Source: Candidatus Aminicenantes bacterium (lineage in GTDB: Bacteria; Acidobacteriota; Aminicenantia; Aminicenantales; JAFGBC01). Taken from it: 64,000 nt of DNA. The notes under the pieces were generated by a model. It was not told the origin of the DNA and did not search any database. It worked only from the letters and a program-made list of their open reading frames with translations. Below are positions 1 through 64,000 of this stretch, piece by piece. The first letter of the stretch is position 1. Each line of letters starts with the position of its first letter. The stretch spans positions 2,592,001-2,656,000 of the forward strand of contig OY969696.1 of the NCBI GenBank assembly GCA_963702005.1, written 5' to 3'. The position numbers and the translations under genes are program-made.

Positions 1-219
1 GGGGACAGGCTGTGTCTGTACACGGACGGGATAACCGAGAGCCGCAACCAGGATCGGGAGGAATACGGTGAAGAGCGGCTGATCGGACTCCTCAAGGCGA
101 ACCCGGACGAAAGCGCCCGGGAGACGGGGGAGCGGATCGTGGCCGATGTCAAGGCTTTCTCTCTATGCGACGACCCGGAGGACGATATGACGATCGTGGT
201 CGTTAAGAGGAAGGCCTGA
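1..219 (+). CDS. PP2C/SpoIIE (RsbU-like) phosphatase, C-terminal fragment cut by the window edge
   Basis: Frame 1 reads GDRLCLYTDGITESRN...YGEERL...EDDMTIVVVKRKA*. The YTDG and DDxT motifs are typical of SpoIIE, and the gene lies directly upstream of an RsbW-like gene. Confidence 0.88.
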   Translation, partial: GDRLCLYTDGITESRNQDREEYGEERLIGLLKANPDESARETGERIVADVKAFSLCDDPEDDMTIVVVKRKA

Positions 220-242
220 GGAAGCCCGAGGACGGGTGCGGC

Positions 243-683
243 ATGGGACGGGCTATCGAGCGGATCAAGGTCCTGGCGGATCTCGGGGACGTCGACCGGG
301 TCCGGAACGTCCTCAGAAACGCGCTCGAGCGCTGGGGCGTCGACGAAGAGGACGGCTTCAAGATCGAGCTGTCCCTTTATGAAGTCTGCATCAATATCAT
401 TCTCTACGCCTATCCGGGAGGCCGCGGCGAGATCGATGTCCGCCTCTGGATGGAGGGAAACCGGTTCCATCTCGAGGTCCGGGACACCGGCCTGCCCTTC
501 GACCCCCGGAGCCTCGCCCCGCCGGACATCCGCGAGAATATCAGGACGGGGAAGAAGGGCGGCTTGGGCGTCTACCTGGTCCGAACCCTGATGGACGGTT
601 TTTCCTACCGGCGCGAGAAGGAAACCAACGTCCTGACGGTTACCAAAACCCTGAGGCCGAGGAAACCCTCCTCTACGAGCTAA
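243..683 (+). CDS. Anti-sigma factor Ser/Thr kinase (RsbW/SpoIIAB, HATPase_c)
   Basis: GHKL boxes ExxxNxxxYAY, DTGLPFDP and GGLGVYLVRTLMD. Confidence 0.9.
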   Translation: MGRAIERIKVLADLGDVDRVRNVLRNALERWGVDEEDGFKIELSLYEVCINIILYAYPGGRGEIDVRLWMEGNRFHLEVRDTGLPFDPRSLAPPDIRENIRTGKKGGLGVYLVRTLMDGFSYRREKETNVLTVTKTLRPRKPSSTS

Positions 684-713
684 AAGACTGCGCGGCCCCT
701 CCCTGCTTTTCGG

Positions 714-1547
714 TCAGTAAAGAACGTTGGCCTCCCCGTTTTCCTTGATCAGGCGGTCGACCTCGGCCAGGATGAGGTCGCGGCGGATGAGCACGGCGTT
801 GATCTCCTCGTCGCTGAGATACTCCCCGACGGCCGCCCGGATCGTGTCGAAGGTCAGGCCCTTGAGCTTATCGACGAAGGCCCGGGGGAGCTCCTTCATG
901 AGCTTGGGGCCTTCGGGATGCTTGGCCGTATAGATAAGCTCCTTGGTAAATTTTTTTGAAGTGCGGAAGGAACGCGAGTGATCGATGAGGATCATCCGCC
1001 AGTCCGGCTGGGTGATCAGGATCTGGTTCATGTGGCGGTCCTCGTTCGCGATCAGGTTGTCGAAAGCCCGCTGGAGGTAAGTGCTCCGGTTCCAGGCAAA
1101 GACGTGGATGGGCGGCGTCTTGATCTTCTTTTCTTCTTTTTGTTTCAGGGACAGGCAATCCTCGATCCAGAGCTGGCAGGAGCCGCGGTTTTCGTGGAAG
1201 CGCCTCTCGACCGTGGGCGGGACGCGGCCGAGATCGAGAAGCTTGTCCATGAGATAGGCCGCGATCTCGAATTGCCATCCTTCGATATAGCCGGACATCC
1301 GGCCCTGGGCGTTCTTCCAAAGAGCGCGGTGGACGATGTCGCCCTTTTTAAGGGTCAACTCCCACGGGCTGGTTACAGACTCAGGACCGACCATCTGTTT
1401 ACTGGCGATGATGTCGGCCGTCCTCAGGAACTCCTCCCATTGAGGCCGTTCCGCGATCTCCTCGGGCAGGAACTGGGCCCGGAGAGCTGGGGCGACGGTT
1501 AAAAAGGCCAGCGCGATCAGGGAAAGATAAACCGGCTTTTTGTTCAT
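714..1547 (-). CDS. Exported PI3K/PI4K/Fam20-fold kinase-like protein, paralogue 1
   Basis: Signal peptide MNKKPVYLSLIALAFLTVAPALRA. Motifs ALWK, EIAAY, VPPTVER, GSCQLW, FDNLIANEDRH and LIDHSRSF. GGAGGG RBS before the ATG at 1547. Confidence 0.75.
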   Translation of the reverse strand: MNKKPVYLSLIALAFLTVAPALRAQFLPEEIAERPQWEEFLRTADIIASKQMVGPESVTSPWELTLKKGDIVHRALWKNAQGRMSGYIEGWQFEIAAYLMDKLLDLGRVPPTVERRFHENRGSCQLWIEDCLSLKQKEEKKIKTPPIHVFAWNRSTYLQRAFDNLIANEDRHMNQILITQPDWRMILIDHSRSFRTSKKFTKELIYTAKHPEGPKLMKELPRAFVDKLKGLTFDTIRAAVGEYLSDEEINAVLIRRDLILAEVDRLIKENGEANVLY

Positions 1548-1596
1548 ACTCCCTCCCTCCATCCGACGTCCATTCTATCTCCGCGGCGCCGCGGAT

Positions 1597-2418
1597 TCAA
1601 TACAGAACCTTATCCTCTCCATTGGCCCGGATCATGTCCTCGATCTCTTTGAGGACGAGGTCCTTGCGGGCCAGGACGGCCTGGATTTCCTCGTCGCTCA
1701 AGTACGGCCCCACCGCCGTCCGGACGCTTTCGAAGGTCAGGGATTTGATGCGATCCACGAAGGCGCGGGGAAGGCGGCGGAAAAGGAGGGGGCGAGGCTT
1801 AGCGCCCTGGCCGTAGAGGAGCCGATTGCTGAATTCGGGGCCTTTTCGGAAAGAGCGTGAGTGATCGATGAGAATGCTCCGCCAATCCTTGGTATAGAGC
1901 ATGTTTTGCTGGGTCCGGTCCTCGTTGGCGATGAGGCTGTCGAAGGCCCTGATCAGATATTTGGCTTTCTCGGTCCGGTCCAGGAACTCGTCGGGGATTC
2001 TTATATTATTTTCCGCGACCTTGAGAAGGCTCGTCTCGACCGTCGCCCAGAATTGAAGGGATCCTTTTTTGCCCAGGTACTCCCGTTCGACGGTCGGCGG
2101 GATCATGTCGAGTCCGAGGAGTTTATCCATCCGATAGGCCGCGATTTCGTACTGCCAGCCCTCCCAGAAGCCGAGCTGCCAGCCGCTGGGGTTCTTCCAA
2201 GCGGCCCGCTCCTCCCGGCCGTCCTTGCGGAGCGTGAGCCGAATGGGTTTGGTGACGCCCTCGGGGATATCCTCCGCCTTGACGATTTCGGCCGAGGCCA
2301 GGAAATCCTCGATGGCTTCCCTTTGAGCGATCTCCTCCGGCCTGAACTGGGCGAATGCGGCCGAGGCCAATGCCACTAGGACAATCGTAGCGGGACGTCG
2401 GATGGTTCGGAGTTTCAT
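1597..2418 (-). CDS. Exported PI3K/PI4K/Fam20-fold kinase-like protein, paralogue 2
   Basis: Signal peptide MKLRTIRRPATIVLVALASAAFA. Motifs GVT, AAWK, EIAAY, IPPTVER, GSLQFW, FDSLIANEDRTQQN and LIDHSRSF. Clearly collinear with paralogue 1. Confidence 0.75.
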   Translation of the reverse strand: MKLRTIRRPATIVLVALASAAFAQFRPEEIAQREAIEDFLASAEIVKAEDIPEGVTKPIRLTLRKDGREERAAWKNPSGWQLGFWEGWQYEIAAYRMDKLLGLDMIPPTVEREYLGKKGSLQFWATVETSLLKVAENNIRIPDEFLDRTEKAKYLIRAFDSLIANEDRTQQNMLYTKDWRSILIDHSRSFRKGPEFSNRLLYGQGAKPRPLLFRRLPRAFVDRIKSLTFESVRTAVGPYLSDEEIQAVLARKDLVLKEIEDMIRANGEDKVLY

Positions 2419-2528
2419 GTCCTTCTTCCCTGGGAGAATTCGTCTGGAATCTATATAGCATATCCGAACCCGCAAATCCACCAAGTTGTGTTGACAGGGC
2501 TTTTTCGGTTGGTGTAGAGTGGTTCCTC

Positions 2529-3395
2529 GTGTTTGCCAAAAAAGCGTTCGCCGCCGTCCTCTCGCTGGTTCCCATCCTCCTGCCGGCGGCCTGCGCGCCG
2601 CGCCTCGCGCCCACGATTCTCTTTCCTTATCAATGGCCGGGGAAGCCGGGCTTCGACGGAAACATCGACCGGATTGGGATCGAGGGGCCTTCCGGTATCG
2701 TATTCCATCCCGGCCGCAACACTCTCTTCATCGTCGGGGACAAAGGTCTCATCGCCGAGATCGCTAAGGACGGCACGCCTGTCTTTAGCCAGCCCCTGCC
2801 CGGTGACCTGGAGGGGATCACGGTCGATCCGGCGACCGGGCTCTTGTATATCGTCGTCGAGGGGGACGACGTCATCCTCGAATTCGACCCGGAGCGGCGG
2901 ACCGTCCTGCGCCGTTTTCCGATCAACCGGGCCTTTGGGGGCTGTCCCGAATTTTTGGAGAAGCAGCGGGACAGGTACGACGACGGCATCGAGTCGATCG
3001 CCTGGATCGCGAACCCGTCCCATCCCGAAGGAGGAACCTTCTATATCGGGAATCAATGGGACCCGCCGGTCATCATCGAAGTCGAGGTTCCTCTCCGGTC
3101 GCGGGCGGCCGGGCCGGCCGAGGCCCGCATCGTCCGCGTCCTTCCCACTAAGATCGCCGACCCGGCCGACATGTACTACGACGCCCGGACGCGCCGCTTG
3201 AACGTCGTCTGCGACGCCGACAACATCCTTCTCGAGATCACGCTCTCCGGCCGAATCGTCGCTCAGTATGCGTTTCCCGGAGACAGTCAAGAAGGACTGG
3301 CCAGGGACGATGAAGGATACCTCTACCTGGCCCAGGATAACGGGGGGATCTTCAAGCTTAAGGATCTCAGGACCCCGGCGGCCCGCCGGAAGTGA
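2529..3395 (+). CDS. SdiA-regulated/YjiK-like beta-propeller lipoprotein
   Basis: Lipobox-like LPAAC. Repeated PSGI, DLEGIT, GIESIA and QEGLA propeller motifs. Confidence 0.7.
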   Translation: MFAKKAFAAVLSLVPILLPAACAPRLAPTILFPYQWPGKPGFDGNIDRIGIEGPSGIVFHPGRNTLFIVGDKGLIAEIAKDGTPVFSQPLPGDLEGITVDPATGLLYIVVEGDDVILEFDPERRTVLRRFPINRAFGGCPEFLEKQRDRYDDGIESIAWIANPSHPEGGTFYIGNQWDPPVIIEVEVPLRSRAAGPAEARIVRVLPTKIADPADMYYDARTRRLNVVCDADNILLEITLSGRIVAQYAFPGDSQEGLARDDEGYLYLAQDNGGIFKLKDLRTPAARRK

Positions 3396-4743
3396 GTTTT
3401 CTATGCTCGCGGGCGATCAGGATGCCCAGGGCGATCCAGACGGCAACGACGGCCAAGTTGAACTTGGCGAAACCCTCGATCTTGAAGGCGAAGACGCTCG
3501 TCCCTAAAAGGACGGTCAAGGCGGACAGGACGTCCCCGGACCGGTGAAAGAACGTGTCGATGGCCGCCTTGGCCTTGTATTTGGCCTCCCGTGACGTGAT
3601 CAGGAATAGGGCGTGACGCGTCGTGTTCATCAGGGAGTAGTCGGTGGCGTTCTCGACGGCCTTGGTCCATTTCACGGCCAGCAACGTTGCACCCAAGCTT
3701 ACCGCCGCGTAGCCGCCGAAGGCCAGGACGGGGAGGAAGAATAGGGCGCCTCGGACGCCGACCGCTCTGAAGATCCGGGAGACCAGGAAGAGCTGTATGA
3801 CGACGGCGAGCAGGTTGAAGACCGTGAAGAAATCCGCATAGAGCTGACCCAGGTAATCGACCGTGCTCAAGCCGCCCATCGTCCCCGCCGCCGCCGCCGC
3901 CTGGGCGGCTCGGCTGAAGACCCGGTCCAGAATGTATTGGCCATTCGTGTTGACGAGGTTCAAGACCATTATGAATAAGGCGATCAGGAGAAGGTAGCGG
4001 CTCGAGAAGAGAAGACGGAAACCTCCGCCCTTGGCGAGGGGTTTTTCTCCGAGGGCTTGGGCCTCCCGTGACTTCAGGCGGATCCGGTCGACCTCCCTGC
4101 GGTGGACGACCAGGGTCAGGAGGATACAGATGCTGAGCACGGCGCCGGCCACGATCATCATCGCGTAGCAGCCGAGCGAGGCGACCAAAACCTTGACGAT
4201 CGCGCTTCCGGTCAGGGCCCCAAAGGTCGCACCGAAGGCGATGAGAGGAAAGAGCCTTCGGCCTTCGGCTTCCGTGTAGATGTCGTTGGCGAACCCCCAG
4301 AATTGGGCGGGAAGCATGACGCTGAAAACGCCCGCCCAGACGAAGAAGGCGATCCCCATCGTGCCCAGCGGCGTCCCGAAGAGATAGAGGCCGTAGAAGA
4401 GGACGAGGTTGCTTATAAAGAAGACGAGGACGGTGGCGATGAGTTTTTGGCGGGGGACACGGGAGGCGAGATGGCTGAAGGCCTTGACGGCGAAGACGAG
4501 GACCACGGCCGTCGCGGCGGACAGGTAGCTCTTATATTCGGCGCCCTTCCCGGCGTTGATCAGGGCGTCCCGGACGGGTTTGACGATGTAGTAGCAGGTC
4601 ATAAGGAGGTAGACGTTCAGGACAAGGAGGACGGCCGTGGAGGCCTCGCCGGGATGGACTTCCGAGAACAGCCGCAGGAACCGATAGAGGGGCGGCTCGG
4701 GCTTCGGGAGCGCGGCCGACCTCTCGTTCTTTTCCAAGGTCAA
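3367..4743 (-). CDS. Nucleotide transporter, TLC/Npt ATP:ADP antiporter family
   Basis: About 12 hydrophobic segments. Motifs YYIVKPVRDAL, QFWGFANDIY..EGRRLFPLI, DYSL and KYKAKAAIDTFFHRSGD. The TTG start overlaps the upstream stop. Confidence 0.85.
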   Translation of the reverse strand: MTLEKNERSAALPKPEPPLYRFLRLFSEVHPGEASTAVLLVLNVYLLMTCYYIVKPVRDALINAGKGAEYKSYLSAATAVVLVFAVKAFSHLASRVPRQKLIATVLVFFISNLVLFYGLYLFGTPLGTMGIAFFVWAGVFSVMLPAQFWGFANDIYTEAEGRRLFPLIAFGATFGALTGSAIVKVLVASLGCYAMMIVAGAVLSICILLTLVVHRREVDRIRLKSREAQALGEKPLAKGGGFRLLFSSRYLLLIALFIMVLNLVNTNGQYILDRVFSRAAQAAAAAGTMGGLSTVDYLGQLYADFFTVFNLLAVVIQLFLVSRIFRAVGVRGALFFLPVLAFGGYAAVSLGATLLAVKWTKAVENATDYSLMNTTRHALFLITSREAKYKAKAAIDTFFHRSGDVLSALTVLLGTSVFAFKIEGFAKFNLAVVAVWIALGILIAREHRKLTSGGPPGS

Positions 4744-5564
4744 TTCCTTCCGGCCGGGGGACCGAACAGGACGGCCGCTTCGCCCTTGTCCTTGATGAGA
4801 CCTTCCAGCGCGTCCAGGATGCGTCCCGTCCTCTTCGCCATCGCCCGGAGCTCGGCGTCGTTGAGAAATGCCCCGAGGGTCGCTTGAAGCTTTTTGAGAT
4901 CAAGATGCCGCAGCGTCTCGAACAAGGCCCGGGAGCAGCGCGTGACCTCGCAGCCGGGGATCAGGGCGGGCTCGGGCGAAAACGCCTCCGAGAAATCGAC
5001 TCGGCAGATCTTCCAATTGTCCTTGTGGACGAAGGTGTCCTCCAGGTTTCCGCACTCGTTGAAGACCAGGTTTTCGAAGATTCTGATCTCGGCCAGGGCG
5101 TCCCGGAACGCCGCCGGGTCCGGAGGAGAGATCCCGCGTCTTTTCAGGTCCCTGAATTTCACGCAGTTCTCGAGGAAAAGCTGGAGCGATCCCGGCACTT
5201 CGTCGATCGTCCGCTCGACGATGGGCGGGATGATCCGGAGGCCGACGAGCTTGGACAGCCCATAGGCCGCGAGCTCGTAGTGGTAGCTGTCGGGAAGGAG
5301 GGCCGGCCGCTTCCGGTCGACGTACTTAAAAATGGCCCGGCGCTCGACGACCCCGTCGCTCAAGGTGATGATCCAGGGGGCGGTCCGGCCTCCGGCCCCG
5401 CTTTTGTCGATGGAAACGACGCGGGCCGATCCCAGGAAAGCTTCCAGGGCGGCCGGATCGGGTTCGTCCTGCGCTCTCATGCCGGCCAAGCTTAGAGCCG
5501 GAACGCACGCCCAAACGACACCGGCCAGGAGCATCCCGACTCTCAAAAACGCGCTATTATTCAT
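4740..5564 (-). CDS. Exported kinase-like paralogue 3, probable pseudokinase
   Basis: Signal peptide. Motifs GRT, AIFK, ELAAY, IPPIVER and GSLQLF. The catalytic loop NEDR(H) is replaced by NECGNLED and IDH by VDF. Confidence 0.7.
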   Translation of the reverse strand: MNNSAFLRVGMLLAGVVWACVPALSLAGMRAQDEPDPAALEAFLGSARVVSIDKSGAGGRTAPWIITLSDGVVERRAIFKYVDRKRPALLPDSYHYELAAYGLSKLVGLRIIPPIVERTIDEVPGSLQLFLENCVKFRDLKRRGISPPDPAAFRDALAEIRIFENLVFNECGNLEDTFVHKDNWKICRVDFSEAFSPEPALIPGCEVTRCSRALFETLRHLDLKKLQATLGAFLNDAELRAMAKRTGRILDALEGLIKDKGEAAVLFGPPAGRN

Positions 5565-6657
5565 CCCCCTCCCCCCAGACCGAGAATTGTCCTTTGTCTA
5601 TGATGAGGGCGCTCAGGCGGCCTCCGTAAAAATGTGTGATTCCGGTGTCGATAATCCAGATCCGCTTCTGGAACCGGCTCATATATTCCATGGCGACCGG
5701 GCTTCCGATTTGAGGGGAATGCGCGATGACCATATAATGGGCCTTCAGGTTGGCGAAGATTTGGTCGACTTCGGGGGCGAACTCGTTCTCGTCCCGTTGA
5801 GCCAGGTCCCGGTACCAGAGGGGGCCGAACCGGTCATAGATGACCTGTGGATGGAACAGACGCATGACCCGGGGACTCTTGACGGGTACGCTCAGAAAAG
5901 AAAGCTCTTCGCGGAGGACATCGTTGATCCGAGCCAGGTCCCAGGTCGAATATTTAGGGCTGACACCGCCGTGGACGAAGATGACGTCGTTGATTTTCTC
6001 TATGCAGTTTTTCTTCAAGAACCAAGGGCCGTAGTCCTCGAGAAAACCGCTGAAGTAGGCGGACTGGGCCTCCTTATCGGTCTTCATCGTTTTTGTCCAA
6101 TAGCCCGTCAGCATGGGGGAGTATTCCGGGTTGGCCTCTTTCGTCGGGCTGCCGTCGCCGATTATGCCTTTGAGGACATCCCGCTCACGGCTCTCTCGGA
6201 AGTCCCGGGGAAGGAACGACAGGAACTGCTCCAAAGTCACGAGGTCCGGATAGTCGAAAACGATGCCGATAAGGTTCAGGATCTCGTGGTTGCCGAGCAG
6301 GACATGGATTTTTCCCCCCGCTAAAGCGGCTTCGACCTCGAGTCTCATCAACAGGTCCAGGATTTTCCGGGCGTCGGGCCCTCGGTCCATAATGTCTCCG
6401 GTTTGGATCAGGTGGATCTGTCCCCCCGCCCAGTGGAGGCCTTCATCGACGAGCCCGGTCCCCTTCAGGATAGCGACGAAGTTCCCGTAGTCGCCGTGGA
6501 GGTCGCCGACGGCAACGATTTTTTCGACGCCGGTCCAAACGCAGGGTCTATCGGAAGCGCGAAGGGGGGAGAAGGCGACGGCCAGGACGAAGACAAGGAC
6601 GATGGGCAGAAAGGGTAGGCCGAGCCATCGTCTTCGGGTTTTGGGTGGTCTCGGCAT
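5557..6657 (-). CDS. Exported calcineurin-like metallophosphoesterase (PPP/Shewanella-like phosphatase)
   Basis: Motifs GDLHGD, GDIMDRG, GNHE, FVHGG, GPLWYR, AHS and IDTG. Basic/hydrophobic N-terminus ending LRA. GGAG RBS before the ATG at 6657. Confidence 0.88.
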   Translation of the reverse strand: MPRPPKTRRRWLGLPFLPIVLVFVLAVAFSPLRASDRPCVWTGVEKIVAVGDLHGDYGNFVAILKGTGLVDEGLHWAGGQIHLIQTGDIMDRGPDARKILDLLMRLEVEAALAGGKIHVLLGNHEILNLIGIVFDYPDLVTLEQFLSFLPRDFRESRERDVLKGIIGDGSPTKEANPEYSPMLTGYWTKTMKTDKEAQSAYFSGFLEDYGPWFLKKNCIEKINDVIFVHGGVSPKYSTWDLARINDVLREELSFLSVPVKSPRVMRLFHPQVIYDRFGPLWYRDLAQRDENEFAPEVDQIFANLKAHYMVIAHSPQIGSPVAMEYMSRFQKRIWIIDTGITHFYGGRLSALIIDKGQFSVWGEGDE

Positions 6658-6763
6658 CGATACTCCAAAACCCATTTATAGTAGATTGGCTGGGACAAAT
6701 CAATAGCGGTTTGATTTTCGGAACGATCGGGACGATAATGAATCTCCGTCAAAGGAGGATGCC

Positions 6764-8110
6764 ATGAAAAGAAGCTCCCGACCCGGGGGCCGTTGCTCCC
6801 GACTCGGGTGCGGACTGGCCGCGGCCGTCTTCTTGTTCCCCTCCTGCGGCGCCGGGAGCGTCCCCGGGAAGTCCCCGGCTCCCTCGAGCCCCGCCGTCCG
6901 GAACGGAATCGAGGTCTTTCTCGCCAAGCTCCCGGACTTCGTGAAGGGAAAGCGGCTTGGCCTCATTACCAACCCGACGGGCGTTGCGAGCGACCTTCGC
7001 TCCACGGTAAAGCTTCTCAAGGCCGTTCCGGGAATCAAGCTGGTCGCCCTCTACGGGCCCGAACACGGCGTCCGGGGAAACGCCCAGGCGGGCGAGAGCG
7101 TTCCGTTCTATTTCGACGAAAAGTTCGGAGTCCCCGTTTTCAGCCTTTACGGCCAATCCACGAAGCCCGCCCCCGGGATGCTCAAGAACATCGACGAATA
7201 CATGCGATCGTTCGACACCAAGGACACGGGCAAGCTCCCGGAAGCGTCCATGGTCGAGGATGTCGATATGCTCATCTACGACATCCAGGACGTCGGAACC
7301 CGGATCTATACCTATGTCGCGACCATGGCCTACGCCATGCAGGCCTGCGCCGAAAGCGGCATCGATTTCGTCGTCCTGGACCGGCCCAACCCGATCAACG
7401 GGCTGGACATGGAAGGCCCCATCCTCGAGTATCCCGCCTACAGCTCTTTCGTCGGGCTCTATCCGATACCGCTCCGCCACGGGATGACGATCGGCGAGCT
7501 GGCCCGCCTCTTCAACGACCGCTTCCTGGCCAAGAAAGCCCGATTGACCGTGGTGCCGGCCGAAGGCTGGAAGCGGGAGATGTGGTACGACGATACGGGT
7601 TTGCCCTGGGTCATTCCTTCGCCCAACATGCCCACCCTTGACACCGCCGCGGTCTATCCCGGCCAGGGCTTATTCGAAGGGACGAACGTCTCGGAGGGGC
7701 GGGGGACGACCAGGCCCTTTGAGCTCTTCGGAGCCCCTTGGGTTGACGGATTTGAGCTGGCCCGGGCCCTCAACGGCCTCGGCCTTCCCGGCGTTAAGTT
7801 CCGGGAAGCTTGGTTCACGCCGACCTTTTCCAAATTTAAGGGTCAATCCTGCGGAGGATGCCAGATCCATATCATTGATCGTACAGCCTATCGTCCCTTG
7901 GCGACGACGCTCCACATCATCCGGGTCTTGAGCGAGATGTATCCCGACCGGTTCGAATTCCACAAGGATTATTTCGACAAGGTCATGGGCACGTCCCGAG
8001 TCCGCGAGGCCCTTGAAAAGGGGACTTCCGTTCCGGCCATCTTGGAGAGCTTCAAGGCCGGCCTGGCCGAGTTCGGGAAGCTCCGTCGGCCTTACCTGCT
8101 CTATGAATAG
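6764..8110 (+). CDS. namZ: Exo-beta-N-acetylmuramidase NamZ (DUF1343) family
   Basis: Motifs GLITNPTG, YGPEHG, DIQDVGTRIYTY, LDRPNP, PSPNMP and EGTNVSEGRGTT. Confidence 0.88.
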   Translation: MKRSSRPGGRCSRLGCGLAAAVFLFPSCGAGSVPGKSPAPSSPAVRNGIEVFLAKLPDFVKGKRLGLITNPTGVASDLRSTVKLLKAVPGIKLVALYGPEHGVRGNAQAGESVPFYFDEKFGVPVFSLYGQSTKPAPGMLKNIDEYMRSFDTKDTGKLPEASMVEDVDMLIYDIQDVGTRIYTYVATMAYAMQACAESGIDFVVLDRPNPINGLDMEGPILEYPAYSSFVGLYPIPLRHGMTIGELARLFNDRFLAKKARLTVVPAEGWKREMWYDDTGLPWVIPSPNMPTLDTAAVYPGQGLFEGTNVSEGRGTTRPFELFGAPWVDGFELARALNGLGLPGVKFREAWFTPTFSKFKGQSCGGCQIHIIDRTAYRPLATTLHIIRVLSEMYPDRFEFHKDYFDKVMGTSRVREALEKGTSVPAILESFKAGLAEFGKLRRPYLLYE

Positions 8111-8213
8111 CCCGAACGGCCTGAATTGAATGAGGGCTGATTTTCCATTACAATGGTCCCTTTCCGGCGGCGCTCGCCCCGGGCGTCGTCCCAACTCATG
8201 AGAAGCGAGGTCA

Positions 8214-9788
8214 TTGATGGCGACCCACCCCAATTCCTACGCGCTGGCCAATCCGCTCTCGGTCCTTTTCAACAAGCCCCCGACGGACTTCCAGCGGGCC
8301 GACTTCCTGAAGGTCATCGAGCACAAGCAACTGGAACGGATCACTTTTCATTATACGGCCCTGGACGGCAAGCTCAAGGAGCTTAAAGTCCCGGTCGCAA
8401 ACGCCCGCCAGGCCGAGATGATCCTGGCCGAGGGGGAGCGGGTCGACGGCTCCTCGCTCTTCAAGGGGATGGTCGACGCGGCCCTCTCCGACCTGTACGT
8501 CGTTCCCGTCTACAGGACGGCTTTCCTGAACCCGTTCGACGAAGGCAGCCTCGATTTCATCTGCCGCTACCTGACCAAGGACGGCGAGCTGGCCCCCTTC
8601 GCTCCGGATACGATCCTGATCCGGGCTCTCGAGACCTTCCGCAAAAACTCCGGGCTCGACCTCTACAGCCTGGGCGAGCTCGAATTTTTTCTATTGAGCC
8701 CGATCCAGGCTCCCATCTACCTCAATCCCAAGACGTCGAGCTATCACGCCTCGGCCCCCTACGTCAAGAGCGGCACCATCCTCAACGAGATGGTCCGGTA
8801 CATCACTCAGATCACGGGGGCCGTCAAGTACGCCCACAGCGAAAACGGGTTCGTCGAGAGCGTCCGGAGCGATGAGCCCGAGATCGCCGGGAAGAGGGCC
8901 GAGCAGCTCGAGATCGAGTTTCTGCCCCGGCCGGCCGAGGAGATGGCCGACAGCCTCGTTTTGGGCCGCTGGCTGATCCGGAATACTGCCTTCCGCTACG
9001 GCTGCGTCGCGACCTTCACCCCCAAGATCGAGGAAGGCGTCGCCGGAAGCGGCCTTCACTTCCACCTCGAGCTTCTCCGGGACGGAAAGAGCGTCATGAC
9101 CGGCAAGGACGGCGCCCTGTCCGATGAGGCCCGCAAGCTCATTGGGGGGCTGTGCGAATACGCCGACAGCCTGACGGCCTTCGGAAACACGGTCTCCTCG
9201 GCCTACCTCCGGCTCGTTCCCAACCAAGAGGCGCCGACCCGGATCTGCTGGAGCAACCTCAACCGGAGCGCCATGATCCGGGTTCCCTTGGGCTGGACAA
9301 ACCTCCAGGATCTGGCCGGGCGCGTCAACCCCGGAAACGGTCCGGAGTTCCGAGAGCCGAGCGGCGGCCGCCAGACGGTCGAGCTTCGCTCGCCGGACGG
9401 AAGCGCCCTCATCCATCTCATGCTGGCCGGACTAGTCATGGCCGTCGACTGGGCCTTCCAGGAACGCCGGTCGCTCTTCCACGAGAACCTACCTCTCCAG
9501 CTCGCCGAAAAGTTTTACGTTAAAGGGAATATTTTCACCGATAAGGAGCTCCTGGCGCGGCTGCCCATCCTGCCGATGAGCTGCGTCGAGTCCAGCCGGA
9601 TCCTCCTCATGAAGCGCGAGCTCTACGAGCGGGACGGCATCTTCCCGCCCAGCATTATCGACTATGTCGCCCAGCTCCTCCACAGCGAGAACGACGAGAA
9701 CATGAACAGGAGGCTGGCCGACCTGCCCGCCGACGACCGGCTTCACCAGACCCGCAAAATCATGCACAAGGATCTCCATCGGCATTGA
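8214..9788 (+). CDS. Glutamine synthetase family protein
   Basis: Motifs DGSS, ELEFF, EQLEIEF, PK..GVAGSGLHFH, RLVPNQEAP, NRSAMIRVP and ELRSPD. Confidence 0.88.
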   Translation: MMATHPNSYALANPLSVLFNKPPTDFQRADFLKVIEHKQLERITFHYTALDGKLKELKVPVANARQAEMILAEGERVDGSSLFKGMVDAALSDLYVVPVYRTAFLNPFDEGSLDFICRYLTKDGELAPFAPDTILIRALETFRKNSGLDLYSLGELEFFLLSPIQAPIYLNPKTSSYHASAPYVKSGTILNEMVRYITQITGAVKYAHSENGFVESVRSDEPEIAGKRAEQLEIEFLPRPAEEMADSLVLGRWLIRNTAFRYGCVATFTPKIEEGVAGSGLHFHLELLRDGKSVMTGKDGALSDEARKLIGGLCEYADSLTAFGNTVSSAYLRLVPNQEAPTRICWSNLNRSAMIRVPLGWTNLQDLAGRVNPGNGPEFREPSGGRQTVELRSPDGSALIHLMLAGLVMAVDWAFQERRSLFHENLPLQLAEKFYVKGNIFTDKELLARLPILPMSCVESSRILLMKRELYERDGIFPPSIIDYVAQLLHSENDENMNRRLADLPADDRLHQTRKIMHKDLHRH

Positions 9789-9793
9789 GCTCG

Positions 9794-10047
9794 AGCTGTG
9801 ATCCGCAAGACAGTCTCGCTCCCATTCAGGTTTTTAACGCCGTTTCCAAGCCGCTCTTCTCGGCGCCTGCGGAGCTCGCACGTCCGATCTCATCCTTTGA
9901 GCACATTCCTGTAATCAATATGCTATCCATCATGCATTTGGGTATAGCTCGAGAGTCCTCGCCGCTCGCAAAGCCGGGTTCCCTCGAAGAGCGGCTTGGA
10001 AAGGCTAAACCTTCAATGGTCGCTTCGACTATCTTGCGATCACAGCT
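9794..10047. repeat. 254-bp element with ~65-bp imperfect inverted arms (MITE-like or long hairpin)
   Basis: tttccaagccgctcttc (9843-9859) is the perfect inverse of 9986-10002. Pairing extends outward to agctgtgat / atcacagct. Confidence 0.8.
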
Positions 10048-10095
10048 AAGAAGGCGTATCCAGTTGGGCAAGCGTAGCTTTCAGAAGAGGGTCAA

Positions 10096-11157
10096 TTGTC
10101 GAGAGAAACAATGACGCCGCGGGAGCGCTGGCAGGCCGTCCTCGAGCGCCGTAAGCCCGACCGGCTGCCCATGGACTATTGGGGGACCGATGAGGCCACG
10201 GCGGCTCTCATGCGCCATCTCGGCTGCGCGTCGAAGGAAGAGGCTCTCCGCGAGCTCCACGTGGATTATGTCATCAAGGTCGCGCCCCGCTACATCGGAC
10301 CCAGGCTGCCTGCGGACGAGGACGTATTCGGAAGAAAATTCAGGGACGTCGACTACGGATCAGGGGTCTATCGCGAGTGCGTCCACAATCCGCTGGCGGG
10401 CTTCAAGTCGATCGAGGAGATCCAAAGCGGCTACTTCTGGCCCAACCCGGACTGGTGGGACTACGGCGTTATCCGCGGCCAGATTCGCGGCAACGAGATG
10501 TATCCCATTCAAGGCGGCGGCTCGGAACCGTTCCTGATCTATAAAGAGCTCCGCGGCGACGAACAGTCCTTGGTCGATTTCATCGAGAATCCGGAGATCG
10601 CCCATTATCTCCTGGACAAGCTTTTTGGGCTCGCCCATGAAGACACCCGGCGGATTTTCGAGCAGGCCCCCGGAAAAATTTTTCTGGCCTACGTGGCTGA
10701 GGATATGGGCGGCCAATCGGACCTTTTATTCTCGCCCGCCCACATCAGGGAGTTCCTGCTGCCCGGGATGAAACGAATCATCGACCTCGCCCGCCAGGCG
10801 GGGGTCTACGTCTTCCATCACAACGACGGCTCCTGCCGGAGGATCATCCCCGACATGATAAGCCTGGGCATCAACCTCCTCAACCCCATCCAGTGGCGCT
10901 GTCCGGGAATGGAGCGGGAAGGGTTGAAGCGGGATTTCGGGGACAAGATCGTCCTCCACGGCGGCATGGACAACCAACAGACGCTTCCCTTCGGGACCGT
11001 CGAGGACGTGCGCCGGGAAGTCCTGGACAACATCCGCATCCTGGGCGCCGGAGGCGGCTACGTCCTGGCCCCCTGCCATAACATCCAGTCCAACACGCCT
11101 CCTGAGAATGTCGTGGCCATGTACGAGACGGGATATAACGAAGGCCGCAGCGCTTAA
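10096..11157 (+). CDS. Uroporphyrinogen decarboxylase family (MtaA/CmuA-like) protein
   Basis: Motifs TPRER..PDRLP, EDMGGQ, HHNDG, NPIQ, LHGGMD and GGYVLAPCHNIQ..TPPEN. The ATG at 10111 is a plausible alternative start. Confidence 0.85.
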   Translation: MSRETMTPRERWQAVLERRKPDRLPMDYWGTDEATAALMRHLGCASKEEALRELHVDYVIKVAPRYIGPRLPADEDVFGRKFRDVDYGSGVYRECVHNPLAGFKSIEEIQSGYFWPNPDWWDYGVIRGQIRGNEMYPIQGGGSEPFLIYKELRGDEQSLVDFIENPEIAHYLLDKLFGLAHEDTRRIFEQAPGKIFLAYVAEDMGGQSDLLFSPAHIREFLLPGMKRIIDLARQAGVYVFHHNDGSCRRIIPDMISLGINLLNPIQWRCPGMEREGLKRDFGDKIVLHGGMDNQQTLPFGTVEDVRREVLDNIRILGAGGGYVLAPCHNIQSNTPPENVVAMYETGYNEGRSA

Positions 11158-11352
11158 TCCCCTTCGCGGGATTCCAGGGACGTTAGTCCGTGGATGAATA
11201 GCGAATTCCCCGCTTCGGGGACAGGCAGCAGCCTTGCAGTACTCATGGCTTCCATGAGTGCGGTTTCGCAGTACTCATGGAGCCGAATAAACGGCTCCAT
11301 GGGTGCGCTCCAGCGTCCGCAAAGGGTAGATCCCACGGACGTAAGTCCGTGG
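11158..11352. mobile_element. Non-autonomous palindromic element with IS200/IS605-type end hairpins and internal REP-like stems
   Basis: End hairpins ccagggac-gtta-gtccgtgg (11174-11193) and ccacggac-gtaa-gtccgtgg (11333-11352). Two internal GCAGTACTCAT stems. Segment 11158-11194 matches 62180-62216 at 32/37. Confidence 0.65.
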
Positions 11353-11356
11353 AGCT

Positions 11357-12856
11357 TCAGCGAGACCGGAATTCGTTTTTCAACGTTTGCCACAGGATGT
11401 TGAATCGACCCTGCAGCTCGCCATAAACGCTTGAGGCAAAGGGTCTCGGCTCGGCGTCGTCGGTTCCTTTGCGGACCATAGCTTCGGCAAGATCGGCGAT
11501 CGCAATCTCCTCGCCCTGCTCCCGGCGCCAGGTCCAAATGGATTGGAGGGCGGCGCCGAAGGCCGCGGCCTCCTGCTCCTGAAGCGTCACGACCGGCGTC
11601 CGGAACACGTCGGCCACGATCTGCAGCCAAAGGCGGCTTTTAGCTCCGCCTCCGGTGGCCCTGATCTCGGACGGCCTCAATCCCAGCTCCTTCATCCGGC
11701 CGAAGCCGTAGCCGAGGTTGAGGATGGTCCCTTCCATAATCGCGCGGGCCGTATCGGCTCGATTGAAGTTGAGCCTGTTCAGCCCGAACAGGACGCCGCT
11801 GGCCTTGGGAAGGACGGGAACCCTCTCGCCGTCGATGAACGGAAGAAAAACGAGGCCGCCTGCGCCCGGCTCGGCCTCGCCGGCCAGACGTTCGAGATCC
11901 TCGTTGGACAGGCCTCCGGCGAACGCCTTAAAAAGCTCAGTCGTGTTGGTGACGTTCATGGTGCAGAGGAGAGGGAGCCAGCCGCCGGTGCTGTCGCAGA
12001 ATGCGGCGATTTCGCCCTCAGGATCCGAAAAGGGCTCCGCGAAATAGGAATAGATAGTCCCGGAGGTGCCCAAGCTCAGCGTGCAAACTCCGGGCGCGAC
12101 GTTTCCCGTCCCGATCGCCCCCATCATGTTGTCCCCACCGCCGCTCGAAACGAGGACTTTCTTGAGCCCGAACTTCACTCTGAACTCGGGCCTGAGATAG
12201 CCCAGGGGGCGGGAGGAATGTTCCAGCTCGGGGAGGGCTGGGTCAAGCGAAAGATCGACGGCGGCTACAGCCTCTGGATGCCAACGCCTGTTCCGGATGT
12301 CCATCAGCCCCGTGCCCGACGCGTCGCCGTATTCCATGCGGACGACGCCGGTCAAGACATAATTTAGATAATCATGGGGGAGGAGGGCCTTGGACAGTTT
12401 TCCGAAATTAACGGGCTCATTTTTCTTGAGCCAGAGGATCTTCGAGGCCGTGAAGCCCACGGCCAGGGCGATGCCCAACTTTTCGATATAGGCCTTCGTC
12501 CCGCCCAATTGAGCGACCAGGAATTCCGTTTCGGCCGTCGTTGATGTGTCGTTCCAGAGCTTGGCGGGCCGGAGCGGCCGGCCGTCCCCGCCGAGAGGCA
12601 CGAATCCGTGCTGCTGTCCGGAGACGCCGAGCGACACGACCTGGCTGGGATCGATCTTCGATTCTTTGAGCGCTTCGCTGAGGGCCACCTCCAGCGCCGC
12701 CACCCAGACGGCCGGGTCCTGCTCGCTTTCTCCCGGCTTCAGGCCCGGGACCATGAAGTGGGGCGCGGCGCCCCGGCCGAGGACCTTGCCGCTCGCGCCG
12801 TCGACGACCAGAGCCTTGGTGCCTTGGGTTCCGGAATCAATCCCGATCGCGTACAT
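11357..12856 (-). CDS. xylB: Xylulokinase (FGGY carbohydrate kinase)
   Basis: Motifs MYAIGIDSGTQGTK, SGQQHG, KLWND, GDASGTG, GGGDN, SLGTSG, GERVP and GGGAKS. True start is the ATG at 12856. Confidence 0.88.
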   Translation of the reverse strand: MYAIGIDSGTQGTKALVVDGASGKVLGRGAAPHFMVPGLKPGESEQDPAVWVAALEVALSEALKESKIDPSQVVSLGVSGQQHGFVPLGGDGRPLRPAKLWNDTSTTAETEFLVAQLGGTKAYIEKLGIALAVGFTASKILWLKKNEPVNFGKLSKALLPHDYLNYVLTGVVRMEYGDASGTGLMDIRNRRWHPEAVAAVDLSLDPALPELEHSSRPLGYLRPEFRVKFGLKKVLVSSGGGDNMMGAIGTGNVAPGVCTLSLGTSGTIYSYFAEPFSDPEGEIAAFCDSTGGWLPLLCTMNVTNTTELFKAFAGGLSNEDLERLAGEAEPGAGGLVFLPFIDGERVPVLPKASGVLFGLNRLNFNRADTARAIMEGTILNLGYGFGRMKELGLRPSEIRATGGGAKSRLWLQIVADVFRTPVVTLQEQEAAAFGAALQSIWTWRREQGEEIAIADLAEAMVRKGTDDAEPRPFASSVYGELQGRFNILWQTLKNEFRSR

Positions 12857-12876
12857 GCATAGCCTCCGCAGCGTGG

Positions 12877-13701
12877 TCAGGTACAATGCCTGAGCCGCTC
12901 GAAATAGGCGGAAAAATCGGTGGGCTTCCTGACGGAAATCTTTTGATAGAGTTCGAGGTAGGCGTTCCCGAAGCGTCGCCTTTCGCGGTCGTTGGCGATG
13001 GTCTTCGCGAGGATTCGGCCTTGAGAGCCGAAGGACCCGATCGCCCTCCGAATGAGCTCTTCCTCGCCGGTCGGGGCTAAGATCCCGCAATCGGCCCTCA
13101 GCGTCGGCTCGCCCTCTTCGGGGGCGGCGAAGTCCGTCCAGACCGAATAGGCCAGGTAGCTTCGGATCTCGCAGGGGGGGCCGAGGTCGGCCAGGATCGG
13201 ATCGCCGGACTGGGGCATGGTGTAAACCCCCATATAGTAAGCGGCCGTGTGGTCCCGGTGCTCGAAATGTCCGCTCGAAAAAACGACCCGGCTGATCCGC
13301 TCCCGGCGGAAAATCCGGATGAGTTCATCGAATAGGCTAGGGCTTCCCTCCGGGCGTCGGTCGAGAGCGGACATCAAGGCGAAGTCGGGGGTGTCGTGGA
13401 ACAGAATCCGGTCTTCCGGGATTCCGAGCGATGCGTAGGCCGTCAGCGCTTCCTTCTGTCGCCGTCCGACGATGGAATCCTTTTCCGCGACCGTCGAATA
13501 ACCGGCGTCGCCGCGACAGAAGACGAAAACCCAGGGCATTCCTCCCCGGTCCAATACGGCCCTCAGGAGGTATCCGGCGCCCAGGATAACGTCGTCGTCG
13601 TGGGGGGAGAAGAAAGCGACCCGCTCCTTCCGCGCCCAGCCCGGAAACAGAAGGTCGAGCTCCCGGCTTCTCTTGAGCCGCCGGAAATCAACGAATTCCA
13701 T
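12877..13701 (-). CDS. PIG-L/LmbE family N-deacetylase
   Basis: Zinc motifs SPHDDD, RxxE and HRDH. Confidence 0.85.
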   Translation of the reverse strand: MEFVDFRRLKRSRELDLLFPGWARKERVAFFSPHDDDVILGAGYLLRAVLDRGGMPWVFVFCRGDAGYSTVAEKDSIVGRRQKEALTAYASLGIPEDRILFHDTPDFALMSALDRRPEGSPSLFDELIRIFRRERISRVVFSSGHFEHRDHTAAYYMGVYTMPQSGDPILADLGPPCEIRSYLAYSVWTDFAAPEEGEPTLRADCGILAPTGEEELIRRAIGSFGSQGRILAKTIANDRERRRFGNAYLELYQKISVRKPTDFSAYFERLRHCT

Positions 13702-15278
13702 TAAAAAACCTTGAGCGGATTTCGCAACGTCTGGAGATAAAAGTCCAGCTTTTCTCGATAATCCCGGCCCAGCTTCAGGAAGAGGTAGGCGTTCTTCTCA
13801 TAGAAGACGCTCCCCTTGGGGAGGGCGGTCAGGAGGTTGTTGGTTGAGTAGTCGGCCCAAGTGTAGAGGAGGGGCCTGACCCAGTAAACATACTCGCCGT
13901 CGGAAGGCGCATAAAAATAGGTCCCGGGCTTATGGAGGAAAGCGCCGGCCGGGCCGAAGACCGTGGCGAGATCTTTAATGCGGAGACAGAAGACGCCGTA
14001 ATCCTCCTTCGTGTTGAGGAGCCCGACCCAGTCTGCGTCCTCGGGCCCGATGGAGACGAGACCGAAGGGGACGCCCGGCTTGGCCTGGAGGGACATCTGG
14101 ACGATCCCCTGCCGCCGGGATTTATAGATCAGCGAATCGAACAGCTCCTTGGAGAAGACCATTTCGTCGTTCCGAACGGCGATGACGGCCAAGTCGTTCC
14201 GAGCCGTCATCCGCGTCTCGCTCAGGATCCAGGGCGCATCGATCTCGAGCGTATAGAGAACTTCGAGGTCGACGTCCTTGACGCGGGGCAGCGGGCCGCT
14301 GCGGAAGTTCCGGTACAGGAATTCGCCGCTCTTCTCCTCGAAGACGGCCGGCGGGTTCCAGTCGAAGGAGTGATCCCAGGCGACGCCGGGGACGAAGCAA
14401 TCGGGGTTCCAGTGGATGACGCCCGCTTTGTTATAGAGCTTGACGCCTTCCTTGAAGTATTCCATGGTATTGATCTGGCCGCTCTGGGGATGGAAGCCGA
14501 GGGCCAAAACCGAGTTTCGGACGGTCTTGCCCAGCCCCTCGCCGGTCACCTCGAACCCCTTCTCCTCGAACGGACCCTTTTCGCCCTTAAAAACCGAGAT
14601 CAGCTTGGTCTGGCGGCCCGCGACCTGGACCGGAAATGCGATCTTGGTGGTCAGTGTCACGGGATGGTCTTTGGCCGCGGCTTCGGAAGGGGAATTCTCC
14701 TTCGTGTCTAAAACCTGGTAGGGAATCTGGACCGCGCCGTCGAACAGGCAGAAGCGGCCGTCCTCGATCGTCGATTTGGGGGCGGTCAGGGTGGCGGTGA
14801 CGATCTCGGACTTCCGTCCCAACCCGGCCTCCTCCTCGATCTTTACGATCCGGTAGAATCCCTCCTCGCAGCTCAAGGAGGGAATCCCGCCGTCTTCAGG
14901 AGAGAACGCCCCGAACTCGGCTTTGGAGGGCTTCTTGGCCCCGGCCGGCAGATGGCTGAGGACGATCTTGTAGGCTTTATTGGCGCGCCAGGCGAAGTCG
15001 AGGATGAACGTATAAATTCCGGGGTCGAGGGGGGCGCCCAGCTCGACCTTCGCTCCGTCTTTAAAGACGAGAATATCTGCAACCGGCTTGCCGTCCATCT
15101 GGAGACTCTGGAAGGCCGTCTTTATTTTCTTGACGATGAAGGCGAACTGGATATGGAAACAGGGGCTTTCGATCGTCGGAGCCTTGAATTCGAGGCTCTG
15201 GGCCTGACTCTGCGCGAATAGCCCTGCGGCGGCCAACCCAAAGATCAAGAGAAGTCCGGAGACGAAGATGCGTTTCAT
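13701..15278 (-). CDS. Exported hypothetical protein, paralogue of 16639-18378
   Basis: Signal peptide. Shares GEGLGKTVRNS, GVIHWNPD, RNDEMVF and LRNPL with its paralogue. Confidence 0.75.
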   Translation of the reverse strand: MKRIFVSGLLLIFGLAAAGLFAQSQAQSLEFKAPTIESPCFHIQFAFIVKKIKTAFQSLQMDGKPVADILVFKDGAKVELGAPLDPGIYTFILDFAWRANKAYKIVLSHLPAGAKKPSKAEFGAFSPEDGGIPSLSCEEGFYRIVKIEEEAGLGRKSEIVTATLTAPKSTIEDGRFCLFDGAVQIPYQVLDTKENSPSEAAAKDHPVTLTTKIAFPVQVAGRQTKLISVFKGEKGPFEEKGFEVTGEGLGKTVRNSVLALGFHPQSGQINTMEYFKEGVKLYNKAGVIHWNPDCFVPGVAWDHSFDWNPPAVFEEKSGEFLYRNFRSGPLPRVKDVDLEVLYTLEIDAPWILSETRMTARNDLAVIAVRNDEMVFSKELFDSLIYKSRRQGIVQMSLQAKPGVPFGLVSIGPEDADWVGLLNTKEDYGVFCLRIKDLATVFGPAGAFLHKPGTYFYAPSDGEYVYWVRPLLYTWADYSTNNLLTALPKGSVFYEKNAYLFLKLGRDYREKLDFYLQTLRNPLKVF

Positions 15279-16642
15279 GGCTTAAACCTCCTGAAATAGG
15301 GGTTAACTGCTTTTGCCGGGATATCGACCCTATCTTGTCCCACGAGGTCCTGGACTGTCAAGGGCAGGCGGTTGAAGATGCCGACCTCCCGGCCCCTTTT
15401 CCAAAAGGCGTCCTCGATGACCGCGTATTCGACGGGAAAAACGAGGCGGTGGGTTTCAGCGAACCCCATAAAGGCGACGTCGATCATCAGCGCGACATTC
15501 CGTCCGAGCGGCTCGTCCGTATAGGGCGTGACCGCTCCGTATCCTTCCTGGCACTCCGAACAGCCCGTGTTGTGGATGAAGGTGTATGGTTCGCGGGGGG
15601 AAATGCGGCGGCCCAGCCGGTCTCTGAGCTTGGTGCGGGCGATGAAAGCCTTCCCGGCCCTGTCGATCGACGAGGAGGGCCGCCCGCGACGGGCGGCCTC
15701 CCGGGTCGCCTTGATGACGACATGATAGAGGCCCTCGAGCGCACGCAGGAAAGCCTTCTCGTCCGGTGTCCAGCCGGCCCCGACCTTTACGGTCCGGCGC
15801 ATGATTCCGTGATAGCCGTTGAAGGTGGGACTGATCCCGAGCGAGACGAACTCCCCTTTCCGGATGACCCGATTCGTGGCCGGGCCCAGCACGGTCCGGC
15901 CCCGCGTCCCGGAGGATACGATCGTCGGGAATCCGGTCCGGCCCGCCCCGAGCATCTTCATGATGGCGTCGCCGACGCCCGCGACGTCCAATTCGCGGAC
16001 TCCGGGCCGCAGCACGGCGAGCATGCCCAGGAAAGCCGCGTCCGCGATCGCGTTCGCGGCGGCGCACAGGGCAAGCTCTCGGGGGCTCTTTTCGTATTTG
16101 AGCAAGCGCAGCAGGCGGGGGGCGAAAACAACGTTATCCGAACCGAAGCGGCCCTGGAAGAGGGCCAGATGGTCATGGGGAAGAAACTGACCGCTCGAGA
16201 GGATCGCGATCCGCACGGCCCCTCCGGAGCGGGGAGGGACGAGACGGGCCATGAGCGCGTCGAGGCTCCCGAATTGAGCGTGGCGGTAGTCCTCATCCGA
16301 GATCTGGAACTCGCGGAGGAGGAAGACCTCGACGCCTGAAGCCTTGACGCAGTCTTCGAGGACGTGGCCGCCCTCAGAGCCGGCGACAACGATGGGACTG
16401 CCCTCGACCGGGACGATGATCCCGTAGCGCTCGATGATCGGGTCGAAGACGCCGGCCAGCCAGGCGACGTCCGACCGGTCGAGCTCGCTGCCGCAGGCGT
16501 AGGCCGCGTCAAAACCTTCGGCCTTGAGGACGGCCTGCAGGCGCTTCCAGCGCTCTTTGTACTCGGCTTTGGAAATGGCCAAGGAGCGATCGATGCGGTC
16601 CCCGTGGACGCGGATGATGTTTTCGATGAGTGTGGTCTTCAT
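15275..16642 (-). CDS. M24 pita-bread fold protein (creatinase-like) with non-canonical metal ligands
   Basis: Creatinase-like N-domain (EYKER). Motifs KSPREL, PGVRE, GYHGIMRRT, IHNTG and VIED. Confidence 0.75.
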   Translation of the reverse strand: MKTTLIENIIRVHGDRIDRSLAISKAEYKERWKRLQAVLKAEGFDAAYACGSELDRSDVAWLAGVFDPIIERYGIIVPVEGSPIVVAGSEGGHVLEDCVKASGVEVFLLREFQISDEDYRHAQFGSLDALMARLVPPRSGGAVRIAILSSGQFLPHDHLALFQGRFGSDNVVFAPRLLRLLKYEKSPRELALCAAANAIADAAFLGMLAVLRPGVRELDVAGVGDAIMKMLGAGRTGFPTIVSSGTRGRTVLGPATNRVIRKGEFVSLGISPTFNGYHGIMRRTVKVGAGWTPDEKAFLRALEGLYHVVIKATREAARRGRPSSSIDRAGKAFIARTKLRDRLGRRISPREPYTFIHNTGCSECQEGYGAVTPYTDEPLGRNVALMIDVAFMGFAETHRLVFPVEYAVIEDAFWKRGREVGIFNRLPLTVQDLVGQDRVDIPAKAVNPYFRRFKP

Positions 16643-18378
16643 TTTTTCTTTTTGCCTCCGATCGTGCCCTCGACGCCCTCCTCGAAGGACTCGGTCAGGT
16701 GGGGCGCCAGCCAGCCCTCGGGGCTCTCGGGATAAGTCTCGATATAATCCCGGACGGCCAGGGGGTTCTTGAGCGTTTCGAAGGTGGCGTCCAACATGCT
16801 AGAAAATCCCTGACCCTTGGGAAAGGCGAAGGCCATCCAGGCGACCCGGTCGGCGTAGATGCTGCCGGCCTTGATGGGCAGCATCCTGGTCTGGTTGTTC
16901 GAGCCGAAGGAATAGACGAAGGCCCTCGCCATATAATACCAGGGGCCGTGCTGGATATAGATGAACGGTTGTTGCTGCGAGGCGGGCCCGGCCTGGATGT
17001 TGGCGAGCGTGCAGTCGAGGAACAGGCTCGCGAACCCGATGCCCTTGGCCTCGTCATAGAAGGCAACCCAGGGCGTGTCGGGCCTGATGACGGCGGCGTG
17101 GTCGGGGTGCATCCGCGAGGCGGCGAAATCGATGACTTTGACGGGACCGGGGAGCGTTTTATATGCAGCCTTGCTGAAGACGTCCTTATTGAAGACGATC
17201 TCGGCGTTGCGGAGGGCCTTCCCGAAGAAGTCCTTGCGGATCTCGGTTACGGTCTCGGCCACGACATAGGGCAAACCCGCATAGAAATAATAGGTAACTG
17301 CAACGTCAACGCCCTCAGGGAAGGGAAGGGGCTTGGCCCGGCGCAGGGAATAAAAGACCGGGCCGGAAACTTCGCTGAAGGGCGGATGGTCCCAGTCCGA
17401 AGCATGATACCAAGCGTGAGGGGGAGCATAGAGGTCGGGATTCCAGTGGACGGCTCCGTTCGTTTCGAGCTTGTGCTCGAGACGAATACCGCTCGCTTTC
17501 TCGTGGATTTCATGGATGGCCCCGCTCTTTTCCTGGAGGACGATCTTGTAGAAGGAGTTCTCGATCGTCTTGCCCAACCCCTGGCCGGAGACGGACAGGT
17601 CGCTTATGTAGGAAAGCTTGGGCGGGGATGGATTGTTGTAAAAAACGAGATAGGTCGCTTTTTCATACGCTTTGAGGTCGACCGGAAAGGCGACGCTGAA
17701 GGTCGTCGTCGGATGATAATGAATGATGGGCAGGCCGGTTTTTTCGTCTTTCTCCACGGCCGAGAGGAGCTTCTCGTCCGCCCAACGCTCAACATCATAG
17801 ACTTGAGAAGGGACTTCGCTGTAGACGACGTCGGAGCCCGCCGGTTCGGCCAGGACGACGCGGATCTCTTCGGGAGATCCGAACGTCCGGCTCAGGACTC
17901 CCGCGGTGGCATGGACCGGGAAATTCGTCCGGGCGATCCCGTTCTCCTCGGCGACGACCAACGCCAAATAGTTCTTCCAGGTCGGGTCCCAGTAGCCCTT
18001 GCCGTCCGGCGCCTGCAGGCTTTGACGGAGGACTCTCGGTTTTCCGGATCGGGCCTCGGCGAGCCGGAGCTCGAGCGCGTAGGCTTTGCGGCCCTGCCAA
18101 GGCCAGCGAACCTTGATGTCAAAGGGCCGCTCGCCGTTGACAACGGCGGCGGGGAGCTCGCGGCCGTCCTGGAACAGGAGGAGATCGCGGCTTCTGGTCC
18201 CGTTGACGAGGACGGACGTAACCTTCCAATCCGAGCCGCGGAAGTCGGACCCGGGCTGGAACGAGGTCCGGATGAAATACCACGGCTCTCCGCCTTGAGG
18301 ATAGCCGAACTCGGCGGCTCCCAAGTCGAGAGCCGAGCTCAGCGCCAGTAAAACGATGAGGACGCGGGCAGTCTTCAT
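16639..18378 (-). CDS. Exported hypothetical protein
   Basis: Signal peptide MKTARVLIVLLALSSA. Motifs GQGLGKTIENS, GAVHWNPD, RNAEIVF and LKNPL. Confidence 0.75.
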   Translation of the reverse strand: MKTARVLIVLLALSSALDLGAAEFGYPQGGEPWYFIRTSFQPGSDFRGSDWKVTSVLVNGTRSRDLLLFQDGRELPAAVVNGERPFDIKVRWPWQGRKAYALELRLAEARSGKPRVLRQSLQAPDGKGYWDPTWKNYLALVVAEENGIARTNFPVHATAGVLSRTFGSPEEIRVVLAEPAGSDVVYSEVPSQVYDVERWADEKLLSAVEKDEKTGLPIIHYHPTTTFSVAFPVDLKAYEKATYLVFYNNPSPPKLSYISDLSVSGQGLGKTIENSFYKIVLQEKSGAIHEIHEKASGIRLEHKLETNGAVHWNPDLYAPPHAWYHASDWDHPPFSEVSGPVFYSLRRAKPLPFPEGVDVAVTYYFYAGLPYVVAETVTEIRKDFFGKALRNAEIVFNKDVFSKAAYKTLPGPVKVIDFAASRMHPDHAAVIRPDTPWVAFYDEAKGIGFASLFLDCTLANIQAGPASQQQPFIYIQHGPWYYMARAFVYSFGSNNQTRMLPIKAGSIYADRVAWMAFAFPKGQGFSSMLDATFETLKNPLAVRDYIETYPESPEGWLAPHLTESFEEGVEGTIGGKKKK

Positions 18379-18404
18379 GTGGCCTCCCTGTTTATAGGAC
18401 GAAG

Positions 18405-18566
18405 TTAAGATTTTCCAGAGGGTCGGACGCCAGCGTCGCGCTCGAGCTTCCGAAGGATGGCCTTGAGCTCGCCGAAGCCCTTGACGGCAATCATGACCGA
18501 AACGGCCGCGAAGCCGCCCACCCCCAGCGTGAGCAGGATCAGCCAGATTAACGGCCAGGACGTCAT
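18405..18566 (-). CDS. Small single-TM protein, putative symporter accessory
   Basis: MTSWPLIWLILLTLGVGGFAAVSVMIAVKGFGELK (53 aa). ATGA overlap with the symporter stop. Confidence 0.65.
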   Translation of the reverse strand: MTSWPLIWLILLTLGVGGFAAVSVMIAVKGFGELKAILRKLERDAGVRPSGKS

Positions 18567-20047
18567 GCGGCTTCTCCCCTCGAGCCGTCGGGCTTCAAGA
18601 TGTTCTGGGCGAGCGACCCGATGATCATTCCGGCCAGGGCCAAGGCGTAGCTCCAGATCCCAAGCCTGCTGACCGGAGGATGGCCGGGCAGGAAAAAGAG
18701 GACGGTCGGCACCGCTCCCAGAATGAAGGCCAGGGCGGCGCCCCAAGTCCGGCCTCTAAAAAGACCGAACCGGGCATCGTGAATATAGATGCCGAAAACG
18801 GCCGAAACGAGCGTTCCGGCCAGGAAGAGGTTGACGGCCAACATGAGGTAGAAAAAGAGCAGCTCCTCGGATTTGAAGATGAACGACCACCAGATAATGA
18901 ACAGGATGACGAAAGCCATCGTGCCTCGATTGACGGCCAATCGGCGGCGGTCATTCAGCCGCCGTCCCGTCAGCCTTTCATAAGCGACGCCGATGAGGTC
19001 CTGGGAGATGACCGAGCTCCAGGACAGAAGGTAGCTGGAGTAGGTGGACATGGAGGCGGCCAGCATGGCGGCCAGCATCAGGCCGAGGATTCCCTTCGGG
19101 GTCAGCCGGACGATCATCAGCGGCAGGGCCTGGAGGGGATCATCCGGCTTGACCGCCAGACAGCTCAGCGCCAGAACGCCCCAGAATACGGGGATGAAGG
19201 CCCGGGCCAGGAACATAATGCTCGACCAGGTGAAGATCCGCGTCCCGGTCCGGCTGTCCTTGGCCGAGAAGATTCTCATCGTGATGTAGGGAGCGATCGT
19301 CAGGACCGACAGCTGGAACAGGAGCTGCCAGAAAAAGAAGGTCCATCCGAAGGCGCTCCCGGCGGCGAAGGGATTGAAGCCCTTGACGCCGAACGTCCCT
19401 TCCACCGTCGAAACGATCCGCGGCCAACCCACCTTGAAGAATCCGAACACGGTCAGAAAGACCATGCCCAGGCTGAGGAGGATGTATTGGATGTAATTCG
19501 TGAAAATAACCGAGACCATGCCTCCCAGGGCGGTGTAGAGAAGGACGACGCCGAGGAGGCCGATCATGGTCCACAGGATGGTGTCTTGGGGAAGGCCGGT
19601 CACGGTGTTGATGAACTTGGCTTCCACCCCCGGGAAGACGCCGAAATTGATGATGCCGCCCGCGGCCATCAGGAAACCGGCCAGGAAGCGGACGCCCCGT
19701 CCGAACTTGCGCTCGAACAGCTCGGGCAGAGTCATGATGCGCAGCTCGAGCAGGGGCTTGATGATGAAACCGGTCCGTCCCAAAAACAGGAACACCAGGA
19801 AGAACGGGATGCCGATCATCAGGGCGGCCAGCCCATTCTTATAGCCGGCTTCGGCTAAGTACATATACGTGATGATGCCGATTTCGGAGGAGACCAGGGA
19901 GGCCAGGCCGAGGTTGAGGCCCATCGAGCGCTCGGCGACCAGGAAGCCGGAAAGGTCCTTGATGTATTTCTTGACGAAGGTCCCCGAGTAAATCGTCAGC
20001 GCCAGGTAGATGGCGATGATGGCGACGTCGACGGCGCTTAGGTTCAT
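18563..20047 (-). CDS. Sodium:solute symporter (SSS) family
   Basis: FLVAER, YTALGGMVSVIFTNYIQ and LAASMST motifs with about 13 TM segments. Confidence 0.9.
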   Translation of the reverse strand: MNLSAVDVAIIAIYLALTIYSGTFVKKYIKDLSGFLVAERSMGLNLGLASLVSSEIGIITYMYLAEAGYKNGLAALMIGIPFFLVFLFLGRTGFIIKPLLELRIMTLPELFERKFGRGVRFLAGFLMAAGGIINFGVFPGVEAKFINTVTGLPQDTILWTMIGLLGVVLLYTALGGMVSVIFTNYIQYILLSLGMVFLTVFGFFKVGWPRIVSTVEGTFGVKGFNPFAAGSAFGWTFFFWQLLFQLSVLTIAPYITMRIFSAKDSRTGTRIFTWSSIMFLARAFIPVFWGVLALSCLAVKPDDPLQALPLMIVRLTPKGILGLMLAAMLAASMSTYSSYLLSWSSVISQDLIGVAYERLTGRRLNDRRRLAVNRGTMAFVILFIIWWSFIFKSEELLFFYLMLAVNLFLAGTLVSAVFGIYIHDARFGLFRGRTWGAALAFILGAVPTVLFFLPGHPPVSRLGIWSYALALAGMIIGSLAQNILKPDGSRGEAA

Positions 20048-20050
20048 GAA

Positions 20051-20269
20051 TTAATACTTCTGCCAGTCCGGCTTATGCTCGTAGACATACTTGTAATAAT
20101 CAGCTCCCTCTTCACGGTGCAGGCGAACCAGGATCCGGTAGAGCTCATGGGGTGTCGTACCAGTCGGGAATCCGATGACGGCGTGGGGCTTCTCCCGTAT
20201 AACGCCGGCCACGATCCGGGCCGCGAGTTCGCTGGCCGCCTTGGCGTCGGGCTGTATGATGATCTCCAT
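20051..20269 (-). pseudogene. nagB: Glucosamine-6-phosphate deaminase remnant with a large in-frame internal deletion
   Basis: NagB N-terminus (KPHAVIGFPTGTTP..LY) is joined directly to a NagB-like C-terminus (ADYYKYVYEHKPDWQ). Only 72 aa versus ~250 aa for normal NagB. Confidence 0.8.
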
Positions 20270-20295
20270 GGCTCCGACTCCTTTGTCCGGGAACC

Positions 20296-21153
20296 TCAGC
20301 GGGTCCGGAGATGGGCTTTGAGCTTGGCGGCGACGTCGGCCTTGAATTTCTCGATATGGTCGAGGACGAATCCGACGATGTCACGGGTCGGGTCCGCGAC
20401 GAGCGGAGTCAGGTCCATGGCGAACCAGAGCTCTTCGGACTCGTCCGTCCCTTGGGCCTGGAAATAGCTCGCGTTGGCCCTGCGCCTTCCCAGCGTCGCC
20501 AGGTCGTACCTCTTGCCGCCCGCGATCTGGGAATCATAGATGCCGACAAGGCCGGCGGCCAGGTGGTCGCGCCCGCTCACGTCCAAAGGAACCTTGTCAT
20601 TGTCGTCCAGCCAGTCCAGGCCACGCCAGACCTCGCATCCGTAGACGCGGGACGGCCCGCCGCCGGCCGGACGCGCCCGGAGCGCGGCCAAGACGGCCAG
20701 GACGATCGAGACGTGCGTTTCATGCTTATCGGCCGGGTTGTGGGTGTACACGACGGAAGGCCGGCACAGGGTTAGGATATGGCCCAGGTCGTCGGTCAGG
20801 GCCGGATTCCCAGGATCCTTGACGACGGCGCTGGCATGGTTGAGTTGGACCAGAACTCCGTACTCGCCGACCGTCGCGGCCTTCTCCTGCTCGATCCGTC
20901 TGAGCTTCGCCATGTCCTCGTCGCTATAGCCGGCGTAAGGTCCCGAACGCGGGCTCCCGCCGCCCGAAGTGCAGGTGACGGCGCCGAAGTGGCGGTCGGG
21001 CTTTCGGTAGCATTCCAGAATGCCGTGAAAGGCCATGATCTCCAGGTCGTCCTGATGGGCGCCTACGCCGAGATGGGAGATCCGTTTAAAGGCCGTTTCG
21101 ACGGGCGTTCCGTCCGGGACGAAAACGGACGCGAGGCGATTCGAGAATGTCAT
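20296..21153 (-). CDS. PIG-L family deacetylase
   Basis: Motifs GAHQDDLE, RRIEQ, THNPADKHETH and YDSQIAGGKRYD. Confidence 0.85.
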   Translation of the reverse strand: MTFSNRLASVFVPDGTPVETAFKRISHLGVGAHQDDLEIMAFHGILECYRKPDRHFGAVTCTSGGGSPRSGPYAGYSDEDMAKLRRIEQEKAATVGEYGVLVQLNHASAVVKDPGNPALTDDLGHILTLCRPSVVYTHNPADKHETHVSIVLAVLAALRARPAGGGPSRVYGCEVWRGLDWLDDNDKVPLDVSGRDHLAAGLVGIYDSQIAGGKRYDLATLGRRRANASYFQAQGTDESEELWFAMDLTPLVADPTRDIVGFVLDHIEKFKADVAAKLKAHLRTR

Positions 21154-22580
21154 GGCTTCGATCCCTCCTTGGGCGCGAGCTGGGGGAGGCTGGCGGCCGC
21201 CATGGCTTGCCCGACCCGGCGGCTTTGTTCGTCGAGAAGATGAACGGCGATCCGTTCGGACAGGTCCGGGAATTCGGTCCGCAGCACTTCGGCGGCCTTG
21301 GCGACGATGAGATCGCCGCCGGCGCCGGACAGGACCCGGCCCAGGACGAGAAGATCCCCGAACTCGTAAAACAGCGCGTAGTAGGGGATCGCATAGCCCA
21401 AGTAGATTCCGAGCGTTTCAAAGATCTCCCGGGCTCGGGGGTGACCCGCTTCGGCCAGACGCTGGATCTCCTTCAGCCGATCGGGGAGCCGGACATCGGA
21501 CGAAAAAGAGAAACCGGCCGCCGGCGCGAGCTTGTTGACGGCTTGCTGGGAGAAATAAAGCGCCCCGACGCCCGTGTCTCCCGACCATTCGTCGGGGGGG
21601 GCGGCCGGGTTGATGTCGATAGGGACGAAGGCCAGCTCGTCCAGCCAGCCCGGGATGCCGCCCGAGCGATCGACGAAGCCGGCGGCCTGGCTGGAGCCCA
21701 TGGCGACGCCCAGCATGGCCGTCCGTTCCAGGGTCAGGGTTCCGGCCAGGGCCGTCACTTCGCCGTCGTTGATGACTTCGAGCGGAACGCCCCACGCTTT
21801 GCGCAGGTCGAGGAACATGGGTCGAACCCTCCGCTCGAAGATATCCTCGGGGACGCCGCGAAACAGAGACGCGATCCGGACTTGGTTGTCGATATAAACG
21901 CCGGCCGAGCTGCCTCCGATGGCATCGACGCGGGGAAGCCGGGCCGCCGCGTTTTTCAGGCCCTCCTGGATTCGGCCGTAGTGGTAGGAGGGGTCGGCTT
22001 GCTCCTGGGGCTGCCAGGGGATTTCTTGGCTGTAAACGGGATCGCCGTCGATGACCGAGGCGACCTTGAAATCGCTGGCCCCTAAGTCGAAGCCGATCCG
22101 GCAGCCGTCCCAGTGGCCGCCCAGGATCGAAGCGGTTTCCCGGGCCGAGGGGAATTCGCGCTCCCCGACCAAGCTGACTTCGAACGGCTTTTGGTAGATT
22201 CGACTCATGACCTTGGCGTCGAACGACCGGCGGCCTTGGGGGGAGTAGAGCCCTTTGAGGAATTCGCCCAAAGCGCGCGGCCCTTGCCAGGTGATCTTCC
22301 AGCCGCCCCTCGCCCAGAGAAGGAACTTAACGAGGCGTTCCGTCCAGAGCGAGGTCGCCGCGTCCGCCCGGCCGGCGGGAAGGAGCCGCGTCTCGAAGAC
22401 CGAGACAAGGCCGTTCTCCCTTTCCAGCCCGATCCGAACCGGGACCCCCCCTCCGGATTCGGCCAGCGCCCGCCGGTACCTAAGGAAGGCCAGGGACAGC
22501 GGCCGAAAGCCGGGATCGAGAGAGGAGGCGACGCGGGGACTCGCGTTCAGCAGTTCCGGCAGCGCGGCGTTGGGGCTCAT
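21150..22580 (-). CDS. ROK family sugar kinase-like protein with extended N-terminus
   Basis: Motifs IGFDLGASDFK, GGSSAG, INDGEVTALA, AMGSSQAAG and ELAF. Confidence 0.85.
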   Translation of the reverse strand: MSPNAALPELLNASPRVASSLDPGFRPLSLAFLRYRRALAESGGGVPVRIGLERENGLVSVFETRLLPAGRADAATSLWTERLVKFLLWARGGWKITWQGPRALGEFLKGLYSPQGRRSFDAKVMSRIYQKPFEVSLVGEREFPSARETASILGGHWDGCRIGFDLGASDFKVASVIDGDPVYSQEIPWQPQEQADPSYHYGRIQEGLKNAAARLPRVDAIGGSSAGVYIDNQVRIASLFRGVPEDIFERRVRPMFLDLRKAWGVPLEVINDGEVTALAGTLTLERTAMLGVAMGSSQAAGFVDRSGGIPGWLDELAFVPIDINPAAPPDEWSGDTGVGALYFSQQAVNKLAPAAGFSFSSDVRLPDRLKEIQRLAEAGHPRAREIFETLGIYLGYAIPYYALFYEFGDLLVLGRVLSGAGGDLIVAKAAEVLRTEFPDLSERIAVHLLDEQSRRVGQAMAAASLPQLAPKEGSKP

Positions 22581-22627
22581 GGCACGGGTTTGCTATTATA
22601 GCACGGCATCTCCGATTTTTTAATCCT

Positions 22628-22686
22628 AAGGTTCGAGCGGGAAAGAGAATTTAGGGCCGGTGCTTTTGGGCGTTGCGCCAGAAGGC
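22628..22686 (+). repeat. 59-bp direct repeat, left boundary of the defence island
   Basis: aaggttcgagcgggaaagagaatttagggccggtgcttttgggcgttgcgccagaaggc is identical to 33843-33901. Confidence 0.95.
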
Positions 22687-22703
22687 CTAAGCCGCAGGCG
22701 TCT

Positions 22704-23384
22704 GGGGTCAAACCTACACTTTGTCACAAAGTAAAGATCCCCGCGGCAAGCCGCGGGGCATTAGGAGCGCAGCTTCAAGGCCAGCTGCGCAGGCCCTTGC
22801 TCCAGTTCTCGGTGACTGACGATGTACTTCGCGATCACATCCCTCGTCATCCGGTCTCCGACCGTCCTTGCGAAATATCCGTCCTCCCACACTTCCCCGC
22901 CCCACAGCTTCTTTTTCAAGCCCGCAAACTCGCGAAACAACCCCCTCCCACTCATGCTCTTTATGATCCTGACGACCTCCCCGATCGATCGCGATGGCGG
23001 AAATGATACTAGCAAATGAATATGATCTTCGGTAATTTCCATCTCGATGATTTCAATATCGTACGATTCGCAAATCTCTCCCACGATCTGTTTCGCTCGT
23101 TCCCGGACTTCCACCCGCTCGAAAATCTTCTTCCGGTACTTCGGACACCAGACCAGATGGTAGGACGTGTCGTAGACCGAATGACTCGTCCGTTTCAGCG
23201 TCACCCATATACTTTACCACACTCCCGAGCAAGGGCCTTTGTGGATAAGGGGGACTTTCCGGTCCCCCTTATCACCCCCTCGGCAAGGCATACATTCCAC
23301 CCCGTGGCAAGCCACGGGGCAGCCTGTAAAGCTTTCGTGCAAAAAGGAAATTTACACTAAGGGTAAAAGTGTAGGTTTGACCCC
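22704..23384. mobile_element. IS200/IS605-family element (tnpA only) inside a 19-bp inverted-repeat palindrome
   Basis: Subterminal hairpins ccccgcggcaagccgcgggg (22739-22758) and ccccgtggcaagccacgggg (23300-23319). The outer IR ggggtcaaacctacacttt lies at 22704-22722 and its inverse at 23366-23384. Confidence 0.85.
22761..23204 (-). CDS. tnpA: IS200/IS605 Y1 (HUH) transposase
   Basis: Motifs YHLVWCPKYR, DHIHLL, LWGGEVWEDGYF and catalytic Tyr in KYI. Confidence 0.95.
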   Translation of the reverse strand: MTLKRTSHSVYDTSYHLVWCPKYRKKIFERVEVRERAKQIVGEICESYDIEIIEMEITEDHIHLLVSFPPSRSIGEVVRIIKSMSGRGLFREFAGLKKKLWGGEVWEDGYFARTVGDRMTRDVIAKYIVSHRELEQGPAQLALKLRS

Positions 23385-23388
23385 GATC

Positions 23389-26300
23389 CTACTCAAACCT
23401 GGTTCTTATATATTCGGCGGCGCTTTCCGGGCTGAGCTTAACACTCCCTGGGCCGCTCCTCACGTAGAAATCCCCACTCGCGGCCTCCTCGGTACCCTTC
23501 CACTTCAAAAAGACCGGCTCAGGGCTCCTCTGACAACTGACCAGGCAGACCGTCTTCCCCTGGACAATCTGAGTTTTCGGGTCGATGCAGGTGCCGGCCC
23601 GATCGCCGAGGCCGTTCCGGACCGCTTGGGCGAGATGTCTCATGAATTCGTCGTCGCTCTCGAACCGATCCTTCTCGATGCCCGTCACGGTGCCTTCGTC
23701 GGCAACCCCGATCAGCAGGTCTCCGCCGGCCGTATTGAGGAATGCGGCGATCGTCTTCAGCACGGAATGGGTGATGAGCTTATCGTCTTTCTTATCCTCC
23801 CGAAGGTTCCAGCGCAAGCTCGACTTGAACTCCAAGGTCTTCGACTCTCCTCTTTTGATCAGCTCCTCGGCCTGCCTGTGGGCCCGCAAGTAATGGTCGA
23901 ACAGGAAATCGCGCAGGGCCGCCCCAAAGGCCCGATCGTCAGTGATCCGCTTATACAGGTCGAAGTTCGAGTCCACGATCTCCTGGATTGCGTCCTCGAC
24001 TTTATGGTCGAACGTCAGACGGATATTCTCGCGGGTATTGACCCTGGCGCTCGCGTCGAGGGCGGCGTCCTCGTTGAGCTTTTGCAGGATTTGCCCGAGA
24101 GTCAGCCTGTGCTCCGGCCCGAGGTTCAACCCGAATCTCTCATTGAGCTCGGCGATGATCTGGGAGAGCGGCTCGAGCAGTTCCTCCTGTCCGCTGCGTT
24201 GATCCTTTGTCATGACGGGGGCAAGCTGGCCGCCCTTCCGTTCGGGCGTGATCTTGCCGCTCCCCGTCTGCCGGATGCGGTACGACTCCATGTCGATATT
24301 CTGCTGGACCTCGCGCGGCAGGGTGTCCTGGTCGCCGGGAATCAGTCGCCTCAGGTGGCGGGCAAAGACGTAGAGCTTTTCGAGCTCGGTGTCGGCAAAG
24401 GTCAAAACCTGGGCCAGGAAAGCATAGAGGCGGACGTAATCGGTCAACTGGCCGCGAAAATCATGCTGTTCGTCGGCCGGCAGTCCCGCGAATCGCGTCG
24501 TCACCGGGGCCAGGACGGCATAAAGCTGGTCCTGGGTCGCTCTCCTGTCGAAATAGACCTTGGCGAACCGCTCGACATCCGCTTTGGTGAAGACAGGGAA
24601 GCCCATGAGCCGGGTCTGGATTTCGTAGAGCAGATTCGGGTCGGTCGCTTCCGACAAAAGCGTCGTCTCGTAATACGGCTCGAAAGCGTCCCGGATGGCG
24701 TCTGCCTCGTTGGCGAAATCGAGGACCATAGTTCCCCGCTTTTCCGGATGGATCCGGTTGAGCCGCGATAGCGTCTGGACAGCGTTCACCCCGCCGAGCT
24801 TTTTATCCACGTACATCGTATGGAGGAGAGGCTGGTCGAAGCCGGTCTGGAACTTGTTGGCGCATACGAGGAACCTATATTCCGACCGCTCGAAGACTTT
24901 GGCCGTTTGTTTCTCCGAAAAGCCGTTCATCCCCGATTCCGTGTATGACTGGCCGCCGTCCGCGACCTTCCCGGAGAATGCGACCAGGGCTTTGAAGGGA
25001 AGGCCTTTTTCCTGGATGTAGTGGTCCAAAGCCAGCTTAAAACGGACGGCGTGCAGGCGCGACCGGGTCACGATCATGGCCTTGGCCTTGCCGCCGATCT
25101 CATTGGAAACCTGGGCGACGAAGTGCTCGACCATGATCCGCACCTTCTCTCCGATGGCGTGAGGGTGGAGCTCGACAAAGGCTTTGAGAAGGTATTGGGC
25201 TTTGCTCTTGTCGTAGCGGGGGTCGTCCTCGATTTTCTTTAGGAGGCGCCAGTAAGCCTTGTAAGTCGTATAGTTGTCGAGGACGTCGAGGATAAAGCCC
25301 TCCTCGATCGCCTGCCGCATGCTGTAGAGGTGGAACGGCGCGAATTTCCCGTCGGCCCGCTTCGTCCCGAATAGCTCGAGCGTCTTGGACTTGGGTGTCG
25401 CCGTGAAGGCGAACAGCGAAAGGTTCGGCAGGCGGCCGCGCTTTTCCATCTCGGCCAGGATCGTCGCTTCGAGTTCCTCCTCGGGAGTTTCCGCCCCGGC
25501 CTCTTCCCGCTCAGCCTCTTCGAGGCTCCCGGCCGCCAGCACCGACTTGAGGCTCTTCGTGCTCTCGCCCGACTGGGAGGAATGGGCCTCGTCCACGATC
25601 ACGGCGAATCGATGTCCCGGGAGATCTCCGATCTCGCCGACGATGACCGGGAACTTCTGGAGCGTGGTCACGATGATCGTTTTTCCCGATTCGAGGGCCT
25701 GCTTGAGCTGGTGCGAAGTTGTATCGATGTTCTCGACGACGCCCAACGTCTGTTCGAACTGGCGCATGGTCGCCTGGAGCTGGCGGTCGAGGATGCGCCG
25801 GTCGGTGACGACGACGATCGAGTCGAAAACGCGCTTATCCTGAAGGTCGTGCAGGGTCGCCAGCCGGTGGGCCAGCCAGGCGATGGTGAAGCTCTTGCCG
25901 CTTCCGGCCGAATGTTGGACGAGATAGCGCTGACCGGCTCCGTTCTGCCGGGCATGGGCGACGAGTCGTCGCACGGCATCGAGCTGCTGGTAGCGGGGGA
26001 AAATGAGCGTCCGCCCGCTTATTTTTCGACCCCTTTCGTCTTCGTCCTCGATCTCGTGGATGAATTGGCGGATGAGGTCGAGGACGCTGTCGCGGGCCCA
26101 GATTTTCTCCCAGAGATAGGCCGTCGGGTAACCCTTCTGCGTCGGCGGAACGGGGGGATTTCCCGCGCCGCCGAACTTCCCTTGGTTAAAGGGCAGGAAG
26201 CGCGTCCTCGGTCCGGCGAGTCGAGTCGTCACGTAGACGAGGTCCGGGTCCACGGCGAAATGGGCCAGGCACCGGCCGTAGGCGAAAAGCGGCTCGCGCG

Positions 26301-26898
26301 GGTCGCGGTCGATCTTGTACTGCCGTATGGAATCCTCAACCGTCTGCCCCGTGAGGGGGTTCTTGAGCTCGGCGGTGAAGATCGGGACACCATTCAGAAA
26401 TAGCACCATGTCGAGGCTCTGGGCGGTTTTTTCGCTGTAGGCGAGCTGACGGACGACCGCGAAGAGATTCGCCGCGTGGAGCCGCTGGAGCGCTTCGTTA
26501 AGCCCGCTCGACGGACGGAAGAAGGCCGTCTGGAACTTACAGCCGGAGTCCTTGAAGCCGTTGCGGAGGACGTCGAGGGTGCCGCGCCGCTCGATTTCGC
26601 GCGACAGCCGCTTGAGAAATTGCTCCTTGACCGCGGCCCCATGGTGTTGTTTGAGCTTTTCCCATTCCTTGGGCTGGGTCGCCAGGACGAAATCGATGAC
26701 GGCGCTCGGCAGAAGGCAGAGCGACTGGTCATATTCTTCGGGCGGACGCTTACGATAGCCCCCGGCCGGGAATTCACCATAGGGCGTGGGCTCTTCGCGG
26801 ACCCCGGCGGCCTCTCCGACGCATGCGTCCGGCCCAAAGCGCAACAGCCCGCACTCGATCGTATTTTCAAAGCTTCGTTCGGAGACTTCAACCGTCAT
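23389..26898 (-). CDS. hsdR: Type I restriction subunit R fused to a C-terminal Schlafen/AlbA_2 domain
   Basis: D..ELKN nuclease, HSAGSGKS, DEAH, FTATPK, QTGFDQP and QTLSRLNR. The C-terminus reads GESKTLEFKSS...IAAFLNTAGGDLLIGVADEG...FYVR. Confidence 0.92.
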   Translation of the reverse strand: MTVEVSERSFENTIECGLLRFGPDACVGEAAGVREEPTPYGEFPAGGYRKRPPEEYDQSLCLLPSAVIDFVLATQPKEWEKLKQHHGAAVKEQFLKRLSREIERRGTLDVLRNGFKDSGCKFQTAFFRPSSGLNEALQRLHAANLFAVVRQLAYSEKTAQSLDMVLFLNGVPIFTAELKNPLTGQTVEDSIRQYKIDRDPREPLFAYGRCLAHFAVDPDLVYVTTRLAGPRTRFLPFNQGKFGGAGNPPVPPTQKGYPTAYLWEKIWARDSVLDLIRQFIHEIEDEDERGRKISGRTLIFPRYQQLDAVRRLVAHARQNGAGQRYLVQHSAGSGKSFTIAWLAHRLATLHDLQDKRVFDSIVVVTDRRILDRQLQATMRQFEQTLGVVENIDTTSHQLKQALESGKTIIVTTLQKFPVIVGEIGDLPGHRFAVIVDEAHSSQSGESTKSLKSVLAAGSLEEAEREEAGAETPEEELEATILAEMEKRGRLPNLSLFAFTATPKSKTLELFGTKRADGKFAPFHLYSMRQAIEEGFILDVLDNYTTYKAYWRLLKKIEDDPRYDKSKAQYLLKAFVELHPHAIGEKVRIMVEHFVAQVSNEIGGKAKAMIVTRSRLHAVRFKLALDHYIQEKGLPFKALVAFSGKVADGGQSYTESGMNGFSEKQTAKVFERSEYRFLVCANKFQTGFDQPLLHTMYVDKKLGGVNAVQTLSRLNRIHPEKRGTMVLDFANEADAIRDAFEPYYETTLLSEATDPNLLYEIQTRLMGFPVFTKADVERFAKVYFDRRATQDQLYAVLAPVTTRFAGLPADEQHDFRGQLTDYVRLYAFLAQVLTFADTELEKLYVFARHLRRLIPGDQDTLPREVQQNIDMESYRIRQTGSGKITPERKGGQLAPVMTKDQRSGQEELLEPLSQIIAELNERFGLNLGPEHRLTLGQILQKLNEDAALDASARVNTRENIRLTFDHKVEDAIQEIVDSNFDLYKRITDDRAFGAALRDFLFDHYLRAHRQAEELIKRGESKTLEFKSSLRWNLREDKKDDKLITHSVLKTIAAFLNTAGGDLLIGVADEGTVTGIEKDRFESDDEFMRHLAQAVRNGLGDRAGTCIDPKTQIVQGKTVCLVSCQRSPEPVFLKWKGTEEAASGDFYVRSGPGSVKLSPESAAEYIRTRFE

Positions 26899-27829
26899 GG
26901 CGCTTCTCCCGAGGTCGCCACGGCCCGCCGGGTTCCCAGACCTCGTTGAATTCCGTTCTCGCATTGAGCGCTTGAAGAACCGGGAGGAGGAAGTTTCTTA
27001 TTCTTATCACGACTTGCTGGAGCGGCAGGGTTGCTGAACTCTTCCCGATCCTGCGCAGAAACGCTCCCCATTGTATGTTCTTGTCCTTATCTTGGGCGAA
27101 CTCGTCAGTAAACGCAACCGGCAGCTCTGATAGTGATGTAAACACTCCTCGTTTGAGCGACACCCGCACGGCTCTCTGAAGCTCTGCGCCATTAAATGAA
27201 AATAGGTCCCCCAAGACAGCGATGTCATAAAAATCTTTCATTCGGCTGTTCAACATCCCAAGTTCCAACATAGCATCGAGTTTTTCCGTTATGGTAGTTT
27301 CTTTTCGATAGGCTAGGATACGAGGCGCCGGCATGTCGAGGAGAGTTGGGTAAAAAACGTATTCCGGTTCCGGCCATACGCTGTCGCCGATCCCGATATC
27401 AACTTGAAGAGGAATCCTGATGTTCCCCAAACGGGCCATGAACTTGGTGCGAAATCCGTGGTATTCGGTCTCGTCGCGGATCGGCTCGACAACCATGGTG
27501 TCCGCAACGAAGGTCAATCCGTCGGGCTCCACTTTCATACGGCCGATTTTCGAGAAGACTCGACGGAGCCGGGCTTCCGTAGGGTTGCCGATTCCCAAGA
27601 GATCAAGGTCCATCGTCGTACGCGGCAAATCGCTGGTCCATAGCACAAACAGCATGGCGCCTTTTACGACAAAACTCTCGGCGTGGTCGGATTTCCCAAG
27701 CCGATAGAGCCAACGCTCGAACGCGTACCTTCTCAAGACCGGCGTGAAATCGTGAGTCCTCGCCGGGTCGAGGTTGAGCAGCCGCTGATGAACGGAAGCC
27801 GGGAGATTCGTTATAGGGTCCTTGGTCAC
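26888..27829 (-). CDS. AbiEii/AbiGii nucleotidyltransferase toxin (type IV TA)
   Basis: Motifs VKGAML, RTTMDLDL, VDIGIGD, TEKL and NSRMKDFYD. GTGA overlap with the antitoxin stop. Confidence 0.9.
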   Translation of the reverse strand: MTKDPITNLPASVHQRLLNLDPARTHDFTPVLRRYAFERWLYRLGKSDHAESFVVKGAMLFVLWTSDLPRTTMDLDLLGIGNPTEARLRRVFSKIGRMKVEPDGLTFVADTMVVEPIRDETEYHGFRTKFMARLGNIRIPLQVDIGIGDSVWPEPEYVFYPTLLDMPAPRILAYRKETTITEKLDAMLELGMLNSRMKDFYDIAVLGDLFSFNGAELQRAVRVSLKRGVFTSLSELPVAFTDEFAQDKDKNIQWGAFLRRIGKSSATLPLQQVVIRIRNFLLPVLQALNARTEFNEVWEPGGPWRPREKRHDG

Positions 27830-28440
27830 GACAGGGCTTCCATATAGGGCTTCATAATCTTCTGAACTCGACAAATCTTGGCATAATGCCATAGCTCGTC
27901 GCGGGTGGCCTTGTGCGACCGAAGACAATCTCTGAGCGCCTCGACAGCCACGTCCAGCCCGATTTTATTGCGGAACTTGAACGTGTCAGCAACCGTCTTG
28001 GCGGGGTTGTAGACGCGGATTCTGCCTCCCGGAAAATCACGGACTTCGATACCTTCAGAGAAGGCCTTTCCCGATGAGTAGACAAATCGCAGGCGGAGAG
28101 TCTCGATTCTCGGCCGCCAAGCGCTATTGGGGAGGGCCAGCCAAACGTCATATGGCTCCTGTGTGCCGATTTCATGAAAACGGAGAGCGGAAAGGAGGCA
28201 AACAACCCCCTTCGGCACGAGCTTTGAGGCTTCGATAAGTGTCCGATGCTCCTCCATCTGCCCGCCGAGCCTATAGAGCCCGCGGCCCGCCCGTTCGATG
28301 AGGCCTCTTTTATAAAGATAACGCAGCATCTCGCGGGAAATTCCCATTTCGGCAAGATCTCGGGAGCGCAGACTTCCACGGCTCTTAAGAAGCCCGATGG
28401 CCTTCTTCGTAACCTCGCCCGAAATGCGAATTTTTTCCAT
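27826..28440 (-). CDS. AbiEi antitoxin / transcriptional regulator
   Basis: Winged-HTH RAGRGLY. Motifs GVVCLLSAL.FH, YNPAKTVADTFKFRNKIGLDVAVEAL and MKPYMEA. Confidence 0.9.
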   Translation of the reverse strand: MEKIRISGEVTKKAIGLLKSRGSLRSRDLAEMGISREMLRYLYKRGLIERAGRGLYRLGGQMEEHRTLIEASKLVPKGVVCLLSALRFHEIGTQEPYDVWLALPNSAWRPRIETLRLRFVYSSGKAFSEGIEVRDFPGGRIRVYNPAKTVADTFKFRNKIGLDVAVEALRDCLRSHKATRDELWHYAKICRVQKIMKPYMEALS

Positions 28441-28459
28441 ATTTGACATTTCCCAGGTA

Positions 28460-28487
28460 ATTATAAACATTTACATAGGAATTGCAA
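28460..28487 (-). promoter_or_regulatory. Putative sigma70 promoter for abiEi-abiEii-hsdR
   Basis: Minus strand TTGCAA-16 nt-TATAAT, about 20 bp upstream of the ATG at 28440. Confidence 0.55.
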
Positions 28488-28554
28488 GTCTTTTCTCGAA
28501 GGGGAGGAGGACTCCTTGCCCAAGTTATTTACGTAACTTTTATAAGCCCCCCGC

Positions 28555-28586
28555 TTATTAAAGGATAATGGCTTATCCTTTAATAA
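28555..28586. promoter_or_regulatory. Perfect 14-bp inverted repeat, possible operator
   Basis: ttattaaaggataa-tggc-ttatcctttaataa in the divergent intergenic region. Confidence 0.5.
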
Positions 28587-28896
28587 CGATTTTCGGCTGA
28601 TATTCCATATGCTTTGTAACTTCTCTTTGTCTTTTCCAGAACGACCATCATCTTCTCATTTTAGGCCAAATGAATCTCGCTAATCTAGAATTCGAGAAAA
28701 GTCCCTTCGGCTTTCTTCTATGGACCGGTAATGATCCGGCTCATATTGCTGCTTGCCGTATGGCAGTGATTATCTTAAGATGTTTTATAGCGCTTAGTTT
28801 TTTCCCCAATATTTCGCTTCCGCTGAGGATGTTCCAGCGCTATCAACGCTTCCATGTCGGCCATGGCGCATATGAATTGACAGGATTCAAAATAAG

Positions 28897-29862
28897 ATGA
28901 GAACCCTAAAAACATTTTGGACAGGGCTAATCACCTTAGGTGAAGAACCCCTCCAACCGAATCCTCCGTTTATTGGAGCCGGTTGGACGGCGATTCTTGC
29001 ACCTCAAAGGAAAGATCCGCCCACGATTTATAAAGGAAGAGAAATAGTAATTAGCACAAGATCGTGGGCGGTAGCTCAACGTGCACTGGATCTTATCCAC
29101 GGTTGTCATCAGCTAGTGAATGATATCCCTCCATTTGTTTCCATACACCCGATCGCATACAACATGACAGAGCCCCGCTGGATGGAACCAGAAGAGAGAC
29201 AACGCCAATATGAAATAGAATTCAGCACCGCGGATTTCCCTCTTGCGTGTGCCCTCGCGGCAAAAGCTTCGCGACGTCGGCAATGGGCCTATGCTGTTGC
29301 CAAGTGGAAGTTCAGTAGGTCACTGTACTCAGTTCACCATATTGATCTTGAGCCATGGATATCTCGTCATCTGCCAGTTTCCTCATTCCCAGATGATCAT
29401 GTAATGTTCGCTTATGCCATTGTTACATCTTACTCAGTCCTGGAGGATCTTGGCATGGAACTTAGGGCTTCATCCAGCAGACCAAGCCGGGTTAAGGGAG
29501 AATGGAATCCTATTGTGCTACAGGATCTTGAACGACGCTTGAATAAAGGTGGTGTAAATTTAAAGGAGACACTACTCTGGACCGTGCGCGGGACAAAACG
29601 CAAAATAGAGAAGCGCAGGCCCATTCCACCAGCGGCAAGGGCCCCGTGGTCTGGGTGGACCGTGCGAGACTCTGAGCTTCCGATAGCGGACGCTATTGCT
29701 TATGCCGACTGGATGCGTGACTGTGTCGCCTCACACAACGTAAAAGATCTGACGCGCGTTCTTTCACCTTATGATGTGGTCAATGTACAGCATTTAGCGA
29801 GAAGGCTACTACTGGAATGTCTTGGTTTCTGGCGCTGGCGTGAGAAAAGGCGTTCCCAATAA
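28897..29862 (+). CDS. Hypothetical protein, possible HEPN-like RNase
   Basis: 321-aa ORF of lower GC. Helical C-terminus with YSVLE and an R-X5-H motif (RDCVASH). Confidence 0.6.
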   Translation: MRTLKTFWTGLITLGEEPLQPNPPFIGAGWTAILAPQRKDPPTIYKGREIVISTRSWAVAQRALDLIHGCHQLVNDIPPFVSIHPIAYNMTEPRWMEPEERQRQYEIEFSTADFPLACALAAKASRRRQWAYAVAKWKFSRSLYSVHHIDLEPWISRHLPVSSFPDDHVMFAYAIVTSYSVLEDLGMELRASSSRPSRVKGEWNPIVLQDLERRLNKGGVNLKETLLWTVRGTKRKIEKRRPIPPAARAPWSGWTVRDSELPIADAIAYADWMRDCVASHNVKDLTRVLSPYDVVNVQHLARRLLLECLGFWRWREKRRSQ

Positions 29863-29911
29863 GGATACAACCCATGGGATCGAAAGCAGCTATTATATTT
29901 CAAGAATGTAA

Positions 29912-31252
29912 CTATCGACTTACCCCGTTTGTTATGTTCCTGATATCAATTTTACCAGTAACCGCAAAAGAAATGAGGGCCGTGCGGTATTCTTTGAGAC
30001 AACCCGCTGCTCTCCTTATGGTCATCAGCAAAGCATCAATCTTGCTAACTGCATTGTCCAATTGATCGGCTATGCGTTGTTGTTCTTTTATGGGCGGAAT
30101 TGGTGTTGATATTTCAAAGAAACCATCGGGGTACAACCGTAGCCTAGATTTCCAGATGCCTTTAGAGTACCTAGTAAGTTCGGCTACATGGAGAGGTGTT
30201 CTGCAAAGGTAGTCATAATAGCGCGGGTCGAGAGAACTTGTTCGTAGAACATAAACATTATATGAAGGGCTGACAATACCGCTTTCTTTTGATATCCCCA
30301 ATGCGCCCATCCAGGCCCACATCGTGTTTATCGCGAGTTCACCTGCACTACATATTTTATAATCCTCCAATGACTCGGCCTCGATCATTGTGACATTCTT
30401 CTCGGAGCGCCGAGTTACTCCCGAAAGATGCGATACCGTCAGTAGCTCCTCATCGCCATAATCGGATCGGATATCCGAATCTTCAAATAGTCTTTTGTTG
30501 GATTCTATCGCCCAGTGTGTCGGAATCTCCCCGAGCCACTCGACGCCGGAGTCTTTCATGGGTACGGTTGGGACGAGGCCTTTGGTGACTGCTTGGGTGA
30601 TTAGGGCCGTGCGCTTTTCCTGAAGCAATTCGATCAGCCGTTCTTTTTTCTCGATGAGGGCATCGATCTTTGCCGTCTCACGTTCGAGGAAGGCAGATAT
30701 GGCTCTTTGTTCATCAGCGTCGGGGATAGCAATGGGGATGCTCATAACCTGGTCGGGACTCGCTCTCGGCATTTTTGTCCCATATGTCATTGCATTTATC
30801 CAGGCTATGAAGCCGGGACTCAAGAGTTGATAAGCTAGAAAAGATGGACTAATCTCTCCTCCAGATCGAAACACAAGGAGTTCTGAGGAACATCGTCCAT
30901 CAAAACTCGAGAGGAGCACTTTTGCTAGATATGGACGGAGCTTTCCGAATAGAACATCTCCTGATCGAAAACAGGTATATAGCCCTTCGGCCTCTTGCCC
31001 CTCGCTTGACCCGTATCCCGCTGCGCTAACCATTTTTCCCGTGAGCGATTCAAGATGTTCCAAGCCTATATATGGAATCTCCACCGCAATTCCGTCTATG
31101 CGGTCTGTTATTAAAGGCGCAATATACTTTAGGGGCCGTACTTTCCAGTTCTCCGGGATTTTTCCCAGCCACTCGACGCCTGAATCTTTGTATCGAGGAT
31201 AGGGGTGGAACTGTCGGCGTTCGATTCCCAAGCTATTTTGATCTTTACTCAC
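29912..31252 (-). CDS. hsdS: Type I R-M specificity subunit
   Basis: Two KDSGVEWLG(K/E)IP conserved repeats, two TRDs, P..EQ..I spacers and a C-terminal VTGKID. Probable GTG start at 31252. Confidence 0.93.
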   Translation of the reverse strand: MSKDQNSLGIERRQFHPYPRYKDSGVEWLGKIPENWKVRPLKYIAPLITDRIDGIAVEIPYIGLEHLESLTGKMVSAAGYGSSEGQEAEGLYTCFRSGDVLFGKLRPYLAKVLLSSFDGRCSSELLVFRSGGEISPSFLAYQLLSPGFIAWINAMTYGTKMPRASPDQVMSIPIAIPDADEQRAISAFLERETAKIDALIEKKERLIELLQEKRTALITQAVTKGLVPTVPMKDSGVEWLGEIPTHWAIESNKRLFEDSDIRSDYGDEELLTVSHLSGVTRRSEKNVTMIEAESLEDYKICSAGELAINTMWAWMGALGISKESGIVSPSYNVYVLRTSSLDPRYYDYLCRTPLHVAELTRYSKGIWKSRLRLYPDGFFEISTPIPPIKEQQRIADQLDNAVSKIDALLMTIRRAAGCLKEYRTALISFAVTGKIDIRNITNGVSR

Positions 31253-31253
31253 G

Positions 31254-31619
31254 TTAAATGTATTCCCGATCGATCGGCCCATCGCCTAAATCTATAACTG
31301 AGGAGCAATAATAGACGCGGAAAAGCTTCCTGAACGTTTTCATTGAACGGTCTTTCGGCCAGAGAGACGGATCTGCACACCAGCCGTCGAGTTCGATCTC
31401 AAAAATGGTCTTGAAGTTCCGCTTTAACCAGCTCTCCGCGTCCGCATCTTGTTCCGGTATAAGATATGCTGTCGAATCTGCGACCAGTTCTTCTAAATTC
31501 AACGCCGCATCATCATCGGGGTTTTTCCTGGCCCACTCCAAGAAACCCTCCGTCGGCACGACAACGAGGACGTTGCGATTTATCGTAGGCAGGTTTTCAT
31601 AGTGCATATCATGTTTCAT
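31254..31619 (-). CDS. Small hypothetical protein inserted between hsdM and hsdS
   Basis: 121 aa with protein-like motifs INR....P...FLEW, YLIP and IFEIELDGW....LWP. Fits the operon spacing. Confidence 0.7.
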   Translation of the reverse strand: MKHDMHYENLPTINRNVLVVVPTEGFLEWARKNPDDDAALNLEELVADSTAYLIPEQDADAESWLKRNFKTIFEIELDGWCADPSLWPKDRSMKTFRKLFRVYYCSSVIDLGDGPIDREYI

Positions 31620-31642
31620 GGCACAATTCTCTCACTAGACAA

Positions 31643-33760
31643 CTAATCCTCTGGTTTCGATCCTGTAATCTCAGCCAACATCTGGACGATATCCTTCTCG
31701 CTAGCCCGGATATCCGCCTCGATCTCCTCGAGCGGGCGGGGTGGGACATATTTGTAGAAATAACGGTTGAAGTTGATTTCGTAGCCGATGAGGCCGACCA
31801 GACCGTCCTTGGAGTCACGTCTGGACGTATCGATCCAAGCGTCGGGGACATGGGGTAGCACCTCTCGTTCGAAAAACGCCCGGACGCTTGCCGGGACGCC
31901 CTGGGCGTCGATCGGATCGGGGCCGTCGACCAACGAAATGCTTTCGGTGTCACGGAGCTCGGGGTCGGGCTCCGGATTCCCGTCTTTGTCGCGGCAGACA
32001 GCGGCGGTCTCGTCCCGCTCCGACAGAGCCGCGAGAATCGCCTTGGTGATCGGCACCGGGAGCTTGAGCCCGGCTTTCTTTGCCGCCGCCTCGAGGATAT
32101 CGAGAAATTCTTCCCTGTCTTTGAAAAGCTCGTTCGGGAGCGCCCGCAGGAGACTTCTGATTTCCTCTTGAAACTCCCGCCCTTCAGCCTGCTCCTTCGC
32201 GGCGGCCTGGCCTTTTTTCTTGGACTGGGCCAGATTCTGGAAAGCCCGCTCGTCCTCAAGCCGCGCGATACGCTCCGGGCTCGCCTGGAAATTGAGGCGA
32301 AGGGGCCGCTCGACCGTGACTTTGCGGAAACCGAAATGCTTGGTCGGGTAGATCTTGACGAACTCGCCCTCCTCGAAGGCGCCGAGAAGCCGGAGGATTT
32401 CCTTGGCCTTTTCCGGAGGAATCTCGCGTCGCTTATCGCCGAGGCTTTTCCGCATCGGCACCCAGAAGGAAGTTGCGTCGATGAGCTGGACATTACCCTT
32501 GCGCTTCGGGGCTTTACGATTGGTGAGGACCCAGATATAGGTGGCGATTCCGGTATTATAGAAGAGCTGTTCCGGAACCGCGATCAGCGCCTCGAGCCAG
32601 TCTTTCTCGAGGACGAAGCGACGGATCTCGCTCTCGCCGCTTCCGGCGTCGCCCGTAAATAGCGGCGAGCCGTTCATGATGATGGCGACGCGCGAGCCGC
32701 CCTCCTTGGGTTCTTTCATATGGGCGATCATATGGAGGAGGAAGAGCAGCTGGCCGTCGCTGATGCGGGGCAGACCCGGGCCGAAGCGTCCCGCCGGCCC
32801 GCGTTCGTGCTCGGCGGTGACGGCTTCCTCGTCACGCTTCCAGTCCTTGCCGTAGGGAGGATTGGCGATCAGGTAATCGAACGAGCGGCCGGAATGGCGG
32901 TCGTTCGAGAGCGTGCTGCCGAAGACGATATTTTCAGCGTCCAGGCCGTCGGCCGACTTCATAAATAGGTCGGATTTGCAGACGGCGAATGTTTCAGGAT
33001 TGACCTCTTGGCCGAAGAGGTGGACGCCGGCCTCGGGATTGAGCGGCTCGCGGATAACGGCGCCGTTTTTGCGTCGGCCGACGAGGATATGGTCTTTCGT
33101 GGTTGTCAGCATGCCGCCAGAGCCTGAGCAGGGGTCGTAGACCGAGACGACGGCGCCCTTGCGGCGGATGCGGACTTCGTCGCCGGATAGGAGCAGGTCG
33201 GCCATGAGATGGACGACATCGCGCGGGGTGAAGTGCTCGCCCGGGTTTTCGTTCAAGGCTTCGTTGAACTTGCGGATGAGCTCCTCGAAAATCGTGCCCA
33301 TGGTGGGGTTGTCGACTTTATCGGGATGGAGGTCGACGTTTTTGAAGCGCTCGAGCACCTGGAAGAGGAGGCCGGCTTCATCGAGTTTGGCGATTGTGTT
33401 GTCGAAGTCGAATTTCTCGAGGACCTCGCGCATGTTCAGGCTGAAGCCGGCGATGTAGTTGCGCAGGTTGGCGGCCAGATGGGGCGCGTCGGCCAGGAGC
33501 TTCTCGATATCGTAACGGGAGGTGGCGTAGAAGGCGAAGCCGGCGGCTTTTCTAAGCTGGGGATCGAGGTTTTCGAGCTTCGTGCCCTTGAGTTTGGCCT
33601 GGGTTTCGAGGACGCGCGGCTTGGTCGGGGCAAGGACGCCGTCCAGGCGGCGGAGGACGGTGAGCGGCAGGATGACATCCTGGTACTTGCCGCGTTTGAA
33701 CGTGTCGCGGATAAGGTCGGCGACTCCCCAGATGAAGCTGACGATTTCGCTATGGTTCAC
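31643..33760 (-). CDS. hsdM: Type I R-M N6-adenine methyltransferase
   Basis: Motifs FIWGVADLIR, GEHFTPRDVV, YDPCSGSGGML, NPPYG, FYNTGIATY and GYEINFNRYFY. GTG start at 33760. Confidence 0.95.
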   Translation of the reverse strand: MNHSEIVSFIWGVADLIRDTFKRGKYQDVILPLTVLRRLDGVLAPTKPRVLETQAKLKGTKLENLDPQLRKAAGFAFYATSRYDIEKLLADAPHLAANLRNYIAGFSLNMREVLEKFDFDNTIAKLDEAGLLFQVLERFKNVDLHPDKVDNPTMGTIFEELIRKFNEALNENPGEHFTPRDVVHLMADLLLSGDEVRIRRKGAVVSVYDPCSGSGGMLTTTKDHILVGRRKNGAVIREPLNPEAGVHLFGQEVNPETFAVCKSDLFMKSADGLDAENIVFGSTLSNDRHSGRSFDYLIANPPYGKDWKRDEEAVTAEHERGPAGRFGPGLPRISDGQLLFLLHMIAHMKEPKEGGSRVAIIMNGSPLFTGDAGSGESEIRRFVLEKDWLEALIAVPEQLFYNTGIATYIWVLTNRKAPKRKGNVQLIDATSFWVPMRKSLGDKRREIPPEKAKEILRLLGAFEEGEFVKIYPTKHFGFRKVTVERPLRLNFQASPERIARLEDERAFQNLAQSKKKGQAAAKEQAEGREFQEEIRSLLRALPNELFKDREEFLDILEAAAKKAGLKLPVPITKAILAALSERDETAAVCRDKDGNPEPDPELRDTESISLVDGPDPIDAQGVPASVRAFFEREVLPHVPDAWIDTSRRDSKDGLVGLIGYEINFNRYFYKYVPPRPLEEIEADIRASEKDIVQMLAEITGSKPED

Positions 33761-33842
33761 AGGGCTGTCTCCAAAAAGCGCTTCCCCATGGATGAACGGG
33801 TTCAAGATAGAGGATAGCCCCGCTCCGGCCGGGATGTCAATA

Positions 33843-33901
33843 AAGGTTCGAGCGGGAAAGAGAATTTAGGGCCGGTGCTTTTGGGCGTTGCGCCAGAAGG
33901 C
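33843..33901 (+). repeat. 59-bp direct repeat, right boundary of the defence island
   Basis: Identical to 22628-22686. Confidence 0.95.
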
Positions 33902-34000
33902 ATAGGCCGGGATGCCGGCCGGCCAGGATGAGGCAGTCGAGCAAAGACTGGACGGGCTGCGCCCAGGCGGTTCAAGGCTTAACTCGCCGGGAAGGCGGGA

Positions 34001-34990
34001 TCAGGATTTCTTCTTGAGGACTTCAAGGACCTCCTGGATGAGCTGTTTGGAGCCCTGGTAGAGGGCCGTTCGCTGATGGGGTTTTTCGGGGACGATATCC
34101 AGGATGTTCCGTCCGTTTTCGTCGATGGCCAGCCCGCCCGCTTCGCAGCACATGAAGGCGGTGACGGCCGCCTCGTACATGAGCCGGAGCTTGCCCTGGG
34201 GCTTGTTCTTCTTCGGGTCGGGATGGTTGACGATGGCCGGATACATGAAGATTCCGCCGTTGGTCAAGATTCTGTGGAAATCGCCGGCCAGGGCGCCCAG
34301 GTAACGGAAGGCGTACTTCTTCTCGTTCAGGGCCAACCAGCCCTGGAGGCCGGTCGCGTAGGTCTCCCGGTTGGCCGAGTTGTAGGAGATCTCCCAGCTC
34401 TTCCTGTCCTCGGGCAGCGTCATCTGGGTCGGTTTGACGTAGTTCATGACCTCGTCGATGTGAAACCGCCAGCAGCCGGCTTGGCGGAGGGCGATCGTGA
34501 AGGTTCCGGTCGGGATGACGAACATGCCGGCCGCGATGTACTCCCTGCCCGAGCGCAGGTGAAGGTCCTCGGGGCCCTCCAGGTTCCGCTTGGCTACCCC
34601 GAACAGGAAACCGATCGGCAGGTTGTGGGGGACGTTCGAGGAGCCGTCCATGGGGTCGTAGTAGACGAAGTAGCGGCCGCCGTCGATGTTCATCAGGACC
34701 GGCTCCTCTTCCTCTTCGCTGACGATCTGGATGACCCGGCCCGAACGGCTCAAGTAATGTTTGACGACCTCGTTGGCGATCTCGTCCATCTTGAGGACGT
34801 TCTCGCCCTGGACATTGATGGAGCCGGCCAATCCCAGGTTTCCGCGCAAGGCCCCGGTCAGGTAATAATACTGGATGCGCTTGGCGGCGTTGAGGATGGA
34901 GTTCATCAGGATCAAGAAATGATAGGTCCGGTTGTGGCGCTCCTGATGTTCGAGAAGAAAATCCATGAAAGTCTGTTCGAAGTTCAGCAT
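34001..34990 (-). CDS. fbp: Fructose-1,6-bisphosphatase class 1
   Basis: Motifs NVQGE..KMD, SEE, DPMDGSSN, RY.G...D.HR.L..GGIF.YP and GKLRLMYE. Confidence 0.93.
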   Translation of the reverse strand: MLNFEQTFMDFLLEHQERHNRTYHFLILMNSILNAAKRIQYYYLTGALRGNLGLAGSINVQGENVLKMDEIANEVVKHYLSRSGRVIQIVSEEEEEPVLMNIDGGRYFVYYDPMDGSSNVPHNLPIGFLFGVAKRNLEGPEDLHLRSGREYIAAGMFVIPTGTFTIALRQAGCWRFHIDEVMNYVKPTQMTLPEDRKSWEISYNSANRETYATGLQGWLALNEKKYAFRYLGALAGDFHRILTNGGIFMYPAIVNHPDPKKNKPQGKLRLMYEAAVTAFMCCEAGGLAIDENGRNILDIVPEKPHQRTALYQGSKQLIQEVLEVLKKKS

Positions 34991-35097
34991 GGAACCTCCC
35001 CGAGCCAACGACGGCGATTCATAAAAAATCCATATCACAAGCGCCGCTTAAAGGTCAAGAGATCGAGGCCGGCTGCTTGCGGTGGCTGACGATATCC

Positions 35098-36129
35098 TCA
35101 GCGTGGTTTGGAGGGGACGACGGGCCTTGACGCGAAATGATCGAAGCCCCGCTGGGAGAGCGTTTTATCGCGGCCTTGGAGCCGGTAGGCGAAGCCCCGT
35201 TTCCGGGCGGCGATCCGGCCGATCGGGAACAAAGGCCGTCCGAACTTCCGGCCGAAACGGATGGCGATGGAAGGGAATTCCTTAGGGGCGATCGTCGTCA
35301 GGAGACAATAGTCCTCGCCGCCGGCCGCGGCGAATTCGAGCGGATCCCAACCCTGCCGACGGCAGACGACGACGAAGGAGGGGGAGAGGGGCAGACGCTC
35401 AAGCTCGATAACGGCTCCGCATCCCGACGCCTCCATGATCCTCCTGATATCCGAGTCGATTCCGTCCGAGACATCGATCAGGGCGTGGACGGCGGCCTGC
35501 CGGCCGAGCCAAAGTCCTTCCTCGAGATGGGCGCGGGGACGAACATGGGCGGCGACAAGCTTCTTCTCGTCCCGGCCGGCGCCGATCTCTCCGATGAGGA
35601 CGCGCAGCCCGGCCGCCGAATCGCCCAGGGTCCCGGTGACGGCGATGATGTCGCCGGGGCGGGCTCCCGAGCGCAGCTTGATCCGTGAGGGGCGGCCGAA
35701 GCCCAGGACGGCGACATTGATGATAATGTCTCCCTCGGACCGGGTCGTATCCCCGCCCAGGAGTTCGACCTTCATCTCCCCGGCGAGACGCCGCAGCCCT
35801 CGGAAGAACCCGTCCACCCAGGCGACGTCGATATCGGGCGGAAGCCCCATTGATAGGAAGGCGCTCCTCGGCGTCCCGGCCATGGCCGCGACGTCGCTCA
35901 AGTTCACGGCGAGCGCTTTCGTGCCGAGGTCCTGGGGCGAAATCTTGGACCTGAGGAAGTGGACGCCCTCGACAAGGAGGTCGGTCGTCACGAGGAGGAC
36001 CGCCTCTTTCTTCCAAGGAATGACGGCGCAGTCGTCCCCGATCCCGACCGTGCCGCGGCCGAGTCCTTTGACAAAGGGAGGGGAGAAGCGTCCGATCAGC
36101 CCGAACTCGCCCAGCGCCGTAACTTTCAT
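35098..36129 (-). CDS. thiL: Thiamine-monophosphate kinase
   Basis: Motifs GEFGLI, GIGDDCA, NLSDVAAM, GGDT, DVSDG and GGEDY. Confidence 0.95.
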   Translation of the reverse strand: MKVTALGEFGLIGRFSPPFVKGLGRGTVGIGDDCAVIPWKKEAVLLVTTDLLVEGVHFLRSKISPQDLGTKALAVNLSDVAAMAGTPRSAFLSMGLPPDIDVAWVDGFFRGLRRLAGEMKVELLGGDTTRSEGDIIINVAVLGFGRPSRIKLRSGARPGDIIAVTGTLGDSAAGLRVLIGEIGAGRDEKKLVAAHVRPRAHLEEGLWLGRQAAVHALIDVSDGIDSDIRRIMEASGCGAVIELERLPLSPSFVVVCRRQGWDPLEFAAAGGEDYCLLTTIAPKEFPSIAIRFGRKFGRPLFPIGRIAARKRGFAYRLQGRDKTLSQRGFDHFASRPVVPSKPR

Positions 36130-36130
36130 G

Positions 36131-36781
36131 TCAGTGTCTCCCTCCGGCCCGCGCGCCGTCCACGGCCTCGCGAAGGTCCCGGGCGGCCCGCTCGGGGTCC
36201 GCGGCCGCGCAAATGGCCGAGACGACGGCGATCCCGTCCGCCCCGGCTTCGATGACGGCGCCGGCGTTTTCGGCCTTGATCCCGCCGATGGCGACCAGCG
36301 CGCGGCGGGTCCGGCGGCGCAGCTCTCTCAATCCCCGCAAGCCCCATTCACCCCTCGCATCGGTTTTGGTGGGCGTCGCGAAGACGGGGCTGATTCCCAG
36401 ATAATCGACGTCGCGCATCTCGGCTTCGAGCGCCTGGTCCAAGGTCTCGACCGAGAGGCCGATAACTGCATCCGGACCCAACAGGCGTCTGGCATCTTGG
36501 GGAGAAAGGTCATCCTGCCCGATGTGGATCCCATCCGCATCCAGAAGAAGCGCCAGGTCGGCGCGGTCGTTGACGATGAAAAGGACGCGCAGAGAGCGAC
36601 AGGCGTCCCTGACGCTCTTTCCGATTTCGAGAAATTCCCGGGTCGAACAATCCTTTTCACGGAGCTGGACGGCTGTGGCTCCGCCCCGCACCGCGGCCCG
36701 AACTAAGTCCTCGAGGGTGCGGCCGGCCGCAAGCATCCGGTCGGTCACCAGGACCAGGCTCAGGTCGGGAGAACGTCTCAT
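36131..36781 (-). CDS. thiE: Thiamine-phosphate synthase
   Basis: Motifs VQLREK, VNDRAD, HIGQDD, TPTK and AIGGI. Confidence 0.95.
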   Translation of the reverse strand: MRRSPDLSLVLVTDRMLAAGRTLEDLVRAAVRGGATAVQLREKDCSTREFLEIGKSVRDACRSLRVLFIVNDRADLALLLDADGIHIGQDDLSPQDARRLLGPDAVIGLSVETLDQALEAEMRDVDYLGISPVFATPTKTDARGEWGLRGLRELRRRTRRALVAIGGIKAENAGAVIEAGADGIAVVSAICAAADPERAARDLREAVDGARAGGRH

Positions 36782-37581
36782 CTCCTCTCCAGCTTAAGGA
36801 GCCTTCCGATATCCTTTTCGTCCATGCGGTAGAGGGCGTCTAAGAAACAGGTTTCGAAGCTGGCCGGTCCCCGGGCCTCGGCGCCGGCCAGTTCCCCCGC
36901 GATTCCCATGACGGCCATCGCGTGGGCGGCGGCCTCGAGCCGGGAAGGATTGACGGCGGCGAAGGCGCCGGTCAAGGCCGAGGCGACGCAGCCGAGTCCG
37001 GTTACGCGGGGCATGAGCGGATGACCGTTCGCGATCCGGATGAGTCCGCTGCCGTCAAGGACGATATCGACCGGTCCGCTGACGGAGACGGCCCCGCCCG
37101 TCCGCCGCGCCAGCGTCCGAGCCGCATCGAGCGCGTCGTCGGCGGTATGGCGGGTGTCGACCCCTTTCGTCCCTTTTTCGGACAGGGCGAGGGCCCGGAT
37201 TTCGGAGGCGTTGCCGCGAACGACGGCCGGGGAAAATTGGGCGATGAGGCGCAGAGCCGTGTCGGTGCGGAATTTGGTGGCACCGGCCCCGACCGGGTCG
37301 AGGACGATCGGGATGCCTCTCCGGACGGCCGCCGCCGCGGCCTTCTCCATGGCTTCGATCCAAGGACGGCTCAGGGTGCCGATATTGAGAACCAGGGCGT
37401 CGGCGATCCCCGCCATGTCCTCGACCTCATCCACGGCATGGGCCATGACGGGGGATGCGCCCAGGGCCAACAGAGCGTTGGCGGTGAGATTCATGACGAC
37501 GTAGTTCGTGATGTTATGGACGAGGGGGGATCGGCCCCGGATCGCCTCCACGTCTTTCCAGACGTCGCGTGTTGCAGTCAT
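36778..37581 (-). CDS. thiM: Hydroxyethylthiazole kinase
   Basis: Motifs PLVHNITNYV, GASPVM, NIGTL, LDPVGAG, RGNASEI and TGLGC. Confidence 0.95.
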   Translation of the reverse strand: MTATRDVWKDVEAIRGRSPLVHNITNYVVMNLTANALLALGASPVMAHAVDEVEDMAGIADALVLNIGTLSRPWIEAMEKAAAAAVRRGIPIVLDPVGAGATKFRTDTALRLIAQFSPAVVRGNASEIRALALSEKGTKGVDTRHTADDALDAARTLARRTGGAVSVSGPVDIVLDGSGLIRIANGHPLMPRVTGLGCVASALTGAFAAVNPSRLEAAAHAMAVMGIAGELAGAEARGPASFETCFLDALYRMDEKDIGRLLKLERR

Positions 37582-37755
37582 AATATCACCTTCCTCTTGT
37601 ATTCTAACAAATCCGCCACTCCCGATTCAAAGAACCCTCCAAGAGATCGAGCGTGCCCTCGAATGGCCTGGTCCAAGCCGCCTTGGCCGATGTTCCTGTT
37701 GCGTCCCGTATCGAAACTATGGCATATATTCGACTGGAGGGAAAGGAGACCGTCC

Positions 37756-38781
37756 ATGAAAGTCGCCGTCTTCGGGGAAGTCCTGCTCCGTCTCTCTCCG
37801 CCCGGCAAGGAGAAGCTCTTCCAGAGCCCCGCCTTCCGGGCGACCTTCGGCGGCTCGGAGGCGAACGTCGCCGTCTCCCTGACGATCTGGGGTCATCATT
37901 CACGTATCGTTACGGTTCTGCCTCCCGACGCGATCGGAGAAGCGGCCCTCCGCGAACTCACAAAATGGGGACTCGACACGGCCTTCGTGCGTCGCGCCGG
38001 AGATCGGCTCGGTCTCTATTTTGCCGAGACCGGATCGGGACCGAGGCCGTCCTTGGTCATATACGACCGCGACCGTTCCGGCCTGGCCGAAGCCAAGCCC
38101 GGGGATTTCGATTGGGATAAAGCCCTGGCCGGCCGCGACTGGTTTCACGTATCCGGGATCACGCCCGCGTTGAGCGCATCGGCGGCCGCCCTGACCAGCG
38201 AAGCCGTCGGCGCCGCTCGCGCTCTGGGGCTGACCGTTTCCGTGGACCTCAATTATCGCGCCAAGCTGTGGAGATACGGCCGGAGCGCCGCGGAGGTCAT
38301 GAAGGACATCGTCGGCCGGGCCGATCTTCTCTGCGCCAACGAGGAGGACTGTCAAAAGGGGCTGGGCATCGCCGCTCCGGTCGACCTGAAATCGGGCCCT
38401 CTGGATCCCGGACTCTATGAAAAACTGACCCTGCGCGTAATGGAAGCGTTCCCGTCACTCTCCCGGGTCGCGGTCACCTTGAGGGAGAACCGAGGGGCCG
38501 ACGAGAACGTCTGGTCGGCCGTCCTGCGCAGCCGGACCGGCTTCTTGACGGGTCCGCGCTATACCCTCAGCCCGATCGTGGACCGGATCGGCGCCGGGGA
38601 TGCCTTCGCGGCCGGGCTCATCCACGGTCTTGCGGGTCCGGCCGGCGATCAGGGCGCTCTCGACTTCGCTGTCGCGGCTTCGGCCTTGAAGCACACGATT
38701 GCCGGTGATTTCAACCTGGCCGCGGAGCAGGATGTCAGAGATCTCCTCGCCGGCGACCGTTCGGGGCGCATCCGGCGATGA
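37756..38781 (+). CDS. kdgK: 2-keto-3-deoxygluconate kinase (PfkB family)
   Basis: Motifs FGEVLLRL, GGSEANVA, SGITPAL, DLNYR..LW and DRIGAGDAF. GAAAGGAG RBS before the ATG at 37756. Confidence 0.88.
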   Translation: MKVAVFGEVLLRLSPPGKEKLFQSPAFRATFGGSEANVAVSLTIWGHHSRIVTVLPPDAIGEAALRELTKWGLDTAFVRRAGDRLGLYFAETGSGPRPSLVIYDRDRSGLAEAKPGDFDWDKALAGRDWFHVSGITPALSASAAALTSEAVGAARALGLTVSVDLNYRAKLWRYGRSAAEVMKDIVGRADLLCANEEDCQKGLGIAAPVDLKSGPLDPGLYEKLTLRVMEAFPSLSRVAVTLRENRGADENVWSAVLRSRTGFLTGPRYTLSPIVDRIGAGDAFAAGLIHGLAGPAGDQGALDFAVAASALKHTIAGDFNLAAEQDVRDLLAGDRSGRIRR

Positions 38782-38806
38782 CGGCGGGGAGGGAAAGGAA
38801 ACGGGC

Positions 38807-39442
38807 ATGACGCGAGCCGAAGTCGCGAGGGTCCTATTCGAAGACAAGGTCATCGCCGTCGTCCGCATGGACGATGCCGCCGCGCTCCGCCGCGCCGTCG
38901 AGGCCGTCCGGGAAGGCGGCGTCCGCTGCGTCGAGATCACGATGACGGTTCCCGGCGCCCTCGACATCATCCGCGCTCTCTCCCGGGACGAATCCCTGGA
39001 CATTCTGGTTGGAGCGGGAACGGTCCTGGGCGCCTCGTCGGCCGAGGCCGTCATCGCGGCCGGAGCCCGGTTCGTTGTTTCGCCGGTTCTGGATGAGGAC
39101 GTGGTCCGTTATTGCAGGAACAGGGACGCATTCGTCGTCCCGGGCGCCTTCTCTCCGACCGAGATCGTTCGCGCCCGGGCGATCGGCGCGGACATCGTCA
39201 AGATCTTTCCGGCCGCTTCCCTCGGGCCGGGCTTTTTCAAGGATATCCAAGGACCGCTGCCGGAAATCCCGCTGATGGCGACCGGCGGGATTACGATCGA
39301 GAACGCCAGGTCTTTTATCGATCAGGGCGCGCGCTGCGTCGGGATCGGGACCGCGCTCCTGGATAAAAGGGCCATCGCCGAGCGGCGCTGGGCCGACCTG
39401 ACTCAGAGAGCCCGGGCTCTGGTTTCGTCATTGAAAAAATAG
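38807..39442 (+). CDS. eda: KDPG/KHG aldolase
   Basis: Motifs IAVVR, EIT, GAGTV, FVVSP, PTE, VKIFPA and ATGG. Confidence 0.92.
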   Translation: MTRAEVARVLFEDKVIAVVRMDDAAALRRAVEAVREGGVRCVEITMTVPGALDIIRALSRDESLDILVGAGTVLGASSAEAVIAAGARFVVSPVLDEDVVRYCRNRDAFVVPGAFSPTEIVRARAIGADIVKIFPAASLGPGFFKDIQGPLPEIPLMATGGITIENARSFIDQGARCVGIGTALLDKRAIAERRWADLTQRARALVSSLKK

Positions 39443-39455
39443 TTTTTCGAAGGCC

Positions 39456-39483
39456 TTGATTTTAATAAATTGTGATGTATAAT
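39456..39483 (+). promoter_or_regulatory. Putative sigma70 promoter
   Basis: TTGATT-16 nt-TATAAT in an AT-rich patch. Confidence 0.55.
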
Positions 39484-39489
39484 ATATCC

Positions 39490-39591
39490 AATAGCTTTGC
39501 TTCGCTGGCTGTGCAAGGCAAAGAAGACCCTCCTTCATTTCCCCTAAAACTTAATTTCCCCAAACCCCAATAAAACAGCCAGCCCTTTTCT
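39490..39591 (+). ncRNA. Candidate sRNA or structured leader
   Basis: Lies downstream of the promoter. gctggctgt (39504-39512) pairs with acagccagc (39575-39583), enclosing a C/U-rich tract and followed by cctttt. Confidence 0.35.
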
Positions 39592-39669
39592 GTTAGGAAC
39601 ATTCGACTCTTTACCGGATGCCGCGTTTTCGATACACTTCTTCCTTCGTCCCGCGGATCGGGATCGGTC

Positions 39670-40863
39670 ATGATGAATCAGGACGAACGCGCGATATTCT
39701 GGACCCGAGAATTTATCGTGGCCCTTTTCGGTTACTTCTTCATTTATATGAGCGTGACGCTCTTCCTTCTCTTCCCGCTCTTCCTCCGCCAGTTCCAGCC
39801 CGCCAAGAGTCGGATCGGTCTCATCATGGGCATCCACAGCCTGGTGGCCGTCGTCGTCCGTCCTTTGATCGGCCGATTGAGCGACCTCAAGGGGCGAAGG
39901 ATCATCGCCTTGTCGGGAATCGGCTTGATAGCCATCGTCGTCCCTTTCTTCCATCTCGTCCACGGCGCGGGCTGGTTCCCTCTCATCCTCAGGGCCTTGG
40001 GCGGGCTCGGCTGGGGGATCGGGATGACGGCCACGATCACGCTCGCCTCGGACCTCGCTCCCCGGGATCGGATAGCGCGTTCGATGGGCGTCATCGGGGT
40101 CGCCGGCCTGGTCGCCAACGCCCTCGGTCCCGTCGCGGGCGAAGAGATCCTTCGGCGATTCGGGTTCGGAGGCCTATTCAACGCTAGCCTCGTACTGGCC
40201 ATGGCGGCCATGGCCTGCGTCGGCGTCCTCAAAGATCCGGCCCGGCCGACCGGACCGGCCCGCGCGTCGTCCGCGGCCGCTTCCTTGCGAAGCCGGGGCA
40301 TCGCCGTGCTCCTCGTCATGGCGTCCATGCCCATCATCCACGGCGCCACCAAGGGAGCCATTGACAATTTCATAGCCCTGTTCGGCCGGACGATCGGGTT
40401 CAATCATGTCGGTCCCTTCTTCCTTGCCTTTTCCTGCGCGGCCATCCTGACCCGGGCCGGGCTGGGAGATCTTTCAGACCGGATCGGCCGCAAAAAAGTC
40501 ATCTTCCCTTCCGCCTGCATCGTCAGCCTCAACCTCCTTCTCATCTCCCAGGTCCACGGCTTCCCGCTCTACGTCGCGGCCGGCTTCATCGGGGGATTCG
40601 GCCAGGGCCTCATCTTTCCGGCCCTGAGCACGTACGTCATCGACGTCTTGGGCGCCCCCCAAAAAGGCCTGGCGATCAGCATCTACTTGACGCTTTTCGA
40701 CGTCGGGAATGGGCTGGGCGCGCCGCTGTTCGGCGCCGTATCGGACGTCTCGGGCTACCGGACGATGTACCTGGTCGCCGGAGCCCTGATGATGGCCGTT
40801 AACTTTCTATTTACGCTCAAGGCCCCGGCTTCCGAAACTTTCCGAAAGGAGATATCCCCATGA
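39670..40863 (+). CDS. MFS transporter
   Basis: MFS loop motifs GRLSDLKGRR and GDLSDRIGRK, with about 12 TM segments. Confidence 0.9.
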   Translation: MMNQDERAIFWTREFIVALFGYFFIYMSVTLFLLFPLFLRQFQPAKSRIGLIMGIHSLVAVVVRPLIGRLSDLKGRRIIALSGIGLIAIVVPFFHLVHGAGWFPLILRALGGLGWGIGMTATITLASDLAPRDRIARSMGVIGVAGLVANALGPVAGEEILRRFGFGGLFNASLVLAMAAMACVGVLKDPARPTGPARASSAAASLRSRGIAVLLVMASMPIIHGATKGAIDNFIALFGRTIGFNHVGPFFLAFSCAAILTRAGLGDLSDRIGRKKVIFPSACIVSLNLLLISQVHGFPLYVAAGFIGGFGQGLIFPALSTYVIDVLGAPQKGLAISIYLTLFDVGNGLGAPLFGAVSDVSGYRTMYLVAGALMMAVNFLFTLKAPASETFRKEISP

Positions 40864-41435
40864 CTCTCAGCGATGTCATTCTCGCGCGTCGGACGATCCG
40901 GCAGTTCAAGCCGGACCCGATAGCGAGGGAAGTCCTGGTCAAGTTGGTCGATGCGGGCCGGTTGGCGCCGTCGGCGGCCAACCTCCAGCCCCTCGAGTAT
41001 ATCGTCGTCGACGACCGGGAGAAGTGCGGCCGGGTTTTCCCCTGCCTCAAGTGGGCGGCATATATCGCGCCCAAGGGCAATCCGCTTCCGGGGCAGGAGC
41101 CCGCGGCCTGCATCGTCGTCCTCGTCAACACGGCGGTCCGGGACAAGATGTTCGAGTACGACGTCGGAGCCGCCGTCGAGAACATGATTGTGGCCGCCTT
41201 GGCCGAGGGCGTCGGGAGCTGTTGGCTCATCTCGGTCGATCGCGAGAAGGCCGCCGAAGTCCTGGGCGTCCCGCCCGGCTATAGGATCGACTCGGTCCTG
41301 GCCCTCGGCCGCCCGGCCGAGACTCCGGTCGTCGAGGAGCTCATGGATTCGGCCAAGTACTGGAAGGACGATGAGGGTCGCCTCCACGTCCCCAAGCGGA
41401 CCCTGGCCCGCGTTCTTCACATTAACGGGTTCTGA
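40860..41435 (+). CDS. Nitroreductase family protein
   Basis: Motifs RRTIRQF, APSAANLQP, GVGSCW and PKR. Confidence 0.9.
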   Translation: MTLSDVILARRTIRQFKPDPIAREVLVKLVDAGRLAPSAANLQPLEYIVVDDREKCGRVFPCLKWAAYIAPKGNPLPGQEPAACIVVLVNTAVRDKMFEYDVGAAVENMIVAALAEGVGSCWLISVDREKAAEVLGVPPGYRIDSVLALGRPAETPVVEELMDSAKYWKDDEGRLHVPKRTLARVLHINGF

Positions 41436-41437
41436 GG

Positions 41438-42784
41438 TCAAACCCCGGCCACGGTCATCTCGGCGACCTTGATGGTCGGCCCGGCGACCGCGCTCCGGAA
41501 ATCGAGGTCGTTGCCGATGGTCTCGATATTGCGCAGGATATCGCCCAGGTTGCCGGCGATCGTGATCTCGGAGACCGGATAGGCGACGGCTCCCCCTTCG
41601 ATCCAGAGCCCGAAGGCGCCCCGCGAGATATCGCCGGTCACGGGATTGAGTCCGTGGCCCAGCGTCCTGACAAGGAGGAGTCCCTTCCCGACGGACCGGA
41701 CGATCTCCTCGGGCGACGAACGGCCCGGGCTGAGATAGAAATTGTTGGGGCCGACGCCGCCGCCGTCGCCGTTTCCGGTCGTCTCCGTGCCGAGCTTGCG
41801 CGCCGCGTAGGTGTTGGTCAGGTAGTTTTTGAGAACGCCGCCTTCGATGACCGGAGTTTTACGACAGGGGACACCCTCTGCGTCAAACGGCCTCGTCCCC
41901 GGCATCCCGGGCATCAATCCGTCGTCGAGGACCGTGATCCTCTCGTCGGCGATCCTCTCGCCCAGCTTGCCGGCCAGGAATGTCGCCCGTTGGTAGACGG
42001 CCGTTCCGGAGACGCAGCCAAACAGGAACCCGAGAAGCCAGGCGGTCATATCCGGTTCGAACACGACCGGCACGTTCTGGGTCGGGATCTTCTTCGGGTT
42101 GAGCTGGCGGACGGTGCGTTCGACGGCCTTGCGGGCGATCGCCTCGGGGCTCTCGAGGTCCCGGAACCGGCGCCGGCTCGAGGACCAGCCGTCCTCGACC
42201 AGGTCGTCGGTATCCCCGGCCTGGAGTCCGAGGCCAAGGCTGCAGTAGGTCTGATCGTATTCGCCCAGGAAGCCGTTCGAGTTGGCGAGGATGAGGCCCC
42301 CCTGGTGGGCGCTGTAGCTCGCCCCTTGGGAGTTCGTGATCCGCCGATCGGACAGGGCGATTCGTTCCGTCTCCAGGGCGAGCCCGATCTTCGTCCGCGA
42401 GGGAATCCGAGCGATTTCGGGATCATAGAGCCCGAGCGTGGAGGCCTCAATCCCGAAACGGGAGTGGGGCGGGAGGCCGGCGCATTCGTCGGGGCTGGAC
42501 AACATCGCCCTTGTCACGGCGTTCTTCATCAGGCCTTTTAAAACCGGCCAAGACAGATCCGAGGAACCCGCCGAGGCGGTCCGCCGTTCCTTGATGACGC
42601 GGAATCCGACCGACCGAGACCCGGCTTCGACGAGGCTTTCGATCGCGCCCAGGCGGACGTCGACGTGGAACTCGGAGCCGCGGCCGACATGGACCTCGAC
42701 CTCGTCGGCGCCCAGAGATTTTCCCAGCTTGACAAGGCGCTCGGCCAGCCGCCGCAGCTCGGCCCGGTCCTGGATGTCTTTCAC
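41438..42784 (-). CDS. pmbA: TldE/PmbA peptidase partner
   Basis: Motifs FDAEGV, NPVTGDISRGAFG, PVSEITIAGNL and VAG. No HExxH. Confidence 0.9.
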   Translation of the reverse strand: MKDIQDRAELRRLAERLVKLGKSLGADEVEVHVGRGSEFHVDVRLGAIESLVEAGSRSVGFRVIKERRTASAGSSDLSWPVLKGLMKNAVTRAMLSSPDECAGLPPHSRFGIEASTLGLYDPEIARIPSRTKIGLALETERIALSDRRITNSQGASYSAHQGGLILANSNGFLGEYDQTYCSLGLGLQAGDTDDLVEDGWSSSRRRFRDLESPEAIARKAVERTVRQLNPKKIPTQNVPVVFEPDMTAWLLGFLFGCVSGTAVYQRATFLAGKLGERIADERITVLDDGLMPGMPGTRPFDAEGVPCRKTPVIEGGVLKNYLTNTYAARKLGTETTGNGDGGGVGPNNFYLSPGRSSPEEIVRSVGKGLLLVRTLGHGLNPVTGDISRGAFGLWIEGGAVAYPVSEITIAGNLGDILRNIETIGNDLDFRSAVAGPTIKVAEMTVAGV

Positions 42785-44226
42785 GCCCGGCCTCCCACCG
42801 TCATCTGGGCGATCTTGAGGGTCGGACAGCCGTCCGTGACGGGAATATCCTGACCGTCTTTGCTGCAGGTCCCGGTCTGCAGGCTGAAGGCGAGGTCCGA
42901 TCCGACCATTTCGACCTTACCCAAGATGTCGATGTTGCTGCCTATCAGGGTCGCCTGTCTGACGGGCGCGGTCAGTCGGCCGCCCTCGATCAGGTGGCCC
43001 GAAGACACGGAGAAAGTAAATTTGCCGGAATCCTCGACCTGGCCCCCCAGGAACTGCTCGGCATAAAGGCCCTTCCGGACCGAAGCGACGATCTCCTCGG
43101 GCTCATGGGCGCCGGCCGCGATGAAGATGTTCGACATCCGGGGCAGCGGCCAAAAACTGTAATCCTCGCGGCGTCCGTGTCCGGTCGGGGCCGTCTTGAA
43201 AAAGCGGGCCGAGAGGAGGTCCTGGAGCAGGCCGACGGCCTTGCCTTTCTCGATGAGAACGGTCGGCCGGGGGACGGTCCCTTCGTCGTCAATGTTGTAG
43301 GAGCCGCGGTAGCGGGGAATCGTCGGGTCGTCAATGATCGTGACCAGATCGCTCCCGACCTGTTTCCCCATCTTGTCCCAGAGGACCGACGTCTTGCGGC
43401 GGTGGAAATCCGCCTCGAGGAGATGGCCGACGGCTTCGTGGATGAGGACGCCGGCGTGGCCGGGAGCGAGAACGACGGGCATCTCACCGGCCGGCGCGTC
43501 CTGCGCGTCGAGAAGGCGGAGAGCTTCATCGGCGGCTTCCCGCCCGATCGTCCGCGGCGTCAGGGTTTCCTCGAAGTATTCGAGGCCGACCCGGCCGCCG
43601 CCGCCGTGGAATCCGGACTCTTTGCGGCCCTCCCTTTCGGCGATGGCCGAACAGCTCAATTTGATAAGGGGCCTGACATCCCGAACGCGGAGGCCCTCGG
43701 AATTGACGATGCTCACGTACTGGATGCTTTCGCCCAGCGCGGCCTTGACCTTGATGATCCTCGCATCATGGTCCCGGGCGCTTTGGTAGGCGTCCCTGAC
43801 GAGGCCGATCTTCGCGTCGAGGGGGGCCCGATGGGAGGGGACGCGGACCGGGTAAAGGCGGTGGAGGCTCCTGCGCGTTTTGAGAGACGAAACGGCCCGC
43901 GCGGCGCGCCCGGAAGCGATGGCGGCCGCCGTCTGCGCGGCGCTCTTGATCGCGGACCAGGTCGGGTCGTTCGTGAATCCGTAGCCCGTCATTTCCCCCT
44001 TGAGAACGCGGATGCCGAGGCCGAGGCTGATCGACTCGGCCGTTTCTTTAATGATGTCCTCTTCCATCAGGATGAAGCCGAAGGTCCGGTATTCGCAAAA
44101 TATTTCGGCGAAATCGCCGCCCTGGGCCAGGGCCAAGTTGAGGATCCGGAGCTCGTCCCGCTCGGTCAGCTCGAAATGATCGATGTAGGGAAGGGACCGT
44201 CCAGCCGGCGCGGTCTTCGCCCTCAT
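42781..44226 (-). CDS. tldD: TldD metalloprotease
   Basis: Motifs HEAVGHLLEAD, DDEG, PRMSN, GTCSKDGQ..PV..GCPT and TVGG. Confidence 0.92.
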   Translation of the reverse strand: MRAKTAPAGRSLPYIDHFELTERDELRILNLALAQGGDFAEIFCEYRTFGFILMEEDIIKETAESISLGLGIRVLKGEMTGYGFTNDPTWSAIKSAAQTAAAIASGRAARAVSSLKTRRSLHRLYPVRVPSHRAPLDAKIGLVRDAYQSARDHDARIIKVKAALGESIQYVSIVNSEGLRVRDVRPLIKLSCSAIAEREGRKESGFHGGGGRVGLEYFEETLTPRTIGREAADEALRLLDAQDAPAGEMPVVLAPGHAGVLIHEAVGHLLEADFHRRKTSVLWDKMGKQVGSDLVTIIDDPTIPRYRGSYNIDDEGTVPRPTVLIEKGKAVGLLQDLLSARFFKTAPTGHGRREDYSFWPLPRMSNIFIAAGAHEPEEIVASVRKGLYAEQFLGGQVEDSGKFTFSVSSGHLIEGGRLTAPVRQATLIGSNIDILGKVEMVGSDLAFSLQTGTCSKDGQDIPVTDGCPTLKIAQMTVGGRA

Positions 44227-45257
44227 CAGAGAGATCCTTTACGCAGCCGCCTGCGTTCCCTGAGGAAGGGGACGAGTAGGACGAGAATGCTCCCGACGCC
44301 CAGGCTGTACTCACAGAGATTGGTCAAGAGATGAACGCCTATCCCGGACAGGATGGCCGTCTGGGCGTCGAAGCCGAGGAAGCCGAGGGTCAAGGCCCAG
44401 GCCGATTCCCAAGTACCGAACCCGGCCAGCCCCTTGATGGGCAGGACCGAAGTCAGTTCGGCCCCCGTCAGGCCGAGGACGCATTTCCAGAAATTAACCG
44501 CCTCGAGGCTGAAACCGCGGCTGCGAAGCAGCGCGTAGAGAAGAAAAAAGAGCGAAAAATATTTTAGGAGGCGGATAATCAGGGACATGATAAAGGTCTG
44601 CCAGAAGATCCTCCTCTGTTGAACCCAGCCCAGCGTTTCCCGGGTCGATGCGAGCTTATCCAGGGTTAGCCTGAGCCAAGGCTTTTCCTCGGCGCGGACG
44701 ATGCGCGCCGTCCGGCGCAGAAAGCGGCCGGCTAAACCCAGAGCCGGGACGAGCTTCCATAAGACGAGAGCGATGGCAAGGAAGAAGATGGCAGCGGTGG
44801 CCAGCAGGGGGGCGCTCGAGAGGACAGTCGCGCCGAAACCGACGATGAGAACGGCCGCGACCACGAACGGGCTCAAGGTCAGGAAGTCGAAGACGAAGGC
44901 CAGGATGAAGGCGGAGGACGCCAGCTCGAAGGTGTAGCCGAGCCTTCGGTTCAGGACGTAGATGAAGGACAGAGATCCTAAGCGCATCGGCAGAAGGTCG
45001 ACCAAGCTGTTCCGGATCAGGGTCGTGAGCAGGATCGGACCCCAGCCGATCTCGGTCGGCTTGAGAAACCACTTGTAGCGGAGGGCGCGCACGAACGTGC
45101 CGGCAAGCATGAGGGCCAGGTAGGCGAGGAAGGCCGGGACATGAATCTCACGGAAAACGCGGGCGACCTGACCGGGCTCGACCTGCTTCAACAGGAGTGC
45201 CATGAGCAATAACGATACGCCCAGCGAGACCGCGACGTACCTCCACTTCTTGTTCAT
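44226..45257 (-). CDS. Lysylphosphatidylglycerol synthase TM / flippase-like (UPF0104) membrane protein
   Basis: Motifs RALR, LLP.RLG and LP..LAGFGTWE in a multi-TM protein. Confidence 0.78.
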   Translation of the reverse strand: MNKKWRYVAVSLGVSLLLMALLLKQVEPGQVARVFREIHVPAFLAYLALMLAGTFVRALRYKWFLKPTEIGWGPILLTTLIRNSLVDLLPMRLGSLSFIYVLNRRLGYTFELASSAFILAFVFDFLTLSPFVVAAVLIVGFGATVLSSAPLLATAAIFFLAIALVLWKLVPALGLAGRFLRRTARIVRAEEKPWLRLTLDKLASTRETLGWVQQRRIFWQTFIMSLIIRLLKYFSLFFLLYALLRSRGFSLEAVNFWKCVLGLTGAELTSVLPIKGLAGFGTWESAWALTLGFLGFDAQTAILSGIGVHLLTNLCEYSLGVGSILVLLVPFLRERRRLRKGSL

Positions 45258-45305
45258 CTCCCGTGTATCTTAGGAAGGGCGCCGGATTTTGTCAAACCCT
45301 TCTAT

Positions 45306-45389
45306 GTTGACCCGTTCGCCGACACTACCCAGCCTTGCAGTACTCATACTAAGCCGGAAACGGCTTAGTATGGGTGTCGAAGGGTTGAC
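45306..45389. repeat. Palindromic repeat related to the 11.2-kb and 62.0-kb elements
   Basis: 45306-45323 matches the inverse of 62052-62069 at 17/18. 45330-45347 is identical to 11229-11246. Contains a 15-bp stem with a GAAA loop. Confidence 0.75.
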
Positions 45390-45443
45390 TTTTGGCGGGC
45401 CCGTTCCTATCATGGAGCCAGCCTGGTTCCAACGAGGAGAGAC

Positions 45444-45881
45444 ATGAATAAAATCGTCAAGTTCCTGATCATCTTCCTGATATTCGACGCCATCGTCGTA
45501 GGCGGCTATCTCCTCTACAGGAGCCAGAGCGCGCAAGCCCGGGCGGCCGCGGCCGTGGTCTGGATGACGATCGACGCCAACTACCCGCCCGCGGACGACG
45601 TCGAGGCCTACATTAAAAAAGACGCGGTCGCCAAAGGGCTGCTCCCCGTCTACATCAGGAACTTCGGACGGAACCGGAAGGTCCTGGGCCGCTTCAAGGG
45701 CACGAACTACGCTCAGGCGAGGGAAGGGGTCCTATCTGCGATGAATCCCGGGCTCGAGGATTGGAAACTCATAGAGATCAAGTACAAGAACGAGAACGGT
45801 CGAGAGGTTCAGAGGGCCGTCCTGTATGTCGAGACCAAGGGGGCTTGGAAGGTCGCCGACAGCGGGACGCTGATGGAGTAG
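45444..45881 (+). CDS. Membrane-anchored hypothetical protein
   Basis: N-terminal TM helix, AGGAG RBS, C-terminal WKV. Confidence 0.7.
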   Translation: MNKIVKFLIIFLIFDAIVVGGYLLYRSQSAQARAAAAVVWMTIDANYPPADDVEAYIKKDAVAKGLLPVYIRNFGRNRKVLGRFKGTNYAQAREGVLSAMNPGLEDWKLIEIKYKNENGREVQRAVLYVETKGAWKVADSGTLME

Positions 45882-45917
45882 GGCTTCTTCTCCCGATCAG
45901 CCCTGAAGGAGACGCGA

Positions 45918-46853
45918 ATGACGGCGAGCGGCGCGGGCATTGCCGCGAAAAAAGTCGATATCCTCATCCTGGGCGGGGGTCCGGCCGGGCTGACGGCCGG
46001 CCTCTACGCGGCCCGCGCCGGAAAAAAGACGCTCATCCTGGTGGGAAAAGCGATATCCCGCCTCGCCGTCGGCTATGAGCTTGAAAACTACCCCGGTTTC
46101 GTTTCCATCGACAGCCGCGACCTCCTCGACAAATTCCGCAAGCACGCCGAGCACTTCGGGGCCGAGATCATCCAGGGGGAGGCCATCGACGTCAACCTGT
46201 CCGGCGAGGTCAAGTACCTGACGACCAAGGACGCCTTCATCGAGGCCGGGGCCGTCATCATCGCCTCCGGGAAGCCTCTGGCGAAAGAGCGGATGATCCC
46301 GGGCGAGGAGAGGCTGCTGGGGATGGGCGTGAGCTATTGCGGGACCTGCGACGGCCCCCTTTACCGGGGGCAGCCGGTGGCCGCCGTCGGGAACTCTTCC
46401 GAGGCGGCCGAGGAGGTCCTCCAGCTCGCCGGGATGGGATGCCGAGTCCGGTGGATCCAGGGCGACGCGGAAGAATGCCGGATCCCGTCTTCCGCCCTCG
46501 AGGAATTTAAGGCCAAAGGGATTCGCCTCTCGATGAAGACCCTGGTCAAGGAGATCGCCGGAGAAAAGCGGGTCGAGAAGGTCGTCCTCGTCGACGGCGG
46601 CGTCGAACAGACGGTTGAAGTCAAGGGCTGCTTCATTTTCCGCGAGGTGCCGGCCGGGCTCCTTTTCGCCAAGGCCGGCCTAAACCTCGACCACAAGCAA
46701 TGCCTGACCGTGGACCGCTTCCAGCGGACGAACCTGGAAGGCGTCTTCGCGGCCGGCGACGTGACCTGCGGAGGCATGCAGGTCGTGTCCGCGGCCGGGG
46801 AGGGATGCGTCGCGGCCATCCAGGCCCTCCACTATCTGAGAAAGAAGGAATAG
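45918..46853 (+). CDS. Thioredoxin reductase-like FAD oxidoreductase
   Basis: Motifs GGGPAG, ENYPG, GVSYCGTCDG (CxxC) and FAAGD. Confidence 0.88.
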   Translation: MTASGAGIAAKKVDILILGGGPAGLTAGLYAARAGKKTLILVGKAISRLAVGYELENYPGFVSIDSRDLLDKFRKHAEHFGAEIIQGEAIDVNLSGEVKYLTTKDAFIEAGAVIIASGKPLAKERMIPGEERLLGMGVSYCGTCDGPLYRGQPVAAVGNSSEAAEEVLQLAGMGCRVRWIQGDAEECRIPSSALEEFKAKGIRLSMKTLVKEIAGEKRVEKVVLVDGGVEQTVEVKGCFIFREVPAGLLFAKAGLNLDHKQCLTVDRFQRTNLEGVFAAGDVTCGGMQVVSAAGEGCVAAIQALHYLRKKE

Positions 46854-46865
46854 GATTTTCAGCCA

Positions 46866-47699
46866 ATGCTGCCCCTGGGTACGGATCTTCTGATCGACCT
46901 CGCTATCCGGGAGGATCTTCCCAAGGGAGACCCGACTTCGGAGAGCATCGTTCCGGAGGGATCGGCTTCAAAGGGCGTCTTCCTGGCCAAGGAGGACGGC
47001 GTCTTGGCCGGGATCGACGTCGCGGGCCGAGTCTTCGAAAAGCTCGACCGCTCCGTCCGTTTCGAGAAGACCAAGGAAGACGGCGCGTCGTTCGAATTCG
47101 GCGACGTCTTGGCGACGGTGAGCGGCTCCTCCCTTTCGCTTCTCAAGGCGGAACGGACGGCCTTGAACTTCCTCCAGAGGCTCTCGGGCGTCGCCACGGC
47201 CGCGCGCGCTTTCGTCGAGGCGGTCCGGGGGACGAAGGCCAGAATCCTGGATACGCGCAAGACGACGCCGGGCTGGCGCGCCCTGGAGAAATACGCGGTC
47301 CGGATGGGGGGCGCCGTCAACCACCGGATGAGCCTGTCGGACATGGTCCTTGTCAAGGACAATCACCTGGCCCTGGCCGGCGGCGTCGACGAGGCTCTCC
47401 GACGGATCCGGGCCAAGCTCCCGCCCGGGATGGCCATCGAGGTCGAAGTCAGGAGCCTGGAGCAGGCGCGCGAAGCCCTGGAGGGCGGAGCGACCATGCT
47501 CATGCTCGACAACATGCCCCCCGAGGAGACGCGAGAGGTCGTGGACTGGGTGGCCGGCCGGGTCCCGGTCGAAGCCTCAGGCCGAATGGACCCGGAGAGG
47601 GCGCGGGCCGTCGCCCAGCTGGGCGTCGACTACATCTCGGTTGGCGCGCTGACCCACTCCTTCCGGTCGATCGACATCAGCCTCGAGTTCGAGGCCTGA
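46866..47699 (+). CDS. nadC: Quinolinate phosphoribosyltransferase
   Basis: Motifs ERTALNFLQ, DTRKTTPG, HR..LSD, KDNH, EVE, MLDN and EASG. Confidence 0.96.
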   Translation: MLPLGTDLLIDLAIREDLPKGDPTSESIVPEGSASKGVFLAKEDGVLAGIDVAGRVFEKLDRSVRFEKTKEDGASFEFGDVLATVSGSSLSLLKAERTALNFLQRLSGVATAARAFVEAVRGTKARILDTRKTTPGWRALEKYAVRMGGAVNHRMSLSDMVLVKDNHLALAGGVDEALRRIRAKLPPGMAIEVEVRSLEQAREALEGGATMLMLDNMPPEETREVVDWVAGRVPVEASGRMDPERARAVAQLGVDYISVGALTHSFRSIDISLEFEA

Positions 47700-47719
47700 C
47701 AGGAGTCAATGCAAGAAGC

Positions 47720-49293
47720 ATGAACGCCCGCGATATCCTCGCAACCGACATCCTGGTCATCGGCTCCGGCATCGCCGGCGCCAGCGCGGCCCTTCAAGCG
47801 TCCGAGTCCGGACTGAGGGTCCTGGTTGTCAACAAGTCACCCAGATCGAGGAGTCGAATACGTTCTACGCCCAGGGCGGGATCGTCTCGCTGGGAAAGGA
47901 CGACGCTCCCGATCTCCTCGTCGACGACATCATCGAAACGGGCGACGGGACGAGCGATCCAAGGGCGGCCGCGATCCTGGCCGGGGAGGGGAAGGAGCTC
48001 GTCGACCGGATCCTGATCGAGGAGCTCGCCATTCCCTTCGCTCGGAGCGCGCCTGACGAGCTCGACTACGCCCAGGAGGCGGGTCACTCGCGGCGCCGGA
48101 TTCTCCACGTTAAAGATACGACCGGGCAGATGATCGAGGAACGGTTCATCGCCGCCCTCAAGAGACGGAAGTCCGTGACTCTGTTGGCCGACCAGACGGC
48201 CGTCGACCTCCTCACCGTTCCCCACCATTCCAAGAACCCGATCGCCTACTACCGGCCGCCGGCCTGTATCGGCGCCTATATCCTGGACAACAAAACGAGG
48301 AAGGTCCGGGCCGTCTTTGCGCCGACGACGATCCTGGCCACGGGCGGCTGCGGGGCGGTCTTCCTCTACACCTCGAACCCGCGCGAATCGATCGGGGACG
48401 GCTACGCGATGGCCCTGCGGGCCGGCGCCCGGATCGTGAACATGGAGTACATCCAGTTCCATCCGACCTCCCTCTACCACCGCGATTCCGACGGATTTTT
48501 GATCTCGGAGACCGTCCGGGGCGAAGGGGGACGGCTCAAGACCAGAGACGGCCGGACCTTCATGGAGAAGTACAGCCCCCGGCGGGACTTGGCCCCGCGC
48601 GACGAGGTCACCCGGGCCATTTACGAGGAGATGATCAGCACGAACTCACCCTACGTCCTCCTCGACCTCGCCTCTTACGCCAAGACCGATATCCGGAAGC
48701 GATTCCCCAACATCTATAAAACTTGCCTCGGCTACGGGATCAACATCGCCAAGGAGCCCATCCCCGTCGTCCCGGCCGCCCATTACTGCTGCGGCGGCGT
48801 CCTTGTCGATGAATGGGGTCAGACGACCCTTCCCGGCCTGTACGCCGTCGGCGAAGTCTCCTGCACGGGCGTCCACGGAGCTAATCGTCTCGCCTCGACC
48901 TCGCTCCTGGAGGGGCTCGTCTGGGGGACCCGGGCCGGCCGCCGGATCGCCGAGCGGTTTGAGCCGGAGATTCCCTTCAAGCGGTCCGAGATCCATCCCT
49001 GGTACTATCCGCGCAAAGAAGAGGAGATCGACCTGGCCCTCATCCAGCAGGACTGGCTGACCATCCGCTCCACCCTCTGGAACTACGCCGGGATCATCCG
49101 GACCCGGAAGCGGCTGGAACGGGCCAAGGCCGACCTCGAGTACCTCCTCCACCGGATCGAAAAATTCTACCGGGAAGCCCAGATGGACGCCAAGATCGTG
49201 GGACTCCGCAACGGAATCCTGGTCGCGCTGATGATCACGCGGGCGGCCCTCAGCAATCCCGTCTCGCGCGGCGCCCATTTCCGGAAGGACTGA
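47720..49293 (+). CDS. nadB: L-aspartate oxidase with a single frameshift near 47840 (likely sequencing error)
   Basis: GSGIAG lies in one frame. SNTFYAQGG, HSRRRILH, QFHPT, LAPRD, HYCCGG, HGANRLASTSLLEG and SRGAH lie in another. Confidence 0.9.
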
Positions 49294-49298
49294 GAGGA

Positions 49299-50429
49299 CT
49301 ACTCGACCGTCTCCCTGACGACGACCCCGCGTTCGCGGAGGCCGTCAAGAAGAAACCGGACGCAAGCGGGATGGCGTCCGATGAATTCGGGAGCCGACAG
49401 GCCTTTCCGGTCGTACAAGCCTCGGGCAATCATCCTAAGGATCATAGTCGCCGTGTATCCCGTCGTCCTGGCCATGGAATGGACTCTGGTGGTGGCGTCG
49501 AAACGGTCCAGCAGGTCGAAGGTCGTTCGGAGCGTCCTCCCGGCCTTGACGCCCTCGACGACGACCCGCATGACGGTGAGGTCGCGCTCGTCTTCGGAGA
49601 GCTTCCACTTCAGGAAAAGGAGCCGTGAGGTCAGGTCCAAAGGCCGGACCCAAACGCCGGCAGCCTCGACCTTGTCCTTGCCGAAAAAGCCCGCGTCCCT
49701 GAAAACAGCTATTAGTTCGCGATGTCCCGGATAGCGGAGGGTTTTTTCTTTCATGTCGGGGATGGTCATGGTCGTCGCCAGGGTGCGCAGCCCGTCGGTG
49801 TTAAAGGCTTCGAGCGTTCCGATGCCGGGGAAATCCAGGAACTCGGGCTCGGATAGGGCAGGCCGGACGACCGGGCGTCCATTTTGGACGAGCCGGGCCG
49901 GCCTTAGGTACTCCTCGATGACGTCGGAGGGCGAAAAGACGGCCTTGTACTCAAAGGGGCGTTCCCGAACCTCGGGCAAACCGCCGACGTAGACGGCCGC
50001 CGACCGCGTTTCGTCGAGGCCGCCTTGGACGTGTCCGATCAAGACATTGCTCAGGCCCGGGGCGACTCCGCAGTCGACAACGGCCTGGACGCCGGCTTTT
50101 TCGGCGGCCGCCGACAGAGCGAAGGGATCTTCGGGAAAAAAGGCGATGTCGACGACGGATTTCCCGGCTTCGATGACGGCCCGCAGCGTTTGGAAACCCA
50201 GGGCGCCGGGGACCGCGCTCAGGACCAGGTCGAAATCCTTGACGAGAGCTTTGACGGCGCGGGGAACGGACAGGTCCTTGCGGACGGTCCCAACGCCGTG
50301 TTTTCGGCGCAGGGCATCCAGCGTTTCTTGGTTGATATCGGCGACGGAGACTTCAAAATCGGGGTCGGAGGCGAGGTCGGCTGCCATCGGGCCTCCGACC
50401 AAGCCCCCTCCCAGCACGATGATTTTCAT
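49299..50429 (-). CDS. Saccharopine dehydrogenase / lysine dehydrogenase family
   Basis: Motifs GGGLVG, DCGVAPG, YVGGLP, EKTLRYPGH and SMARTTG. Confidence 0.88.
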   Translation of the reverse strand: MKIIVLGGGLVGGPMAADLASDPDFEVSVADINQETLDALRRKHGVGTVRKDLSVPRAVKALVKDFDLVLSAVPGALGFQTLRAVIEAGKSVVDIAFFPEDPFALSAAAEKAGVQAVVDCGVAPGLSNVLIGHVQGGLDETRSAAVYVGGLPEVRERPFEYKAVFSPSDVIEEYLRPARLVQNGRPVVRPALSEPEFLDFPGIGTLEAFNTDGLRTLATTMTIPDMKEKTLRYPGHRELIAVFRDAGFFGKDKVEAAGVWVRPLDLTSRLLFLKWKLSEDERDLTVMRVVVEGVKAGRTLRTTFDLLDRFDATTRVHSMARTTGYTATMILRMIARGLYDRKGLSAPEFIGRHPACVRFLLDGLRERGVVVRETVE

Positions 50430-50648
50430 GTTTATCCTCCTCAGTGATGGTCCAAAGACGGATGGAACGGGTGATTAAAACGGACCGGGGGAGGAAAGCC
50501 TTACAGGCCGCTAAAGAGGTTCATGACCAGGACGAGCCGGTCGCGGCAACCGGCGCTCGCCGCTGCCGAGCCGTCCCTGATCGGCGAGGATATCATATTT
50601 TTATTTTAGGGCGGAACCGTCCTCCGGTCAAGCTCGGGCCTCCCGACA

Positions 50649-50676
50649 TTGACATTTCAGCCCGGTCGGATAAAAT
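50649..50676 (+). promoter_or_regulatory. Putative ileS promoter
   Basis: TTGACA-16 nt-TAAAAT, followed by a GGGAG RBS. Confidence 0.6.
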
Positions 50677-50698
50677 AAATTGATTTAGGGAGTTTCGC

Positions 50699-53477
50699 AT
50701 GCCCGATGACAAAGATCTCAAGCTGAGTCTGAACCTGCCCCAGACGTCTTTCTCGATGAAGGCCAAGCTGGCCCAGAAGGAGCCGGAGATCATCAAGTCC
50801 TGGGACGCTATCGGGCTTTACCGGAAAATCCTGGACTCCCGAAGGGGCCGGCCGACTTTCGTCCTCCACGACGGCCCTCCCTACGCCAACGAGCATATCC
50901 ACCTGGGGACGGCGTTTAACAAGATCCTCAAGGACTTCATCGTCAAGACAAAGAGCATGCAGGGATTCCAGGCCGCTTACCTGCCCGGCTGGGACTGTCA
51001 CGGCCTTCCGATCGAGATCCATGTCGATAAGCGGCTGGGAGATAAAAAGAAATCCATGTCCATCACCCAGATCCGCGAAGAGTGCCGGCAGTACGCTCTC
51101 AAGTACATCGACATCCAGCGCTCCGAGTTCATCCGGCTCGGCGTCCTGGGCGAATGGGAAGCGCCCTACCTGACCATGAACCCCGAGTACGAGGCCGATA
51201 CCCTTCGCTGCCTGGCCGCCTTCTTCGCCTCGGGCAACGTCTATAAGGGGAAACGGCCGGTTCATTGGTGCTTCCACTGCCGGACGGCCCTGGCCGAGGC
51301 CGAGATCGAATACAAAGACAAGACGTCGCCTTCGATCTACGTCCGCTTCCAGGTCCTCTCCGACCTGACGGCTAAGGCCCCGGCCCTCAAAGGGAAAAGA
51401 GTCTACGTCCTGATCTGGACGACGACTCCCTGGACCCTGCCGGCCAACCTGGCTATCGCTTTTCATCCCAAGCACGACTACGCCGCCGTCGAAGTCGGAG
51501 CGGAAGTTTACATCCTGGCCGAGCGGCTCGTCCCGGTCGTCGCCGAGGAGCTCGGGTTCAAGGAGACAAAAATCCTGGCGACCTTCACGGGCGGCGAGCT
51601 CGAGGGCCTCAGGGCCCGCCATCCCTTCATCGACAGGGAATCGGTCTTCGTCCTGGCCAACTATGTAAATCTCGAGGACGGGACGGGCGCCGTCCACACG
51701 GCTCCAGGCCACGGCCACGACGACTATCTAACCGGGATGGCCTACGGCCTCGACATCTACACTCCGGTCGACGGCAACGGAAACTTCACCCCCGACGTCG
51801 CCAACTACGCCGGCCTCAACGTGTTCAAGGCCAACAAGCCCATCACGGACGACATGAAGAAGGAGGGGAGCCTCCTCAAAGAAACCGTCATCAGCCACTC
51901 CTATCCGCATTGCTGGCGCTGCAAGAATCCCGTCATCTTCCGGGCGACCGAGCAGTGGTTCATCTCCATGGACGCCTCCGGCCTGCGGGAGCGAACCCAG
52001 GACGCGATCCGCAAGGTTCGTTGGATCCCGGCCTGGGGCGAGGAGCGGATCGCCAATATGATGAGCGGACGGCCCGACTGGTGCATTTCGCGCCAGCGCC
52101 TATGGGGAGTCCCCATTCCGGCTTTCCGGTGCGTCCGTTGCGGAGCCGTCCTGGCCGGCGCGGAGGTCGCCCGGCACGTCGCCGACGTTTTTTCAAGGGA
52201 GGGCTCAGACGCCTGGTTTAGCAGGGCGGCCAAGGACCTCGTGCCCCCGGCCGCGGCCTGTCCCTCCTGCGGCGCCGCCGAGTTCGAAAAGGCCAACGAC
52301 ATCATCGACGTCTGGTTCGAGTCGGGGGCCAGCCAGGGCGTCCTGGGCAAGCGGCCGGACCTCCCTTGGCCCGCCGACGTCTACATCGAAGGCCACGACC
52401 AGTATCGAGGCTGGTTCAACAGCTCGATCGTCATCGGAGTCGGGGCCAAGGGCGGCTCGCCCTACCGGACCTGCATAACCCACGGCTTCATCCTGGACGA
52501 GCAGGGGAGGGCCATGTCGAAATCCCAGGGGAACGCCATCGACCCCGGCCAGATCATCGCCCAGAACGGGGCCGAGATCCTCCGGCTGTGGGCCGCCATG
52601 CTGAACTATAAGGAGGACGCCCAGTTCGGGAACGAGATCCTGCAGCGGCTGGTCGAGGCCTATCGCAAGATCCGGAACACTTGGCGCTACCTGCTGGGGA
52701 ATCTCTACGATTTCGATCCGGCCGCCGACGCCGTCCCGGCCGCCGACCTGGAGCTCCTCGACCGCTGGGCGCTGGAGGCGACGGCCCGGACCGGCCGCCG
52801 CATCCTCAAGGCCTACGAGGAGTACGAATACCACGTCGTTTTCCATTCCCTCTATCAGTTCTTCACGGTCGAGATGAGCGCCGTTCTATCTCGACATCAT
52901 CAAGGACCGGCTCTACTGCTCGGCCAAGGCGTCCCGGCTTCGCCGCTCGGCCCAGACGGCCCTGTTCCGGATCCTTAAGGATACCCTGTCCCTGATGGCG
53001 CCCATCCTGCCCTTCACGACGGACGAAGCCTGGGGGACGATGCCGGCCTTCCCGGACAAACCGGAATCCGTCCACCTCGGCCTGTTCCCGGCCTACGAGG
53101 AAACCTGGCTCGACCCGGAGGCCTTCAACGAGCAGGAAGCCCTGATGGCCGTTCGGGAGAAGGTTCTCAAGGAGCTCGAGAAGGCCCGCGAGGACAAGCT
53201 CATCGGGAACTCGCTCGAAGCGTCGCTGAGCTTGGCCGTCCCGACAGCCCAGTTGGCGCTTCTTAAAAAACAGCAAGCCTCCCTTCCCGCCCTGTTCATC
53301 GTTTCGGCCGTATCGCTGAAAGAGGGGAGCGGTCCCGAGCTCCAAGTCGAGGTCGGCCGGGCGCCTGGCGAGAAATGCGAGCGCTGCTGGAATTACGCGA
53401 CCACGGTCGGCTCCTCGAAGGCGTTTCCCAAATGTTGCCGGCGCTGCGCCGATGTCCTGGAAGGGGCACGGACATGA
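50699..53477 (+). CDS. ileS: Isoleucyl-tRNA synthetase with a +1 frameshift at about 52883 (likely sequencing error)
   Basis: Motifs HDGPPYAN, HLGT, GWDCHGLP, GTGAVH, DWCISRQR and AMSKS. Removing one G restores SAFYLDIIKDRLY through to the C-terminal KCERCW zinc finger. Confidence 0.96.
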
Positions 53478-53950
53478 GACACAAAGGACTCGCCCTCGGA
53501 TTCATCGGTTTGCTGGTCGTCCTGGATCAGATCTCGAAGGCGGTCGTCGCCAAAAGCCTGGTCCTCTTTGAGAGCCGCACGGTCATCCCGGGCTTTTTCA
53601 ACCTCGTCCACAGCCGTAACGACGGGGCCATTTTCGGATTCCTGTCCCACGCCGGGAGCCCGGCTTTCCGCTGGGCGCTGGCGATAGCCTCCTTCGTGGC
53701 CCTGGGGCTGGTCTTGTTTTATTTCATCAAGACTCCGGGACGGGACGTCCTGATGCTGACCGCCTTGTCCCTGATCCTGGCCGGAGCCTTCGGCAACAAC
53801 ATCGACCGGATCTCGCGCGGCTATGTCGTCGATTTCCTGGACGTCTATGTCAAGCGCTGGCACTGGCCCGTCTTCAACGTCGCGGATTCCTGCATCTCGA
53901 TCGGCGCCTGCCTCCTCCTCATCGTCCTCTTCAGGAGAAAACCGGCATGA
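53474..53950 (+). CDS. lspA: Lipoprotein signal peptidase
   Basis: Motifs DQISK, NDGAIFG, GN.IDR, VVDF and FNVAD. Confidence 0.95.
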   Translation: MRHKGLALGFIGLLVVLDQISKAVVAKSLVLFESRTVIPGFFNLVHSRNDGAIFGFLSHAGSPAFRWALAIASFVALGLVLFYFIKTPGRDVLMLTALSLILAGAFGNNIDRISRGYVVDFLDVYVKRWHWPVFNVADSCISIGACLLLIVLFRRKPA

Positions 53951-54744
53951 TCCCCATCGTCTTTAAGCTCGGCCCGCTGACCCTCCACAGCTACGGCTTG
54001 ATGATGGCCCTGGGGGTGGGCTTCGCGCTCTGGTTTCTCTATGTCCAGGCTAAGAAGCAGGGGCTCGACACCCTGAAGCTGATCGACGCGGCGTTCTACA
54101 CGATCCTCATCTCTCTGGTCGGCGCCAAGCTCGTACTGTTCCTTTCCAATTTCGACTACTACACGAGCTATCCGGGGGAGCTCTTCGCCCTGGCCAAGTC
54201 GGGCGGCGTCTTTCAGGGCGGGCTGGCCATCGGCGCCCTGTTCGCACTCTGGTATTTCCGGAGGAAGAAGATCCCGACCTGGAAGACGGCCGACATCATC
54301 GCCCCCGCCCTCGCTCTCGGCCACGGCTTCGGCCGGATCGGCTGCTTCGCCGCCGGCTGCTGTTACGGGAGGGCCTGCGACGAGCCCTGGGGGGTCGTCT
54401 TCCATAACGACTACTCCCACAACCTGACCGGCATCCCGCTCGGCGTGCAGCTTCATCCCGTTCAGCTTTATGAAGCGGCCCTCAATTTTCTGAATTTCGT
54501 TGTCCTGTTTGTGATCCTGAGACGGAAAAAGTTCGACGGCCGGGTCTTCTCGCTGTACATCATCAATTATTCCATCATCCGCTACTTCACCGAATTCTTC
54601 CGGGGCGACCATCCGGACCGCGCCTTTCTCCTCCAGGGTTCTTCGCCTTACCTGAGCCTGTCCTATCCGCAGCTCTTCTGCCTTCTGGGCATCGGGGGCG
54701 GGATTCTGCTGGGCCTTGTGCTCAAACGGCGCCAACGTGTCTGA
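53947..54744 (+). CDS. lgt: Prolipoprotein diacylglyceryl transferase
   Basis: Motifs YGLM, GRIGCF.AGCCYG, HPVQLYE and EFFRGD. Confidence 0.95.
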   Translation: MIPIVFKLGPLTLHSYGLMMALGVGFALWFLYVQAKKQGLDTLKLIDAAFYTILISLVGAKLVLFLSNFDYYTSYPGELFALAKSGGVFQGGLAIGALFALWYFRRKKIPTWKTADIIAPALALGHGFGRIGCFAAGCCYGRACDEPWGVVFHNDYSHNLTGIPLGVQLHPVQLYEAALNFLNFVVLFVILRRKKFDGRVFSLYIINYSIIRYFTEFFRGDHPDRAFLLQGSSPYLSLSYPQLFCLLGIGGGILLGLVLKRRQRV

Positions 54745-55672
54745 GCGGGAGTTCGCCTTTGTCCACGGCGAGGACGACAACCTCCGGCTCGACGTCTACC
54801 TCGTCGACCAAGTCCGGGACTTGACCCGGGCCCAGATCCAGAATCACATCGAGGACGGCCTGGTCACGGTCAACGGCCTGATCCGAAAATCCGGCTACCG
54901 GCTCAGGCCGGGAGACGCCGTCATCATCCGGGTCCGGGACTTCGAGCCGCCCTCCCTCGATCCCGAACCCATTCCGCTTCGGATTATCTATCAAGACGAG
55001 GATGTCGTCGTCATCGACAAGCCCTCGGGACTGGTCGTCCATCCCGGGGCCGGCGTCCACTCCGGAACGCTGGTCAACGCGCTGCTCCATCATTTTCCCG
55101 AGGTCCGGCGCGTCGGCGCCCCCGAGCGTCCGGGGCTGGTCCACCGCCTGGACAAGGAGACGTCGGGCGTCATGGTCGTCGCCCGGACCGAACGGGCTTT
55201 CTACGAGCTCCAGCGCCAATTCAAGCGGCGCATCGTCCAGAAGACCTACCTGGGCCTGGCCCGCGGCCGGCCGGACGAGGAGGGCAGGATCAACTGGCCG
55301 ATCGGACGCCACGTCAAGGACGGCCAGCGCTTCTCGATTAAGACCCGGAAACCCAAGGAAGCCAAGACCCGCTTCCGGGTCCTGGAGCAGTTCAACGACT
55401 TCGCCCTGCTCGAGATCAAGCCCTTGACGGGCCGGACCCACCAGATCCGCGTCCATATGGCCGCCGCCGGCCATCCGCTCTACGGCGATCGACTCTACGG
55501 TCCCAAGAAAACGAAGGGCCTCGAGCCCCGGGTCTTTCTCCACGCCCACAACCTGGGTTTCATCCATCCGGTCCGGAAGGAATGGGTCGAGTTTCTCTCC
55601 CCCCTCCCCCTGGACCTCGACACGATCCTGGACCGGCTCAGGGCTTCCGCGATCCGTCCCCCCCAGGCTTAA
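54737..55672 (+). CDS. rluD: RluA/RluD-family pseudouridine synthase with S4 domain
   Basis: Motifs RLD, KPSGLVVHP, HRLDKETSG, TGRTHQIRVH and LHA. Confidence 0.9.
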   Translation: MSEREFAFVHGEDDNLRLDVYLVDQVRDLTRAQIQNHIEDGLVTVNGLIRKSGYRLRPGDAVIIRVRDFEPPSLDPEPIPLRIIYQDEDVVVIDKPSGLVVHPGAGVHSGTLVNALLHHFPEVRRVGAPERPGLVHRLDKETSGVMVVARTERAFYELQRQFKRRIVQKTYLGLARGRPDEEGRINWPIGRHVKDGQRFSIKTRKPKEAKTRFRVLEQFNDFALLEIKPLTGRTHQIRVHMAAAGHPLYGDRLYGPKKTKGLEPRVFLHAHNLGFIHPVRKEWVEFLSPLPLDLDTILDRLRASAIRPPQA

Positions 55673-55691
55673 TCTGCGGGCCGGGAGCTTC

Positions 55692-55720
55692 TTGAAGAGT
55701 CGATGAATATTGCCTATAAT
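55692..55720 (+). promoter_or_regulatory. Putative promoter giving a leaderless or near-leaderless transcript
   Basis: TTGAAG-17 nt-TATAAT ends 6 bp before the GTG start at 55727. Confidence 0.5.
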
Positions 55721-55726
55721 AAGTAG

Positions 55727-57793
55727 GTGAAAAAGACAATAATCGTTTTCGCCCTTTGCGCGGCCTCCCTTTTGCTATTCCTGTCCTCCCCGGCCCAGAC
55801 CAAGAAGTCCGTCAAGGACCTGAGCCCTTTCTACCGGAAATGGCTCCAGGAGGAAGTCGTTTACATCATCACTCCCAAGGAAAAAGAGGTCTTCATCCAG
55901 CTCGATAACGACCGGCAGAGGGACATGTTCATCGAAGCCTTCTGGAAGCAGCGGGACCCGAACCCGGCGACGCCCGAAAACGAGTTCAAGATCGAACACA
56001 TGCGCCGGATCGCCTATGCCAACCAGCACTACGGCAAGAGCTCCCCGGGGCCGGGCTGGCGGTCGGACCAAGGCCGAATTTATATCATCCTGGGCGAGCC
56101 GAATTCGACCGATCGGCTCGATAACCGGACCGAAATCTACCCGATGGAAATATGGTTCTACAGCGGGAAGCTGGAGTACAGGCTGCCCAACGCGTTTTCC
56201 GTCGTCTTTTTCAAGAAAGACGGCGGCGGCGAATACGAGCTCTATTCCCCGATTAAATTCGGCCCCCAGTATTTGATGCCCATGTATAGCGGGGACATGA
56301 CGGATTACGCGGCGGCCTACGGCCAGCTGTACAACATCGATCCCGGGATCGCCAATCTTTCCCTGTCCCTGATCGAGGGAGAATCCCTGATTGGGGTCTC
56401 TCCATCGATCGCCTCGGAGGCCCTCGTCTACCAGAAGATCCCCTCGGCTCCCATGGTCAAGGTCAAAGACGGCTATGCGGAAAAGCTCCTTTCCTACAAG
56501 GACGTCATCGACGTCGAATACTCGGCCAACTACATGGACAACGACGCCGTCGTCCGGGTTCTGCAGGATGCGGCCGGCCTGTTCTATATCCATTATCTGA
56601 TCGAACCGGCCCGTCTGACCTTCGAGCAGTACGACAAGCGGTTCCTGTCCAACCTCGAAATCAACGGCACGGTCACGGACTCCAACGGGAATCTTGTCTA
56701 CCAATTCGAGCGCAAGGCCCCGATCGAGCTGAATCAGGATCAGATCGCGGCGATCCGTCCCAAACTCTTCAGCTTCCAGGACATGCTGCCTTTCATCGCC
56801 GGGCGCTACAAGTTGAGCATCCTCTTCAAAAACACCGTTTCCAAGGAATTCACCTCCCTGGAATCCGCGATCACCGTCCCGGATAGGTCGGCTCTCGCCA
56901 TGAGCCCGATCCTGCTGGCCAGCAAAGCCGATAAAGACTCGAAATACGCCGGCCAGAACAAGCCTTTCCTTCTGGGGCGTACCCAGCTCGTCCCCTCGCC
57001 CCGGAACGATTTTACCGCGAACGATACGCTCTTCGTCTTCGTCCAGGTCCAAGGTTTGACCGAGGATCTGCGCCGGGACGGGACTCTGGAATTCGCCGTT
57101 CTCAAAGACGGCGTCAAGGTTCAGTCGACGGTCCATCGGCTCGCCGACATTCCGGACCCGCTCGCCGTTCTGGAGTCCTTTGCCCTGGCGGACCTGAAGC
57201 CCGCCAACTATGAGGTCAGCGCCTCCCTCTGCGACCGGAGCCAAACCGTCCTGCTCACGGACAAAGCTCCCTTCTATGTCAGCTTTATGCAGGCGCTACC
57301 CCGACCCTGGGTTTTGTCCCTGCCCAAGCCCGCCGACAACGACGCCGAGACACTTAACTCCTTGGGCATCCAGTACTTGAACATAAAGGATATGACCAAG
57401 GCCCGCGCCTACCTCGAACAAGCCTATCGCAGGGATCCGACCTCCCCGGCTTTCGCCCTCGATTTCTGCCGTCTCCTGTTCGAGGCCAAGGACTACCGGC
57501 GGGTCAAGGACATCGCCCTGCCTTTTGTCAAGGACATGCAGAAATATGAATTCCTGGAGCTCCTCGGGCAGTCCTCGCAAGGCCTGGGCGAACTCGCGGA
57601 TGCCGTCGCTTTTTATAAAGAGTATCTGGCCCGCCTTGGGACTAACTTGAATATTCTCAACAGCATAGGAGACTGCTGCCGCCAGCTCGGTAACCTGCCG
57701 GAAGCCCTGGTCGCCTACGAAAAATCTCTCGAGATCAATCCCAACCAGGACAAGATCAAGGCTCTTGTCAAATCCCTGAAGGAGAAAAAATGA
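55727..57793 (+). CDS. GWxTD domain protein with C-terminal TPRs
   Basis: Signal peptide. Motifs WL.EEV.YII, FW..RDP, GWRSDQGRIYI.LG.P and EIW.Y, with a TPR-like tail. Confidence 0.85.
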   Translation: MKKTIIVFALCAASLLLFLSSPAQTKKSVKDLSPFYRKWLQEEVVYIITPKEKEVFIQLDNDRQRDMFIEAFWKQRDPNPATPENEFKIEHMRRIAYANQHYGKSSPGPGWRSDQGRIYIILGEPNSTDRLDNRTEIYPMEIWFYSGKLEYRLPNAFSVVFFKKDGGGEYELYSPIKFGPQYLMPMYSGDMTDYAAAYGQLYNIDPGIANLSLSLIEGESLIGVSPSIASEALVYQKIPSAPMVKVKDGYAEKLLSYKDVIDVEYSANYMDNDAVVRVLQDAAGLFYIHYLIEPARLTFEQYDKRFLSNLEINGTVTDSNGNLVYQFERKAPIELNQDQIAAIRPKLFSFQDMLPFIAGRYKLSILFKNTVSKEFTSLESAITVPDRSALAMSPILLASKADKDSKYAGQNKPFLLGRTQLVPSPRNDFTANDTLFVFVQVQGLTEDLRRDGTLEFAVLKDGVKVQSTVHRLADIPDPLAVLESFALADLKPANYEVSASLCDRSQTVLLTDKAPFYVSFMQALPRPWVLSLPKPADNDAETLNSLGIQYLNIKDMTKARAYLEQAYRRDPTSPAFALDFCRLLFEAKDYRRVKDIALPFVKDMQKYEFLELLGQSSQGLGELADAVAFYKEYLARLGTNLNILNSIGDCCRQLGNLPEALVAYEKSLEINPNQDKIKALVKSLKEKK

Positions 57794-58692
57794 GAAAATT
57801 AGGTTGGGGACTGATCCTGGCGGGCGTCTGCCTGAGCATGGCCTGCTTCTTGCGGCCGTCGCTGAGTTCTCTCGATCCCGAAAGCAGGGAATTCCTGTCC
57901 AAGGTCCGCTACCTGATCAGCAAAGACGAGCGAACGGTCTTCCTCGGTCTGGCCGGCCCGGAAGACCGTATGACCTTCATAGAGGATTTCTGGAAGAAGC
58001 GGGATCCCGACCCGGACACCGAAGCCAACGAATTTAAAATCGAATATTTCGCCCGGATCGACGGGGCCAATCATCTGTTCAAGGAAGGAACGACCCCGGG
58101 CTGGATGAGCGAACGGGGCAGGTTGTACATCACGCTCGGACCGCCCGAGAACCGGGTGACCTATCCGCGCGGAGTCACCTTCTACGGGAAACCGACCGAG
58201 GTCTGGTATTACGGTTTCTTCCCGGTCATGTTCGTCGACGACAACTGGACGGGCACCTACCGGCTCGATCCGCTGAGCGCCGCCCAGATCGGCGAAATGA
58301 CCAAGACCCAGGTCATGCTCAGGCCGAAGGTCGGCGCGGATTCCTGGATGAAAGAAGTCCCCCTCGAGGTCCAGGCCGTCGGGGCGGGGGAGGCCCTCGT
58401 CCGGGTCAAGCTGCCCTACAGGGACATCTGGCTCAACCTCGACGGCGACCGGATGACGACGACTCTTAAGGTTTCGATCGAGGTGACCGACGCGGCCGGG
58501 GCGAAAGTCTGGCAGGACGAACGCTCCTATCCGCTTTCATACGCCAAGAATGAATACTTGAAAATGCGCGGGGAGACCTATCTGATCGAGATCCCGATCA
58601 AGCTTTCTCCCGGACAATACGAGCTCCGGCTGACGCTCCTCGACGTGTTCCCGGGATCTCGGCTGGAAAAGAAAGCCAAATTGACTCTATAA
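57790..58692 (+). CDS. GWxTD domain lipoprotein
   Basis: Lipobox-like SMAC. Motifs FWKKRDP, GWMSERGRLYI.LGPP and EVW.Y. Confidence 0.82.
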   Translation: MRKLGWGLILAGVCLSMACFLRPSLSSLDPESREFLSKVRYLISKDERTVFLGLAGPEDRMTFIEDFWKKRDPDPDTEANEFKIEYFARIDGANHLFKEGTTPGWMSERGRLYITLGPPENRVTYPRGVTFYGKPTEVWYYGFFPVMFVDDNWTGTYRLDPLSAAQIGEMTKTQVMLRPKVGADSWMKEVPLEVQAVGAGEALVRVKLPYRDIWLNLDGDRMTTTLKVSIEVTDAAGAKVWQDERSYPLSYAKNEYLKMRGETYLIEIPIKLSPGQYELRLTLLDVFPGSRLEKKAKLTL

Positions 58693-58721
58693 TCGATAAT
58701 ATCGAATCCAGGGAGGAGAGG

Positions 58722-59691
58722 ATGAAAACGAGCGGCTTTTTTCGAATCGCGATCGCAATCGGCATCGCGGTTGTCCTGACGGCGGGGACCGCCTCCGCCC
58801 AGGCGGGGATGGGGCTGGCCCGTCTCTCCGGCGTCGTGGTCGATACGGCGGGGAAGCCCATTCCCGGCGTCAAAATCGTGGCCGAATTCCAGCAGGATGT
58901 CGGCGTCAAGAAAGAGGCGACGGCCAACGACAAGGGGGAATGGGCGATCATCGGCATGGGCACCGGCAACTGGACGGTGACGGCCACGGCGGACGGATAT
59001 CTGGCCGCCAGCGTAAGCTATTTTGTCCGGCAGCTGGACAAAAATCCCAAGCTGACCATCAAGTTGACCAGGGTGGAAAGATCGTCCGGATTGGTCCAGG
59101 ATGAGGCCTCGCTCCAGATGCTGGACGAAGCCAACGCATTCTACGCGGACGGCAAATACGATACGGCGCTCGTCATGTTCGAGCAGTTCCTGGAGAAGAA
59201 TCCCGCCGTCTATCAGGTCATCCTCAACATGGGCGACTGCCACAGAGAAAAGATGGAATACGATCAGGCCATCGTCAATTACAACACGGTCATCGAGCGG
59301 GCCAAGGACGACCCGAACATGGGAAAAGCTATGACGGCCAAGGCCCTGGCCGCGATCGGACTCTGCTATCTGCGCCAGAACAACCTGGCTGAGGCTCAGA
59401 ACTATTTCAAGCAGTCGATCGACACGGCTCCCCAGGACGAAACGCTGGCCTACAACGTGGGCGAAATCTGCTTCTCCAACCAGCAGATCGATGAGGCTTC
59501 GCGCTATTTCGAAATGGCGATCCAGATCAAGCCGGACTGGCCGGATCCCTATCTCAAAATGGGCTATGTCTACCTCAACAAGGGCGACATGGCCAAGGCG
59601 ATCGAGTCTCTTCGAGAAGTTCATCAAGCTCGAGCCCAACACCGCTCGCTCCGCCCAGGCCCAGGCGATCATCGATTCCATTAAGAAATAA
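58722..59691 (+). CDS. Carboxypeptidase-regulatory-like domain + TPR protein with a frameshift at about 59609
   Basis: Signal peptide and G.VVD..GKPIPG beta-sandwich, then TPR repeats. The last TPR (FEKFIKLEP) continues in another frame. Confidence 0.8.
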
Positions 59692-59700
59692 GATCGGCGG

Positions 59701-61956
59701 ATGGGCAAGAAAAGGCGCTCCCGCCGCCGCGGACACAAGCGGACCGACCGCGGCCCCGCTCCGCAGGCCGGCGCCGTCGGCTCCCCTCCGAGCGCGCCGG
59801 GACGCGCCCAAGAGCGTCACCCGGAACGCCGGTCCCGGAAGCCTTGGCTGCTGATCGCGGCGGCCCTGGTCGTCGTCATTTCTGCAGGATTATTTGTCCT
59901 CTGGGGGCCGCGCCGCCGGAGCCGGGTCCCGAGGGACGGCCGGATGAACGTCCTGCTGATCACGCTGGATACGACCCGGGCCGATCGTCTGGGCTGCTAC
60001 GGCTACGGCAAAGCCCGAACGCCCGCCATCGACGGGCTGGCCCGCCGAGGGGTCCGTTTCGAGAACGTCTACGCCCCGGCCCCGCTGACCTTGCCCTCCC
60101 ATTGTTCGATCATGACCGGCGTCACGCCCGTCCTGCACGGCGTTCACAACAACGGCAGCTACGAGCTCGGCCCGGAGCAGGTGACGATCGCCGAGATCCT
60201 GAAGGGGGCGGGCTTCAAGACGGCCGCCTTCATCGCCTCGTTCTCGGTCGATTCCCGGTTCGGGCTCGGCCAGGGCTTCGACGTCTACGACGACAATTTC
60301 CAGACCGGGCTGCCGTTCAAGCCGTTGAATTCGGAGCGGAAGGCCGAGTCGGTCGCCGCCCTTTCCAGCCGCTGGCTGGATAAGAACGCCGACTCGCAGT
60401 TTTTCGCTTGGGTCCATTTCTATGACCCCCATCTCCCGTATCAGCCGCCCTCGCCCTACAAGGAAGAATTCGCCGCCGAACCTTACGACGGGGAGGTCGC
60501 CTACATGGATTTCTACGTCGGCAAGGTCATCGATAAGCTCGGGGAGAAAGGCGTGCTGGGCCGGACCCTGGTCATTCTGGCGGGCGACCACGGCGAAGCC
60601 TTCGGGGAGAAGGTCGAGACGGGGCACGGCGTCTTCCTCTACGACAATACGGTGCGGGTGCCCCTTATTTTCTTTGCCGAGAATAAGTACCAGCAGGGTT
60701 CCGTCATCCGGTCCCGGGTCAGGCTGATCGACGTCATGCCCTCGATCCTGGACGCATTGGGCCTGCCCGCGGCGTCCCGCAGCCAGGGAACCAGCCTGAT
60801 CCCTTATATCGAAGGACGAAGAAAAGACGACCTGGACGTCTATCTCGAAAGCTTCTATCCGCGCGAGAATTACGGCTGGTCGGAACTGGTCGGGCTGGTC
60901 CGGGGCGATTGGAAATTCATCCGCGCTCCCAAGCCGGAGCTCTACAACCTGATCAACGACCCCGGCGAGAATCGGAACATGGTTGCTTCGGCCGCCCGGA
61001 CGGCCGGAGACATGAACGTCCGTCTCGAGGCGCTGATCAAGGAAGGGGCCGGCCTTTCGGGGGCGCAGCCGCGGACGCCGACCGCCGAGGTCCAAGAACG
61101 GCTGCGCTCCTTAGGCTACACGAGCTTCGCGGGCGGAGGGACGCGCTCCAGTTATCCCGACCCCAAGGACAAGATCGATGTCCTGCGGCTGACTCAACAG
61201 GCCGAAGGGTTCGAATTTCAGGGGCGCTATACCGAGGCGGCCGCCGTTTACGAACAGCTCCTCGGGCTGATCCCAGACGCGCCCTCCAGCTACGTCAACC
61301 TGGCCTTGAGCCAGGCGCGGCAGAAGGAATTCGACGAAGCCGTTCAAACGCTTAAACTGGGGGTCGAAAGAATTCCCCATTCCGAAATCCTGCTGGTCCG
61401 GCTCGGTCACACCTATCTCGTGACGGGGCGGCTCGAAGAAGCCTTGGCGACGATGGCCGAGGTTCTCAATATCAACCCCAAGAACGTGGATGCGCTGACC
61501 GTCTCGGCCGGGGTCCTGGATACGCTGCGCCGCAGGGACGAAGCTCGCGTGTATTATGAGAAGGCGATCGGCGTCGAACCCGAAAATCAATATCTGCGCA
61601 TGAGCTACGCCGCCAATCTGGCCTCGAGCGGCCTGCTCGACCGGGCGATCGAGGTCTATGAGAGCCTCGTCCGGGATTATCCCGACGTCCAGGCTTTGCG
61701 ACAATATCTCGGGATCGCCTATGGGATCGCCGGCCGATATGCCGAGTCGATCGGGAGCCTCAAAGAGGCCGTCTATTTGAAACCGACGCCGACCGCCTAT
61801 TACAACCTGGCGCTCGCCTGCAGTAAATCGGGGGATGTCGGCGAAGCCGTTCGCTACCTGAAATTGTATCTGGACGATCCCAGCGGCGAGCCCGAGCAGA
61901 GCATCCGGGCGGCCCAAGCCGAGCTCGCAAGATTGCAACATCTTCTAAATAAATAA
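59701..61956 (+). CDS. Membrane-anchored sulfatase/alkaline-phosphatase-superfamily hydrolase with TPRs
   Basis: Motifs NVLLITLDT.RAD, TLPSH, YDPH, YDGE, GDHGE, ELY and LRSLGY, with C-terminal TPRs. Confidence 0.88.
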   Translation: MGKKRRSRRRGHKRTDRGPAPQAGAVGSPPSAPGRAQERHPERRSRKPWLLIAAALVVVISAGLFVLWGPRRRSRVPRDGRMNVLLITLDTTRADRLGCYGYGKARTPAIDGLARRGVRFENVYAPAPLTLPSHCSIMTGVTPVLHGVHNNGSYELGPEQVTIAEILKGAGFKTAAFIASFSVDSRFGLGQGFDVYDDNFQTGLPFKPLNSERKAESVAALSSRWLDKNADSQFFAWVHFYDPHLPYQPPSPYKEEFAAEPYDGEVAYMDFYVGKVIDKLGEKGVLGRTLVILAGDHGEAFGEKVETGHGVFLYDNTVRVPLIFFAENKYQQGSVIRSRVRLIDVMPSILDALGLPAASRSQGTSLIPYIEGRRKDDLDVYLESFYPRENYGWSELVGLVRGDWKFIRAPKPELYNLINDPGENRNMVASAARTAGDMNVRLEALIKEGAGLSGAQPRTPTAEVQERLRSLGYTSFAGGGTRSSYPDPKDKIDVLRLTQQAEGFEFQGRYTEAAAVYEQLLGLIPDAPSSYVNLALSQARQKEFDEAVQTLKLGVERIPHSEILLVRLGHTYLVTGRLEEALATMAEVLNINPKNVDALTVSAGVLDTLRRRDEARVYYEKAIGVEPENQYLRMSYAANLASSGLLDRAIEVYESLVRDYPDVQALRQYLGIAYGIAGRYAESIGSLKEAVYLKPTPTAYYNLALACSKSGDVGEAVRYLKLYLDDPSGEPEQSIRAAQAELARLQHLLNK

Positions 61957-62069
61957 GTCAAATCATCGACTCCCCGGCCTGAAGGCTGGGGCTTGTTCAT
62001 GATTAACCCTGAGCCTCGCTCTCATCCCCGCCTTGAAAGGCGGGGCTTGGCGTCGGCGAACGGGTTAAC
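61957..62069. mobile_element. Non-autonomous IS200/IS605-type miniature element (two end hairpins, no ORF)
   Basis: Starts GTCAA, then ccccggcc-tgaa-ggctgggg and ccccgcctt-ga-aaggcgggg, then cttggcgtcggcgaacgggttaac. Confidence 0.7.
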
Positions 62070-62179
62070 CCTGATTCCCGTGCGGAGCCATCCTCCCTCA
62101 ATCCCCTTCGCGGGAAAATCTTGTCGCTTTATCGTTGAGTAGCCGGGAGGGACCCGCTCCGGGGACTAGCAGGGCTTTG

Positions 62180-62216
62180 TCCCCTTCGCTGGATTCCACG
62201 GACTTTAATCCGTGAA
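62180..62216. repeat. Copy of the 11158-11194 hairpin repeat
   Basis: 32/37 identity. A partial copy, aatccccttcgcggga, also lies at 62100-62115. Confidence 0.75.
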
Positions 62217-62219
62217 GGT

Positions 62220-62254
62220 AAAAAAAACCCCGCCCCGCCAGAGGCGGGACGGGG
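62220..62254 (-). terminator. Rho-independent terminator of the TonB receptor gene
   Basis: Minus strand GC stem ccccgtcccgcc/ggcggggcgggg followed by a T8 run. Confidence 0.85.
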
Positions 62255-62294
62255 CTTGTGCTTCTACTTCTGTGTGTGCTGCTTCTGCTCGAGC

Positions 62295-64000
62295 TTAGAA
62301 CGAGAACCGGGCGCCGACGCGAGCCGACCAGGTTCCGAACTGCCAGGTCGGTTGCTTGAAGGCGGCGTTGGGCCAGTAGTTGGCGACTTGGGACTGCCAG
62401 TCGTACGTCTTGGAGAGGATCTGGTCGTCGGAGATGGGCATGTTGATCCTGTTGACGGCGGTATCGTACCACTGCCACGTCTTGGAGTTGGTGACGTTGC
62501 TGACCTGGAGGTTGAAGTTGAGGGAATTCTTGCCCAGGTTCAAGGTGTACTCCATGAAAAGGTCGGCCCAAGCCGTCCAGGGCATCCGGCCGAGGTCGCC
62601 GCGGTTGTTCGGGAACATGCCGACGTTGTTGGCGTTCAAAATGGTGGTCAGCGGCATGCCGCTTCTTGCATAGCCGACGACGCCGAGGGTCAGCCCGAAC
62701 GGGAAGGAGTAGGAGCCGTAGGCCTTGATGTAGTGGGTTCTGTCCTGAGGCAGCGGACCGTCCAAGACGTTGCCCTTCATGTCATAGGTTATGAACCACA
62801 GGTCGAAATAGCGCTCGACGTTCGGGGAGTTCCGGTTGACTTCGTCGGTCGAGGAGAGGCCGCCGTAGTTGCCCGCGGTGCGGCTCAAGGTGTAGTTGAT
62901 GCCGCCCTGCCAGTTGTTGCTGAACCGCTTCTCGAGAGACAGGTTTAAGCCGTAGTACTCTCGGGTGGCCTTGGGAGTCTCCCAGTACTTGTCCAGGAAC
63001 TTGCCGCCGTTCGATTCGTGCAGCGACCAGCCAAATCCGGGGTTGGTGAAGTAGTAGAATTCGCCCGCGGGGGTCAGGACGCCCGTGTCCTCGATCGTCC
63101 GGATGAGATGCTTCTGGACCAGCCGCGCCGATAGGGACACATTCTCGGCAAGCTTGTACTCGGCGCCCATGGAGAGTTCTCTTTGAGCGACGGGCTTCAG
63201 GTTCGGGTCGCACGAGTCCCAGGCGACGGCGCGCCAATCCATGGTGCCGACGTACCGTCCGCCCGCGGCCTGGCTGGCCGCGTCGTCGAGCTTGCCGCTG
63301 GCGGCGATCAGCAGAAAGTCGGGGTTGTTCAGTTCGTAGTAGTCGGTCTTCCACTTGAACCCGCCGAAGGCGCCTTCGGCCATGTAGAGCTTCATGACGT
63401 CGTAGTAGATTCCGAAGCTGCCGAAGATCTTCAGGCTGGAATCGCCGAATACGTCATAGACAACGCCCAGGCGGGGAGCCAGCTTCTTGTCGAAACCGAA
63501 CTTGATCGGCTTTTGGGAGGCACCCGTGGCGCTCATATCCGTCGTGAAGGCGGGGATGTACTCGCTCTCGGTCCGCAGGCCGGCGTTTACGGTCAACTTG
63601 TTGCCGATCGTCCAGGAATCCTGGAGGTAAATGGACCAGCTGTCTCTGTGGACTTTCCAGGCGTAGCCGTAGGGCGAGGTGAAGGAGCTGCGGATCTCGT
63701 AGTGGCCGTAAGTGCCCATGACGGGTTCGCCGCTGGCCAGGCCGTAATAGCCGTGGCCCCAGTGGATGTTGACGTGCGGGGAAGGAGCGGCGTTGAAGAC
63801 GTCCTCGGCGTCGCGGATCCACTGCACGCCCGTCTTCAAGGCATGATCGCCGGCAAGAGAGGCATAATAGGAGAGGTCGAAGTTGCCGGAGTACTTCTCC
63901 AGTTTGTAGTGGTCCGTCACCAGCCAGGCGCCGCCGTAGTTGGCGGTGCCGGCATAGCCGAGAAGCTCGGGGTGCTGAACGAAGAACGGATCGCTCGCAT
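62295..64000 (-). CDS. TonB-dependent receptor (Oar-like), C-terminal part
   Basis: Beta-barrel motifs YLQDSW, NAGLR, APRLG..YD, EKRFS and YTLSR, with a terminal RFSF. The frame runs off the window edge. Confidence 0.88.
   Translation of the reverse strand, partial: ASDPFFVQHPELLGYAGTANYGGAWLVTDHYKLEKYSGNFDLSYYASLAGDHALKTGVQWIRDAEDVFNAAPSPHVNIHWGHGYYGLASGEPVMGTYGHYEIRSSFTSPYGYAWKVHRDSWSIYLQDSWTIGNKLTVNAGLRTESEYIPAFTTDMSATGASQKPIKFGFDKKLAPRLGVVYDVFGDSSLKIFGSFGIYYDVMKLYMAEGAFGGFKWKTDYYELNNPDFLLIAASGKLDDAASQAAGGRYVGTMDWRAVAWDSCDPNLKPVAQRELSMGAEYKLAENVSLSARLVQKHLIRTIEDTGVLTPAGEFYYFTNPGFGWSLHESNGGKFLDKYWETPKATREYYGLNLSLEKRFSNNWQGGINYTLSRTAGNYGGLSSTDEVNRNSPNVERYFDLWFITYDMKGNVLDGPLPQDRTHYIKAYGSYSFPFGLTLGVVGYARSGMPLTTILNANNVGMFPNNRGDLGRMPWTAWADLFMEYTLNLGKNSLNFNLQVSNVTNSKTWQWYDTAVNRINMPISDDQILSKTYDWQSQVANYWPNAAFKQPTWQFGTWSARVGARFSF

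Follow-up and report, generated by a model that had tools for sequence, protein, structure and literature searches.

In animals, Fam20C is a protein kinase, Fam20B is a xylose kinase and Fam20A is a pseudokinase. In the lumen of the ER and Golgi, an SLC35-family ATP/ADP exchanger supplies ATP to lumenal kinases and chaperones. The abstract of PMC5865150 states that Fam20A activates Fam20C, and the paper contains 0 matches for "bacteria" or "prokaryot"; in PMC7948968, the lone match for bacterial terms is a reference title, with no mention of bacterial Fam20 relatives, and extracts from PMC9758233 call the FAM20 cluster eukaryote- or Metazoa-specific. In bacteria, the spore-coat protein CotH is described as an atypical kinase related to Fam20C (extracts from PMC12189002), and LpxT adds phosphate to lipid A at the periplasmic face (abstract of PMC2229476). 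LpxT differs from the proteins described here, as it has no kinase fold and its donor is undecaprenyl pyrophosphate, not ATP.

According to passages of PMC5381601, PMC6995639 and PMC2606016, all characterised NTT carriers transport nucleotides or NAD+, and the ATP/ADP antiporters among them co-transport Pi with ADP at 1:1. These sources also indicate that NTT specificity is not readable from sequence (PMC6995639), that import is the sole direction demonstrated experimentally for bacterial NTTs, and that the NTTs of free-living bacteria have no known function (PMC5381601). We found no published description of a module such as the one presented below, which lies in a 64,000-nucleotide stretch (the window) of contig OY969696.1 from a Candidatus Aminicenantes bacterium.

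Organisation of the gene cluster

The ORFs were located in the reading frames of the window at the coordinates given here. On the minus strand, a metallophosphatase of 366 aa (5557-6657, ATG at 6657, stop at 5557), K3 of 274 aa (4740-5564, ATG at 5564) and a short TLC/NTT-family carrier of 458 aa and about 12 helices (3367-4743, TTG at 4743) form an overlapping unit. The phosphatase stop and the K3 start overlap by 8 nt, and the K3 stop and the carrier start by 4 nt, which confirms the start-to-stop overlap reported for these three genes in the initial annotation. The two further paralogues that it placed on the same strand, K2 (1597-2418, ATG at 2418) and K1 (714-1547, ATG at 1547), are present, each with a purine-rich Shine-Dalgarno-like stretch upstream, but it overlooked a beta-propeller gene (2529-3395) between the carrier gene and K2. 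As this gene intervenes on the plus strand, K1 and K2 lie outside the overlapping unit. The conserved cluster is also larger than was described, with TLC-HEAT carriers and RsbU/RsbW-like regulators belonging to it.

The propeller is signal-bearing and SdiA-regulated/phytase-like (PF06977, E 1.3e-9; PF13449, E 2.5e-8). Of 19 related cluster loci, 7 have it at the equivalent position, and a member of its family adjoins the phosphatase-kinase fusion gene in 5 of the 80 distant loci (e.g. L027:6956-7816). It is an accessory member and a possible partner or substrate-handling protein. An RsbW-like anti-sigma-type Ser kinase (HATPase_c_2, PF13581, E 1e-29) is encoded at 243-683 on the plus strand and in 17 of the 19 related loci, and is a cytoplasmic regulator travelling with the cluster. 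Just upstream, beyond the window (L007:9996-14219), are genes for an 843-aa TLC/MFS+HEAT carrier and an FHA-GAF-SpoIIE phosphatase. The genome encodes ATP synthase and Omp85 homologues, the latter being compatible with the presence of an outer membrane and thereby of a periplasm.

The predicted exported enzymes

In all four enzymes, the N-terminus is rich in K/R and is followed by a hydrophobic core and then by an A-x-A-like end (LRA|Q, AFA|Q, MRA|Q and LRA|S across the four), so the export signals of the initial annotation are recovered, as judged by a crude hand-made rule. A signal-like N-terminus is also conserved in relatives by this rule, which was satisfied by 12 of the 13 fusion proteins and 72 of the 85 stand-alone representatives; among control ORFs, 354 of 1172 satisfied it.

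The phosphatase (Pfam Metallophos, E 1e-10) belongs to the PPP family and is of the Shewanella type, called Shelph. Both domain halves match the Shewanella cold-active protein-tyrosine phosphatase (PDB 1v73/2z72, E 4.6e-29), all of whose metal-binding motifs are shared; the window sequence contains GDLHG, GDIMDRG, GNHE and VHGG. In contrast to the Shewanella enzyme, the window-type phosphatase has a Fam20-like domain as its partner, either encoded separately or in a fusion.

K1 and K2, which are 51% identical, gave only sub-threshold HipA_2/PI3_PI4/Fam20C matches in Pfam. The profile of their family (78 members), however, matched FAM20A (E 1.5e-13), a Fam20B orthologue (1.8e-10), Fam20C (about 1e-8) and PI4KII (1.6e-6) in the PDB. 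With the AF2 model of K1 (pLDDT 91.9, pTM 0.88), the top Foldseek matches were all Fam20 (best E 6e-10). Superposed on Fam20C/B/A, the model gave Z-scores (VIA) of 19.4-21.1 and an rmsd of 3.1-3.5 A over 230-240 residues, compared with 18.2-19.3 for PI4KII, about 16 for CtkA, about 12 for HipA and 11.5 for CotH, which is thus structurally much more distant. The kinase fold proposed in the initial annotation is therefore well founded: these proteins constitute a large, uncharacterised and unnamed bacterial family homologous to the Fam20 secretory-pathway kinases, which in modelled fold appears nearly as close to the type II PI 4-kinases. The two groups share a homologous kinase domain (19-22% identity), including the Fam20-type C-terminal helices, a location behind a signal peptide and outside the cytosol (predicted for the bacterial family), and the occurrence of active members beside a degenerate one. 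In contrast, the bacterial proteins are about 275 aa long and devoid of the animal insertions, and single sequences fall under the Pfam Fam20C cut-off. A PPP phosphatase is coupled or fused to their degenerate member, which is not the case for Fam20A, and their cluster also encodes a candidate nucleotide carrier.

The catalytic residues are largely kept in the family: in a set of 118 domain sequences, 108 have the loop Asp, 105 the loop Asn and 116 the DFG-like Asp. K1 exhibits the loop N-E-D-R-H-x-N and K2 the loop N-E-D-R-T-Q-Q-N. Both retain the catalytic residues in their orthologues, those of K2 keeping the D-R-T-Q-Q/E-N and I-D-H-S motifs, and both are predicted to be exported kinases.

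K3, which is 28% identical to K1 and has no Pfam match, retains the Lys, the helix-C Glu and the Asp of a V-D-F motif, but carries NECGNLED at the position of the family's N-x-D-R-x-x-x-N; D-R-x-x-x-N was found in 0 of 20 K3 orthologues. K3 is thus a predicted pseudokinase and probably not the writer that it was taken for within the unit. Its loop is remodelled yet conserved, with an Asp in place of the loop Asn in nearly all orthologues. This could indicate that the Fam20-like proteins perform another nucleotide-dependent chemistry outside the cytoplasm, such as AMPylation or glutamylation, fed by the carrier; such activities are known for atypical kinase folds, including the SidJ pseudokinase glutamylase cited in the reference list of PMC7948968. 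Nevertheless, K1 and K2 have the Lys, Glu, Asp, Asn and Asp that are canonical for the Fam20/PI4K type, and phosphate transfer best fits the pairing with a protein phosphatase, so we consider another chemistry quite improbable.

The carrier and its linkage across genomes

The carrier scores 53.7 bits against Pfam TLC (PF03219, cut-off 21), a model with matches in 0 of 14 control genomes, and 61.9 bits against the NTP/NDP-exchanger model TIGR00769, far under the cut-off of 387. The only PDB matches of its subfamily profile are two NTT proteins (E 1.5e-24 and 1e-15), and with its AF2 model (pLDDT 90.2) the top five Foldseek matches are the five NTT structures (TMq 0.60-0.74). Family, fold and the motifs F-W-x-F-A-N, Y-S-L and K-x-K-x-A-I-D are shared with Arabidopsis NTT1 and Chlamydia Npt1 (PDB 9j3j-9j3o), but the window carrier belongs to a distant subfamily of free-living bacteria and is linked to exported enzymes. 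The invariant basic residues of this subfamily (R58, R163, R323, K388 and R401) align with basic positions in true NTTs, while the NTT gamma-phosphate/Pi-binding Lys aligns ambiguously, with either Arg401 or Asp404. The carrier is thus a distant member of the TLC/NTT family and, by family membership, a candidate nucleotide carrier.

The conserved linkage anticipated in the initial annotation, fusions included, is strong and spans phyla. In a 151-genome sample of the window's class, TLC was found in 51 genomes, K3 in 50 and the phosphatase in 55, all three being confined to the same six families, save for a seventh family with five weaker phosphatase matches (E 1e-16 to 1e-22). The phosphatase adjoins K3 in 48 of 49 genomes; the short TLC adjoins K3 in 32 of the 49, lies 2.4 kb away in one more and was not found in four. 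TLC-HEAT genes were still present in all five examined clusters without an adjacent short TLC.

Nine of ten long family representatives combine an N-terminal Metallophos domain with a C-terminal kinase domain, and 548 of 600 pattern matches in genome contigs encode relatives of this kind. The fusions are predicted to be single exported proteins and occur in Gammaproteobacteria, other Acidobacteriota and Myxococcota (named members: Chromatiales, Thermoanaerobaculia and Myxococcota). Of 80 loci from other phyla, 34 have a TLC-family ORF beside the fusion gene (21 of the 46 having at least 5 kb on both sides), as a convergent short TLC in Gammaproteobacteria and a co-directional TLC-HEAT in Acidobacteriota, with two flanking TLCs in Aliikangiella; no TLC was within reach in 46 of the 80. 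When PF03219 was searched genome-wide in five fusion genomes without a TLC neighbour, there was no match in G154 (5.7-Mb chromosome) and only marginal ones in two others.

The recurrence across genera and phyla places this arrangement far beyond chance. Inherited synteny without functional coupling could still be suspected, since related genomes are not independent and most counts come from one order and one gammaproteobacterial radiation. However, the association recurs with differing gene orders, strands and TLC subtypes across phyla, stop and start codons overlap, domains are fused, and the three genes share one presence/absence pattern over the families of the window's own order. We therefore regard mere synteny as very improbable indeed.

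TLC-like carriers are much commoner than the kinases (47 against 3 of 250 Gammaproteobacteria, with one genome not scored and the 47 including the unpublished G194), and most gammaproteobacterial ones occur without Fam20-like kinases. Among 80 metagenome loci with related short TLCs, the phosphatase was found in two and the kinase domain in one. The exported partners beside related carriers can be quite different: 13 of 20 gammaproteobacterial loci have an aldo/keto reductase with a twin-arginine signal, and 36 of 80 metagenome loci have an Omp85-type barrel, either fused or close by. In addition, 17 loci have a fusion gene without a TLC neighbour, adjoining a CotH-like protein and a DUF4956 membrane protein. 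These observations are compatible with a real module whose carrier moves a solute other than ATP/ADP, the donor of the kinases arriving by another route. The solute could be a small-molecule substrate or product of the kinase or phosphatase (e.g. a phosphorylated sugar, an inositol phosphate or Pi) or another nucleotide cofactor. The distant position of the carrier within a family whose specificity cannot be read from sequence (PMC6995639), the accompanying phytase-like propeller and the near tie in fold scores between Fam20 and PI4KII, the latter comprising lipid/inositol kinases, point the same way. In contrast, such a solute does not explain where catalytically intact exported kinases obtain their donor, all characterised members of the family carry nucleotides or NAD+ according to the sources above, and the match of invariant basic residues to NTT basic positions is expected for a polyphosphate-bearing solute. 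We consider this alternative rather unlikely.

The barrels recall nutrient uptake routes, which are often fused or linked in this way, and import is the only direction shown for bacterial NTTs (PMC5381601). The carrier could accordingly scavenge external nucleotides, with the phosphatase and kinase-fold proteins binding or processing extracellular nucleotides or organophosphates; that K3 keeps nucleotide-binding but not catalytic residues would fit. Scavenging nevertheless seems improbable, as mere binding requires none of the full catalytic set that is under selection in K1, K2 and most fused domains, a nucleotide-destroying phosphatase would counteract import, and the genome makes its own ATP.

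A candidate extracytoplasmic phosphorylation module

A conserved and catalytically intact kinase that lies outside the cytoplasm must have a phosphoryl donor available in that compartment. Our best explanation, to which we give about an even chance, is that the cluster is a conserved extracytoplasmic phosphorylation module, whose carrier gives ATP to periplasmic kinases and retrieves ADP. K1 and K2 would be the active periplasmic kinases, and their substrate class may be protein, glycan or lipid. K3, having lost the loop, may bind nucleotide or substrate as a partner of the phosphatase, to which it is translationally coupled here and fused in relatives. The carrier would run in reverse relative to parasites and plastids, with cytoplasmic ATP out and ADP in, and Pi would return along with ADP if it behaves like characterised NTT antiporters. 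Kinase, phosphatase and carrier would thus form a mass-balanced loop. The TLC-HEAT paralogues and the neighbouring FHA-GAF-PP2C/RsbW-like pair probably regulate supply from the cytoplasmic side. The proposal resembles ATP supply in the ER/Golgi, where a carrier also brings ATP to a non-cytosolic compartment containing signal-bearing kinases, but the carrier families are unrelated and a bacterial periplasm replaces the eukaryotic endomembrane system.

Several points weigh against ATP supply. The gene directly coupled to the carrier is the degenerate K3, the carrier scores far below the exchanger cut-off, TLC is not always present, and TLC-like carriers are common without these kinases. ATP in a porin-bounded periplasm could also leak out, the signal calls come from a crude rule, and the phosphate-binding Lys has an ambiguous alignment. 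The linkage of the exported enzymes with the carrier in several phyla suggests that these bacteria export ATP from the cytoplasm for the phosphorylation of envelope targets.

Gene organization and predicted export signals of the module

The genome holding the window is a single contig of 4.31 Mb, 94% complete, and the nearest named protein relatives are from Candidatus Aminicenantes. The genes of the metallophosphatase (366 aa, 5557-6657, Pfam Metallophos), of the kinase paralogue K3 (274 aa, 4740-5564) and of a polytopic membrane carrier (458 aa, TTG start, 3367-4743) follow one another on the minus strand with start-to-stop overlaps of 8 nt and 4 nt, respectively, which confirms the overlapping unit of the initial annotation. 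The two paralogues that it placed after this unit, K2 (1597-2418) and the Fam20-like K1 (714-1547), are on the same strand, but a plus-strand SdiA-regulated/phytase-like propeller gene (2529-3395), which it did not mention, lies between the carrier and K2.

The N-terminal export signals ascribed to all four enzymes, i.e. the three kinase-like proteins and the phosphatase, are recovered as signal-like N-termini by a crude hydrophobicity and charge rule. By the same rule, a signal-like N-terminus is found in 12 of 13 proteins in which phosphatase and kinase domain are fused and in 72 of 85 stand-alone representatives, compared with 354 of 1172 control ORFs. Genes of the Omp85 family, as would be expected of a cell with an outer membrane and thereby a periplasm, are present in the genome, and it encodes an ATP synthase.

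Several other genes flank the module. A RsbW-like kinase gene is found at 243-683 (plus strand; HATPase_c_2, E 1e-29), and just upstream of the window are genes for an 843-aa TLC/MFS carrier with HEAT repeats (TLC-HEAT; L007:9996-12527) and for an FHA-GAF-SpoIIE (PP2C) phosphatase (L007:12543-14219; SpoIIE, E 2e-52, with FHA and GAF). These candidate partner-switching genes (RsbU/RsbW type) and TLC-HEAT travel with the module in related genomes; the C-terminal part of TLC-HEAT showed no STAS domain. Also upstream of the window, a phage tail collar domain (PF07484, E ~1e-19) is found in all of five tandem genes of ~208 aa on one strand (L007:2510-6805). A gene for a NamZ exo-beta-N-acetylmuramidase (6764-8110, plus strand, PF07075 and PF20732) and the phosphatase gene are divergent, with 106 bp between them. 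In some related loci this position is kept: NamZ occupies it in L088, L091, L105 and L081, and L088 and L105 also have a glutamine synthetase-like gene there.

Kinase-like proteins, phosphatase and carrier

K1, K2 and K3 are the sole members of their family in the genome, K2 and K3 being 51% and 28% identical to K1, respectively. As single sequences they give only sub-threshold Pfam matches, to HipA_2, PI3_PI4_kinase and Fam20C. Against Fam20C (PF06702, cut-off 26.8 bits), K1 scores 13.8 bits and K2 13.1 bits, K3 gives no match, and the tandem-domain relative P0140 reaches 29.4 bits. A profile of 78 family members searched against the PDB retrieves FAM20A (E 1.5e-13), a Fam20B orthologue (1.8e-10), Fam20C (~1e-8) and C. 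elegans Fam20 (1e-6), then PI4KII (1.6e-6). The AF2 model of K1 (pLDDT 91.9, pTM 0.88) has Fam20 proteins as its best Foldseek match (E 6e-10, TMq 0.65). In VIA-align, it matches Fam20 with Z-scores of 19.4-21.1 (rmsd 3.1-3.5 Å over 230-240 residues, 19-22% identity), in a near tie with PI4KII (18.2-19.3). Next in Z-score come CtkA, a kinase secreted by H. pylori (~16), and then HipA (~12) and CotH (11.5). The family is homologous to Fam20 at the profile level and has a common fold with it, so the kinase fold expected by the initial annotation holds. At E <= 0.001 the family, which carries no name, has at least 1930 representative clusters, and 1020 of these reach E <= 1e-10.

With regard to the catalytic residues, the Fam20 set was taken as the ATP-binding Lys, the helix-C Glu, the loop Asp (D-R-H-type), the metal-binding Asn/Glu and the DFG-like Asp. 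This set is complete in K1 (K78, E94, D170, N174, and D189) and in K2. The family consensus, L-I-x-N-x-D-R-N-x-G-N and L-I-D-H-S/T-R-A-F, is kept by K1 (D-R-H) and K2 (D-R-T-Q-Q-N) in every orthologue seen, and the catalytic loop is retained in most fused kinase domains. The D-R-x-x-x-N signature is missing from all 20 K3 orthologues, including two fused to the phosphatase; the column of the catalytic Asp holds Asp in two and Glu in one, and the Lys, the Glu and the Asp of V-D-F are retained. The loss of this signature leads us to predict that K3 is a pseudokinase. A complex prediction for K1 and K3, intended to test for a pairing like that of Fam20A with Fam20C, scored 0.00, which is evidence neither way.

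The phosphatase matches the cold-active protein-tyrosine phosphatases of Shewanella (1v73/2z72) with an E-value of 4.6e-29. Its translation contains GDLHG, GDIMDRG and GNHE, the full set of metal-binding motifs, which we take to be the GDxHG, GDxxDRG and GNHE of PPP phosphatases of the Shewanella-like branch. By motifs and homology, it belongs to this branch, presumably the one named Shelph-type. Outside the class of the window, the phosphatase and a kinase domain form one polypeptide, as in nine of ten long representatives; named members are from Chromatiales, Thermoanaerobaculia and Myxococcota. Fusion relatives are encoded by 548 of 600 pattern matches among species genomes, and the 80 fusion loci that we kept include Gammaproteobacteria, several classes of Acidobacteriota, Myxococcota, Planctomycetota and Gemmatimonadota. 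One apparent three-way fusion, a stop-to-stop frame in L081, proved to be an ordinary gene cluster whose reading frames overlap, and another ORF cluster (cluster 6) was discarded as an Arg-rich wrong-frame artefact.

The carrier scores 53.7 bits against PF03219 (TLC; gathering cut-off 21) and 61.9 against the NTP/NDP-exchanger model TIGR00769, far under its cut-off of 387.2. When searched against the whole PDB, a profile built from 31 proteins of its subfamily retrieves the two solved NTTs alone, C. pneumoniae Npt1 (1.5e-24) and AtNTT1 (1e-15). The five best Foldseek matches of its AF2 model (pLDDT 90.2) are NTT structures (E 1.6e-11 to 1.9e-7), other MFS proteins appearing from rank 6. The sequence matches place the carrier in the TLC/NTT family, and its model shows a 12-helix MFS-like fold nearer to NTTs than to other MFS proteins. 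According to three papers, the characterised NTTs all carry nucleotides or NAD+, and the ATP/ADP antiporters move ADP together with Pi, 1:1 (PMC5381601, PMC6995639, PMC2606016). The lysine that binds the gamma-phosphate or Pi is K527 in AtNTT1 and K446 in PamNTT1, and a K446E mutant of PamNTT1 is described as having lost ATP import and retained ATP export against ADP (PMC2606016). An invariant R401-x-G403-D404 of the carrier subfamily falls in the G-K-S-G-G region of NTTs. Two alignments disagree at the NTT lysine, one pairing it with the arginine and the other with the aspartate, and we infer the place of K527. If the aspartate is the counterpart of the lysine, the carrier would resemble the K446E mutant, which is a lead and not evidence.

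Conservation of the linkage and other partners of the carriers

In an even draw of 151 genomes from the class, 51 have the carrier, 50 have K3 and 55 have the phosphatase, and all three are common to the same six families. The phosphatase query also gives five weaker matches in a seventh family (E 1e-16 to 1e-22). In a recount that excluded G139, a genome with weak matches only, the phosphatase adjoins K3 in 48 of the 49 genomes having a K3 orthologue. In the same 49 genomes, the short TLC is adjacent to K3 in 32, 2.4 kb away in one, on another contig in 12 and not found in four. A single genome has only the carrier. Twenty regions were hand-picked from the match tables to span genera and exceptions, and are not a random sample; 19 of them are cluster loci. 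They reveal a larger conserved cluster, which begins with the RsbW-like kinase, K1 and K2, continues (in some loci after the propeller) with the short TLC, K3 and the phosphatase, and ends with one or two TLC-HEAT and the FHA-GAF-SpoIIE phosphatase. TLC-HEAT is present in 18 of the 19, the RsbW-like gene in 17 and the SpoIIE protein in 16, and the five clusters without a short TLC all keep TLC-HEAT. Together with the fusions in other phyla, these adjacencies show that the linkage is conserved.

Beyond the class, a TLC-family ORF adjoins the fusion gene in 34 of the 80 loci (21 of 46 where at least 5 kb is available on both sides). In Gammaproteobacteria a short TLC is convergent with the fusion gene, and in Acidobacteriota TLC-HEAT is co-directional with it; in one Aliikangiella, the fusion gene is flanked by two TLCs. 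Six gammaproteobacterial fusion loci have an additional stand-alone Fam20-like gene. PF03219 was found in none of 14 control genomes. No TLC was seen at the other 46 of the 80 fusion loci; in five genomes behind such loci, PF03219 is present elsewhere in four, two of these marginally, and gives no match in one. Seen from the carrier, the TLC-subfamily profile (E <= 1e-20) matches 47 of 250 evenly drawn Gammaproteobacteria and the kinase profile three; one of the 47 genomes is unpublished and one of the 250 was unscored. Among 80 metagenome loci with related short TLCs, two have the phosphatase and one a kinase domain. These counts indicate that the carrier family has other partners. The carrier-kinase link is strong from the kinase side but weak from the carrier side.

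A second type of fusion locus (17 of 80, a subset of L025-L056; e.g. L027:6250-9864) encodes an exported protein resembling CotH (its Pfam match is weak, E 0.0025), a four-helix membrane protein with DUF4956 and an unnamed protein of ~340 aa. The SdiA-regulated/phytase-like propeller occurs in five of these 17 loci and a TLC in one, so that the second type and the TLC are almost mutually exclusive. A VTC-type polyphosphate polymerase, which we assume to be a possible neighbour of DUF4956, gave no Pfam match among the ORFs tested near DUF4956 in TLC-less loci. Proteins of ~970 aa that combine an adenylate/guanylate cyclase domain with TPR are encoded close to the fusion in 19 of the 80 loci (L013, L016, L018 and others within L008-L087); they recall the cyclic-nucleotide-binding domains fused to NTT-HEAT proteins (PMC5381601).

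In the closest longer relatives of the carrier (P0294-P0307, 14 clusters, 38-48% identity, E 1e-75 to 1e-104), one ORF of 810-920 aa comprises both a TLC carrier and a C-terminal Omp85-type outer-membrane barrel, with PF01103 precomputed in 11 of the 14. The two halves are separated by a signal-peptide-like segment (K/R-rich, hydrophobic, A-x-A|Q-E/D). A fusion of an inner-membrane carrier to an outer-membrane barrel is very unusual. The barrel is present in 36 of 80 related metagenome loci (L128-L207), in frame with the carrier in 15 and nearby in the others. It was not found in 20 Aminicenantes-type or 20 gammaproteobacterial TLC loci and gives one marginal match at the 80 fusion loci, which places it outside the present module. 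In 13 of the best 20 gammaproteobacterial TLC-like loci (L108-L127), the carrier is directly followed by an aldo/keto reductase with a twin-arginine-type signal (e.g. L117:8558-9502 and L114:2923-3858); all seven reductases submitted to Pfam match PF00248 (E 1e-22 to 2e-33). As judged from the sequence, this is a second case in which a TLC-like carrier is paired with a putatively exported enzyme that depends on a nucleotide cofactor.

A possible nucleotide supply to the periplasm

The initial annotation proposed that the TLC carrier exports ATP for exported kinases acting as writers, opposed by the phosphatase as eraser. This interpretation is partly supported, by the kinase fold, the export signals and the conserved linkage. 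Kinases that are catalytically intact outside the cytoplasm need a phosphoryl donor there. The only transporter linked to the kinases comes from a family in which every characterised member carries nucleotides or NAD+, and it would be the donor route; an ATP/ADP exchanger would run outward in a cell with ATP synthesis of its own. The kinases would yield ADP and the phosphatase Pi, both substrates of the carrier's return leg. We give an even chance to the carrier supplying nucleotide outward to the intact kinases, with return of ADP and Pi. A more speculative, rather doubtful proposal is that the periplasm of some diderms is energised by ATP: an outward TLC/NTT carrier would feed Fam20-like kinases that are secreted, Pi would be freed by a PPP phosphatase, either fused or coupled, and the carrier would retrieve ADP and Pi, in a closed extracytoplasmic cycle regulating or powering envelope processes.

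The module bears a likeness to the eukaryotic secretory pathway, where Fam20 kinases are lumenal and ATP is imported into the lumen. Set against known systems, it combines kinase-like proteins of a new bacterial branch close to Fam20/PI4KII, a carrier of a distant NTT subfamily and a phosphatase of Shelph type. The FAM20 cluster is called eukaryote- or Metazoa-specific in one survey (PMC9758233). In a search of the main texts of open-access literature, including look-ups in PMC7948968, PMC5865150, PMC9758233 and PMC5381601, no prior description of the kinase family, the phosphatase fusion or the TLC link was found; these carriers may be listed in the supplement of PMC5381601, in its tree and tables. 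On this basis, we rate the module as a new kind of bacterial system, as predicted from sequence.

A periplasm without ATP is the premise of textbook accounts of the Gram-negative envelope and is stated in many papers. Envelope machines are therefore thought to draw their energy only from the inner membrane. To our knowledge, no bacterial family other than TLC/NTT is known to move ATP through membranes. A conserved module with catalytically intact, signal-bearing kinases beside a member of this family makes the premise directly testable. In the 2017 survey, NTTs of free-living bacteria and NTT-HEAT forms have no assigned function and the word 'export' does not occur (PMC5381601). An ATP-energised periplasm, if real, would imply that animal Fam20 kinases descend from, or share ancestry with, a bacterial exported family, that K3 is, like Fam20A, a pseudokinase acting as a partner, and that short TLCs of free-living bacteria generally supply nucleotide cofactors to extracytoplasmic enzymes. 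The pairing with the twin-arginine reductase and the Omp85 barrel hints at such a general role. If true, the present proposal would assign a role to the NTT/TLC carriers found in free-living bacteria, for which none was known in 2017 (PMC5381601). The Fam20 secretory kinases would gain a bacterial branch, and an exported fusion of kinase and phosphatase would be recognised as widespread, within a kinase family of at least 1930 representative clusters.

Follow-up and report, generated by a model that had tools for sequence, protein, structure and literature searches.

Why would the DNA-cleaving subunit of a type I restriction-modification (R-M) system carry a Schlafen domain at its C-terminus, and what would that domain do when a phage attacks? 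Publications of 2025-26 report that Schlafen tRNases of prokaryotes are fused to numerous sensors, and they also describe links between Schlafen domains and R-M systems. The question is raised by a locus of a Candidatus Aminicenantes bacterium (GCA_963702005.1), analysed here within a stretch of 64,000 nucleotides (OY969696.1:2592001-2656000), hereafter the window, from whose first letter all positions are counted. On its minus strand, an open reading frame at 23389..26964, which we call hsdR::SLFN, encodes 1191 amino acids from the first ATG, and ORF calling and translation find it uninterrupted by any internal stop. The real start is probably M23 (nt 26898), because the homologue P0191 begins at the residue aligned to M23, GGGAGAAG is located upstream of it, and a start at this position overlaps the stop codon of the preceding abiEii gene by 11 nt. 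The initial annotation, made from the DNA alone, read the range 23389-23875, that is residues 1030-1191 and the stop codon, as a Schlafen/AlbA_2 domain fused in frame to HsdR. The fusion holds up in the analysis below, and the Schlafen tail probably lets the restriction complex shut down translation too during phage attack.

Pfam, a structure model and a structure search agree on the identity of the tail within this single 1191-residue frame. The Pfam family SLFN_AlbA_2 (PF04326) matches residues 1040-1177 (23434..23847, minus strand) at E 2.6e-19, with 70.3 bits against a cut-off of 25.3 and over model positions 1-117 of 118, as a single Schlafen lobe. The AlphaFold (AF2) model of the domain has a pLDDT of 95.3, and its best PDB matches in Foldseek are AlbA_2/Schlafen folds, including DIP2311, SLFN13, the SAMD9 tRNase domain and SLFN11/14, with SLFN12/5 as well (3lmm, 5yd0, 7ksp, 9o0d, 2kyy, 7zep and 9nyy; E 6e-7 to 3e-4, probability 1.00). 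The Pfam score, the Foldseek probability and database-wide homologues put the match far beyond chance. All the strings from which the domain had first been recognised are found in the translation: GESKTLEFK at residues 1039-1047 (nt 23850-23824), IAAFLNT.GG.LLIGV.D in IAAFLNTAGGDLLIGVADEG at residues 1072-1091 (nt 23751-23692), and FYVR at residues 1166-1169.

The initial annotation had itself named a stop-codon sequencing artefact as a way in which the fusion could be spurious, and an artefact of this kind, whether due to an overlooked stop codon or to a chimeric assembly join, is already refuted. A frame of at least 1100 aa is open in 42 of 53 assessable related loci from independent assemblies, the other 11 having short frames that are frameshifted, deleted or rearranged. 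Moreover, of 401 genomes sampled within the phylum, 17 contain the full-length fusion, and 4 of 40 relatives have an orthologue that is 85-95% identical. The genome to which the window belongs is one contig of 4.3 Mb, and a contig of 3903 nt from an independent sequencing run covers 23366-24500 gap-free; in any single sequencing run, at most 0.27 of the sampled words were found. Contigs of a metatranscriptomic library, a type of library in which DNA can occur, cover 23396-24500 in pieces at 85-95% likeness, and one of them (record 15), for which DNA in the library is likewise possible, covers 23805-24178 and thereby crosses the boundary between HsdR and the Schlafen domain.

The fusion is also widespread. 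A scan that used one genome per species gave at least 573 confirmed loci. The C-terminal 192 residues are matched at E <= 1e-3 by 1522 database proteins of 655-2085 aa, and all of the 120 listed among these combine PF04326 with at least one HsdR or helicase Pfam domain. Among the loci listed by the genome scan, identity over these 192 residues is 74-96%, in genomes named for about 16 phyla. On plasmids, a tblastn search of PLSDB with residues 889-1191 found no copy of the fusion: its 23 records all have less than 60% identity and none reaches 80% query coverage, and they belong to different Schlafen architectures that bear the annotations ATP-binding protein, DUF262 or N-6 DNA methylase. Cultured strains with the cassette include Pelomicrobium sp. 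G1, Cyanobium sp. Morenito 9A2 and Microcystis elabens FACHB-917.

The protein to which the Schlafen domain is attached reads as a complete HsdR, with a PD-(D/E)xK nuclease, an SF2 motor and a C-terminal helical region. The N-terminal nuclease region (26212..26475, minus strand) matches Pfam HSDR_N at residues 164-251, and its motif residues, D185 in LDMVLF and E199-L-K201, stand in columns that are nearly invariant in 31 sequences. The SF2 motor and T1R_D3-like region (24715..25989, minus strand) matches Pfam SWI2_SNF2 at residues 326-562 and a T1R_D3-like domain at 674-750, bears GSGKS (Walker A) at 354-358 and DEAH at 458-461, and is also matched by Pfam ResIII and DEAD. The PADLOC model REase_I matches hsdR::SLFN at E 2e-37, and TIGR00348 scores 209.7 bits, under its cut-off of 284.55. 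With intact motifs in both its nuclease and its motor, and with hsdM and hsdS sharing its operon, the HsdR part looks functional.

Relatives without the domain locate the boundary between the two parts. Sister HsdRs lacking a Schlafen domain (41-51% identity, frames of ~1015-1120 aa) end their alignment at query residues 1013-1046, so that the tail indeed lies past the normal HsdR C-terminus, where it had been placed from the beginning. A closer HsdR, in genome G050, is 67% identical and sits in the same cassette type without a Schlafen domain; it can be aligned as far as residue 1025, and the sequences are unrelated beyond that point. Because this homology ends at 1025, only about 14 residues, the junction at 1026-1039 (23848..23889, minus strand), lie between the HsdR core and E1040. 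In the AlphaFold model, the junction is predicted to be helical, not disordered (helices over fragment residues 2-39), and the means of pLDDT over 10-residue blocks are 84-97 across residues 1000-1039. With a junction this short and predicted to be helical, the coupling between HsdR and the Schlafen domain looks tight. In EcoR124I, whose complex is R2M2S1, the C-terminal helical domain of HsdR has been proposed to touch the methyltransferase and to participate in controlling translocation, cleavage and ATPase activity (PMC5248579).

Other tails are found at the same place in this HsdR clade. Sister HsdRs (43-51% identity) end in a LexA-like Peptidase_S24 domain located where hsdR::SLFN has its tail, so that a LexA/UmuD-type autoprotease is appended instead of the Schlafen domain or, as in the HsdR-SLFN-S24 architecture of one lineage (P0191), besides it; AbiE was not detected in any of 11 Peptidase_S24 sister loci. 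As S24 and SLFN-S24 tails occupy one position, the C-terminus of HsdR is a site that takes accessory modules. Outside HsdR, the nearest Schlafen relatives are proteins of ~420 aa, whose genes, in two loci of one genus (G091 and G130), adjoin a 5'-nucleotidase gene and have no defence context. We rejected this family as a split version of the fusion in R-M operons, as no hsd genes are present among the ten neighbouring ORFs at these two loci.

Is the Schlafen domain an active nuclease, and of what? The E-x4-E-x-K motif of Schlafen tRNases, which the initial annotation had pointed out, is present as E1040-x4-E1045-F-K1047 (23824..23847, minus strand), a candidate RNase active site that aligns to ESQSIEFK and ESQLVEFK of SLFN11 chains. 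D1089 of GVAD (23698..23700, minus strand), a candidate third acidic residue, pairs with the GVDD motif's second D in alignments to SLFN8/13 and SLFN11 chains. The SLFN11 counterparts of E1040, E1045 and D1089 we take to be E209, E214 and D252. Conservation at these positions is nearly complete: E1040 is kept in 83 of 85 sequences, E1045 and K1047 in 84 each, and position 1089 is D in 84 and E in one. All four residues are kept in at least 90% of an alignment of 90 sequences with identity down to 37%. Strict motif patterns matched 61 of 84 sequences, the misses being mostly conservative changes at non-catalytic positions. Furthermore, the Schlafen domain has the lowest dN/dS in hsdR::SLFN and is under strong purifying selection, with a median of 0.081, compared with 0.123 in the motor and 0.146 in the nuclease (250 random pairs out of 47 full-length genes, with dS near 1).

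In the published work, the Ex4ExK motif is termed catalytic and essential for tRNA cleavage, and RorSlfn5 is killed by E15A/D20A (PMC13056530). Since the motif is shared across the entire AlbA_2 family, its presence is consistent with catalysis without being specific evidence for it. In our reading, the Schlafen domain would be a metal-dependent endoribonuclease, most likely a tRNase. An unlikely reading is that the domain has no catalytic role but binds DNA, RNA or metal and modulates how HsdR assembles or translocates, or how restriction is alleviated, with no RNA cleavage. AlbA_2 domains do bind nucleic acids, and the PDB matches include entries titled 'hSAMD9_DBD with DNA' (7ksp) and, for SLFN5, 'DNA/RNA binding protein'; NCBI names the homologues 'putative DNA binding domain-containing' or 'RNA-binding domain-containing'. 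At one locus, L063, E1040, E1045 and K1047 are lost from a domain that is otherwise intact in an open frame of more than 1200 aa, and at another, L077, position 1040 is G; given these variants, a non-catalytic role may also exist. The G050 HsdR, moreover, dispenses with the domain altogether. Against a purely binding role, however, stand the near-invariance of the four catalytic candidates and the low dN/dS of the domain, and the SAMD9 AlbA_2 match 9o0d is titled a tRNase domain. Still less probable, to the point of being very unlikely, is a second nuclease directed at DNA, for instance one that cuts ssDNA or processes ends made by translocation. The domain is joined to a DNA translocase, and Schlafen-family N-domains bind DNA besides RNA, judging from the titles of 7cux and 7ksp; but HsdR already possesses an intact PD-(D/E)xK DNase, and the prokaryotic and human Schlafen nucleases described in PMC13056530, 10.64898/2026.05.29.728809 and PMC13462974 cleave tRNA.

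The genes around hsdR::SLFN supply the rest of a type I R-M system together with a toxin-antitoxin module, all on the minus strand and all within 10 kb. The methyltransferase gene hsdM (31643..33805; Pfam N6_Mtase and HsdM_N, PADLOC MTase_I E 2e-267) and the specificity gene hsdS (29912..31282; Pfam Methylase_S, PADLOC Specificity_I E 9e-109) have between them an ORF of 121 aa (31254..31619) with no family match but with tblastn hits of 64% in L009, the closest relative, and 40% in L048. The antitoxin/regulator gene abiEi (27826..28470; Pfam AbiEi_4, PADLOC AbiEi E 2.5e-77) is followed by abiEii (26888..27928; Pfam AbiEii E 4e-40, PADLOC E 6.7e-94), a DUF1814 nucleotidyltransferase toxin directly upstream of hsdR, in the layout of an AbiE type IV toxin-antitoxin system, with the AbiEi regulator first and the AbiEii nucleotidyltransferase second. 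Between hsdS and abiEi, two ORFs of 76 and 321 aa lie on the plus strand in a low-GC stretch (28670..29862; GC 0.48). This cargo is an insertion missing from L009, in which the end of hsdS, at 3637, is followed by the start of abiEi at 3755; the 321-aa ORF falls only into Atlas clusters of hypothetical proteins (score 0.97), and the neighbouring ORFs of 76, 121, 321 and 476 aa have no match in Pfam, PADLOC, NCBIfam or PHROGs.

The same company is kept elsewhere. A set of hsdM, hsdS and hsdR::SLFN is present in 36 related loci, 35 of which contain AbiE. The commonest cassette is hsdM-abiEi-abiEii-hsdS-hsdR::SLFN: 33 loci have the order M-AbiE-S-R, two have M-S-AbiE-R, and one is without detected AbiE. 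The window and L009 have the order M-S-AbiEi-AbiEii-R. Directly abutting the hsdR stop codon is an IS200/IS605-type element (22703..23388, minus strand) with a Y1 transposase ORF at 22761-23204 (Pfam Y1_Tnp E 5e-40). The whole genome holds eleven copies of at least 613 bases at 97-100% identity, this one included, and the longest extend to query position 789, which is window position 23388. A 67-nt direct repeat, with one copy at 22628..22694 and the other just upstream of the hsdM start at 33843..33909 (both plus strand, 97% identical), brackets the whole block from hsdM to hsdR and the IS element and occurs only in these two copies in the 4.3-Mb genome. No tRNA gene that might serve as an integration site is present in window positions 15000-40000.

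How might the two halves of the protein work together? Our preferred reading, to which as a whole explanation we assign a probability of roughly 40%, is that the R-M complex is the sensor and the HsdR-borne Schlafen domain a second, RNA-directed effector. When HsdM2-HsdS meets an unmethylated site, it would engage its two HsdR subunits, and the two Schlafen tails would be brought together, either within one complex or between complexes that have collided or stalled; as an alternative to pairing, the tails might be freed from an inhibitory contact. The paired tails would constitute a two-lobed, active RNase, which would cut tRNA and slow translation while DNA is being restricted. RNase activity, the tRNA substrate, gating by oligomerisation and the trigger are elements that we infer. 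In its boldest form, the proposal makes the type I restriction enzyme itself a collateral ribonuclease, with recognition of unmethylated DNA and engagement of HsdR licensing Schlafen pairing and tRNA cutting; we offer this form tentatively, as one that could well prove wrong.

Characterised Schlafen systems provide the models for such a sensor. In SLFN-pAgo, the Schlafen domain is set off by detection of DNA, and a two-lobed Schlafen is rebuilt through dimerisation (10.64898/2026.05.29.728809); Cash (Csx15-Schlafen) is switched on by cA4 and polymerises (PMC13462974); RorSlfn5 is a hexamer, and SLFN11 is activated by binding of ssDNA (PMC13056530). Like hsdR::SLFN as proposed here, SLFN-pAgo and Cash combine a nucleic-acid-sensing immune module with a Schlafen tRNase controlled by oligomerisation. 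Their sensors, however, are a guide-loaded Argonaute with a GHKL ATPase or the cA4-binding Csx15, whereas the candidate sensor here is the reading of methylation state by HsdM2S with the HsdR motor. An uncontrolled prediction of the Schlafen pair from two copies of the C-terminal 192-aa fragment gave a score of 0.00 (mark, 0.42) and is neutral as to whether the lobes pair. Several considerations weigh against the engagement model: an RNase that fires at each restriction event would be costly, and the short frames, the ~420-aa relatives outside defence and the L063 and L077 variants also count against it.

A different relation between sensor and effector is exemplified by PrrC. The initial annotation cited the anticodon nuclease PrrC, which accompanies the type Ic enzyme EcoprrI, and the precedent is correctly given according to PMC1484252 and PMC3710099: here too, a putative translation-targeting RNase is genetically and physically tied to a type I R-M system, with two layers of defence in one cassette. 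By analogy, the intact complex would silence the Schlafen RNase, and an anti-restriction factor, such as a DNA mimic of the Ocr/ArdA type or a Stp-like peptide, would unleash it as a back-up leading to translation arrest or abortive infection. PrrC is latent when complexed with EcoprrI and is activated by a T4 inhibitor of that enzyme (PMC1484252, PMC3710099), activation by anti-restriction being a known feature of PrrC, and in BREX loci Schlafen RNases are described as back-up suicidal effectors (PMC12839542). In addition, the domain is attached to the HsdR region proposed as the methyltransferase contact (PMC5248579), AbiE, itself another abortive-type module, is a nearly constant neighbour, and everything in structure and conservation that speaks for an active RNase fits a guard equally well. 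Nevertheless, in the characterised Schlafen systems described in PMC13056530, 10.64898/2026.05.29.728809 and PMC13462974, the RNase fires when its linked sensor detects a ligand and not when the sensor is inhibited, and it would be mechanistically demanding for one fused domain to sense many unrelated anti-restriction proteins. We consider release by inhibitors rather unlikely. Of the two triggers named in the initial annotation, blocked restriction and activated HsdR, we lean towards the latter because of the analogy with characterised Schlafen systems.

The two arrangements also differ in their parts. PrrC is made as a polypeptide of its own, combining an ABC-ATPase N-domain with a HEPN-type nuclease, whereas the Schlafen domain is covalently part of HsdR, and neither an ABC-ATPase nor a HEPN-type nuclease was matched in hsdR::SLFN or its neighbours with Pfam, PADLOC and NCBIfam. 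The tie to a type I R-M locus is shared with PrrC/RloC, but the RNase domain here resides within hsdR itself; hsdR::SLFN thus falls outside the PrrC/RloC family, though it may work alike.

Comparison with other Schlafen proteins indicates what is particular to this architecture. The pSlfn proteins, including RorSlfn5 (Taboada et al., Nat Microbiol 2026, PMC13056530), likewise possess a single AlbA_2 nuclease domain with Ex4(E/D)xK, a larger 'sensor' part and a defence-gene setting, and phage-triggered tRNA cleavage is the shared activity that we would predict for hsdR::SLFN. The partners named in the main text of that study are HisKinase, HTH, DUF5929, Ig-like, DUF262 and TBP-like, and HsdR, ResIII and SNF2 receive no mention there, while its Supplementary Table 2, with 55 architectures, may include HsdR. 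In hsdR::SLFN, by contrast, the partner is a complete type I R subunit belonging to a multi-subunit R-M complex, and the Schlafen domain is C-terminal. Recruitment of Schlafen nucleases into R-M is itself documented, as fusions to R-M methyltransferases and R-M-associated clusters (PMC13462974) and as a 'Schlatpase' module fused to HsdS (preprint 10.64898/2026.05.29.728809), and it has been speculated in print that such R-M-linked homologues sense the products of DNA cleavage. In those cases, the module is joined to the methyltransferase or to the specificity subunit, or is accompanied by a GHKL ATPase, whereas here a bare Schlafen domain is placed on the restriction subunit. The main texts searched contain no description of an HsdR-Schlafen fusion. 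Mammalian SLFN11/13/14 resemble hsdR::SLFN in the fold of their N-terminal nuclease domain, in the aligned E, E, K and D, and in having a helicase-type ATPase on the same polypeptide. They differ in that their nuclease has two lobes, of which only the C-lobe is homologous (10.64898/2026.05.29.728809), in that their ATPase is a C-terminal SF1-type helicase rather than an upstream SF2 HsdR motor, and in sequence, with identity of only ~20%.

If the Schlafen tail is an RNase under the control of the restriction complex, DNA restriction and RNA-directed translation arrest would be physically joined, two layers that have so far been known as separate proteins, as with PrrC and EcoprrI. Should the collateral-ribonuclease reading be true, classical R-M would resemble type III CRISPR or SLFN-pAgo, in which a nucleic-acid sensor leads to translation shut-off, and AbiE and this function would travel together in a single, highly conserved cassette. 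With the putative RNase covalently linked to HsdR, separable point mutants of a single protein can probe how a restriction enzyme's state is read out, be it idle, translocating, collided or inhibited. In hsdR::SLFN, the DNase, the ATPase and the Schlafen active site can each be mutated separately, and the protein can be truncated at residue 1025. Being common and present in cultured strains, the cassette is experimentally reachable. With this fusion, the growing list of Schlafen immune proteins common to bacteria and animals would gain an architecture built on an R-M subunit.

The window gene hsdR::SLFN (window 23389-26964, minus strand) runs through 1191 codons in one open reading frame and carries all type I R-subunit domains in Pfam, namely HSDR_N (residues 164-251), SWI2_SNF2, ResIII and DEAD (323-562) and a T1R_D3-like region (674-750). 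In the same frame, as the initial annotation had claimed, these are followed by a Schlafen/AlbA_2 domain (SLFN_AlbA_2, PF04326; residues 1040-1177); the Pfam check proposed there returns this family at E 2.6e-19, with 70.3 bits against a gathering score of 25.3 and coverage of model positions 1-117 of 118, and the quoted strings are all found at residues 1039-1047, 1072-1091 and 1166-1169. PADLOC classes the protein as a type I REase, and its only NCBIfam match is an hsdR subfamily model, at a score below the cut-off. The nuclease residues D185 and E199-x-K201, GSGKS (354-358) and DEAH (458-461) are all present, with almost no variation across 31 aligned homologues, so the HsdR part looks functional by its motifs. 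The true start is probably M23 (nt 26898), because the homologous protein P0191 (47% identical) starts at the residue aligned to M23, the GGGAGAAG stretch precedes this start, and the overlap with the abiEii stop is then 11 nt.

Sister HsdRs (41-51% identity) in a sample of 401 genomes of the window's phylum, most of them in frames of about 1015-1120 aa, align only up to query residues 1013-1046. G050, a relative without the Schlafen domain, has an HsdR of 1056 aa at 67% identity, with an alignment that extends to residue 1025 and an unrelated sequence beyond. The domain that begins at 1040 therefore stands after the normal HsdR C-terminus, as first proposed, and the junction between the HsdR core and E1040 takes up only about 14 residues (1026-1039). 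The junction is helical in an AlphaFold2 model, with pLDDT of 84-97 as 10-residue block means over residues 1000-1039, and is predicted not to be a floppy linker.

This model, which covers residues 1000-1191 and was built from a 90-sequence alignment down to 37% identity, has a mean pLDDT of 95.3. Foldseek matches in the PDB at probability 1.00 include DIP2311 (3lmm), the SLFN13 N-domain (5yd0), 2kyy, the SAMD9 DNA-binding/tRNase domain (7ksp, 9o0d), SLFN11, SLFN14, SLFN12 and SLFN5, while lower-ranked matches are unrelated methyltransferases only (E > 0.02). By sequence alone, PDB matches are weak (E 0.008), but they pair ESKTLEFK with ESQSIEFK/ESQLVEFK in SLFN11 and LLIGVADEG with L(L/F)(F/I)GVDD(E/K)S in SLFN8/13 and SLFN11. 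These alignments place E1040, E1045, K1047 and D1089 at the predicted Schlafen active-site positions. The active-site residues of SLFN11 are E209, E214 and D252, and titles among the Foldseek matches, such as 'SLFN11 E209A' and 'schlafen14-E211A', agree with the assignment. One report terms the Ex4ExK motif catalytic and required for tRNA cleavage (PMC13056530). We infer that the Schlafen domain of hsdR::SLFN cleaves RNA, probably tRNA.

The fusion is real and widespread. Long open frames in many loci, together with a 3903-nt contig from an independent sequencing run that crosses the junction without gaps, exclude a stop-codon artefact. The C-terminal 192 residues are matched at E ≤ 1e-3 by 1522 proteins of 655-2085 aa; the 120 listed among them are 79-93% identical, and all have PF04326 and at least one HsdR/helicase Pfam domain. 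A survey of how common the fusion is, suggested in the initial annotation and run on one genome per species, confirmed at least 573 loci among at least 599 matched stretches, counts that overstate independent support because related sequences are not independent. Identity over the C-terminal 192 residues is 74-96% in the best 80 of these loci, which bear names from Aminicenantes, Vicinamibacteria, Thermoanaerobaculia, Gemmatimonadota, Nitrospira, Alpha- and Gammaproteobacteria, 'Deltaproteobacteria', Thermodesulfobacteriota, Myxococcales, Methylomirabilota/Rokubacteria, Binatia, Eisenbacteria, Fermentibacteria, Latescibacterota, Phycisphaerae, Chloroflexota, Cyanobium, Microcystis, Spirochaetota and Eubacteriales. 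The frame runs off the contig end in 27 of the 80; among the 53 assessable loci it is open for at least 1100 aa in 42 and short in 11, and MAG-derived loci may hold assembly errors. Short frames include frameshift-like splits and deletion derivatives. Two of the latter have lost all but the cassette's 3' end: in L086:9374-10591 the HsdR tail and Schlafen domain are fused to a Fic_N fragment, and in L029:9410-10624 HsdR from residue 876 on, with the Schlafen domain, is fused to hsdM codons 16-75. Within the phylum sample, 17/401 genomes have a full-length uninterrupted match and several more have pieces. Distribution is patchy among 40 close relatives, which hold a full-length orthologue (85-95% identity) in four cases, a broken copy in one and a fragment in one.

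The putative active site is strongly conserved across 85 aligned sequences, with E1040 in 83, E1045 and K1047 in 84 each, and D1089 in 84, the remaining one (L032) having E. The exceptions at E1040 are L063 (A) and L077 (G). In L063 (6962-10624), A, A and T replace E1040, E1045 and K1047 in a frame that is otherwise intact and open for 1221 aa, and the tail may be catalytically dead yet retained. A non-catalytic binding role of the domain would fit this locus without three active-site residues, the G050 HsdR that has no Schlafen domain and the DNA-bound structure of SAMD9, but the conservation of the active-site residues argues against such a role, which we regard as quite improbable. Within the protein, constraint is also strongest on the Schlafen domain: over 250 random pairs from 47 full-length genes (dS ~1), its median dN/dS is 0.081, compared with 0.110 for the junction, 0.123 for the motor, 0.146 for the nuclease region, 0.150 for the C-terminal helical region and 0.237 for the last 14 residues.

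This HsdR clade has a slot at its C-terminus. In four of the sister HsdRs (45-51% identity; L088:542-4198, L089:363-3908, L090:156-3944 and L091:555-4100) a Peptidase_S24 (LexA/UmuD-like) domain takes the place of Schlafen there, and P0191 (1329 aa) has the order HsdR-SLFN-S24. Since P0191 is collinear with the window protein through the HsdR and Schlafen parts (47% identity), the Schlafen fusion predates the split of those lineages. On a restriction subunit, a self-cleaving S24 protease could act in restriction alleviation or in tail release. The nearest Schlafen domains outside HsdR (45-52% identity) also lie at protein C-termini, in proteins of about 420 aa, TPR proteins and one protein with a weak PLD-like match. 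The closest of these relatives are the proteins of about 420-430 aa, which have an N-terminal part of about 260 aa without an assigned domain. In two genomes of one genus (L096:10060-11322, -; L097:9243-10532, +), a 5'-nucleotidase gene (Metallophos and 5_nucleotid_C) is directly upstream, and the genes are not in an R-M locus.

On the same (minus) strand upstream of hsdR lie hsdM (31643-33805), a 121-aa ORF (31254-31619) without family match, hsdS (29912-31282), abiEi (27826-28470) and abiEii (26888-27928). The 121-aa ORF, between hsdM and hsdS, has a 64% match in L009, the closest relative, and a 40% match in L048. Between hsdS and abiEi, a low-GC stretch (48%) holds ORFs of 76 and 321 aa on the opposite strand (28670-29862, +), for which no family match was found and which are not present in L009; the 321-aa protein was grouped with bacterial hypothetical protein clusters at a score of 0.97 (Atlas). 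Both AbiEi and AbiEii are found in 35 of the 36 related loci holding hsdM, hsdS and hsdR::SLFN, and this pair is a fixed passenger of the R-M type. The commonest order in the 36 loci is hsdM-abiEi-abiEii-hsdS-hsdR, with AbiE between hsdM and hsdS; L009 and L010 instead have the window's order, with abiE after hsdS. Because the G050 cassette also has AbiE, and none was detected in 11 more distant sister loci with the queries used, AbiE accompanies this HsdR clade, not type I systems at large. An hsdS-hsdR gap of 1.1-4.6 kb with further same-strand genes occurs in 19/36 loci (among them L023:5910-7064, L026:5422-6573, L028:5883-7067, L053:3437-7011 and L073:5473-6618). Ten ORFs scanned from these gaps include Fic_N with Fic, HTH with Peptidase_M78 and, in L053, an OLD-type ATPase-TOPRIM gene with a UvrD helicase gene, Gabija-like.

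An IS200/IS605-type element (22703-23388) abuts the hsdR stop codon and has 11 copies in the genome, including this one (at least 613 bases, 97-100% identity). The window protein ends in RTRFE, whereas relatives have up to 36 extra residues (commonly 4-17) after RTRF, and in L003 and L009, the two closest relatives, the contig is broken at residue 1181; it seems that the element took the place of the unconserved hsdR tail. A 67-nt direct repeat (22628-22694 and 33843-33909, 97% identical, the only two copies in the genome) encloses the 11.2 kb that run from hsdM through the IS element. The repeats may delimit an island; neither an integrase nor a tRNA gene was seen.

Prokaryotic Schlafen tRNases, phage-defence effectors, were described in 2025-26 in 55 fusion architectures (PMC12330615, PMC13056530), and accounts include fusions to R-M methyltransferases, R-M-associated Schlafen clusters (PMC13462974) and a Schlafen-GHKL module on HsdS (preprint 10.64898/2026.05.29.728809). 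A Schlafen domain on HsdR goes unmentioned in the main texts searched; supplementary architecture tables may list it without comment. In the systems considered here the nuclease switches on when an attached sensor detects its ligand, and oligomerisation is the means of control: DNA detection triggers SLFN-pAgo, whose dimer rebuilds a two-lobed Schlafen (10.64898/2026.05.29.728809), cA4 binding leads to polymerisation of Cash (PMC13462974), the RorSlfn5 hexamer binds a phage chaperone, and ssDNA activates SLFN11 (both PMC13056530). By analogy we favour a sensor-effector reading in which HsdR engagement on unmethylated DNA would activate the RNase of the tail. A single-lobe domain should need a partner, because in mammalian Schlafens the C-lobe alone is homologous to AlbA_2 (10.64898/2026.05.29.728809). 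Type I enzymes have two HsdR subunits (R2M2S1); for the HsdR C-terminal helical domain, a contact with the methyltransferase and a share in the control of all HsdR activities have been proposed (PMC5248579). In the simplest model, to which we give a probability of roughly 40%, the two Schlafen tails would be brought together or freed when both HsdRs engage unmethylated DNA, or when they collide or stall, and would then act on tRNA.

The initial annotation had offered a guard like PrrC, set off when restriction is blocked. Such a guard has strong precedent (PMC1484252, PMC3710099), and Schlafen has been called a 'back-up effector' in BREX loci (PMC12839542), but none of the computations favours it and we consider it rather unlikely. 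PrrC/RloC combine an ABC-ATPase with HEPN; hsdR::SLFN has neither in Pfam and hence is not a member of that family, though it may work like one. The surprise of the HsdR-Schlafen fusion is real, not extreme, and hsdR::SLFN is a good experimental handle on the coupling of R-M state to RNA-directed defence.
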